From IMG/VR virus record IMGVR_UViG_3300017716_001496, positions 1 to 37,098 of that record: a stretch of DNA of 37,098 nt, one strand, 5' to 3'. The DNA comes from a virus. Lineage: Duplodnaviria > Caudoviricetes. The position numbers were made by a program, and so were the translations under genes. Numbering within the stretch: the stretch's first letter is position 1; every line of letters starts with the position of its first letter. Below are positions 1-37,098 of the stretch, piece by piece. The notes under the pieces were generated by a model. The model did not search any database. It was not told the DNA's origin and saw only the letters and a program-made list of their open reading frames with translations.

Positions 1-7
1 AACTGAC

Positions 8-463
8 ATGACCGGACTGGGAAAAGCTAAAATCTACGAAGTGCAGACAGTCGTTGCGCAGGTGTGCAGCGTGACGGTGGCTGATTTCAAGAGCGCCACA
101 CGTCGGCGGAACGTGTCGATCCCGCGTCAGTACGCGATGTATCTGGCGCGGGAATTGACCGGCCAGAGCTTCCCGCAGATCGGGCGGATGTTTGGCGACC
201 GCCATCACACCACGGTCATGTTCGCGGACACGAAAATTGCGGAGATGGAGGCAGCAGACGAGCGCATTGCGGCGGCGCTGAACGAATGCCGAGCCCGCAT
301 CGCCGCTTTGGTTTCCGAGCGCATCGGCAAGATGGTGACGGTGCAGGGCGCGTCATCGGATTGGATTCCGCCGCCGCCAGCGCGCACTGGCTGGCTGATC
401 TCCAAGCCCTCCACGGTGATTGCATCGATCGACGGGGCCGCTTGGCTCGCGTGTGCAGCATGA
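8..463 (+). CDS. Stand-alone DnaA C-terminal (domain IV) helix-turn-helix protein
   Basis: RRRNVSIPRQYAMYLARELTGQSFPQIGRMFGDRHHTTVMFA matches the DnaA domain IV signature (PRQ.AMYL.RELT..S.P.IG..FG.RDHTTV). No AAA+ domain. Confidence 0.9.
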   Translation: MTGLGKAKIYEVQTVVAQVCSVTVADFKSATRRRNVSIPRQYAMYLARELTGQSFPQIGRMFGDRHHTTVMFADTKIAEMEAADERIAAALNECRARIAALVSERIGKMVTVQGASSDWIPPPPARTGWLISKPSTVIASIDGAAWLACAA

Positions 464-888
464 CCGCCTGGACCCTCGCAGACATCGAAGCCCGCCCTAA
501 CATCAAGCTCTCAACGCCAGTTCGTTTCAAGCCAGCGTCGGACGTGGTGACGGTTCAACTCACCATCCCGCCAAGCGTTAACTCATGCTGGGCCAACGTA
601 GCAGGCAAGGGGCGCGTCCGATCCACGGCCTACCGACGCTGGTCGAAGCTCGCCATGCAGGAGCTTCAGGAGCAGCAGGCGGGCAGGGTAGCGGGCAAGT
701 TCTGCGTCGTCATCACGGCGAAGCGAACGAAGCGCAAGCGCGATATCGACAACCTTGTGAAGCCGATCCTCGACCTTCTCGCAGGCGTTGTCACGGCTGA
801 CGATGCGGAGTGCGAGCGCGTCTCTGCGGGCTGGACGGATGAAGGCCCCGAGGGCGTCCGCATCGATGTGCGGAGGGCGCAACCATGA
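460..888 (+). CDS. rusA: RusA-family Holliday junction resolvase
   Basis: PPSVN..W, RDIDNLVKPILDLL and DDA motifs. True start is likely the ATG at 460 (ATGA overlap with the upstream stop) rather than 286. Confidence 0.88.
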   Translation: MTAWTLADIEARPNIKLSTPVRFKPASDVVTVQLTIPPSVNSCWANVAGKGRVRSTAYRRWSKLAMQELQEQQAGRVAGKFCVVITAKRTKRKRDIDNLVKPILDLLAGVVTADDAECERVSAGWTDEGPEGVRIDVRRAQP

Positions 889-1373
889 GCAAGCCCCGCC
901 GCAACGAACGCGCTGCATGGATCGCCAAGCGCATTGAAGACGCCTACGCCGCAGCAGCGAGGGGCGATGGCTGGAAGGCGCTGAGCCAAGCTTGGAACGT
1001 CACGCAACCGTGCGCGCTCCAGTGGTGTCAGGACCATATCCCGAAGGATGTCTGCGTCCTGATCGGCAAGAACGGCTATGCCGCACGCGAGCCAGCCGTG
1101 ATCCGGCAAGCCGAGTTCAGCAAGCCACGGTCAGAGCGCCGCGCCTCGACGCCCCGCGCTCCGAACGAGCACTGCCGCAAGATTACCTACCGCGATGGCG
1201 ATGCCTACGAGTGCGGCAGGCAGACCGAGAACGGCAAGAACTACTGCACCGACCACGCGCGCTACCTGATCACGATGCTGGACCGGCCTGCGCCCGAGAA
1301 CAAGCGCGCGGCCATTCATCCGTGGGCGGAAGAGGGCGCAGTCAAAGCCAACCGCGCCAAGAAATCAGCTTGA
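885..1373 (+). CDS. GcrA-like regulator (N-terminal HTH-like segment, C-terminal Cys/His motif)
   Basis: C-terminal HCRKITYRDGDAYECGRQTENGKNYCTDH resembles the GcrA C-terminal C..(FCG)..YC..H pattern. ATGA-coupled to rusA. Confidence 0.55.
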   Translation: MSKPRRNERAAWIAKRIEDAYAAAARGDGWKALSQAWNVTQPCALQWCQDHIPKDVCVLIGKNGYAAREPAVIRQAEFSKPRSERRASTPRAPNEHCRKITYRDGDAYECGRQTENGKNYCTDHARYLITMLDRPAPENKRAAIHPWAEEGAVKANRAKKSA

Positions 1374-1389
1374 ACCCGAGGAACCAGAG

Positions 1390-2133
1390 ATGAGCCTTCG
1401 CGAAGAACTGCAAAACCGAGCCGACAAGCTTGACGCCGAACTACTGGCGCTGTCTGGCCGCATCAGGGCGATAGAGCGCGAGAGCGACGACGTGCATACG
1501 TGCATCAACGCGCTCGACATTGCGGAGATGGACGCTCAAGACGCCGCGCTGGAGCCCGCTCCTGCTGAGATCGACCCATTCAGCTTGGCGCACGAGGAAC
1601 ACCTCGCGCCTTTTGCTGAGACCAACAACCATAGCTTCTGGGAAGTGCGGTGGGATTTCAGCGCAGGATACTATGACTGCCAGCGTTATGCTGTCGAAGC
1701 TGATGCGCTCGCAGCGTTCGACGTGCTCCACACTGCCACATTGCACAAGTTCGACCCCGACATGGGCTATGTTGAACTAGGGCGGAAGTCCAAGCACTCT
1801 GTTCCCGCTCCCGCTGAGCCGGAAGCCGAGGAAGCAGACGAGCCCGCAGAGCACATCTCCATCCTGACAGGCGACCCTGCGGTTGAGCCTGAGAGCGGGC
1901 TGCACGCAGACCCCGAGCCGACCGAACTCGACGCCCCCGCAAGCATCGTAGACGACCCCGAGCTTCTGGCGGCTGTAGCTCGAGCAGAGGCAACGCTGCA
2001 GGAAGCCGAGCCCGCCTACGTCGGCCTGCAAGACCCAGAGCTTGATGCCGAATACGAGGCCATGCGCGAGCGCGAACAGGCTGACCGCAAGCTGCACTTC
2101 TCGATCTTTGGCATGAAGCGAGAAGACGCATGA
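1390..2133 (+). CDS. Acidic, Pro/Glu-rich hypothetical phage protein with N-terminal coiled coil
   Basis: 247-aa ORF, SD GAGGA upstream, ATGA overlap with the next gene. Confidence 0.75.
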   Translation: MSLREELQNRADKLDAELLALSGRIRAIERESDDVHTCINALDIAEMDAQDAALEPAPAEIDPFSLAHEEHLAPFAETNNHSFWEVRWDFSAGYYDCQRYAVEADALAAFDVLHTATLHKFDPDMGYVELGRKSKHSVPAPAEPEAEEADEPAEHISILTGDPAVEPESGLHADPEPTELDAPASIVDDPELLAAVARAEATLQEAEPAYVGLQDPELDAEYEAMREREQADRKLHFSIFGMKREDA

Positions 2134-2354
2134 CCTTCCGCATTCTCACAGCACTAGCCGCGCTGATCGCAGGCTCGTGCCTCGTCTTCATTGGCGTGGA
2201 CAACCTCGCTGGCAACGAAATCGCAAGGTTCGCGCTGACGTTCCTCTTCGGCGCAGGCGTCATCTCAGGAGGCATCTACCTGATCGGAGCGGGCGTTGTC
2301 CTGCTGACGCATGAGACGTGGATAGCGCGCGCTGTTGAGAGGCTGAAGCAATGA
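2130..2354 (+). CDS. Small 2-TM membrane protein
   Basis: 74 aa, two hydrophobic segments, ATGA overlaps at both ends. Confidence 0.75.
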   Translation: MTFRILTALAALIAGSCLVFIGVDNLAGNEIARFALTFLFGAGVISGGIYLIGAGVVLLTHETWIARAVERLKQ

Positions 2355-2527
2355 GGCGCGCTCTGATATTCAGTTCGCTATCACTTGCATTCGCGGCGCT
2401 GTCGTTTCGGCTGATGAAGCTTGAGACCGTAGACGAAGCAATCGGGGTCGCCTCGGTATTTGCCGTCGCGCTGTTCCTGCTTGCGTGGGCCGCGCACGCA
2501 ATCAAAGGGCGGAAGGAAGAACGATGA
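2351..2527 (+). CDS. Small 2-TM membrane peptide (58 aa, not in the ORF track)
   Basis: Translated by hand: MRRALIFSSLSLAFAALSFRLMKLETVDEAIGVASVFAVALFLLAWAAHAIKGRKEER. ATGA overlaps at both ends. Confidence 0.7.
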   Translation: MRRALIFSSLSLAFAALSFRLMKLETVDEAIGVASVFAVALFLLAWAAHAIKGRKEER

Positions 2528-2631
2528 TCATCGATTACATCAAATACGGCGTCATCGCCCTCTTGGTGGTTGTCGCGATCTGCCTCGTCGGCTGGGGCCT
2601 CTACAAGATCAACGCGGGCAGGGCGCCATGA
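2524..2631 (+). CDS. Single-TM peptide (35 aa, not in the ORF track)
   Basis: MIIDYIKYGVIALLVVVAICLVGWGLYKINAGRAP. SD-like GGAAGGAAG upstream, ATGA overlaps at both ends. Confidence 0.7.
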   Translation: MIIDYIKYGVIALLVVVAICLVGWGLYKINAGRAP

Positions 2632-2807
2632 GCCTGCTGCTATTCCAACTCAGACTAACAGCAACATGCGCTCTCGCGTTTGGGTGTGGTGCGCAAGTCG
2701 CCTTGTGCGATCCGTACTGGGCAGCACTAGCGGCGATAGGAGCACTTTCTTCCGGCGCTCTCATGTCGATCGAGTTCAACCGCTTGATCAGAGGACGTAA
2801 GCCATGA
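2628..2807 (+). CDS. Small hydrophobic protein (59 aa)
   Basis: C-terminal part of ORF 2460..2807, starting at the ATGA-coupled ATG 2628 (MSLLLFQLRL...). Confidence 0.65.
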   Translation: MSLLLFQLRLTATCALAFGCGAQVALCDPYWAALAAIGALSSGALMSIEFNRLIRGRKP

Positions 2808-3097
2808 GCGAGGCGCAGACCAACATCATTCCGCTCGGCAATGCCACAGCAGGCAATGCCCGCAAAGCGCAGATGGTCGAGCATTTCGCGCGCAAGCTAG
2901 ATGCGATCCTGGCAACTGACGCGACAGAGCTTTCAGCGGCGTTCGTGGTGTACGGCCACAAGGGCGAAATCGTCAGCCACAACGCAAGCTGGGATATTGC
3001 GGATAATACCAAAGTCCCAACGCGCATGATCGTGGGCGATGCTGCCGCTATCCTTGCCCACGAAGCCGCAAAGATGCGGGGGGAAGCGCCAGCATGA
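2804..3097 (+). CDS. Hypothetical protein (97 aa)
   Basis: SD GAGGA, ATGA overlaps at both ends. Confidence 0.7.
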   Translation: MSEAQTNIIPLGNATAGNARKAQMVEHFARKLDAILATDATELSAAFVVYGHKGEIVSHNASWDIADNTKVPTRMIVGDAAAILAHEAAKMRGEAPA

Positions 3098-3177
3098 GCG
3101 ACCTTCTTCTAGGCGCGCTGATCCTGCTCGCCATTCTGATGTGCATTCCTTTCATCAAGTTCGTTCTGAGGAGCTAG
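3094..3177 (+). CDS. Single-TM peptide (27 aa, not in the ORF track)
   Basis: MSDLLLGALILLAILMCIPFIKFVLRS. ATGA-coupled, and its 3' end carries the SD of the next gene. Confidence 0.6.
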   Translation: MSDLLLGALILLAILMCIPFIKFVLRS

Positions 3178-3181
3178 GCCA

Positions 3182-3697
3182 ATGACTGACCTATCCTGGT
3201 ATGCTTTGCGCGTCATGAGCCGCTATGAGCCCATGGTGAAGAAACACCTGATCTATCGGGGCCACCAAGCCTATACAAAGCTGGAGCGCCGGTTCGGCAA
3301 ATGGATCAACGGCAAGCGGACGGACAAGGAATACGTCGCCGCCCCGTCCTATGTGTTCCTCGGCACCACGGGCAACCCATGGGCAGAGGTTCACAACTGC
3401 CACATGATACGCTCGGTGGTCGGCTACAACGGCAGGCCGGCACAGCTTCACCCCAAGGGCCTGTCAGACTTTCTCGGCTTCGATGACTTCAACCTGCCGG
3501 ATTACTTCCGCCATTTCCGCTACATGGAAGCAGCGTTCAAGGTGGGCGATATGGTCAACATCGATAACCCCTCATTTGAGGGTTTTGAGCTTCGGGTGAA
3601 AGACATTCAACGCGGTGAGGCGATCTTCTCGCTCGTGATGATGGGGCGCGAGACGGAACTGCGCCTGCCCGTGGATCAGTGCTCCAAAGCGGCTTAG
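3182..3697 (+). CDS. nusG: NusG-family transcription antitermination protein (NGN + KOW), probable late-gene antiterminator
   Basis: NGN-like WYALRVMSRYE...AAPSYVF...IRSVVG and KOW-like FKVGDMVNIDNPSFEGF...MMGRET. It sits at the lambda-Q-equivalent position before the packaging genes. Confidence 0.85.
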   Translation: MTDLSWYALRVMSRYEPMVKKHLIYRGHQAYTKLERRFGKWINGKRTDKEYVAAPSYVFLGTTGNPWAEVHNCHMIRSVVGYNGRPAQLHPKGLSDFLGFDDFNLPDYFRHFRYMEAAFKVGDMVNIDNPSFEGFELRVKDIQRGEAIFSLVMMGRETELRLPVDQCSKAA

Positions 3698-3707
3698 CCA
3701 CTAGGGG

Positions 3708-3737
3708 TTGTGTTCGCTTCCGAAGCGAGGCAATAAT
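3708..3737 (+). promoter_or_regulatory. Putative late promoter (TTGTGT-N18-AATAAT) with a perfect inverted repeat TCGCTTC-C-GAAGCGA in the spacer
   Basis: Lies immediately after the nusG-like stop. The palindrome at 3714-3728 is seen directly. The promoter call rests on sigma70-like similarity. Confidence 0.45.
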
Positions 3738-3755
3738 ACGGCAGGGCTGTTTTGT

Positions 3756-3860
3756 GCTGTTCGGAAACAGCTATCGACCGGGACATGCGCCGATTTCACG
3801 GCGAGTAGGTTAGCAACCGAGTGTCCTGCGAGGGCGAGCCGGAATTTTCGGCTCAAGCCT
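3756..3860 (+). promoter_or_regulatory. Structured RNA leader (hairpin, three-way junction, long hairpin)
   Basis: Stems: GCTGTT/AACAGC 3756-3771. GGACA/TGTCC 3781-3826 enclosing CGCCG/CGGCG and GGTT/AACC. GAGCCG/CGGCTC 3836-3854. Confidence 0.5.
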
Positions 3861-3896
3861 GAATTGCGCTTAAAATCCAACGGCAGGGGGCTGCTT

Positions 3897-4469
3897 ATGG
3901 ACGCTCTTTTCTCCGTCGTTGCTTTTCTATTCCTGTGCGGCCTAGCCTTCTTCGGCCTAATCCGCAGCCCAACCGTGATGCGCTTCGTGGCGCACCTGGC
4001 CGTTACCCCGCAGGCGATAGAGAAGCTGCGCCGGGCCATGGCAGACGCGGCCAATGATTTCGACTTGGGCACAATGTCGCCCGACGACGGCGAGGAACAT
4101 ATCAACCAGCTCTGCCGGCACGCGATCGGCAAGACCTTGGCCGAGATCAACCCGAAGAACCCGATTGAGGTCAACGATCACTGGCCACCGGACCAGAAGG
4201 TTACGATTGTCGGGGATATCGCAGTAATCGCGCCCAATATCGGCATCCTGATCATGGGGCCGCACAGCCGGATTGAGCCGCTTACCGTCCGCGTAAAGCG
4301 CGCTGGCGTGGTCAAGCTGGATAATCGCCCGCCAATCAAAGCGGTATTCGACGCAATCCATGAGCCGCCGCCAAAGGTAGCGGCCACGGCATCCGCCAAG
4401 CCCGTTCCAAGCCGCACTGTCCAACAGCCGGGCGTAAAGCCGGGGGCGGGGAAGCTCCGCGGCAAATAG
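3897..4469 (+). CDS. Membrane-anchored hypothetical protein (190 aa, N-terminal TM, Pro/Lys-rich tail)
   Basis: ATG 3897 with SD AGGGGG. Hydrophobic MDALFSVVAFLFLCGLAFFGLI. The in-frame extension to 3708 overlaps the promoter and leader. Confidence 0.7.
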   Translation: MDALFSVVAFLFLCGLAFFGLIRSPTVMRFVAHLAVTPQAIEKLRRAMADAANDFDLGTMSPDDGEEHINQLCRHAIGKTLAEINPKNPIEVNDHWPPDQKVTIVGDIAVIAPNIGILIMGPHSRIEPLTVRVKRAGVVKLDNRPPIKAVFDAIHEPPPKVAATASAKPVPSRTVQQPGVKPGAGKLRGK

Positions 4470-4496
4470 AAAAACCCCCCGGATTTCTCCGAGGGG
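4469..4496 (-). terminator. Intrinsic terminator of the minus-strand gene (possibly bidirectional)
   Basis: Minus strand reads CCCCTCGGA-GAAA-TCCGGGGGG-TTTTT: GC stem, GNRA loop and U-tract, between convergent stop codons. Confidence 0.8.
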
Positions 4497-4502
4497 CTTC
4501 TG

Positions 4503-4970
4503 TTAGGCTGACTTCTTCCAGCGAAGTTCCGCCAGTTGGCGGGCTGGGTTGATCACGGGTTCAACGATCCGATGATCGCGCAGGGTTCTCGCAAACCCGA
4601 AGCTGGCAAACACGTTGACCAGCGAGATGAAGAAGCACGCGGGCCAGAGAGCAATTTCCGGCGCCAGTGCATATTCGGCGTTGAGATGTTCCAGCCCGAT
4701 ATGGTTCAGGCCGGCTTCAATGCCGCAGAAACCGAAGGCAAGAACACCCGCGACAATTGCCGTGAAGTAGTTCTTTGTCTCCCAAGCCTCCTGAACGCGG
4801 CCAACGGCCTTGCTCAAGAGGTACACGATGACGGCCATTGCGACCGTCAGGAGCGTGCCGGGAAGCCATCCCTTGGCCCAGAAGCCAAGGGTAGCGGTGA
4901 CAACTGAAAGTCCAACGAACGCAAGGCAGGCTTGCTGTTCAAACGGACGATCTTCGGTATATTTAGCCAT
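4503..4970 (-). CDS. 4-TM membrane protein, moron-like (independently transcribed)
   Basis: 155 aa with four hydrophobic segments, SD GGAGA, its own terminator, and orientation opposite to the late operon. Confidence 0.8.
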   Translation of the reverse strand: MAKYTEDRPFEQQACLAFVGLSVVTATLGFWAKGWLPGTLLTVAMAVIVYLLSKAVGRVQEAWETKNYFTAIVAGVLAFGFCGIEAGLNHIGLEHLNAEYALAPEIALWPACFFISLVNVFASFGFARTLRDHRIVEPVINPARQLAELRWKKSA

Positions 4971-4972
4971 AG

Positions 4973-5046
4973 CTCAGTCTCCATCTGAGTGAGGGGTGGG
5001 GGTCCACGGTTGCTGCCGTGCCCACCCCGTTAAATTTTCAAACATC
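4973..5046 (-). promoter_or_regulatory. Structured 5' leader of the minus-strand gene (boxA-like motif plus hairpins)
   Basis: Minus strand: GATGTTTGAAAAT, then stem GGGGTGGG-CACGG/CCGTG..CCCACCCC (4993-5028), then a CTCAG/CTGAG hairpin with the SD in its loop. Confidence 0.4.
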
Positions 5047-5180
5047 TACGAAGCAGCGCTTCGATGCATTCAACCTACGCGCGATAGGTAGCCAAAAAAG
5101 CGGTAATGCGTGAAATGCATGCCGATATTGATCACATTCGCGTGATAATTGAAGTATTCGCCAAGCATAGGCGCAAGCAA

Positions 5181-5405
5181 ATGTGGACAGTCGCCAAGCT
5201 TATTTGCCCGCCGCTAGGTCTAGGCCAAGCAAAGCTGAAGCTTACCAAGAGCTTTCACCGCATAAAGCCGTCCGCCCGCATGTCGATGCTCACGCAGGCC
5301 ATGAAGCAGATGCGCGCTGAATACGACCGCGCAGAGACCGAACACCGTATTGAGCGCCAGCACGAAGACGCCCGCAACGCAGAGACAATCCAGGCTCGCG
5401 CCTAA
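5181..5405 (+). CDS. Small basic hypothetical protein
   Basis: ORF 5106..5405. Start is uncertain. ATG 5181 is preferred because the upstream part is AT-richer and promoter-like. Confidence 0.55.
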   Translation: MWTVAKLICPPLGLGQAKLKLTKSFHRIKPSARMSMLTQAMKQMRAEYDRAETEHRIERQHEDARNAETIQARA

Positions 5406-5421
5406 CAACGGACGGTGAAGC

Positions 5422-6138
5422 GTGGCGCTAAAGTCCATCATCAAGACGCCATTGCAAAGCATGGTTAGATCGTCGGTCGGCGTGCCCCCCACGCTGCTTC
5501 AGATCGCCAAGGCTCGGAACAACGGCATTACCCCGCTGCATTTCTTCGACTTCGCTAACAACCGCGCCCTTTTTAACAGCGCGGACGTTGGGGCCATCTC
5601 CAGCATTCCGAACCTGACCGGCACGCTCAACCTTGTCGCTGGAGTCGGGCATCGTCTTGCTGGCGCGGCCAACATCCTCAAGATCACCTCGCCAGGCATC
5701 AGCTACCCTTGCACAGTTGCAGCAAAGTTCACGCGCACGACGGACACCGGAGGCGGTGAGCAACTGGTATTTGCGTCGGCAGGCGGGACCGCACAGAACG
5801 TATCGAACATCAACGTAGGCGTCGCTGACACTGGCCGCGCAGCCATGACGACGGCAAACGTCTCCCAAGGGTCTGCAATTGTTGCGACGGTCATGGCGAC
5901 CGGGACGCCCTACAAGATGGCGGGCCGGTTTGCAGCGAACGACATGCACGCGGCGGTCAATGGCGTTCTGTCCGCTGCGCCTGTCACAAGCCTGACCCTG
6001 CCGACAACGCCCGACGCCATCAACATCGGCGGCACTGTTCTCGGCGCTCAATTCCTCGTTGGCGACATTGAATACGTTTCCATATTCAGCAGCGCTCTCA
6101 GTGACGCGCAGCTTCAGACTGTGACCACACCCAGCTAA
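5422..6138 (+). CDS. Concanavalin A/LamG-like beta-sandwich virion protein
   Basis: Thr/Ala/Gly-rich. C-terminal YKMAGRF...AAVNGV...INIGG...LVGDIEYVSIFSSALSDAQLQTVT is typical of LamG-like phage structural domains. Confidence 0.7.
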   Translation: MALKSIIKTPLQSMVRSSVGVPPTLLQIAKARNNGITPLHFFDFANNRALFNSADVGAISSIPNLTGTLNLVAGVGHRLAGAANILKITSPGISYPCTVAAKFTRTTDTGGGEQLVFASAGGTAQNVSNINVGVADTGRAAMTTANVSQGSAIVATVMATGTPYKMAGRFAANDMHAAVNGVLSAAPVTSLTLPTTPDAINIGGTVLGAQFLVGDIEYVSIFSSALSDAQLQTVTTPS

Positions 6139-6151
6139 ACAGAATGAGGCA

Positions 6152-6583
6152 TTGATGCCTGCACTAGATGACAACCGCGAAGAGCGGTTAGCGCAAGAGA
6201 TTGCAAAAGGCGCGTCCCAAGCTGTTGCATATGTCAACGCAGGATATCCCGCTAAAAACAGCAGAGTAGCCGCGAGCGCTGCAAATCGCTTGTTGAAGCA
6301 GAAGCCCCTGATCAACGAGCGCATAGGTGAGCTGAAAGCCATAGCCCGCACGCAAATATATGAAGCGGACTTTACGGCTGATGTGGCCGGACTGACCAAG
6401 GCCTATCTGCAGGACAGGGCAGACGCGAAGATTGCAGGCCAGCACAGCGCGGCCATCTCAGCATTGAACGGCATCGCCAAGCTGCATGGGCTCGGCTCTG
6501 AGACTGTCCGCAATCCCGATATGGCCGACACGCTCAGCAAGTTCCTCGAAGCGGTATCGACGCAGCCCCGCCTCGGCAAATGA
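6152..6583 (+). CDS. terS: Terminase small subunit
   Basis: EERLAQEIAKGASQAVAYVNAGY...AASAANRLLK..I.ERI pattern. ATGA-coupled to terL. Start is TTG 6152 or ATG 6155. Confidence 0.85.
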   Translation: MMPALDDNREERLAQEIAKGASQAVAYVNAGYPAKNSRVAASAANRLLKQKPLINERIGELKAIARTQIYEADFTADVAGLTKAYLQDRADAKIAGQHSAAISALNGIAKLHGLGSETVRNPDMADTLSKFLEAVSTQPRLGK

Positions 6584-8133
6584 GCGATATCAAGAACCTC
6601 GCCAATTGGCGCTGGCGGCTAAGCAACCTCTATTCGATCGCCAACGAGAAGGGCCTGATTGTCCCGTTCAAACCGAACGCGGAGCAGGAACGCTTCCTCG
6701 ATGAGATGCACACGCTTAACCTGATCCTCAAAGCGAGGCAGTTGGGCTTCTCGACGCTCATTCAGATGATGGCGCTGGATACGTGCCTGTTTCACGGGAA
6801 CACCAACGCGGGCGTCATCGCGCAGGATATCGACACCGCCAAGGATATCTTCCGGCTCAAGTTCAAGGACGTATACGACCGGCTCCCCGAGGGGCTGAGG
6901 GCGCGGGTGGTTGCCACTCAGGACGCAGCGCAGGAGATGACGTTCTCCAACGGGTCGAAGATCCGGGTGGGCACGTCACTAAGGGGCGGCACCTATCAGT
7001 TCCTGCACGTTTCAGAGCTTGGCAAGATCGCGGCCAAATACCCGGAGAAGGCGCGAGAGATCAAATCTGGCGCTCTGAACACGGTTCACGCCGGCCAGCA
7101 CATCTTCGTGGAGAGCACGGCAGAGGGCCAAGGCGGGCTGTTCTATGAGCTAGTGCAGGACGCTCAAGAGCGTGACGCGCAAGGGATTGAGCCGAGCCCA
7201 TTGGAGTTCAAGCTCTACTTCGCCCCATGGTGGCGGGATACGCGCTACCGCCTGGAATCGCAGCGGACCATTCCGCTGAAGCACATCGAGTATTTCAAGG
7301 AACTGGAGCGCCAGCACGGTATCAAGCTGAGCCCGGCGCAGCGCACGTGGTATTCACAGAAGGCCAACCAGCAGAAAGAGGACATGCGGCGGGAATACCC
7401 GTCCTATCCGGCTGAAGCGTTCGATGCGCCGATTGAGGGCGCTTACTACACGCAGGAAATCCAGCACGCGAGCGACCAGCGCCGCATCGGGGATTACCCG
7501 TTCGACCCGAAGCTGGGGCAGGTGTTCACCTTCTGGGACTTGGGCCGATCCGACCAGATGACGATTTGGCTGGGCCAACGCCGCGGCCCGTCACGCTGGC
7601 GCTGGTTCGACTATATCGAGGGGCAGGACGAGAGTTTCCCCTACTATGCGCGGCTGTTGAAAGAAAAAGCGCAGGAATATCGCTGCGTCTATGGCGTCCA
7701 CTTCCTGCCGCACGACGGCTCACGCAAGGAACTGATCGCCACTGAGAGCCGCCAGACGGCGCTGGAGAACCTGGGGATATACCCGGTGCAGGTGGTGAGC
7801 CGCACCAAGGACTTGAGCGGGCCTAGCCTCACGTCATCGATCAACCTTGTGAAAGCGCTGATCGACGTGTCCGAGTTCGATCGCGCAGGCACAGCCAACG
7901 GGCTCAAGCATCTCAAGAACTACCGCCGCGAGTGGGACGACAAGCTGAGCGTCTGGAAGTCCTCGCCATTGCACAACATCGCTTCGGACGGTGCGGACGG
8001 GTTCAGGACCGCTGCCGAGGCTGACTATCAAGGACTGCTGGACGCCATGTTCTACAACAACGACAGGTCGCCGGGTGAAGAGGCGGAACATCGCCATTCC
8101 CGCGCCTCGTCCGACAGCGTGACGGGCTACTGA
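6580..8133 (+). CDS. terL: Terminase large subunit
   Basis: Walker A LILKARQLGFST, Walker B FLHVSE, coupling motif ESTAEG, nuclease motifs WDLGRSD and SDGADGFR. Confidence 0.95.
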   Translation: MSDIKNLANWRWRLSNLYSIANEKGLIVPFKPNAEQERFLDEMHTLNLILKARQLGFSTLIQMMALDTCLFHGNTNAGVIAQDIDTAKDIFRLKFKDVYDRLPEGLRARVVATQDAAQEMTFSNGSKIRVGTSLRGGTYQFLHVSELGKIAAKYPEKAREIKSGALNTVHAGQHIFVESTAEGQGGLFYELVQDAQERDAQGIEPSPLEFKLYFAPWWRDTRYRLESQRTIPLKHIEYFKELERQHGIKLSPAQRTWYSQKANQQKEDMRREYPSYPAEAFDAPIEGAYYTQEIQHASDQRRIGDYPFDPKLGQVFTFWDLGRSDQMTIWLGQRRGPSRWRWFDYIEGQDESFPYYARLLKEKAQEYRCVYGVHFLPHDGSRKELIATESRQTALENLGIYPVQVVSRTKDLSGPSLTSSINLVKALIDVSEFDRAGTANGLKHLKNYRREWDDKLSVWKSSPLHNIASDGADGFRTAAEADYQGLLDAMFYNNDRSPGEEAEHRHSRASSDSVTGY

Positions 8134-10661
8134 TGGCTGACCTTGGCTATGACGCACAGCTGGACGGCCCAGCGGACAAAGTCGGCAAGGGTCGCAAGGC
8201 CCGCAAGACAGCCGACAACCTTGCAGCTATCGCAGAGTACGACGGCAACCTCGCTGAACGCCTAGACGACAACGCCCGCAAGAAGATGGGCGAGGAAGTC
8301 GTCCGCGAGTATGAGCACGACGAGAAGTCGCGCGAGGAATGGCTGCAGGGCGTAGACCGGGCGATCAAGAACGCGCGGCAGAAGCCTGAGAAGAAGAACT
8401 ATCCGTTCGAGAACGCGAGCAACATCAAGTATCCGCTGCTCACGACGGCCATGAACCAGTTCGGGGCTAGGGCCTACGGGGCAATCACGCGCTCTGACCA
8501 GCCGATGGTCTGCAAGGTCATTGGCGAGGACCGGGACGGGCGCAAGGCCAAGCGTGCGGACAGGCTGGCGCGGTTCGGCAACTACCAGCTCATGTACATC
8601 ATGGACGAGTGGGACGCCGGCACGGACAAGCTGCTGCACATGCTCCCTGTGATGGGCGCAGGGTTCCGCAAGGGCTACTGGCGCGGCGACATGGCCCGCC
8701 CGACGCTGGAATACACGTCTGCGCGCGATGTGGTTGTGCCGAACGATGCGCCGAGCTTCGACCGTGCGCCGCGCATGACGCAGCCGACGCCGATGTATCC
8801 CTATGAGATCGATCGGCTTGTTCAGTCCAAGCAGTGGCTTGAGCACAAGTGCGACCATCTCGACTCGACCAATCCCGAGGACAGCCAGAAGTCGTCTATC
8901 TACCTGGAGCAGGTGAGGTATTTTGACCTCGACGGCGACGGGATGATGGAGCCCTACATCGCGACGGTCTCGAAGGACCATAGCGAGCTGGTGAGGCTTG
9001 AGGCTGCGTTCTACGCCAACTCGATCCGGGTCAACACGACGGACGGGAAGGTTGAGACGATCATGCGGGAGAGCCCGTGGATCGACTATTCGTTCCTGCC
9101 GGACATTGAGGGCTCAGTCTATGGCATGGGCTTCGGCCAGTTGCTTGAGAGCCTTGGCTCGGCCATCAACACGGCGCTGAACCAGATATTCGACGCGGCG
9201 CACCGGCAGAACGCGGGCGGCGGGTTCATCAGCCAAGGTCTGCGCCTGCGTGGTGGTGAAGTGCGCGTCCGCCCGTCCGAGTTCATCAACGTGAACGTGC
9301 CGGGGCGTGTCTCTGACGCGATCCACGAGCTGCAACTGAACGGGCCTAGCCCCGTGCTGTTCCAGTTGATCGAGTTCCTGCTGGGCGCAGCGCAGGACAT
9401 TACCAGCGTCAAGGACGTGATGACCGGCGAGGCCCCGAGCGGGCAGGCCATGGGCGCGACCCTCGCTCTGATCGAGCAGGGGATGCAGGTATTCTCGACC
9501 ATCTACACCCGCATATACCGGGCGATGCGGAAAGAGTTCCGACTGCTGATGCGCCTTAATGCGCGTTATCTGGACCCGAGCGTCTACGCTGAGTTTCTGG
9601 ACGACGAAGAGTTCTTCGCGGAGCTGATGGGCTTGCCGCCTCCAAGCCAGATGCCGCAGACGCCGATGGGCGGTGGAATGCCGCAAGGCGTGCAATTGCA
9701 GCCGCCGCAGATGCCGAACATGGCGCCGGGGATGCCGGGCATGGATGGCATGTCAGCCCCCGCTCAGCCCATGCCGCCTATGCCGGCGATGCCTCCACAG
9801 GGTATGGCGCCGACGCCAAGCGGGCTGATGATGCCCAAGCCGCAGAAGCTGCAGCTTAGCCCGCAGGGGCTGGAGGAACTGGCCAAGGACTTCGACCTTC
9901 GCAACATGGATTGCGCGCCTGGAGCCGATCCGCGTTCGGTCACGGACATGCAGCGCATGATGAGGGCGCAGTATCTGGCGCAGTTCAAGGGCCAGCCGGG
10001 CATCAACAACCGCGAGATTCAGGAACGCGAACTGGAAGCGGCCAACATTGCCGATCGCCATAAGCTCTTCTTGGATGGGCCTAGCCCGATGGATGAGCTG
10101 GCGGCGGAAGAGGCCAAGCAGAACGTCCGCAATCTGAAGTTGGACGGCGACCTGAAGGAACAGCAGACCAAGAAGACCGCCAAGGAGGCCGAGAAGGTCT
10201 ACCACGAGGCTGGCAAGGTCGCGTTTGAGCGTGGAGTCATGGAGAGCGGCGGTTCGCTTGAAGGTGAAGGCGGCAAGGCGAAAGAGAAGGTTGACCCGCG
10301 CGAGCAGGAGCTGGCCGACCGGGAAATGGGCGTCAAGATGCGGGAGATGGAAACCCGCGAGCTTGAAGCGGCCTACAACTACGACATTGCCAAGAAAAAG
10401 CTGGACGTGGACGCCGACACGAGCAACCGCGAGCTAGCAATCAAGGAACAGGATTCGGCGGCAGTCCGTCAGCGCGAAGACAAGTTCGATGAGACGCTGA
10501 ACGTGGTGCTACAGGCCATAGGCACGATGGCGCAGGGCGTTGACGCTGTGGTGAAGGGTCAGCAGCAGGTCACAGCGATCATGTTAGCCCCGCGCGTGCT
10601 GGTGAAGGATGCGGCCGGCAACCCGGTAGCGGCCAAGCCTGACTTCAGTGGGCAAGTCTAA
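8133..10661 (+). CDS. Portal protein with long C-terminal extension
   Basis: Follows terL. YPFENASNIKYPLLTTA and GSVYGMGFGQLL...NQIFDA motifs of podoviral portals. Met/Pro/Gln-rich insert and coiled-coil tail. Confidence 0.88.
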   Translation: MADLGYDAQLDGPADKVGKGRKARKTADNLAAIAEYDGNLAERLDDNARKKMGEEVVREYEHDEKSREEWLQGVDRAIKNARQKPEKKNYPFENASNIKYPLLTTAMNQFGARAYGAITRSDQPMVCKVIGEDRDGRKAKRADRLARFGNYQLMYIMDEWDAGTDKLLHMLPVMGAGFRKGYWRGDMARPTLEYTSARDVVVPNDAPSFDRAPRMTQPTPMYPYEIDRLVQSKQWLEHKCDHLDSTNPEDSQKSSIYLEQVRYFDLDGDGMMEPYIATVSKDHSELVRLEAAFYANSIRVNTTDGKVETIMRESPWIDYSFLPDIEGSVYGMGFGQLLESLGSAINTALNQIFDAAHRQNAGGGFISQGLRLRGGEVRVRPSEFINVNVPGRVSDAIHELQLNGPSPVLFQLIEFLLGAAQDITSVKDVMTGEAPSGQAMGATLALIEQGMQVFSTIYTRIYRAMRKEFRLLMRLNARYLDPSVYAEFLDDEEFFAELMGLPPPSQMPQTPMGGGMPQGVQLQPPQMPNMAPGMPGMDGMSAPAQPMPPMPAMPPQGMAPTPSGLMMPKPQKLQLSPQGLEELAKDFDLRNMDCAPGADPRSVTDMQRMMRAQYLAQFKGQPGINNREIQERELEAANIADRHKLFLDGPSPMDELAAEEAKQNVRNLKLDGDLKEQQTKKTAKEAEKVYHEAGKVAFERGVMESGGSLEGEGGKAKEKVDPREQELADREMGVKMREMETRELEAAYNYDIAKKKLDVDADTSNRELAIKEQDSAAVRQREDKFDETLNVVLQAIGTMAQGVDAVVKGQQQVTAIMLAPRVLVKDAAGNPVAAKPDFSGQV

Positions 10662-11098
10662 TGGCTGCGTCCGAGTGGGCTGTGTTCAACATCGCCAAGG
10701 AGAAACTGGCGGACGGGGGCTTTGACCTCGATACGCAGACGTTCAAGATGGCGCTGTTGACGGACGCGCAGGCCATCACGGCAGCGTTTGCGGGCACATC
10801 GACGGACTGCCGTTTTGCAGACCTGACGGGTGAAGTGGTCGGCACGGGATACACGGCAGGCGGCAAGACGCTGACGGCGACGTGGACGCGCTCATCAGGG
10901 ACGATCACGTTCGATTGCGACGATCAGGCTTGGACGAGCGCAACTTTCGATGCGCAATACGTGGTGATCTATGCCGACAATGCGAATGATGACCTGCTGT
11001 GCTTTAGCGATCTGAACAGCGGCGGCGCGATGCTCTCGGCAGTGGCCGGCACGTTCACGGTCGCAATCAGCGGCTCTGGCGTCTTCACGTTGGCGTAA
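10661..11098 (+). CDS. Phage structural protein (145 aa)
   Basis: DLDTQTFKMALLT...EVVGTGYTAGGKTLT...ITFD.DD..WT pattern, common in virion appendage base proteins. Coupled to the portal stop. Confidence 0.7.
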   Translation: MAASEWAVFNIAKEKLADGGFDLDTQTFKMALLTDAQAITAAFAGTSTDCRFADLTGEVVGTGYTAGGKTLTATWTRSSGTITFDCDDQAWTSATFDAQYVVIYADNANDDLLCFSDLNSGGAMLSAVAGTFTVAISGSGVFTLA

Positions 11099-11101
11099 AT
11101 C

Positions 11102-11392
11102 ATGGCAACGCAAGGCACGACGACAATCGACTTCGGGGCATTCCCCGGCAACACCAACGTCTCGCTGGATATCACGGGGCAGGGCAGCATCGCTTCGGGC
11201 GCTGAAGTCGATGCGTGGCTGTCGCCTGCGGCAACGGCTGACCATTCGATTGATGAGCATGTCGTGGACGGCCCCCGCATCCTGGCGGGCAATGTCGCGG
11301 CTGGAACTGGCTTCACGATTTACGGCGCGGCGCGCGACCTTGGCGGCAAGGCTTACGGCCTTTGGAACGTCAGTTGGGTCTGGAACAACTAG
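11102..11392 (+). CDS. Small beta-rich structural protein (96 aa)
   Basis: Gly/Thr/Ala-rich, tightly packed in the operon. Confidence 0.7.
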   Translation: MATQGTTTIDFGAFPGNTNVSLDITGQGSIASGAEVDAWLSPAATADHSIDEHVVDGPRILAGNVAAGTGFTIYGAARDLGGKAYGLWNVSWVWNN

Positions 11393-11401
11393 GGACTGAT
11401 C

Positions 11402-12835
11402 ATGGCAATTGAACTTCTCGGCGGCACATCAGGCGTAAAGGCCGATGTGGACGCGAACAAGCGCGTTCTGGTCGCCCTTGATACGGGCGCGAACCCGGCA
11501 CAGGTCGGCGGCGTGCGCGCGTTTCAAGAGGGCGACACAGGGTCCGTCACTGGCACGGCGCTCCTCCGCTCCGTAGAGGCGGACGAAGACTTCCGCATGA
11601 GGATTGCGCCTGAAGCGCTGTTCGACTGCGAAACGTTCAACTACACCGCGCAAAACACGGGCAAGTTCGCCTACCGCAACACGACCATGGCAATCACATG
11701 GGCGGCGTCTGGCATGACGACGAACAGCGGCAACATCACCACGACGACGACTGGCGTTGGCTTCAACACGTGGGCAGAATTTCCGGTTCTCGGTGCGTCT
11801 CAGTTATACACCGAGATCGAGGGCAGCTTCACGGCCCTGCCAACCACGAACACCATCATCGACTTTGGCCCATGCCGGATTGCGACGACTAACCCGTTTG
11901 CTCCGACCGATGGCGTCTATTTCCGCCTGACCTCTGCCGGCCTGTCTGGCGTCATCAACTCCAACGGCACGGAAACGACGACGAGCGTTTTCAGCTTCAC
12001 TTACACAATCAACCGCAAGTACCAGTTCATCATTGCGATGCACGAGCGGTCGGTTGAGTTCTGGATCGATGGCGTGCTGTACGCCACGCTGGACACGCCA
12101 ATTGGTCAGGGTCAGCCCTGCATGTCGGCATCCCTGCCGATTTCCCTACGCCACGCCATCGTCGGCGGTGCTGCTGGTGCGGCGATTTCGTTCGTGATGA
12201 ACGATTACACCGTTAGCATCGGCGGCCCCAACATCGCCTTGACGGCTTCGGTCCTCGGCCAACGCATTTATGGCTCGTATCAGGGCCTGAGCGGCGGCAC
12301 GATGGGTTCGCTTGCGAACTTTGCCAACAACGCCAACCCGACAGCCGCAGTTCCGACAAACACTACGGCGGCGCTCGGCACGGGCCTTGGCGGTCAGTTT
12401 TGGGAAACAGACACGCTTGCGGTCAACACTGACGGCATCATCATGTCGTACCAAATCCCGGCCGGCACGGCGAACGTGCAAGGTCGTCGCCTTGTGTTGC
12501 GCAGCGTCAAGATCGAAAGTTTTGTGCAAACCGCCCTGACAGGAGGCGGATATAACGCAGTTTGGTCGCTGGCGTTCGGCCATACCGCTGTGTCAGTCGC
12601 AACCACAGAAGCTGCTGCGGCGAAGATTTCGCGGCGCGTTCCGCTCGGCAACCAGACTGTAGCGTCTGCAGCCGCGGCTTTGACCCTTTTGCAAACCGTT
12701 TCACTTGATTTCGGAGATGCGCCGGTCTTCGTGAACCCCGGCGAATTTATTGCTGTTGTGAAGAAGAAGGTCGGGACGGCGCCGTCTGCCGGCGTCATCG
12801 CACACACAGTCTGTCTGACATACGGCTGGGAATAA
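11402..12835 (+). CDS. Thr/Gly/Ala-rich beta protein, putative virion appendage with lectin-like domain (477 aa)
   Basis: SD AGGGA. Central YQFIIAMHERSVEFWIDGVLYATL is ConA-like. Very few charged residues. Confidence 0.7.
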   Translation: MAIELLGGTSGVKADVDANKRVLVALDTGANPAQVGGVRAFQEGDTGSVTGTALLRSVEADEDFRMRIAPEALFDCETFNYTAQNTGKFAYRNTTMAITWAASGMTTNSGNITTTTTGVGFNTWAEFPVLGASQLYTEIEGSFTALPTTNTIIDFGPCRIATTNPFAPTDGVYFRLTSAGLSGVINSNGTETTTSVFSFTYTINRKYQFIIAMHERSVEFWIDGVLYATLDTPIGQGQPCMSASLPISLRHAIVGGAAGAAISFVMNDYTVSIGGPNIALTASVLGQRIYGSYQGLSGGTMGSLANFANNANPTAAVPTNTTAALGTGLGGQFWETDTLAVNTDGIIMSYQIPAGTANVQGRRLVLRSVKIESFVQTALTGGGYNAVWSLAFGHTAVSVATTEAAAAKISRRVPLGNQTVASAAAALTLLQTVSLDFGDAPVFVNPGEFIAVVKKKVGTAPSAGVIAHTVCLTYGWE

Positions 12836-12848
12836 CTCGGAGGCTTAA

Positions 12849-13388
12849 ATGGGCCTTCTCCTAGCTGCAGGCAGCGGCACTAGCGTAACAGTCACGCCGG
12901 GCGTCGGGTCTCTGACGCTCGCAGGCTTTGCGCCAACTGTCACGGCGGGGAATGGCGCGGTCAGCGTCACGGTGACGCCGGGAACTGGCGCGCTGGTCAT
13001 TACGGGCTACGCGCCGACCGTATCGACGGGCGCGGTTGTTACCCCCTCGCAGGATTTCGGCAACGTCCTCGATGGGAGCGTTGGCAACTACTACGAACAA
13101 CGCCGCAAGCGCGAGAAGGAAGCGCGCGAACGGCGCAAGAGAGAGCGCCTCGAGGCGCTGGCGGCCGAACTTCGAGACATCGAGGAAGAGGCCAAGCCCA
13201 AGAAGAAGCTGCGCAAGATCGCGGCAACACCCGAAACGGCTAGTGAACAGCCTGTTGCACCGAAGAAGGCCAAACGTCCGCTTGAGCCCGTCAGCTCGGT
13301 TGAGCTTGAACGCGCCAAGGCAGACGCCCTCCTGCTTCAGCAACAATACAATGAGGATGCGGCAATAATCTTGCTGCTAGCTGCATGA
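12849..13388 (+). CDS. Structural protein with two N-terminal beta repeats and a charged C-terminus
   Basis: SD GGAGG. Repeats SVTVTPGVGSLTLAGFAPTV / SVTVTPGTGALVITGYAPTV. Ends in EDAAIILLLAA. Confidence 0.7.
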   Translation: MGLLLAAGSGTSVTVTPGVGSLTLAGFAPTVTAGNGAVSVTVTPGTGALVITGYAPTVSTGAVVTPSQDFGNVLDGSVGNYYEQRRKREKEARERRKRERLEALAAELRDIEEEAKPKKKLRKIAATPETASEQPVAPKKAKRPLEPVSSVELERAKADALLLQQQYNEDAAIILLLAA

Positions 13389-13669
13389 CCCCAGAACAGC
13401 GCGAAGAGTGGCTGGAAGAGTTCCAGGCATGGCGCGACAGCCCCATGTCCGAGGCGTTTTTCAACAGCCTTGAAATCCAGCAGGCGGGCATTCGTTCGCA
13501 ATGGACGAAGACGCTGTGGGAATCGGAAGCCGATCCGCCAATGGACCAGCTCCGGCACCTTAGAACTCAGGCAGCAGTGCTTGACGACGTAATCAACAGA
13601 AAGGGAACAGATGTCCTTGCATCACTCTACCCTGACCTTCGAGCCGATGCCGAAGGTGGAGGAGACTAA
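13385..13669 (+). CDS. Small head-module protein (94 aa)
   Basis: ATGA-coupled. The W...P.SE.FF pattern and the position before GroES are typical of this podoviral layout. Confidence 0.7.
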   Translation: MTPEQREEWLEEFQAWRDSPMSEAFFNSLEIQQAGIRSQWTKTLWESEADPPMDQLRHLRTQAAVLDDVINRKGTDVLASLYPDLRADAEGGGD

Positions 13670-14006
13670 TCCGGGGATGAAACCCCTTGAGTTCAACTGC
13701 CTCGTTCTTCCGCGTGTGATCCAGCGCCAGCGTGCGTCTGGCATCTTCGTGCCTGAGACGGCTGCGGCGCGTGAGGATGAGGGCGGCGACGAGGGGCTTT
13801 TGGTCTCTGTCTCGCCGCTGGCGTTCAACGAGCAGGACTTTCCCGATCCGGCTGCAATCCCTGAGATCGGGCAACACGTCATGTTCGCCCGCTATGCCGG
13901 GAAGTCATTCGTGGGCGCCGATGGGCGTGTCTATCGGGTGATGAAGGACAAGGAGATCCTCGGGGTTCGCACGGCTGCGGCTGCGCCGGCCAAGGTGGCG
14001 GCATGA
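13611..14006 (+). CDS. groES: GroES-like co-chaperonin
   Basis: MKPLEFNCLVLP...ASGIFVP...GLLVSVSP...IGQHVMFARYAG...YRVMKDKEILGV. Start is uncertain (13611, 13647 or 13677). Confidence 0.88.
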   Translation: MSLHHSTLTFEPMPKVEETNPGMKPLEFNCLVLPRVIQRQRASGIFVPETAAAREDEGGDEGLLVSVSPLAFNEQDFPDPAAIPEIGQHVMFARYAGKSFVGADGRVYRVMKDKEILGVRTAAAAPAKVAA

Positions 14007-14869
14007 GCCTGGAAGGTGAAGACGACCTCCCGCCAGTTACTGGCGTTGAGGATGCGCCCGCGCCCAAGACGGACGACGTTGAGGCCATAGCCCGCGAACT
14101 GGGTTGGAAGCCGGAAAGCGAGTGGAAGGGCAAGCCGCCTGAAAAGGGCTTTGCCTCTGCTGCGGATTACATCCGTTCCCAGCGCGACCATGCGAAGAAC
14201 GTCGAGAAGGAGATGAAGAAGCTCCGCTCCGAGACGGACAAGCGCATCAAGCGCATGGAGGACCAGACCGCCAAGCAGCGCGAGCGTGAGATCGCGGAGA
14301 TCCACGAGGAATATGACTGGTGGATTCGCGACGCCATCAAGAAGGGCGACGACGGCCGCGAAAAGGCGCTGATCAAAGAGCGTGACGGCAAGGTCAAGCA
14401 GGCCGAAGCGGTTGAGGAGAAGGAAGAGGCTGCAGACGAGCCCGCGACCGAGGAAGAATGGGTCGAGGCGTTCCAGCCTGCCTATCCCGAGCTGCAAAAG
14501 CGCTTCTATGGCGAGGGCCATGCGTGGGTGCTGGACGAGGACGCCGACCCCGACGCGATGCGCATCGTGCTGGACTTCGTGGACAGCGGCGTTCCGTTTG
14601 CCGAGGCGCTGGAGAAGTCCGCACGGGCGCTCAAGAAGGCGTATCCCGATCGCTATGAGGAAGACGAGGACATGGACGAAGAGCCCGAAGAAAAGCCCGC
14701 GAAGAAGCGCGTTCCCGTGCTGGCATCGGGCGCCAAGGCTGGCGGCTCGGGCGTCTCGGCTGCATCCCGCCTCTCGCCTGCCCAACGCACAATCGGGGCC
14801 AAGTTCGTCAAGGACGGACTTTTCGGCTCCCTCGAAGAGTACGCTGAAGAGCGTCTGAAACTCGGATAA
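14003..14869 (+). CDS. Capsid scaffolding protein
   Basis: Acidic and coiled-coil. ARELGWKPESEWKG motif and C-terminal LSPAQR...SLEEYA. Lies upstream of the capsid genes. Confidence 0.75.
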   Translation: MSLEGEDDLPPVTGVEDAPAPKTDDVEAIARELGWKPESEWKGKPPEKGFASAADYIRSQRDHAKNVEKEMKKLRSETDKRIKRMEDQTAKQREREIAEIHEEYDWWIRDAIKKGDDGREKALIKERDGKVKQAEAVEEKEEAADEPATEEEWVEAFQPAYPELQKRFYGEGHAWVLDEDADPDAMRIVLDFVDSGVPFAEALEKSARALKKAYPDRYEEDEDMDEEPEEKPAKKRVPVLASGAKAGGSGVSAASRLSPAQRTIGAKFVKDGLFGSLEEYAEERLKLG

Positions 14870-14875
14870 TCACCC

Positions 14876-15445
14876 ATGACCGACGAAACAACGCAGACCG
14901 AGCCCTCCAAACCGGATGGCCGGACCAAGGAAGCACGCGCGCAACGCGCCGCCCCGATCCGCGCCCGTACCGATGGCCCCAACGCTGAGCTTGAGCGCCG
15001 CAGGGCAGAGCGCAAGGCGCGCGGTGTCAACGATCACACCAACGACCAGCGCCTGACTGTGGCCGGCGCTTCGCTGGATATCGACAACTACTCTTATCGG
15101 TGGGCCAACGAAGAGGTTGGCAACATCGAGACGCTTCGCTCTCAGGAATGGGAAGATGTGAGCACAGACGAAATGAATGGGCTGCCGATGGCCCGACTGG
15201 TTGGCACGTCTCGCGAAGGCAAGGCGATGCAAGGCCGACTGATGAAGAAATGGAAGCCCTGGTTTGATGAGGATCAGGACGCCAAGGTTGCAGAATATCG
15301 GGAGCGCGAGAAGGCTCTCAAACGCGGCGCGGCGAAAGCCCCGCAGGAAACCGCTGATGATGCGGGCAAGAGCTACGTTCCTAGCGATTACAACAAGATC
15401 ACAGCTGCCACGCCGACCAAGTCCGCGGGCGGCTACACCCCTTAA
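14876..15445 (+). CDS. Head-module hypothetical protein (189 aa)
   Basis: YSYRWANE...LMKKWKPWFDEDQ pattern, located between scaffold and capsid genes. Confidence 0.7.
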   Translation: MTDETTQTEPSKPDGRTKEARAQRAAPIRARTDGPNAELERRRAERKARGVNDHTNDQRLTVAGASLDIDNYSYRWANEEVGNIETLRSQEWEDVSTDEMNGLPMARLVGTSREGKAMQGRLMKKWKPWFDEDQDAKVAEYREREKALKRGAAKAPQETADDAGKSYVPSDYNKITAATPTKSAGGYTP

Positions 15446-15461
15446 CCCAACAGGATAACAA

Positions 15462-16046
15462 ATGGCGAACGTTAACGCGCCGTTTGGTGCGCGACTTGTC
15501 GGTTCTTTGACCGGCTCTCCCATCAGCGGCACTATCAAGACGTACTCGGCTCCGAGTTCGTATGCGACCAATATGTTCATCGGCGACCCGGTTGTCGTGA
15601 CCGGCGCCCGTTCTGACGGCTACCAGAACGTCAACGTCGCAACGGCTGGAGCCACCAACCGCATCACCGGCTTCATCGTCGGCTTCGGCCCGACGCCGGG
15701 CATCGTCTCGCTTGGCTACGGCGCGGCTTCGACCGTCCGTTACGTGCAAGTCTGCGACAACCCGGAAGCCCTCTGGGAGCTTCAGGAAGACGCAGTCGGC
15801 GGCGCGATTGCGGAAGCATCGATCGGCCTCAACGTCGACCTCGTGTCAGGCTCTGGTTCGACCTTCACGAAGAAGTCGGGCTGGATGATCGACTCAAGCA
15901 CGGTTGCGACCGGCGCCACGCTGCAGATGACCATTCGCGACATCGTCACCCGCGTCGATAACGACGCAGGCGGCACGGCCTACGCGAAGTTCATCTGTTC
16001 CATCAACCTGTCCACGAACGGCCTCTCGCCGTTGGCTGGCATCTAA
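15462..16046 (+). CDS. Capsid decoration/minor head protein
   Basis: MANVNAPFGARLVG...MFIGDPV...VCDNPEALWELQ. SD AGGA. Directly before the major capsid gene. Confidence 0.75.
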   Translation: MANVNAPFGARLVGSLTGSPISGTIKTYSAPSSYATNMFIGDPVVVTGARSDGYQNVNVATAGATNRITGFIVGFGPTPGIVSLGYGAASTVRYVQVCDNPEALWELQEDAVGGAIAEASIGLNVDLVSGSGSTFTKKSGWMIDSSTVATGATLQMTIRDIVTRVDNDAGGTAYAKFICSINLSTNGLSPLAGI

Positions 16047-16060
16047 GGAGGGCATGACCC

Positions 16061-16966
16061 ATGACTATGACTCGTGCACTCCACCCGGCCGACCTCTGGC
16101 CTGGTATCAAGGCTCACTTCGGCAAAGCCTACAAGTCGATGGAGAAGCAGTATTCGCGCTACTTCGAGGACAAGTCTTCGGACAAGGCTTACGAAGAGTT
16201 CGTCGAATCCACGACGTTCGGCCTGCCGGACATCAAGAACGAAGGCCAAGCGATCCGCTTCGACACCGACAGCGAGGGCTACAAGACCCGTCTCACGAAC
16301 GTGGTCTGGGGCCTTGGCTGGATGGCTTCCCGCGAAGAGATCGAGGACAACCAATACGAAAGCCGGGCGGCTCGCCGTTCGCGCAACCTCGCCTATTCGA
16401 TGGGCCAGTCCAAAGAGATCGTTCACGCCGCGCACTTCAACAACGGCTTCAGCACTTCTTACGCTGGCGGCGATGGCGCGGCTCTGTTCTCGACGGCTCA
16501 CCCGACGCTTGCCGGCAACAAGGCCAACAAGCCGACTGTTGCTGCCGACCTGTCGGAAGCGGCGCTGGAAGACAACCGCATCTCCATCCGCCTGATGACC
16601 AACAGCCGCGGCCTCAAGATGTACTTCCGCGCGAAGGAACTGGTTGTTCCTCCGCAGCTCGAGTTCACCGCTGAGCGCCTGCTGAAGTCGGAGAAACAGC
16701 CGGGAACGGCCAACAACGACATCAACGCCAACAAGTCCGTTTCGATGGGCGGTGGATACTCGGTCTATGACTACCTGACCGATGCCAAGGCGTGGTTCCT
16801 GACGGTCGATAACGTGCCGGAAGGCATGGTTACGCTTCAGCGCCGCAAGCTGGAGATGGACCAGGACAACGACTGGGACACCGAGAACGCGAAAGCCAAG
16901 GCCACCGAGCGCTATATCTCGGGCTGGGTCGATTGGCGCGCCATCTGGGGCGTTCAGGGTACCTGA
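16061..16966 (+). CDS. Major capsid protein (Mu gpT-like family)
   Basis: Strong SD AAGGAGG. SSDKAYEE, GGDGAALFSTAHP, LVVPPQLEFTAERLLKS and DYLTDAKAWFL motifs. Confidence 0.9.
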   Translation: MTMTRALHPADLWPGIKAHFGKAYKSMEKQYSRYFEDKSSDKAYEEFVESTTFGLPDIKNEGQAIRFDTDSEGYKTRLTNVVWGLGWMASREEIEDNQYESRAARRSRNLAYSMGQSKEIVHAAHFNNGFSTSYAGGDGAALFSTAHPTLAGNKANKPTVAADLSEAALEDNRISIRLMTNSRGLKMYFRAKELVVPPQLEFTAERLLKSEKQPGTANNDINANKSVSMGGGYSVYDYLTDAKAWFLTVDNVPEGMVTLQRRKLEMDQDNDWDTENAKAKATERYISGWVDWRAIWGVQGT

Positions 16967-16993
16967 TCGCTCGATTTCTTCCTCACCACTTAC

Positions 16994-17027
16994 GGGGCGT
17001 CCGGCTAATCACCGGACGCCTTCTTCT
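16994..17027 (+). terminator. Probable intrinsic terminator/attenuator after the major capsid gene
   Basis: GGCGTCCGG-CTAATCA-CCGGACGCC followed by TTCTTCT. Confidence 0.65.
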
Positions 17028-17044
17028 CATGAAAGGCGCCCCAA

Positions 17045-17740
17045 GTGGCTTCTCCTCCGATGCGCATCCCTGCGGGGATTACCAACGTCCGCCCGACCGA
17101 TCCGCTTGCCATGTTCGGCATGCTCGATCCGACAAAGTGGATTACCTACTTCAACGACTTCCACGAATATCTGGCGGGCGAGTGGACCGTCACGGCCACC
17201 GGCGCTGGCACGACCGCGCTCACCGACATCAACGGCGGCGCGATCCTCCTGACCAACGCTGCGGCTGACAACGACAACCGCTTCCACCAGAAGGTCGGCG
17301 AAGGCTTCCTGCTGGCGGCGAACAAGCAGGCGTTCTTCAAGACCCGCTTCAAGGTCTCGGACGCTACCGAATCTGACGTCGTGATCGGCCTGCAAGTGAC
17401 GGATACGACCCCGCTGGACGTGACGGATGGCATTTACTTCCTGAAGGCAGACGGCGCGGCGACTATCGACTTCATCTGCCGCAAGGACGCGACGACGGGG
17501 TCCAACAGCGACTCGGCCATCGCCTCGCTGGTCAGCGATACCTTCATCACCTTGGCTTGGTATTTCGACGGCGTTTCCACCGTGAAATACTGGGTTGATG
17601 GCGTGCTTGACGGAGAAGTCAGCGGCTCGTCAACCTACCTGCCGGATACCGAACTGACGATCTCGTTCGGCATCCAGAACGGGGAAGCCGTCGCAAAAAC
17701 GATGACAGTGGATTACATTTTCGCCGCTCTGGAAAGGTAA
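17045..17740 (+). CDS. Virion structural protein with ConA-like beta domain (231 aa)
   Basis: GTG start with AAAGG SD. YFNDF...FITLAWYFDG..VKYWVDG pattern. Confidence 0.75.
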   Translation: MASPPMRIPAGITNVRPTDPLAMFGMLDPTKWITYFNDFHEYLAGEWTVTATGAGTTALTDINGGAILLTNAAADNDNRFHQKVGEGFLLAANKQAFFKTRFKVSDATESDVVIGLQVTDTTPLDVTDGIYFLKADGAATIDFICRKDATTGSNSDSAIASLVSDTFITLAWYFDGVSTVKYWVDGVLDGEVSGSSTYLPDTELTISFGIQNGEAVAKTMTVDYIFAALER

Positions 17741-17744
17741 TCCG

Positions 17745-18374
17745 ATGCGCCCGTTTTCCAAGCTTTATTCGCCGGCTGCTGAATCCACGACCGGCATCGT
17801 CAACGGTGCAACGGGCGCAACCTCTCCCCTGACGCTGGCAGCGTCGGGGGCAGGGGACAGCCTTGCTCATCAGCTCAGTATCACCAGCGCGGCCAACATC
17901 TCTGCCATCACATTTACGGTGACGGGAACGGATGCGGACGGCGTGACCCAGACCGAGGCCATCACAGGCCCGAACGCCACGACGGTCGAATCCACCAGCT
18001 ACTTCCTGACCGTGACCTCCATCACGATCAGCGCAACGCTGGGGGCCAACACAGCGAACGTCGGCTGGGTCGATGAGATCGTTACCCCGACCATCCCGCT
18101 TGAGACGTACGCGCGCGGTGCGTCCGCAAACGTGGATATCACGGGAACCATCAACTACACGGTGCAGGGCACGCATTCTGACATGCGGACGCGGGCTGAC
18201 GACGGCGCATTCAACTGGTTCGACATCTCGGACCCGAACATTGACGTCATCGACATCACGACTGACGTGCAATTCGGCCTGTTCCCGATTCCGCGGGCTA
18301 TTCGTCTCAAGACGAACAGCTACTCGACCGGGGCGACGGCGCGGCTGCTCATCGTTCACACGCTGGATTGCTAA
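17745..18374 (+). CDS. Thr-rich structural protein (209 aa)
   Basis: ITFTVTGTDADG..QTEAITGPNATTV...YFLTVTSI pattern found in podoviral virion proteins. Confidence 0.75.
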   Translation: MRPFSKLYSPAAESTTGIVNGATGATSPLTLAASGAGDSLAHQLSITSAANISAITFTVTGTDADGVTQTEAITGPNATTVESTSYFLTVTSITISATLGANTANVGWVDEIVTPTIPLETYARGASANVDITGTINYTVQGTHSDMRTRADDGAFNWFDISDPNIDVIDITTDVQFGLFPIPRAIRLKTNSYSTGATARLLIVHTLDC

Positions 18375-18376
18375 GC

Positions 18377-18655
18377 ATGACCTGGAAGGGCGCATATGTT
18401 CCGGGTGGCGGCTATGCCATCTGCGATCGATGCATGAAGCGGGTCCGCATCTTTGACCTGCGCACCGAGTGGAGCAATTCGCGCGTGTGCGACCGTTGCT
18501 ATGACCCGCGCCCTGTCCACCTCTCTACGCCAGTCCTGAAGCCGGGTGAGGGCGCTCCCTTGCCCGGCGCGCGGCCTGACGTGCTGATCGAAGCCGATGA
18601 CGATGACCTGCCATTCCCGTTCCGTGACGGGACGGAGTGGGAGCCCCCGACATGA
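18377..18655 (+). CDS. Small CxxC...CxxC (zinc-binding) head-completion protein
   Basis: AICDRC...VCDRCYDPRP. Start is likely ATG 18377. ATGA overlap with the next gene. Confidence 0.75.
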   Translation: MTWKGAYVPGGGYAICDRCMKRVRIFDLRTEWSNSRVCDRCYDPRPVHLSTPVLKPGEGAPLPGARPDVLIEADDDDLPFPFRDGTEWEPPT

Positions 18656-19323
18656 CCATCAGCTATACGAAGAACGCGGGCGAGCTTGTGGAAGGCGCTT
18701 TGAGGCGCGTCCAGATGCTTGGGTCTGGGCAGAGCGTTGATGCGCATGTCTGGACGGTGGCGAAAGACCATATGAACGGTTTGCTCAAGATTATCGTGAC
18801 GCAGGGGCCGAGCGAGTGGCGCCGTGCGACACAGACGCCGACCATGGTAGCCTCGCAAGCCTATGTGACATGCTCACCGAGGCCGGATCGCGTGCATCGG
18901 GTTTACTACCGGAACGCTTCCGGCTTCGACCTTGAATTGCAGCAATGGAACATGGACGACTACGAGCGCATCCCGGTGAAGACCTCAACGGGACGGCCTA
19001 CCGTGTTTGCTGTGGATCGCCAGAGAACGGCGACGACGATTTACCTGTGGCCTGTGCCTGATGCGACCATCGCAGCCGGCACGCTGCGGGTATCTTATGA
19101 ACGTGTCCCCGAGGACATTGTGAACACCAGCGATGACGTGGACGTGCCCCAAGAGGCATTGGACATTCTCATGGACATGGTCGGAGCGCGGACTGCCCAG
19201 AGCTTCCAGCTCGGCGGCATGCCACAAGTGATCGCTGCGCATGAGCGCGGCCTCGGAAACCTGAACGAGTTCTTGAATTACGATCGCGGATATTCCGTCC
19301 GCTTCGCTATAACATCGGAGTAG
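18652..19323 (+). CDS. Head-tail adaptor / tail tubular protein (P22 gp4-like)
   Basis: ELVEGALRRV...YERIPVKTSTGRPT...IYLWPVPD motif. Start is ATG 18652 (ATGA overlap). Confidence 0.8.
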   Translation: MTISYTKNAGELVEGALRRVQMLGSGQSVDAHVWTVAKDHMNGLLKIIVTQGPSEWRRATQTPTMVASQAYVTCSPRPDRVHRVYYRNASGFDLELQQWNMDDYERIPVKTSTGRPTVFAVDRQRTATTIYLWPVPDATIAAGTLRVSYERVPEDIVNTSDDVDVPQEALDILMDMVGARTAQSFQLGGMPQVIAAHERGLGNLNEFLNYDRGYSVRFAITSE

Positions 19324-19327
19324 AACC

Positions 19328-19510
19328 ATGGCGAAGACCCGCCTCGACGACAAAGCAATCAAGGCGCTCAAGATGGCGCTGCGCACGAAGCTGGGCGTCT
19401 CCAAGCCCAAGGCAAAGGCCAAGCCCAAGCGCGAAGAAGTGGAAGAGGCCGACGACGAGCCCGCCCCGCGCGCGAAGAAGGTTGAGCGTCTTGGCTTTGC
19501 CGACCTGTGA
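19328..19510 (+). CDS. Small Lys-rich protein (60 aa)
   Basis: SD GGAG. GTGA overlap with the next gene. Confidence 0.6.
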   Translation: MAKTRLDDKAIKALKMALRTKLGVSKPKAKAKPKREEVEEADDEPAPRAKKVERLGFADL

Positions 19511-20235
19511 TTCAGCGGACGCTGGATGGCGCGTTCCTGACGGAAGTCGCCAATCATCCAGAGGTAAGGCCGTGGCTGGGCGGTGACGGGTATATCGATC
19601 TGAGGCAGGCAATCGCCACGCCTGAGAACGTCGCGCTGCAATGTGATGGCGGCGGGTTTGTCTTCAATCGCATCGGGGACGCGCTTTACGAAGCGCACTC
19701 GCTGTTCCTGCCGGAATATCGCGGGACGTTTGCAGTCCGCGAGTTGCAAGCTGCGTTGCGCTATATGTTCACGGCGACGGACTGTCTGGAAATCCTGACG
19801 CGGGTTCCAGATGGCAATAAGGCGGCGCGCATGTTTGCTGCGCTCGCTGGCGGGCGTGAAGTCTATCGCCTGGAGCATGACCCGAAGTTCGGCGGCAAGC
19901 CGGTTGCGGTGCAGTCCCTGACGCTGGAGGCATGGCGGCGCCGGGATGCGGAGTGTCTGTCCGAGGGGCTTGCTTTCCACGAACTGCTTGAAGCGGCGGG
20001 GGAGCACGACGGCCACCCCGAAGAAGATGCGCATGACCGGGCAGTTGGCGCGGCGGTTCTCATGTTCAAACGGAACAACTACGCGAAGGCGGTCTGGTCT
20101 TATAATCGTTGGGCGGTGATGGCGGGCTATCAGTCCGTTGAACTCGCCTCCACGTCGCCTGTGATTATTTCAATGGGCAAGGCGTTCATCGCCATGCTGG
20201 ACGGACGTATTGAGGTCATGAAATGCCCGTTGTAG
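19507..20235 (+). CDS. P22 gp14-like GNAT-fold virion-associated protein
   Basis: VANHPEVRPWLG...YEAHSLFLPEYRG...ILTRVPDGN pattern. Position just before the ejection genes. Confidence 0.65.
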   Translation: MIQRTLDGAFLTEVANHPEVRPWLGGDGYIDLRQAIATPENVALQCDGGGFVFNRIGDALYEAHSLFLPEYRGTFAVRELQAALRYMFTATDCLEILTRVPDGNKAARMFAALAGGREVYRLEHDPKFGGKPVAVQSLTLEAWRRRDAECLSEGLAFHELLEAAGEHDGHPEEDAHDRAVGAAVLMFKRNNYAKAVWSYNRWAVMAGYQSVELASTSPVIISMGKAFIAMLDGRIEVMKCPL

Positions 20236-21170
20236 CAATCACGACTGCCGTTGGCGCTGGGGCCTCGATCTACTCGTCCAACCAGCAAGCGCGGGCCACG
20301 CGAAACGCCGCGAACCAGCAGCAGACGGCAGCGGACCAGTCTATCGCCTACCAGCGCGAGGCACGAGACTACGCCCGGCAGGTGCTGAGCAAATACAGCG
20401 TCGAGGGCGATGCTGCACGCGGCAAGATGAACACCTTCCTTGGCCTGCGTCCTGCTGCGCCATCGACGGCGAACGGCGGCGGGCTTCCGCCGGTCACAGG
20501 TATGGGCGCCCCGGTTCAGGGCCAGCAACAGCAGCTTCCGGCCAATGGTCGCGGGTTCATTGCAGAGGCGCGACTTGCAGAGCGTGAGGCCAACAGGGCG
20601 ACTGACACGCCTATGGGCGTGGCTGCTGATCCCGCTGCTGCCGACCCGACGCAGACGCCTGCCGAGACGCAGGAACAGGCCTGGTCTGAATACCAGCAAA
20701 CGCCATGGGGACGCATCGGGCAGATGGAGGCGGACAAGGCGGGCGAGCAGTTCCTGTCCAATGCCGGGGCGCGCGGCGCGGCGCTCTCGGGGCGCGTGAT
20801 CCGGGGCACGGCAGAACTGGCGAACGAAGCGCAACTGCGAAACTTCACGGGCTATTATGGCGCGCTCGGCGGGGTAGCGGACACAGGGTTCAACGCTGAC
20901 AGCGGCATTGCCTCGGGTGGGCAGCAGTTTGCGAACTCGGCGTCCAATGTCATGGCGGCGAACGCGAACAACCAGAGCAACCTTTCCATCCAGCAGGGCC
21001 AGAACGCGGCCAACACGACCAATGACCTCGCAAGCTGGGTCGGCTGGGGTATCGGGCAATGGCCGCAAGGAAACGCTGGCGGAACGTCCAGTTCGTTTGT
21101 CTCCTCACCCACATCAGCAGGACGCGGGCGCACGGGTGGCCTTAGCGGTCTCGGGAGCCGTATCGGATGA
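20223..21170 (+). CDS. DNA ejection/pilot protein (P22 gp7-like)
   Basis: Hydrophobic N-terminus AVGAGASIYSSNQQA, Gln/Ala/Gly-rich, with AGARGAALSGR motif. Confidence 0.7.
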   Translation: MPVVAITTAVGAGASIYSSNQQARATRNAANQQQTAADQSIAYQREARDYARQVLSKYSVEGDAARGKMNTFLGLRPAAPSTANGGGLPPVTGMGAPVQGQQQQLPANGRGFIAEARLAEREANRATDTPMGVAADPAAADPTQTPAETQEQAWSEYQQTPWGRIGQMEADKAGEQFLSNAGARGAALSGRVIRGTAELANEAQLRNFTGYYGALGGVADTGFNADSGIASGGQQFANSASNVMAANANNQSNLSIQQGQNAANTTNDLASWVGWGIGQWPQGNAGGTSSSFVSSPTSAGRGRTGGLSGLGSRIG

Positions 21171-22564
21171 GCACGTTTCAGAGCTTCCAGACGGGCCTCA
21201 TGGCGGGTCAGCAGCAGGCCAAGATGCGGCGCGAGGACGACGCGCGCACGAAAGCGGCTGATGCTTTCAAGAGCGGCAACTATGACGGCGCATCGCAGTC
21301 GCTCATGGGCGTGGGGCTGATGGATGAGGCGAACACCTACGGCCAGATGGGCGAGGCAGCGACGAAGCGCAAACGCACAGAGGCTTACGCTGGCGCGCTT
21401 GGTGGCGCAGCAGACCCCAAGGCGGGCTATCAAGCTGTGAGGGGCCTCGCTGCGAAGGAAGGCGATATTGGCACGATGCAGCAGATTGACCAAGCCATCG
21501 CAGGCATGGACGAGACGCAGGCGAAGCAGTTCGCGGCCGGCATGGAGTTCCTTGGCTCCACCGCAATGAGCATGAAAAACGTGCCACCCGAAGAGCGCGG
21601 GCAGGTCGCCATGGATATCCTGCAAAAGACCCCCTACGCGAACCCGCAGGTTCTGGCGCAGATCCAGCAAGCAGCGGCAGACGGGCGCATTACGGACGAA
21701 GAGCTGGACAACTTCGCACAGCAGACCATCAGCGTTGCCAAGCGTGTCGAAGCGCAGATGGAGGCGAACAAGCCTTACACGCTCAGCCCCGGTCAGATTC
21801 GGATGCAGAACGGTAAGGAGGTTGCACGCGGCGCCCCTAAGACGCCCGGCAACGGCATTCAGCTTGAGTTTGGCGAGGATGGTTCAATCGCAGGTCTCAG
21901 CATCGGCGGAACGGGTCCAAAGGGAAGCGAGCCGTCTATCGTGCGTGGGCCGGGTAATCAGCCTGTTGTCTCGCCCGGCAAACAGCAGCTTGCCTTGAAC
22001 AAAGACTGGAAGGCCATTCAGGACTTCGAGGCTAGCAACAAGCTTGTAACCGAAGAGATTGACCGCGCGCTTGGCGTCACGAATGGCGGCTCAACCGGCG
22101 CGATGGCGTGGATGTCGGAAATTCCATTCATCGGCAACTCAACCGACGCCGGGCGGCTCAAGAACCTCGTGGGCACGATCAAGGCCAACGTCGGCTTCGA
22201 CAAACTCCAGTCCATGCGCGAGAACAGCCCGACAGGTGGCGCGCTTGGGTCGATCACGGAGAAGGAGATCGCGTTCCTTCAAGCTGTGTTCGGTTCGCTG
22301 GAAACCTCGCAGCGCGAGGAAGACGTCCGCTACAACCTCAACCGCATCAAGACCTTCTTGGAAGGCCGCGGCGAACGTCTCAAGGCCGCATTCGCGCAGG
22401 ATTATCCCGACCTTGCCCAGTTTGCAGGCTTTGGGAAGCAGGTCACAAACGAGATAAAGCGCTTGAACTCCGACCCGAACAAGGCCGTCGAGGAATACAA
22501 CGCACTCCCGTCAGGCGCTTTCTACATCGACCCGGACACCGGCAAGAAGAAGCAGAAGAAGTAG
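21167..22564 (+). CDS. DNA ejection protein (internal virion protein, gp20-like position)
   Basis: Helical, Ala/Gln-rich. C-terminal IKANVGFDKLQSMRENSPTGGALGSITEKEIAFLQ motif typical of podoviral core proteins. Confidence 0.7.
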   Translation: MSTFQSFQTGLMAGQQQAKMRREDDARTKAADAFKSGNYDGASQSLMGVGLMDEANTYGQMGEAATKRKRTEAYAGALGGAADPKAGYQAVRGLAAKEGDIGTMQQIDQAIAGMDETQAKQFAAGMEFLGSTAMSMKNVPPEERGQVAMDILQKTPYANPQVLAQIQQAAADGRITDEELDNFAQQTISVAKRVEAQMEANKPYTLSPGQIRMQNGKEVARGAPKTPGNGIQLEFGEDGSIAGLSIGGTGPKGSEPSIVRGPGNQPVVSPGKQQLALNKDWKAIQDFEASNKLVTEEIDRALGVTNGGSTGAMAWMSEIPFIGNSTDAGRLKNLVGTIKANVGFDKLQSMRENSPTGGALGSITEKEIAFLQAVFGSLETSQREEDVRYNLNRIKTFLEGRGERLKAAFAQDYPDLAQFAGFGKQVTNEIKRLNSDPNKAVEEYNALPSGAFYIDPDTGKKKQKK

Positions 22565-25500
22565 ATGGCAAAGCCCTACGACTTTTCCACCGCCTTGATG
22601 GTTCCGCGCCAGTCTGGCCCCAAGGCCAAGGCACGGGCGGATCAAGTTGCCATCGAGAAGCGCCGTCGCGAGTTAATCGACGAGAAGCAGACGATGGACG
22701 CGCGCAAGGAGGACCAGGTTCTCGCGAACATTCGCCGGCAGAGCTATCAGGCGATCGACGGCATGCAGTTCGCGCCGCAAAACCCGATCCAGTACAAGAA
22801 CACCGTCCCGGCCGTTGAGCTTAGCCAAGCCCCGCTTCAGCCGGGCACGGAAATGGCTGTCGGCGGTCCCGGCGATGACAAGCCCGCACCGTGGGCAAAT
22901 GATCCCGTTGTCGAGGATGACGCGCCTCCCGCTGCAAGCGCAAAACCGTGGGACAGCGACCCCGTAGTCGAGGACGACACACCGACCAACGACATTGATG
23001 CGGCGATCAACGAAGCAGCCAACGCCGTTCCGGGCGGCTATGACAAGTGGCTTGCCGACAACGGCTACCCCGCGCGCGATCCGCTCGCCAAGCCGGGTAC
23101 GCCAGTTCGCGAGCGCGACCTGTTCGACAAGGCGCAGGCCGGAGAAGTCAAGAACGCGCCAGAGCCCGCATGGAACGAGCAACTTGCCGACATGCTGGGC
23201 AAGGGCGTGGACTTCCTCATGGAGCCCATCAACAGCCGGGACGCAGGGCCTAACGATCCCATCAAGCCGCTGACGCAAGGCTTCGTGGAGCCCATGGCGC
23301 GGTTTCCCGAGGCGCTGGCCCGTGATCCGCTCAAGACCGTTGCACAGGACTATAACCCGATCTTCCAGACGGGCATGGGCTACAAGGACGTTGAGAGCGC
23401 GGCCGGCAAAGCCCTACAGGGCAAGTTTGACGAGGCAGGCCCGCAGGCGCTGCAGGGCGTCACCCAGATGGGCATGGGCGCGCTGGGGCTCTTGGGCGTC
23501 AAAGGTGGCCCGAAGGCTCCAGCACCGCTCAGGGCGACGTCTGTGGCTCAGGCAGAGCGCATGGCGGCGAACACGACTATTCCGCCCTCAGTCGTCGCTA
23601 AGCCGCCGCCTGTTAGCAAACCCTCCATCCGCGACACGCGGAAGACCCTCCAAGCGACTGTCCTCCCGAACAGCGTCATCCGTCCGCAGGCTTGGAAGGC
23701 TGTTGAGCGTGTCCTCGTCAACAGTGGCGTACCCCGTGACCGCGTAACGCTTGCGCTCACTCGCCTCAATGATGCGGCTAAGGCTCTCGGTAGCGGTACG
23801 GAAGGCCAAGTCGGTGGCGCGCTTGCGGGCTCTGGCCGCGCTCCAACGCTCGCGCAATTTCTTGAACGTGAGTTTCGCGATGAGTTCCCGGAGATAAGAC
23901 AGAATATTCGCACCGTATTGCTGGAGCGGAGACTATCCCGCACTGCGGGCGATCGGAGCCCTACCACCGTTCGCGATACCGTCCAAGATATGCGGGGTTC
24001 GCAGGTTCCGTATCTTGAGGAAAGCCTCAACAAGAACCTTGGGGATACGGCCCGCACAGGCACGCGCGCACAAGTCGCTGAAAACCTGAAGCAAATTGGC
24101 GAGGAAGGCTATAAGCCCATCGTCAGCCAGACGGCGACCCCAGAACGTGCAACGGCGATTCAGTCCGTATTGACCGGCCCTGGCATGAACGAGCTAGGCC
24201 GTCCGCTGCGCCAGATCGCGGCAGGCGAGGGCATCGACATTGAACAGATGATTGCTCAGCGCCCCATCGAAGCGGCGCACTGGATGCAGCATAAGGCCCG
24301 TCTCCTGGCCGAAGAGAACGGCGACACTGCTCTAGGCAACGCTTACGGCAAGATGCGCGACCGCATCCTCAAAACGATTGACGACCTCACGGCGCCCGAT
24401 GGGCGGACCTATGCGCAAATCCGCAAGGAATACGGCGACGAGGCTGGCATCAAAACCGCGTTGACGGCCGGCGACAGGTTCGGCGCAATTGTCCGCAACC
24501 CCGATGGCGCGAACCAGTTCATTGAGAAATTCAAGGAAGCGACACCCGAACAGCAAGCGGCGCAGTTGGCGTCCATTCGCGACTGGGCAGGCGGCAAGCT
24601 TCGCGGCGGCGGTGAAGAGGGCGCGGCGCGGATGACCGAGCTGCAGAACATCGCCGTTCTGGACACGCTCGAAAAGCTCGGCCCGCAGGGCAAGGCGCTT
24701 GCCGACGATATCCGCGCAATCCGCGATGAAGAGCAGTTCCTGGGCAGCTTCTTTCCGAAATCGGAATCCGCCTCGATCACAAACTCTGTGGCGCTTTCAC
24801 AAGGCCCGGATATCTATTCGCGCAATGCCAAAGGATCGCTCGGGGCCTCAACTGCCGCGGACGGCGCACTGATGGCTGCTGGCGCAACTCAAGCGCCCAT
24901 ACTCACCGCGCTCCGCCAAGGGCCGAAGCTCTATCGCGGCCTGATGCAGCCCAAGACGGCAACCCGCGAGGACATGACGCGGCTGTTGATGGCCCGCCCC
25001 GGCGCACGTCCCAAAGGCGAGACAGTCGCACCGCCCCCCGCTCCCCCCACAAGGACAATCCCTCCGAGGGGGCCGGAGCCTGCAAAGATCGGTCAGACGC
25101 AGAATGTCGCCAACGTCACCACGCAGGACGGGCGCGTCTACGAGGTCAAAGCCGAAGTCTTCAAAGACCGCGATGCGACGGTCATGTCTCCGATGTACCC
25201 GTCTAACATCGCGGACGATCTGGAAGGCGCTATCCGTCACCAGCGCAGCACGCAATCGGCGCGCAAGGCTGGTCTGGACGTGGTGAACGATGCCCCCCGC
25301 GCGCCAGACTGGGCCGAACAGAACCCCACAGAGTGGGGCGACGTTCAACGCCAAGTCGGAGAGCGTTTCCTCGGCATGGTGAACTCGACGCCGGGGCCAC
25401 ATATCCTCGCGCTGGTCGATGGCGTGGATATCAACTCGCTCGCGACGCTGATCGAGGACGGACTGCCTAAAGGCAAGGTCATCATGCGCTCGCCCGGTAA

Positions 25501-25705
25501 TGGCGAACTGGCCGTGGTCAATCGCGGACAAGTGCCGGAACAGTTTGCGCGCTGGGAGACTTACTCCAACCTCCGCTTCAACCAGAAACAGGGCATTCTC
25601 CCGCCTCCCGCAGAGTGGGCAAGCGCGAAACCTGCGGCAACGTCGGCCCCCTCCAGCGTCACCCCGCTCAAGCCCGCTCCCAAGCCTCCTACGCGCAAGA
25701 ACTAG
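22565..25705 (+). CDS. Large DNA ejection protein (gp16-like position, 1046 aa)
   Basis: Third and largest internal-protein gene. PW..DPVVEDD repeats, a hydrophobic GVTQMGMGALGLLGV segment and Pro-rich linkers. Confidence 0.65.
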   Translation: MAKPYDFSTALMVPRQSGPKAKARADQVAIEKRRRELIDEKQTMDARKEDQVLANIRRQSYQAIDGMQFAPQNPIQYKNTVPAVELSQAPLQPGTEMAVGGPGDDKPAPWANDPVVEDDAPPAASAKPWDSDPVVEDDTPTNDIDAAINEAANAVPGGYDKWLADNGYPARDPLAKPGTPVRERDLFDKAQAGEVKNAPEPAWNEQLADMLGKGVDFLMEPINSRDAGPNDPIKPLTQGFVEPMARFPEALARDPLKTVAQDYNPIFQTGMGYKDVESAAGKALQGKFDEAGPQALQGVTQMGMGALGLLGVKGGPKAPAPLRATSVAQAERMAANTTIPPSVVAKPPPVSKPSIRDTRKTLQATVLPNSVIRPQAWKAVERVLVNSGVPRDRVTLALTRLNDAAKALGSGTEGQVGGALAGSGRAPTLAQFLEREFRDEFPEIRQNIRTVLLERRLSRTAGDRSPTTVRDTVQDMRGSQVPYLEESLNKNLGDTARTGTRAQVAENLKQIGEEGYKPIVSQTATPERATAIQSVLTGPGMNELGRPLRQIAAGEGIDIEQMIAQRPIEAAHWMQHKARLLAEENGDTALGNAYGKMRDRILKTIDDLTAPDGRTYAQIRKEYGDEAGIKTALTAGDRFGAIVRNPDGANQFIEKFKEATPEQQAAQLASIRDWAGGKLRGGGEEGAARMTELQNIAVLDTLEKLGPQGKALADDIRAIRDEEQFLGSFFPKSESASITNSVALSQGPDIYSRNAKGSLGASTAADGALMAAGATQAPILTALRQGPKLYRGLMQPKTATREDMTRLLMARPGARPKGETVAPPPAPPTRTIPPRGPEPAKIGQTQNVANVTTQDGRVYEVKAEVFKDRDATVMSPMYPSNIADDLEGAIRHQRSTQSARKAGLDVVNDAPRAPDWAEQNPTEWGDVQRQVGERFLGMVNSTPGPHILALVDGVDINSLATLIEDGLPKGKVIMRSPGNGELAVVNRGQVPEQFARWETYSNLRFNQKQGILPPPAEWASAKPAATSAPSSVTPLKPAPKPPTRKN
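22889..22978 (+). repeat. Tandem coding repeat PW(A/D)(N/S)DPVVEDD, 2 copies 57 nt apart
   Basis: CCGTGGGCAAATGATCCCGTTGTCGAGGATGAC vs CCGTGGGACAGCGACCCCGTAGTCGAGGACGAC. Confidence 0.75.
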
Positions 25706-25714
25706 GGGCCTCCC

Positions 25715-27136
25715 ATTCCATACATTCCAATCGTCTCATCTGCCGACAGGCGGACACGCTACGGCATGTCTCCGCTCCGGCTGCTCAATATGTTCGCCGT
25801 GCCGGTTCCGGTCGATGCGGGCAAGCCTGCGCGGGTGGCGATCATTCCAGCGCCGGGCAGGGTGCAGCGTGTGGATCTCGGCGCGACCATTCAGGGCGTC
25901 TACTGCGAACCTGGAGTTCGCAACGGTGCGCTGTTCGCAGTCGCTGGCGGGCATCTTTACAGCATCAGCTCGTCATGGGCTGCAACCGATCTGGGCGCTA
26001 TCTCAGGCTCGGGCGATGCAGTGTTCGCGGGCCTGCGTGATGCGCTTTACGTCGCCCGTGCGGCCAAGCCCTACAAGTGGGACGGGGCCACGCTGACGCA
26101 GGTGTCGGACGTGGACGCGCCAGACGCCTCCAGCATGCTTGTTCTGGCTCAGCGCCTTGTTGCAGCGGAGGCGGGCGCTGATACGTTCTACTGGTCCGAC
26201 ACGCTGGACGGCACAGACTGGGAAGCGCTGAGCTTCGCCACGGCAGAGCAACGGCCCGACGCGATCTATCGCATGGTCAGGGTGTCCGGCCAGATTGTCG
26301 CCATGGGCGCGGCATCGGTGGAGGTGATCCGCGCGACGGGTGACGTAGACCTGCCGTTCGCCAATCTTACAGGCCAGTCGATCGATGAGACTGAGGGCGT
26401 TCTTGGACCTGAAGCCTACGCCATCCGAGGCGACAAGCTGTTTTTGATCGGCGGCAACCTGTCGCCCTACATGATGAACGGGTTCAACTTTGCGAACTTG
26501 CCCCGCAATGGCGAGATGGAGGACGAGCTAATAGAGCTGAGCGCGGCTAACCGCCTGCTCGTCACCTGCATGGCCTATCAATGGGGCTCCAACGAGTTCT
26601 TCAAGGTCCGCATTCCGGGCTCCGCGGCTTACGTGCTCAACACCACCACGGGCTACTGGCATCGTGAGCAATCGTGGGAAGAGGACACCTACCTGCCGCG
26701 CTGGCATGCGTCAGCTTATGGCTACGACGTGATGGCCGACGAGGGCGGCACCGCAATCTACACGCTGTCAAACACCACTTATGCAGACGCAGGCACGACG
26801 ATTGAACGGATGGTTACGCTCCGTCCGATGTTCGAGAGCTATACCACAATTGGCTCGCTCTGTCTTGACCTGCAGGCATATGGAAGGCCGCTCAGCGGGC
26901 AGGGCTCTGACCCTACTATCATGGTCACACTCTCGACCGATGGCCGCAACACGCTGGACACCAACCGCAACGAGGTAACGCTGCAGGCTGGCGCTGACGG
27001 CACCTACCTCAAGCCTGTCCTGTGGGGCCTTGGCATGATCCCACCCGGCGAAGGCGCGACCATCACAATCCGCATGACCGATCCCGCTGGCGTGACGCTT
27101 TACGGCGCGTGGCTCAATGAAGGTCAGAAGTCGTGA
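25715..27136 (+). CDS. Tail hub / DNA stabilization protein (P22 gp10-like beta-propeller)
   Basis: FYWSDTLDGTDWEALSFATAEQRPD motif. In-frame upstream extension from ATT 25715 with SD AGGGG. The ORF track starts at ATG 25766. Confidence 0.82.
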   Translation: MPYIPIVSSADRRTRYGMSPLRLLNMFAVPVPVDAGKPARVAIIPAPGRVQRVDLGATIQGVYCEPGVRNGALFAVAGGHLYSISSSWAATDLGAISGSGDAVFAGLRDALYVARAAKPYKWDGATLTQVSDVDAPDASSMLVLAQRLVAAEAGADTFYWSDTLDGTDWEALSFATAEQRPDAIYRMVRVSGQIVAMGAASVEVIRATGDVDLPFANLTGQSIDETEGVLGPEAYAIRGDKLFLIGGNLSPYMMNGFNFANLPRNGEMEDELIELSAANRLLVTCMAYQWGSNEFFKVRIPGSAAYVLNTTTGYWHREQSWEEDTYLPRWHASAYGYDVMADEGGTAIYTLSNTTYADAGTTIERMVTLRPMFESYTTIGSLCLDLQAYGRPLSGQGSDPTIMVTLSTDGRNTLDTNRNEVTLQAGADGTYLKPVLWGLGMIPPGEGATITIRMTDPAGVTLYGAWLNEGQKS

Positions 27137-27717
27137 CCGACAAGCTTTACGTCTCGTTTCTTCGGGCGGGCGACAAAATCCTCAACCCTGATGGGACCGT
27201 GACGGAAAGCTTCCGCAACTCATGGAATGCGCTTCTGCTGCGCACGGGCAATCAGGTCTCCAACGACGTGCTCGGCGTCATCAACGGCGTGGCGCAGGCG
27301 CGGGCTGAGGCAGCGGCAGCGGCATCTGCGGCGGCGGCGGCATCTCAACAAGCAGTTGATGCTGTCTCCGGCGCGGGCGGCTCTCCCAGCTTTTACCTCA
27401 CCTCGAGCGCATCCGATGTGTTCGGCACAGTCGTCACGACCGGCACAGCGACGACGAGCGCAATCACGTTCACGACCAACGGCGGAACAGGACCATATAC
27501 GTGGGCCTATACGCTGCTTGATGGCGACACGTTCACCGTCACATCGCCAACGGCGGCTTCGACCACCTTCACCATCAACATCGCCTTTGTCAGCACTTCC
27601 AAAAGCGCTGTCTACAAAGTCACGGTTACTGACTCCCTAGCCGCCACCGCAACCTTCACTTTCGGCGTCTCTGCCTGGAGTGAAGCGGGCGAGGGCAGCG
27701 GCGGCATTATCCCATAG
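27133..27717 (+). CDS. Tail accessory protein with Ala-rich helix and C-terminal Ig-like domain
   Basis: GTGA overlap. ILNPDGTVTESFRNSW N-terminus. GGTGPYTWAY...YKVTVTDSLAATAT Ig-like motif. Confidence 0.7.
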   Translation: MTDKLYVSFLRAGDKILNPDGTVTESFRNSWNALLLRTGNQVSNDVLGVINGVAQARAEAAAAASAAAAASQQAVDAVSGAGGSPSFYLTSSASDVFGTVVTTGTATTSAITFTTNGGTGPYTWAYTLLDGDTFTVTSPTAASTTFTINIAFVSTSKSAVYKVTVTDSLAATATFTFGVSAWSEAGEGSGGIIP

Positions 27718-27729
27718 CGCGGATTTCCC

Positions 27730-30192
27730 ATGGCAACTGCAGTCTTCGTTCATAACGCCCTTCTCACGGGCGGCGGCGCAGCTTCGGGCGCAAAGCTGAA
27801 CACCTATGTTCAGGGCACCATGACGCGGCAATCCGTGTATGTGGATTCCGCGCTGAGCGAGGTATCGGCCAACCCCTATGTTGCTGATGCAAATGGACTA
27901 ATGCGTGTTTATTTCTCCGACGCGCTCAGCTACAAGTTTGTCATTACCACATCGGACGGCGTCACGCTGCTGACGGCTGATGTGGTCGGCGCAATCCTGA
28001 CGCTCACCTACATCAACCCGGATTACAGCGACTCGCCCATCATCCACACGTCATGGGTCGAAGCGCTCGGCACACCGCTTGGCGATGGCTGGACGGAAGC
28101 GTTTGCCGAGGATGTGCCGTTTGTCTATCCCGCGGGCGCAGTCGGTGATGGCGTCAAAGGCTACAGCGGCGTGGCGACTGCGGCAGACCAGACGTTCACT
28201 GACGGCAACGCGGCATTCGTCGCGGCGGATGTTGGCAAGCCCATCGTCATCAAGAACGCGGGCGCGGCGCGTCTTAAGGTCAACAGCGCGACGGTTAGCG
28301 CAGGTGGGGCAAGTTATGCCGTAGGCGAACTGATCACGGTCCCTGGTGGAACATCTCGAACACCAGCGGTTTTCCGCATCGAGGCAGTAACCGCAGGCCA
28401 GCCGACAACGGTGTCCGTTCGCTGCCGTGGGCACTATACAACGCTTCCATCAAATCCCGTAGCAACGACTTCAAACGGAAGCGGTACTGGCTGCACGCTG
28501 ACGCTCACCTCTGAGACGATCTACGAGCCGCACCGCACGACGATTGCCAGCATCAACTCGGGCACGTCGATCGAGCTGACTGCAGCGCCGACGACAAGCG
28601 TAGCATCCTCAGCGCGCTATACCTACGGCACGGACGACACCGCCTCGCTGCAAGCCTGCCTGAACGCTGCAGGCTTCATGGGCGCCATGGCTCTTGCTGC
28701 GGGTCGGGTCTACTGCTTCAGCAACCTGACGCTTCCGACGAACGCCGCAGCCGGGCAATACTACAAGAACCGCAACGCGATTGTCTGCCCCGATGGCATG
28801 GCGGAACTGGCGTGCATCGGCGGCGGGGATGATGATTACGGCATCGCCCCGGATCGCTGGCTCACGGCGAACGCCAACAAAGCATTCGCAGGAAGCCCGT
28901 GGGAGTTCCGCAACATCATCTTTGACGGGCTCTATACGGTTGAGCGGACGCTTGTTCACAAGAGCTATTCCAGCCTCTACAACAACTGCTGGTTCCGTGG
29001 CGGGATGATTGCGGACTTCGAGGCGACCCGCCAGAACCAGGATGGGACGGACGGAACATCGGGCTACAACTCCGGCAACAAGATCGAGACATGCCTCTTT
29101 GATGGCGAGGGGCTTTACCAGTTCCGCAGCCTTGGCGACACGACCGGCCTTTCGGATGCAACGACCGATGGCGATCTGGTTGACTGCGATTTCAACGGTC
29201 AGGCCAAAGCCGATTACGGTTCCTACATTGGGAATGGCGGCGGCTGGATTGTCTCGCGCTCGCGTTGGTATTCGCAACGGATTGCCGGCTGCTATATCGA
29301 TGTGCTTGCACGCGGCAACATGATTGCAAGCTGCAACTTTGAAGGCGGCGACGAGACTTACGACACTGTGCCGGGCCTCATCGTCGGACAGATGGGCGGC
29401 TACAATGACGCCGTTATCGGCCCCGGAAACAAGCATTACTCGCCCGTTCTCGTGGACTTCAAAGCGGACACCAGCGCAGAAACGATCCGCATCAAGGGCG
29501 ACCATTTCATAACCAAGATTGACGCATCTCCCGATGCGACCGCAATCCACAACAACAACCGCTCGCAGAAAACCCTTGTGCTGGAAGACTGCACGGGTGA
29601 CGCCGATCCGCTCTACTCACGCGCCAGCGGCAACACGGATGGCATTATCGAGCTGTACCGCTGCACGTCCGCTAGTGCGACTGGCTCGCTCAAATACATC
29701 ACCCAGCTTCGCGATGAGCCCGGCGCGACGACCTCGCCGGAAACGTATATCCGCGAGACGGCCTCACCTGCGGCCAATGATGATATCTACTCGGTCGAAT
29801 ACTACTCGCGCGACAGCGGGGGCAACCGCACGCAATACGCTGGCCTCCGTGTCGAGATCGGCGCCGCGACAGACGGCGCAGAGTTCGGACGTTATGTCTG
29901 GACGACGATTGGAAGCGGCGCGTCTGCTGACCGATTTACGATGCAGTTGGGCTTCTACGCCTCCAGCCTGACAGATCCCGGCAATGGCGATTTCAATGCA
30001 GTTACGGGGTACTATACCAACAACCTGCGCGTTATCGGTACGCGCAAAACCGGCTGGACTGTTCCCACTGGAACCCGCTCGCGCGCAACCTACGACGTGG
30101 CAACGGTGACGCTTGCCGAACTTGCTGCACGGGTCGCAGCGCTTGAAGACGACTTGCACGCGACTGCCGGTCACGGCCTCATCGGCGCATAA
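27730..30192 (+). CDS. Tailspike / receptor-binding protein (head-binding domain, beta-helix, gp26-like C-terminus)
   Basis: N-terminal GAKLNTYVQGT...NPYVADANG. Split GAVGDG...TDDTASLQACLNAA beta-helix cap. Asn/Gly/Cys beta-helix repeats. C-terminal VIGTRKTGW...ALEDDL...HGLIG. Confidence 0.85.
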   Translation: MATAVFVHNALLTGGGAASGAKLNTYVQGTMTRQSVYVDSALSEVSANPYVADANGLMRVYFSDALSYKFVITTSDGVTLLTADVVGAILTLTYINPDYSDSPIIHTSWVEALGTPLGDGWTEAFAEDVPFVYPAGAVGDGVKGYSGVATAADQTFTDGNAAFVAADVGKPIVIKNAGAARLKVNSATVSAGGASYAVGELITVPGGTSRTPAVFRIEAVTAGQPTTVSVRCRGHYTTLPSNPVATTSNGSGTGCTLTLTSETIYEPHRTTIASINSGTSIELTAAPTTSVASSARYTYGTDDTASLQACLNAAGFMGAMALAAGRVYCFSNLTLPTNAAAGQYYKNRNAIVCPDGMAELACIGGGDDDYGIAPDRWLTANANKAFAGSPWEFRNIIFDGLYTVERTLVHKSYSSLYNNCWFRGGMIADFEATRQNQDGTDGTSGYNSGNKIETCLFDGEGLYQFRSLGDTTGLSDATTDGDLVDCDFNGQAKADYGSYIGNGGGWIVSRSRWYSQRIAGCYIDVLARGNMIASCNFEGGDETYDTVPGLIVGQMGGYNDAVIGPGNKHYSPVLVDFKADTSAETIRIKGDHFITKIDASPDATAIHNNNRSQKTLVLEDCTGDADPLYSRASGNTDGIIELYRCTSASATGSLKYITQLRDEPGATTSPETYIRETASPAANDDIYSVEYYSRDSGGNRTQYAGLRVEIGAATDGAEFGRYVWTTIGSGASADRFTMQLGFYASSLTDPGNGDFNAVTGYYTNNLRVIGTRKTGWTVPTGTRSRATYDVATVTLAELAARVAALEDDLHATAGHGLIGA

Positions 30193-30206
30193 GAGGAAAT
30201 CCCCGC

Positions 30207-30848
30207 ATGTCACTCCCGAATGACGCCGAGCGCGTCAAATTCCTCGCGCATGTTGAATTGCAGCGCACAGACTGGAAGCTGTTCCGCGCCATGGAGCGGC
30301 GTTTTGCCGGCGCTGAATGGTGCGACTGGCGCGATGCCATGCGCGAGATTGCGAGCCATCCCGAGGGCCATGCAGAGCCGCTACCGCCAGAGCCTCCGTT
30401 TGGCGCGCCGGTCAGTGAACTGGACGCCCTGCGCGAAGAGAACGCCCGGCTTCGCGCCGAGGCTGATCGTCACAACTTCCCGGCGAACCTTTCGGACAAG
30501 CTCTCCGACTGGGACACGGGGGCGGACGAGAACAACCTCACCACGGCGGACCTGAGCGAAGACCTAGCGCAACTGGTGACAGGCGAAGAGACGCTTGCGC
30601 AGGCCGTCGAGCGCATGACGCCGGGCCTCGATGAACTGCTGGATATGGCGCAGGCGCTTTCCAATCCCTCGCTGGAGAAGGCTATCGCTACGATTGAGCC
30701 AGAGCGCGCGAACGACTGGATGGAGCGGCTGTTTTCTGAGCGGGGGCGGCTGCGGCTTGCACGCGGAACGGTGGATGAAAATCTATCGCGCGAGAACCTG
30801 ATCAACAAGACCGTTGGCGTTTTTGGGCGTGTGGGCGCCAAGCGATGA
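30207..30848 (+). CDS. Tail fibre assembly chaperone-like protein with C-terminal extension
   Basis: RTDW...EWCDWRDAMREI...LPPEP resembles the TDW...W..YR..LRD...P..P tail-assembly chaperone motif. Directly follows the tailspike. Confidence 0.55.
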   Translation: MSLPNDAERVKFLAHVELQRTDWKLFRAMERRFAGAEWCDWRDAMREIASHPEGHAEPLPPEPPFGAPVSELDALREENARLRAEADRHNFPANLSDKLSDWDTGADENNLTTADLSEDLAQLVTGEETLAQAVERMTPGLDELLDMAQALSNPSLEKAIATIEPERANDWMERLFSERGRLRLARGTVDENLSRENLINKTVGVFGRVGAKR

Positions 30849-30850
30849 CT

Positions 30851-31325
30851 AACTTAGGGGCTGGGCAAAATGACCGAGTTTATACTGAAGGACCAGCTTG
30901 AGCTTTCAAAGCGCTTAGCTGAACGGGCCGAGTGGGAGCGGATCGCCAATCTTCAAGAGGCGGTTGCCACTCTCAGGACACGGTTTGACGATGCAATAGA
31001 GCGCATAAGAGAGCGCCTTGCTGATGCCGTTTCTGATGACGACATCAAGGACATAAAGCGAGAATGGGAGACCGCCTTGCGTGATGCCATTTCGGGTATC
31101 CGAGAACACTTCACCACGGCCAATGAGCAGCAGTCAAACGCTCTGCTCGGGCAAGTCGAGTTGATGCTTTCGCGCGATCGTGCAGCCGCAGAGCATGAGG
31201 CGAAGAAGACCCGCCAGCAATTCCAGATGGCGATATTCGCAGCGGTGCTCTCGATCATGGGGGCGCTGTTTGTGTTCTACGAGACTTCAAGGCTGCAATA
31301 GAAGCAACTGAGGGCTGGGCAAATG
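30851..31325 (+). repeat. Near-identical ~20-nt translation-initiation regions at 30851-30872 and 31306-31325
   Basis: AACTTAGGGGCTGGGCAAAATG vs AACTGAGGGCTGGGCAAATG. Confidence 0.7.
30870..31301 (+). CDS. Coiled-coil protein with C-terminal TM anchor
   Basis: Helical charged body followed by FQMAIFAAVLSIMGALFVFY. Confidence 0.8.
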   Translation: MTEFILKDQLELSKRLAERAEWERIANLQEAVATLRTRFDDAIERIRERLADAVSDDDIKDIKREWETALRDAISGIREHFTTANEQQSNALLGQVELMLSRDRAAAEHEAKKTRQQFQMAIFAAVLSIMGALFVFYETSRLQ

Positions 31326-32546
31326 TTCATCAAGTTCATGAAGGCCGCAGGTAGTGGCCTAGACACATTCCTCGCTATGAAGAACGAGGACGGCCTCACC
31401 AAGAAGCTGACTGTCTTCGGCATCCTCATCCTGACCATTGGACTTGCAACGCTGTCCATCACGGGCGCGTTTGCCAAGTCAAGCGGTGATGGCGGCGCAT
31501 GGGTCGGGCGTCTGGCCTATGCGCTTGTGGTGCTTGGCCTGGAATTGCTCGCAGCCGTTTTGTTCGTTCGCGCCATGGCGACAAAGGACAGGCCGCGCCA
31601 GATCATCTGCTTTGCGATCATGCTCCCGCTCATGTGGGCGAATGTGCAGAACGCGAAAGACGGATTGCATTATATCATGCCGTCAACCTTTGGCGCGTCG
31701 AGCGTTGTTCTCAACGCCAAAGCCGACCTCGCACGTGAAGAAGCCGCCAAACTGACGACAACGGCGGACACGGTTGCAGCCTCGACCCCGGAAGAACTGG
31801 AACGCATTCGCAAGCAGATTGCGGACCTGCGTGTTGAGCAGAAGAAGATGGCGGCGCAGAGCCCCGAGGGCGTGAAGGAAGCGCAAGCCCTGCTGCTGGC
31901 CCAAGGCAAGTATTACGGCTCAGTTGATGGTATCCGCGAGAACCTGACCGAAGCTGCCATGCGCGGGCGGGGCGAGGAGATCCAAGGCGAACTGGCCGAA
32001 CTGAAGGAGCGCGAAACTTCGTTGGCAAGCGGTGCGCCTGTTCCAGTTCAGGCTGCTTCGACCGATCGCCGGGTTGACGAGATTGAGCTTCGCGACCAAG
32101 CGGCCAAGGCGGCTGACGCTGAACTGCGCGCCGACGTGATCTTCTGGATTTCCGAGTTCGCCCGGCAGTTCCTGCTTTATGCGGCAGCAACTACCCTGAC
32201 GGCGACTGCTACGGTTGCAGGTTTGCGCCGTATGGAGGAGCTAGCCGAGGCAGAGCACCAGCTTGCCCTTGCTGCCATGCGCGCCGGTATGAGCCATGCG
32301 CCGGTTGCCGCGGCCCCCGTAGCCCCGCCCCCGGAACCGGCCCCAGAGCCCATTACTGAGCCCGTGGAGACGGTTTCCGCCCCAGCCGCACCCATTGAGC
32401 CAGAACTGCCTCCCGTTGATCAGCGGGCACGCAAGGGCGGCAAGAACGCATCGTTCCTGAAGGAAGCCAAGAAAGCCGCCAAGAACCGCGTCCTGATCCT
32501 CGCTGATCGTTCGGACGCCCAAGTCATGAAGGTGGCCGCAGAATGA
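31323..32546 (+). CDS. Multi-TM coiled-coil membrane protein with peptidoglycan-binding-like motif
   Basis: Three N-terminal TMs, a coiled coil containing VKEAQALLLAQGKYYGSVDGIRENLTEAAM, a fourth hydrophobic segment and a Pro-rich basic tail. Confidence 0.8.
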   Translation: MFIKFMKAAGSGLDTFLAMKNEDGLTKKLTVFGILILTIGLATLSITGAFAKSSGDGGAWVGRLAYALVVLGLELLAAVLFVRAMATKDRPRQIICFAIMLPLMWANVQNAKDGLHYIMPSTFGASSVVLNAKADLAREEAAKLTTTADTVAASTPEELERIRKQIADLRVEQKKMAAQSPEGVKEAQALLLAQGKYYGSVDGIRENLTEAAMRGRGEEIQGELAELKERETSLASGAPVPVQAASTDRRVDEIELRDQAAKAADAELRADVIFWISEFARQFLLYAAATTLTATATVAGLRRMEELAEAEHQLALAAMRAGMSHAPVAAAPVAPPPEPAPEPITEPVETVSAPAAPIEPELPPVDQRARKGGKNASFLKEAKKAAKNRVLILADRSDAQVMKVAAE

Positions 32547-34060
32547 ATCATTTTTTGTGCATCGACTGCGGAACTTCAACGTCAGCCGTAGGCATCTATG
32601 GCCCGCTTGGCCCTGAAGTCGTGAAGGTGGACGGGGCCGATACCATGCCCTCCGTCGTGATGCTGGTCCCGACCGAAGACCCCGCAAATCCGTGGGACGT
32701 TGTCGTCGGAGCGAAGGCCATCAAGGCGCGCGACTTCGATCCCAAGAGCCCATATTGCTTCACCTCGATCAAGCGTCAGCTTGGGGCAGTCTACAACCCC
32801 GAGGAAGCGACCCCGGACCAGATGGTCCCTGCGCCCAACGGGATGCTCCACTATCAGGGGCCGGATGGCGTCACCTACGCCCCCGAAGAACTGATCGCAC
32901 ATATCCTAGTGCATCTCCGCAAAACGGCAGAAGCCAAGATCGGGCAGACCGTCACCAGCCTCATTCTCTGCGTTCCGACCGGCTTCAACATCGCCCAACG
33001 CAATGCGCTTCGCAAAGCGGCGGACCTTGCTGGCTTTGATGAAGTCGAACTGCTGGACGAGCCTGTCGCGGCAGCAATCGCACACGGCTTCCAGATCGAA
33101 GACGACAAGGTCTATCGGATCTTCGTCTGTGACGTGGGAGCCGGAACAACCGACTGCGCAGCCTTCGAGATCGGTGCGGGGCTGTTCCGTGTACTCGGGA
33201 CCAATGGCGCTGAACTGGTCGGCGGCGATGATTGGGACCGCAATATCCGCTCGCAGGCCCTGAACATGCACCAGCTTGAGCATGAAGATTCGACGCTGGC
33301 GACCGACGCAACCGTGCTGCGCCTCATGCTGACGCAAGCTGAGCTTACCAAACGCCGGCTGTCGGATGAGGAAGCAACCGAGTTCAGGATGCTTGAAGCT
33401 GGCGTGGACAAGCTGGGCGAGGATATCCACATCGTCCAGCGCTTCAGCCGCGACCTGATGGACGAGATTACCTCAGAGCTTTTGAACGATATCGATGACG
33501 CCATTGACCGCACGATGGCAGAGGCAAAGCAGAAAGACCCCCGATTCACCATCAGAGACATCGACGCTGTGATTTGTGTCGGCGGGCAAACGCGCGTGAA
33601 AGCGATCCAGAAGCGTGTCGCGCAGAAGTTCCAGAAGCAGCCGCGCTCAGACGTTGACCCGGAGCTTGCGGTTGTTCTCGGCGGTGCAGTGCAGGCAGGC
33701 ATCCGAGAGGGCAGGCTGGCGAGCATTACGGTCCAGAACATCACGGCGCACAGCTTCAGCATCGAGACGCACGACAAGCCGCAAGACGTGGCGACCGAGA
33801 TCGTCCGCAAGGGCACGGCCTTTGGAACGCGCGCAACCTGGTGGCTGTCCAACCGCGACCGCGATCAGGGCTCCGTGACGCTCCGGCTGCTTCAAGGCGA
33901 TGACAAAGACCCCGCCAAGAATATCCTCGTCTGGGAACAGCACATTGAGATCGAGCCCGGCGATCCGCGCTCTGCGGAGATCCAGCTAGACGTTGAGATC
34001 GACCCGTCTGGCGAACCTATATTGGAAGTCGCGGGCTATCGTTATGGGCGGGTGGGATGA
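32543..34060 (+). CDS. Hsp70/DnaK-family ATPase, divergent and lacking the helical lid
   Basis: IDCGTSTS, TMPSVV, SIKRQLG, VPTGFNIAQRNALRKAADLAG, DEPVAAAIAHG, DVGAGTTD, VGGDDWD, VGGQTRV, VDPELAVVLGGAVQAG, and SBD-beta-like DQGSVTLRLLQGD. Confidence 0.93.
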   Translation: MNHFLCIDCGTSTSAVGIYGPLGPEVVKVDGADTMPSVVMLVPTEDPANPWDVVVGAKAIKARDFDPKSPYCFTSIKRQLGAVYNPEEATPDQMVPAPNGMLHYQGPDGVTYAPEELIAHILVHLRKTAEAKIGQTVTSLILCVPTGFNIAQRNALRKAADLAGFDEVELLDEPVAAAIAHGFQIEDDKVYRIFVCDVGAGTTDCAAFEIGAGLFRVLGTNGAELVGGDDWDRNIRSQALNMHQLEHEDSTLATDATVLRLMLTQAELTKRRLSDEEATEFRMLEAGVDKLGEDIHIVQRFSRDLMDEITSELLNDIDDAIDRTMAEAKQKDPRFTIRDIDAVICVGGQTRVKAIQKRVAQKFQKQPRSDVDPELAVVLGGAVQAGIREGRLASITVQNITAHSFSIETHDKPQDVATEIVRKGTAFGTRATWWLSNRDRDQGSVTLRLLQGDDKDPAKNILVWEQHIEIEPGDPRSAEIQLDVEIDPSGEPILEVAGYRYGRVG

Positions 34061-35247
34061 ACGAGCAGCTTCACGTCGGAGAGCAGTTCTTTCGGATCAT
34101 CAGGGAGTTCGAGAAGGCCCCCGCTAACTGCCCGCAGACGGCAGACGGCGCGGCGCTGGAAGCCTACCTGTGTCCGTCAAATCAATGGACGCTCGGATTC
34201 GGCTGCTGCTTCTGGCACTATGATGGACGCGCTGTGCAGCAAGGCGACACGCTAGACCCGTCTCAGGTCGGCGTCATGCTGGCCTACAACGCGCGCTATT
34301 GCGAAGAGTATGTCCGCGAGAACGTGGCGGTTGATCTGAATCAGAACCAATTCGACGTTTTGTGTTCGTTCCGTTTCAACACGCGGGAAACAACCCTGCG
34401 CAATTCTTCGCGCCTCCTGCCAGCAGTCAACGCGCAGGAATGGCAAAAGGCAGCGGCGGCTTTCACAGAGTTTGTCTACGGCTCCAGCACGTTCGATGGG
34501 AAGCCATACCAAGAGGCCATGCGCGGGCTGCTACGACGCAGGCTTTGGGAGGGCCTGATCTTCCTCGGTCTCGACCCTGCCGACGCCGTGAAAGACAAAG
34601 ACGTAGCCCTTCCGAGCGATCGCAAGCTGCTCAACAGCGGCGTCTATCGCGACATGATCCGCAGCGAGGGCCTAACCACAATCAACCAGGTGAAGATGAA
34701 GGCGACCCCGCTCGCATCGTCCGAACTCGTCCTCACCCCCTCCATGCAAGCTGCGCCACCGCCTACCGCTACAGGGTCCACGGTGGTTGTCGGGAGCGTG
34801 CCGGTCGTTCCCCCAGTCCAGACCGGCACGACTTCCCCATCCGTTTCGCCAGCGCCGTCTGACAGAGTGGTTCCTCCAGTCGTCGTTGCGAAAAAGCCCG
34901 AGGCGATCAACCCTGCTCCCCCGCAGTCGCCTCGGGCTCCCACTCCACCGCCGAAACTTCCCGATCCGCCCGTTCCGATTGGTCAGCAGACCAGCGCAGT
35001 CGATGCCGCGCGCAAGTCGGAAGAGTGGTCACACTCTGCGAAAAGCATGATCTTCAGCCGGAGATTTTGGGGTTTATTTCTTGTGGTCATTGGCCGCGTC
35101 TGGATGCTCAAGACGGGCTCCAACGCAGTGCTCGGCGCTGTGTCTGACCCGCTCGTCATGGAGATGTTCAGCGGCTTCATGGTCATGATGCTTGGCGAGC
35201 TTGTCCAGCGCTGGGGCGAGCGCAAAGCGACCCGGCCACTGCGATGA
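34057..35247 (+). CDS. Endolysin (GH24 phage lysozyme) with Pro-rich linker and C-terminal holin-like TM domain
   Basis: IIREFE...LEAYLCPSNQWTLGFG, LNQNQFDVLCSFRFN, GLLRRRLWE. C-terminal SRRFWGLFLVVIG...WGERKATRPLR. Confidence 0.88.
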   Translation: MNEQLHVGEQFFRIIREFEKAPANCPQTADGAALEAYLCPSNQWTLGFGCCFWHYDGRAVQQGDTLDPSQVGVMLAYNARYCEEYVRENVAVDLNQNQFDVLCSFRFNTRETTLRNSSRLLPAVNAQEWQKAAAAFTEFVYGSSTFDGKPYQEAMRGLLRRRLWEGLIFLGLDPADAVKDKDVALPSDRKLLNSGVYRDMIRSEGLTTINQVKMKATPLASSELVLTPSMQAAPPPTATGSTVVVGSVPVVPPVQTGTTSPSVSPAPSDRVVPPVVVAKKPEAINPAPPQSPRAPTPPPKLPDPPVPIGQQTSAVDAARKSEEWSHSAKSMIFSRRFWGLFLVVIGRVWMLKTGSNAVLGAVSDPLVMEMFSGFMVMMLGELVQRWGERKATRPLR

Positions 35248-35549
35248 TGGCGTTCTGGCTTGGCCTCCCGCCATGGGCTCGCACGGCGCTGATGTGGACC
35301 GGCGCAATCATTCTCGCAGTCATCACGGGCAAGCTCATCATTGCCAAGCATGACGAGCGCATCCTCAAGGAAGAACGCCTGCGCGCTGAATTGGAAGCCG
35401 AGAAAGTAGAGTCAGAAGTCATCTCTCAAATCACGGAATCGACCAATGAAGTTATTCGCCAAGATACTGCTGTGCGGGAGCATCCCGCTGTTGTCGTCAT
35501 GCCAGACGGAACCTCGCGCCTCCCGGACTATCATTTCCGCGACCAGTGA
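35244..35549 (+). CDS. Rz: Inner-membrane spanin (Rz-like)
   Basis: N-terminal TM followed by coiled coil. Follows the endolysin and overlaps a lipoprotein gene. Confidence 0.75.
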   Translation: MMAFWLGLPPWARTALMWTGAIILAVITGKLIIAKHDERILKEERLRAELEAEKVESEVISQITESTNEVIRQDTAVREHPAVVVMPDGTSRLPDYHFRDQ

Positions 35550-35721
35550 AGCCGTGTGGAAGGAAGCGCTATGCGCAACCGGCAAGGCAATCATGGTCTC
35601 TCATGGCGATGTGCTGACGCTGGAGACGGCTGAGCAGATTGGCGACCACAACAATTCGATTTTCTGCGCGTGCCCTGAGAAGAGGCCGGAAGGCTTCAGC
35701 ACGGCAATTTGCAAAGTTTGA
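35446..35721 (+). CDS. Rz1: Outer-membrane spanin lipoprotein (Rz1-like)
   Basis: Signal MKLFAKILLCGSIPLLSS|C with lipobox LSSC. Overlaps the i-spanin in another frame. Further Cys residues downstream. Confidence 0.78.
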   Translation: MKLFAKILLCGSIPLLSSCQTEPRASRTIISATSEAVWKEALCATGKAIMVSHGDVLTLETAEQIGDHNNSIFCACPEKRPEGFSTAICKV

Positions 35722-35764
35722 GTTCTAACCCCCGCCGCCTAGCGGCATTCAAAGGAGACGTGCC

Positions 35765-36001
35765 GTGAACATTCTTGGGCTTGAAATCACCGCTGCGGGC
35801 GGCAAGGTGAACTGGATGAACATCCGCAGATTTTTCTATGTGGCAATCGCCACGTGGCTGATCGGCGTTCGTCTCATTGGACTCAATCCGTTCGATGACA
35901 AGGAACTGACGCTGGCGACGCTCTTGGATGCGCTCGGCCTGTATGCCGTCTGGCTGATCCTCTGGCATGCAATTTGGTCGGTTCGGCCTAAGTTCGGTTG
36001 A
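35765..36001 (+). CDS. Small 2-TM membrane protein
   Basis: GTG start, SD AAAGGAG, two hydrophobic segments. Confidence 0.7.
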   Translation: MNILGLEITAAGGKVNWMNIRRFFYVAIATWLIGVRLIGLNPFDDKELTLATLLDALGLYAVWLILWHAIWSVRPKFG

Positions 36002-36027
36002 GCCCGAAGATCAGCCTGTAGCCGTCC

Positions 36028-36060
36028 CTGGCCCTCGGTCGTGTTGAGATCGGGGGCCAG
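36028..36060. terminator. 13-bp hairpin between convergent genes (no U-tract)
   Basis: CTGGCCCTCGGTC-GTGTTGA-GATCGGGGGCCAG, with G-U pairs on the + strand. Confidence 0.45.
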
Positions 36061-36061
36061 C

Positions 36062-36310
36062 CTACGGGGTGGCCGTCATAGTCATCGTCGGCACGGCCAT
36101 GATCAGAGCGAGAAAGCCATCCGTGTCATAGTCCTTGCCATCAATGTTGAATGTGCAGGAATCAAAATCGCAATCGACCCAGTCCGTCTGGTGCTCGGAC
36201 TTCAAGACGATGTGGCACCGTTCAAACTTGATCCCCGTCGCGGAAAACCCATCTACGGCTGTGATGACTTGGTCCCGAACTGTCAGGGAGTGCGTACGCG
36301 GCTCGCTCAT
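36062..36310 (-). CDS. Hypothetical protein (82 aa, short pentapeptide/beta-helix-like stretch)
   Basis: SD GAGGA. KFERCHI...WVDCDFDSCTF. Confidence 0.65.
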   Translation of the reverse strand: MSEPRTHSLTVRDQVITAVDGFSATGIKFERCHIVLKSEHQTDWVDCDFDSCTFNIDGKDYDTDGFLALIMAVPTMTMTATP

Positions 36311-36360
36311 GCTTTCCTCGTATCAGAAATTCGCGCTCTTGGCCATTTCAGTGCTGTCAT
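36307..36360 (-). CDS. 17-aa mini-ORF coupling two neighbouring genes
   Basis: MTALKWPRARISDTRKA, with ATGA overlaps at both ends. Confidence 0.4.
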   Translation of the reverse strand: MTALKWPRARISDTRKA

Positions 36361-36587
36361 GACTGCGGCTGTTCTGGCGGGGTAGGGGCGTCGTACTGCG
36401 ACATCTTCCAATCGGTTTTGACGCAGGCCACCCGCTCAATTGTGGCGCTGTCATCAGCTTCAGCGCGAGAGCGATGCACGGAATACTGAAGCCCATTTTC
36501 TCGCCAGTAGACGTTGACGTACAGGGGCAATGGCTCGCCTCTGCCGCTCGAAACTCTTCCGCGATTTGTTGCTTGTGCCGCGTCCAT
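36357..36587 (-). CDS. Hypothetical protein (76 aa)
   Basis: Start is likely ATG 36587 just after the upstream stop. YVNVY...HRSRAEAD...RVACV pattern seen in small phage proteins. Confidence 0.6.
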   Translation of the reverse strand: MDAAQATNRGRVSSGRGEPLPLYVNVYWRENGLQYSVHRSRAEADDSATIERVACVKTDWKMSQYDAPTPPEQPQS

Positions 36588-36588
36588 C

Positions 36589-36951
36589 CTATTTCTCCCC
36601 TGTGTGCTGTTCTGCAGCTTTGAGCATGGCGCGGTAAACGTTGATCGCAGCAGCGATAAACCGTGCGTTGTCTGTCTCAATCCCACTGGCGATTAAGATG
36701 CCCTCGGAATACAGAGTGCACTCGCCATCAATTCCGCTGCCGTGATCGATGCCGACTTTCAGCACGCCGAACTCCACGCGCGCATTCAGATCCTTAAGTT
36801 CGGGCGTCTCCAGCTCGAAGAGGAAGGCGTCTATGGCGGCGTTGGCGATGAACTCGTCGTAGCCCGTGTCGCCGGGCCAATGCCCGCCAGCAGATTTCAG
36901 GGACGAGACGGCGACGCGCGCAGCCTCTCTCGCGGCTTTCATGTCGCTCAT
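36589..36951 (-). CDS. Hypothetical phage protein (120 aa)
   Basis: ATG 36951 with SD GGAGA. DNARFIAAA motif common in small phage early proteins. Confidence 0.65.
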   Translation of the reverse strand: MSDMKAAREAARVAVSSLKSAGGHWPGDTGYDEFIANAAIDAFLFELETPELKDLNARVEFGVLKVGIDHGSGIDGECTLYSEGILIASGIETDNARFIAAAINVYRAMLKAAEQHTGEK

Positions 36952-37098
36952 GTTGTCTCCAGGGATGGGGGAAGGGGCTGATGCTCTCCGCACCAATGCA
37001 GAAACGATGTAATCGGAAACGAGACCTCGTGGTGCAAGTCTAGCCCATTTGTCCGTGGCACAGGATGGGGCGCGTGACGACGGCACTCGCCTACGTCG

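Follow-up and report, generated by a model that had tools for sequence, protein, structure and literature searches.

A lidless, phage-specific Hsp70 encoded among lysis genes of uncultured phages may act on the tail of a four-helix membrane protein

We analyzed a viral DNA stretch of 37,098 nucleotides (IMG/VR record IMGVR_UViG_3300017716_001496, hereafter the window), in which six plus-strand genes at 30870-35721 combine an Hsp70 with the genes of a lysis cassette. Our ORF calls match an initial annotation of this DNA in all six coordinates and lengths, in the gene order, and in the 4-nt ATGA overlaps, which join the 407-aa gene to the Hsp70 gene, the Hsp70 gene to the lysozyme gene, and the latter to the i-spanin gene. 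The first gene (30870..31301) encodes a 143-aa coiled-coil protein that is tail-anchored: its single TM helix lies at the C-terminus, and hydropathy peaks at residue 118. This protein is found in 23/23 loci of the Hsp70 clade described below, has an XhlA/hemolysin-like architecture, and its slot is also occupied in phages that have no Hsp70. Its relatives match phrog_937 'hemolysin' weakly (E=0.005 in 2/17 members; E=0.001 for the protein of locus L120). A 407-aa four-TM protein (31323..32546) and a 505-aa Hsp70 (32543..34060) follow. The conserved block is opened by a soluble 213-aa protein (30207..30848, plus strand), whose C-terminal half is conserved and whose N-terminal half is variable. 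A homologue is present in 22/23 clade loci, the single miss being a locus cut by a contig end, and Pfam and PHROG searches gave no informative family match that would assign a function. An HPE in this protein was considered as a J-like motif and ruled out, being unconserved among the clade loci. The G-rich leader GGGCTGGGC has just two copies in the window, before the 143-aa gene (30858..30866, plus strand) and before the 407-aa gene (31312-31320). Comparable leaders precede both genes in most of the 18 loci displayed, and they are likely a translation signal common to the two.

Downstream of the Hsp70, the 396-aa GH24 lysozyme (34057..35247) is identified by PF00959 (E=9e-22), phrog_7, alignments and hydropathy. 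Its active-site positions are E19, C39 and T45; the first two are identical in all 17 aligned rows, whereas the third varies. A Pro-rich linker leads to two hydrophobic segments at the C-terminus, where the sole hydropathy peak is found; an N-terminal SAR or signal sequence is absent. The available text on the endolysins Enc34 ORF39 and M4Lys likewise describes an N-terminal catalytic domain, a linker and two C-terminal helices, with spanins downstream and an unexplained membrane crossing, but their catalytic domain is PHA02564 rather than PF00959, and their four-ORF cassettes as described there contain no Hsp70 or four-TM PG-binding protein (PMC8943055, PMC7143992). The 101-aa i-spanin candidate (35244..35549), assigned by position and hydropathy, has an N-terminal TM helix and a coiled coil and finds no family match in Pfam or PHROG searches. 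It is present in 18/23 clade loci, the five misses being contig ends. The 91-aa o-spanin (35446..35721; phrog_1275, E=8.5e-9), also found in 18/23 loci, is of the overlapped type and carries the lipobox LSSC (C19), so that an inner-membrane coiled coil is paired with an overlapping lipoprotein, as in two-component spanins. The initial annotation had pointed out that no stand-alone holin precedes the endolysin. This is true upstream, but a 78-aa two-TM holin candidate (35765..36001, plus strand) lies 3' of the spanins, a slot that holds a small two-TM ORF in 24 of the 28 loci of sufficient length. The 78-aa protein has no PHROG match, and holin-family profiles match none of the 143-, 407- and 78-aa proteins; holins often escape profiles. 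A membrane lesion could be made by this separate downstream protein.

We searched for Hsp70 genes beside lysozyme and TM coiled-coil genes and found an ~500-aa Hsp70 immediately 3' of a four-TM gene in the window and in 31 further loci, all from uncultured phages, which contradicts a one-off insertion. A single-sequence Hsp70 query retrieved nothing from viral contigs, and the clade loci were recovered with an alignment query. Both membrane genes are present upstream of Hsp70 in 23/23 clade loci, and a C-terminally anchored lysozyme and then spanins follow wherever the contig extends far enough, with an opposite-strand ORF between Hsp70 and lysozyme in 3/21. Any module neighbor is found at 0/108 other viral Hsp70/DnaK loci. 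In all 38 informative loci, including L111 and L211 from phages with a different genome layout, the four-TM gene abuts Hsp70 (32 loci) or lysozyme (the remaining 6). We infer from this gene order that the Hsp70/four-TM unit has a role in lysis. It is rather unlikely that the 143/407/Hsp70 unit shares its transcript with the lysis genes while doing a different envelope job, such as superinfection exclusion, wall remodeling of a stalked or budding host, or tethering of DNA or particles by a basic tail helix. With its separate holin candidate the cassette is complete even if the unit is left out, the 143-aa and 407-aa genes share a leader of their own, a basic stretch is retained in every tail class of the four-TM protein, and an integrase is carried by 4/5 relatives, making lysogen functions possible. 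Against this stand the invariable contact of the four-TM gene with Hsp70 or lysozyme, its coupling to the lysozyme by overlaps and, as weak evidence, a promoter and terminator scan that stayed at chance level and found no sigma-70-like promoter 5' of the 143/407 genes.

We compared the module Hsp70 (PF00012, E=1.8e-75) with DnaK by alignment, model and tree. All 24 sampled module proteins form one clade (SH-aLRT 100) apart from DnaK in a quick tree, and this clade does not group with the HscA rows; HscC sequences were not deliberately put in. The phage-specific clade envisaged in the initial annotation is thus borne out. At ~30% identity, the module Hsp70 shares with DnaK the NBD and SBD-β fold and the peptide groove; strands of the β-sandwich lie at residues 405-501 of the model, and the DnaK alignment reaches residue 486. 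The equivalents of DnaK K70, E171, D194, T199, D201, E267 and K270 are retained in 24/24 proteins and that of D8 in 23/24, the missing row being truncated at its start; P143 and K414 equivalents are likewise retained. In contrast, R167, D148, L392 and L390 have equivalents in 0/24, N170 is not retained, and the A429 position is mostly Arg; affected by these changes are the J-domain contact, the substrate relay and the leucines of the interdomain linker (DVLLLD in DnaK). The D326 and M404 columns are ambiguous in the alignment and were left uncounted. The α-helical lid is missing in 24/24, with 3-19 residues past the DnaK-486 column versus 119-156 in 15 controls. The residues kept support a catalytically intact ATPase, with putative coupling to a client. 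A functionless fragment of host dnaK, inserted by chance, is very improbable: relatives manage without Hsp70, but the clade is deep (identity down to about 31%), its catalytic residues are invariant, and its C-terminal end is uniform.

A J-domain partner had been reported missing from the window, and our searches concur: plus-strand ORFs contain no J-domain-like HPD, and PF00226 is found in 0/5 relatives of at least 92% completeness, whereas HscA and HscC have a cognate J-protein nearby. PHROG matches in the window include none pointing to GrpE. The available text of PMC8215388 describes a contact of DnaK R167 with J-domain D35, and loss of D481/R167 contacts raises the basal ATPase activity of DnaK (PMC4595643). 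With the R167/D481 clamp gone, which in DnaK slows hydrolysis, the module Hsp70 would cycle independently of host DnaJ. According to the same available part of PMC8215388, the cellular HscC, with DjlB/DjlC, is likewise a specialized Hsp70 beside membrane-anchored partners; like the module protein, it has an L1,2 loop insertion and probably a narrow client range, but it is targeted by J-domain proteins and retains a shortened lid. In the phage module there is instead no J-domain, and the partner of Hsp70 presents a substrate-like tail.

The 407-aa protein, assigned by its helical model (pLDDT 61), hydropathy and positive-inside topology, would comprise three TM helices, a periplasmic coiled-coil hairpin with a PG-binding-like tip, a fourth TM helix, a Pro-rich linker and a cytoplasmic tail. 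Four polar residues within or bordering the membrane helices are conserved (E74 in 43/43; N110, E278 and R281 each in 42/43). The PG-binding motif proposed in the initial annotation is weak in the single protein: residues 182-214 (31866..31964, plus strand) match PF01471 at E=0.029 (15 bits against a cut-off of 23), and the final third of the domain is not covered. A match is found in 1/18 individual family members, and two relatives (P0142, P0172) pass the Pfam cut-off, but the family profile strengthens the assignment, as its positions about 160-210 retrieve multi-PG_binding_1 proteins. This profile has 98 matches among 50%-identity representatives; the window protein has none in 50,697 phage records, and top feature matches in atlas searches were unnamed clusters alone. 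A scan of a genome collection with the 407-aa alignment gave one chance match and no prophage, and 301 sampled genomes of that match's phylum gave weak partial matches only (E 4e-6 or weaker), nearly all over the PG-binding segment; with only such matches in cellular genomes, the host genome was not found. Compared with the PDB, the model finds no similar fold at E≤0.001, leaving a pore role without fold support. A weak likeness to helical pores of the ClyA type (E≥0.009, TM≤0.23) is generic and was set aside, and HSCB_C, DUF4407 and coiled-coil Pfam matches were all under cut-off.

The cytoplasmic end of the 407-aa protein carries a motif at residues 370-397 (32430..32513, plus strand), made up of RKGG, a basic helix and the hydrophobic core RVLILAD, over which codons vary synonymously. 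This motif is found in 32/32 Hsp70-linked four-TM proteins and in 0/6 from Hsp70-less loci. In a leave-one-tail-type-out HMM analysis, all 32 linked tails scored above 0 bits (1.5-41.8, with L211 lowest), and the six unlinked tails fell below 0 in every round; scanning the entire region past residue 270 gave the same separation. The L207-L212 queries were picked by tail class before their neighbors were viewed: none of the five that lack the motif proved to have an Hsp70, whereas L211, which carries the motif, does. The six Hsp70-less loci encode a four-TM protein, a C-anchored lysozyme and, where visible, spanins, and carry an acidic or small helical domain in place of the motif. They represent about five lineages, and Hsp70 is absent throughout records G001 and G005-G008, four of the five being 45-65% complete (CheckV). 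A viral scan with the acidic-tail class gave nothing, and a metagenome scan gave one 2-kb contig. Since these phages swap the tail for another domain, Hsp70 appears to be a regulator that such a cassette can do without, not the core of lysis. That it is a general late-infection chaperone and the tail motif incidental is improbable. Full DnaK genes occur in large phages, and a Cpn10 (GroES-like) gene in the head module of the window (13611-14006) may be such a chaperone, but the module Hsp70 has lost lid, J-contact and linker in 24/24, its position is fixed, and motif and Hsp70 are present or absent together.

Linked tails fall into at least six sequence types, and their sequence follows the Hsp70 rather than the membrane body. 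The window and L006 are 11% identical in the body, but 74% in the tail and 65% in the NBD, whereas L002 and L020 have 100% identical bodies and 97% identical lysozyme C-termini but differ in tail (32%), NBD (43%) and lysozyme domain (34%). On the far side of Hsp70, the lysozyme domain tracks it as well (Mantel r 0.78 versus 0.74, over rows that are not independent), and as the tail adjoins the Hsp70 gene, their co-inheritance can be plain linkage.

We modeled the complex of tail and Hsp70, which the initial annotation had suggested for the cytoplasmic tails. The prediction scored 0.62 and places the motif in the Hsp70 peptide groove, with tail residues 389-397 contacting Hsp70 residues 407-411 and 431-448. 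In the calibration, the score mark was reached by 116/157 solved pairs and 2/215 mismatched pairs, and the best of three controls, none a hydrophobic peptide, scored 0.00. Runs share at least 83% of contacts, with partner pLDDT at least 52; the score may stem from likeness to solved DnaK-peptide structures. The tail as a mimic of the interdomain linker at the NBD is unsupported, as the model places it in the SBD groove. The absence of the motif without Hsp70 and the predicted groove contact together make the membrane protein, rather than the endolysin, the likely client. It is unlikely that the tail merely tethers Hsp70, with the lysozyme domain as a client that would be held in an unfolded or inactive state and threaded through the four-TM protein. 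Tim44/mtHsp70 and Sec63/BiP are precedents for Hsp70 motors, but a cytoplasmic Hsp70 pulls inward, and this arrangement would run outward. Tail, Hsp70 and lysozyme domain have been exchanged as a block between the membrane anchors of L002 and L020, but the lysozyme domain is also swapped beneath a 97%-identical NBD (L007 versus L011, 53%), the same lysozyme architecture exists without Hsp70, and the predicted tail site occupies the only peptide groove. How C-terminally anchored endolysins cross the inner membrane, as posed in the available text of PMC8943055, is an open question that would favor such a client and that the cassette touches in any case.

We thus return to the membrane protein as client. 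The chance is close to even that the lidless Hsp70 is an ATP-dependent clamp on the four-TM tail that times or tunes envelope opening in lysis. The four-TM protein would be anchored to PG by its periplasmic hairpin and, with or without its 143-aa partner, would oligomerize into a lesion or passage. Through this opening the lysozyme domain, cytoplasmic and borne on a long linker, would gain access to the wall. The hold of Hsp70 on the tail would prevent early action of the membrane protein, or draw it into an active state, and grip and release would keep step with cellular ATP. We count the ATGA overlaps in favor, as they translationally couple Hsp70 to lysozyme and spanins. More tentatively, at somewhat below an even chance, the J-independent Hsp70 may be a timer or motor that senses ATP and clears the way to the wall for the C-terminally tethered endolysin, with tails and chaperones forming orthogonal cognate pairs of at least six types. 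Of the chaperone-gated lysis proposed in the initial annotation, the phage-specific clade fixed in the lysis cluster, the intact catalytic residues, the lack of a nearby J-protein and a predicted tail contact find support, while six loci dispense with Hsp70, the endolysin is not the favored client, and a holin candidate lies downstream.

Lysis timing is set by holins and membrane potential, and in holin/antiholin pairs (lambda S, T4 T/RI) a regulator restrains a membrane protein of the cassette, as proposed here. The four-TM protein has no match among holin families, and we know of no antiholin that is an ATPase chaperone. Control of a lysis membrane protein by an ATPase chaperone, if confirmed, would follow a different logic, and ATP-driven control of envelope opening by a phage Hsp70 would be of an undescribed kind; our literature searches found no description of this Hsp70-lysis gene module. 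Lacking both lid and J-domain site and having a single predicted client, the module Hsp70 is a natural minimal machine, and its specificity and function can be addressed directly with the six types of tail and the variants that naturally lack Hsp70. Closterovirus Hsp70h is also a specialized viral Hsp70 in a conserved block with a membrane protein, used for crossing a cell boundary, but its part is in assembling virions and in movement, not in lysis. Among our structure matches, these longer proteins of plant RNA viruses are 12-26% identical to the module Hsp70.

We compared the lysis cassette of the window with related viral loci. The open reading frames, lengths and ATGA overlaps of the initial annotation were all borne out on the window sequence, and its Hsp70, lysozyme and o-spanin correspond to clear family matches; the peptidoglycan (PG)-binding motif it assigned to the 407-aa membrane protein is weak on this protein alone and supported by the family profile. 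An alignment scan with the Hsp70 retrieved 59 viral loci, 23 of which belong to a clade of lidless, phage-specific Hsp70s. The adjacency is conserved in these other phages, with homologues of the 143-aa and 407-aa proteins upstream of Hsp70 in all 23. The lysozyme is present in 21 (the remaining two contigs stop inside Hsp70) and spanins in 18 (the other five contigs end too early); in three, an opposite-strand ORF parts Hsp70 and lysozyme. A reverse scan with the 407-aa family gave 29 loci, including seven new records, in which Hsp70 comes next in six and one is cut. Two loci, L111 and L211, differ in genome layout yet contain the same membrane protein/Hsp70 unit, and the module neighbours are found in 0 of 108 other viral Hsp70 loci. 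That Hsp70 is simply a passenger is scarcely credible. Other viral Hsp70s of ~510 aa (L043, L044, L047, L056) lie outside the clade, without lysis neighbours.

Opposite-strand ORFs of 188-267 aa, possibly mobile endonucleases, interrupt the gene order before or after the lysozyme gene (L013 3639-4442, L020 2945-3511, L025 11518-12201, L120 12717-13298, all minus strand). G-rich leaders of the GGGC(T/A)GGGC type directly precede both membrane genes in the window (30858-30866, 31312-31320) and likewise in L002-L070, L120 and L207-L212; they differ from the leaders of other window genes, and shared translational control of the two membrane genes is possible. In L207, the slot before the coiled-coil/TM gene holds a 153-aa gene (4973-5434, plus strand), PAS-like by eye and with no Pfam match.

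By sequence, the window Hsp70 is a member of a dedicated phage family. Eighteen of 90 Hsp70 matches cluster at identities of 44-97%, most of them ~500 aa long, and are separated by a gap from the next ones at ~30%. The 24 sampled members, seven of them proteins whose gene neighbourhood was not visible, share a single branch (SH-aLRT 100) of a quick tree with 70 rows. Cultured-phage records returned only ordinary DnaK-like matches, the best-coverage ones at about 31% identity or less, and no homologue of the 407-aa protein. Aligned to Escherichia coli DnaK, whose numbering is used here, and compared with 15 DnaK controls, all 24 members retain Lys-70, Pro-143, Glu-171, Asp-194, Thr-199, Asp-201, Glu-267, Lys-270 and Gly-341-Gly-342; none retains Arg-167, Asp-148, Asn-170, Leu-390 or Leu-392. 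The Ala-429 position is Arg in 17 of 24, and all end 3-19 residues past the DnaK-486 column. In DnaK, Arg-167 is reported to bind Asp-35 of the J-domain HPD and to form part of the Asp-481 clamp (PMC8215388), and basal ATPase activity is reported to rise on replacing Asp-481, Arg-151, Lys-155 or Arg-167 (PMC4595643). The Asp-481 column, mostly Ser or Arg in members, is weaker evidence because the controls have Asn there. The annotated lack of a nearby J-domain gene holds, with none in five near-complete relative genomes. We infer that the clade Hsp70s may be J-independent, fast-cycling and narrow in client range; a general chaperone role seems improbable.

In the 407-aa protein, three helices at the N-terminus lead into a long hairpin, which is followed by a fourth helix and then a Pro-rich tail. 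From the position of basic loops, the hairpin with its PG-binding-like tip is predicted to be periplasmic and the tail cytoplasmic, beside Hsp70. Of 43 diverse members, 42-43 have Glu-74, Asn-110, Glu-278 and Arg-281, and this near-invariance suggests an oligomer or gated structure; the model gave no fold match. At the end of the tail are a GG-basic helix and a hydrophobic core (RVLILAD in the window); the core resembles the model DnaK peptide NRLLLTG and shows synonymous variation among relatives. A short four-TM version of 260-290 aa without the long tail occurs in related proteins P0188, P0191, P0201 and P0202, and in L211 as a second, opposite-strand copy (1648-2439, minus strand).

In a complex prediction, the pairing of Hsp70 with residues 362-407 of the tail obtained a score of 0.62 (best control 0.00). 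This passes a mark that 116 of 157 solved pairs and 2 of 215 mismatched ones attained, but the pass may reflect likeness rather than binding because DnaK-peptide structures have already been solved. Contact agreement between runs was at least 83%, with partner pLDDT at least 52. Residues 389-397 are predicted to lie in a groove of Hsp70 residues 407-411 and 431-448, Leu-393 packing against Val-445, which corresponds to the Val-436 pocket of DnaK. We consider it probable that the tail binds Hsp70 and, because the predicted tail fills the sole groove, read the membrane protein as its putative client.

Loci lacking Hsp70 also lack the tail motif (RKGG, basic helix, hydrophobic core; residues 370-397). 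The closely related L120, whose Hc3 shares 74% identity and whose record has direct terminal repeats and a CheckV completeness of 65%, has coiled-coil/TM, four-TM, lysozyme, spanin and 78-aa genes and a near-identical C-terminal lysozyme anchor; Hsp70 is absent from the whole record, and its four-TM protein has an acidic tail end. Distant relatives were sorted by tail class before their loci were fetched: in L207-L210 and L212 the motif is absent and lysozyme directly follows the four-TM gene, and L211 has both motif and Hsp70. Among 39 loci including the window, 32 have motif and Hsp70, six neither and one is cut; near-copies are included in this census, which covers six types of tail and, without Hsp70, about five lineages. 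Linked and unlinked tails are parted completely by leave-one-type-out HMM scores, L211 narrowly, and a scan over the whole tail region gives the same result. In Hsp70-less L207 (6001-7377), L208 (2635-4044) and L209 (6001-7362), the motif gives way to an acidic end and a cytoplasmic domain that is small, helical and HTH-like in appearance.

Across 25 loci, interrelated so that p-values carry little meaning, distance in the Hsp70 nucleotide-binding part correlates with that of the tail (r 0.74) and lysozyme domain (0.78), and more weakly with the membrane body (0.47) and lysozyme anchor (0.23). Tail, Hsp70 and lysozyme domain are exchanged as a single block between the two Pro-rich linkers, a pattern that can be put down to linkage alone. 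The lysozyme domain differs beneath near-identical Hsp70s (L007 versus L011); no locus viewed shows such a change of tail type. That the lysozyme is the Hsp70 client appears unlikely.

Like Enc34 ORF39 and M4Lys, the lysozyme lacks an anchor at its N-terminus and has a pair of hydrophobic segments at its C-terminus. For those two endolysins, the translocation mechanism is reported as not known, and M4Lys is described as lysing cells without holin or Sec (PMC8943055, PMC7143992). Downstream of the spanins, 24 of 28 loci have a small two-TM gene, a possible holin, so that the cassette is not necessarily without one. At least three unrelated C-terminal anchor types are swapped among relatives' lysozymes. 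The window lysozyme (34057-35247) has Cys at the second catalytic position, invariant across 17 aligned sequences, and further N-terminal cysteines; phage P1 Lyz has similar cysteines and is controlled by disulphides.

It is fairly likely that the membrane unit takes part in lysis. The initial annotation proposed chaperone-gated lysis; a combined model in which Hsp70 would act as clamp or timer on the four-TM protein is tentative, at just under an even chance, and there is a modest chance that membrane unit and Hsp70 serve another envelope function. Taken separately, lidless DnaK derivatives of bacteria, full-length DnaKs of phages and C-anchored endolysins are already known; combining them with a PG-anchored membrane protein that bears such a tail appears new as far as the open-access search reached. 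Among the matches listed from open-access full text, none describes a phage Hsp70 inside a lysis cassette, and the word 'phage' is absent from the available text of a 2026 review of Hsp70 derivatives (PMC13580251).

The window record (37 kb, linear, CheckV completeness 74%) encodes P22-like podophage terminase, portal, capsid, ejection and Hc3 head-closure genes, and four of five relatives have a tyrosine integrase. Those relatives of one integrase that have an organism name, three of 120 among the matches listed, come from Hyphomonas (62%), Glycocaulis (49%) and Brevundimonas (45%), which makes a Caulobacterales bacterium the probable host; genome-collection scans found no host genome. The sequencing dataset that best matches the window is a freshwater metagenome, which may itself be its source. 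The head-assembly module contains a GroES/Cpn10-like gene (13611-14006, plus strand; PF00166 E=1e-8, phrog_3188). This gene is a second phage-borne chaperone part; the window has no GroEL match.
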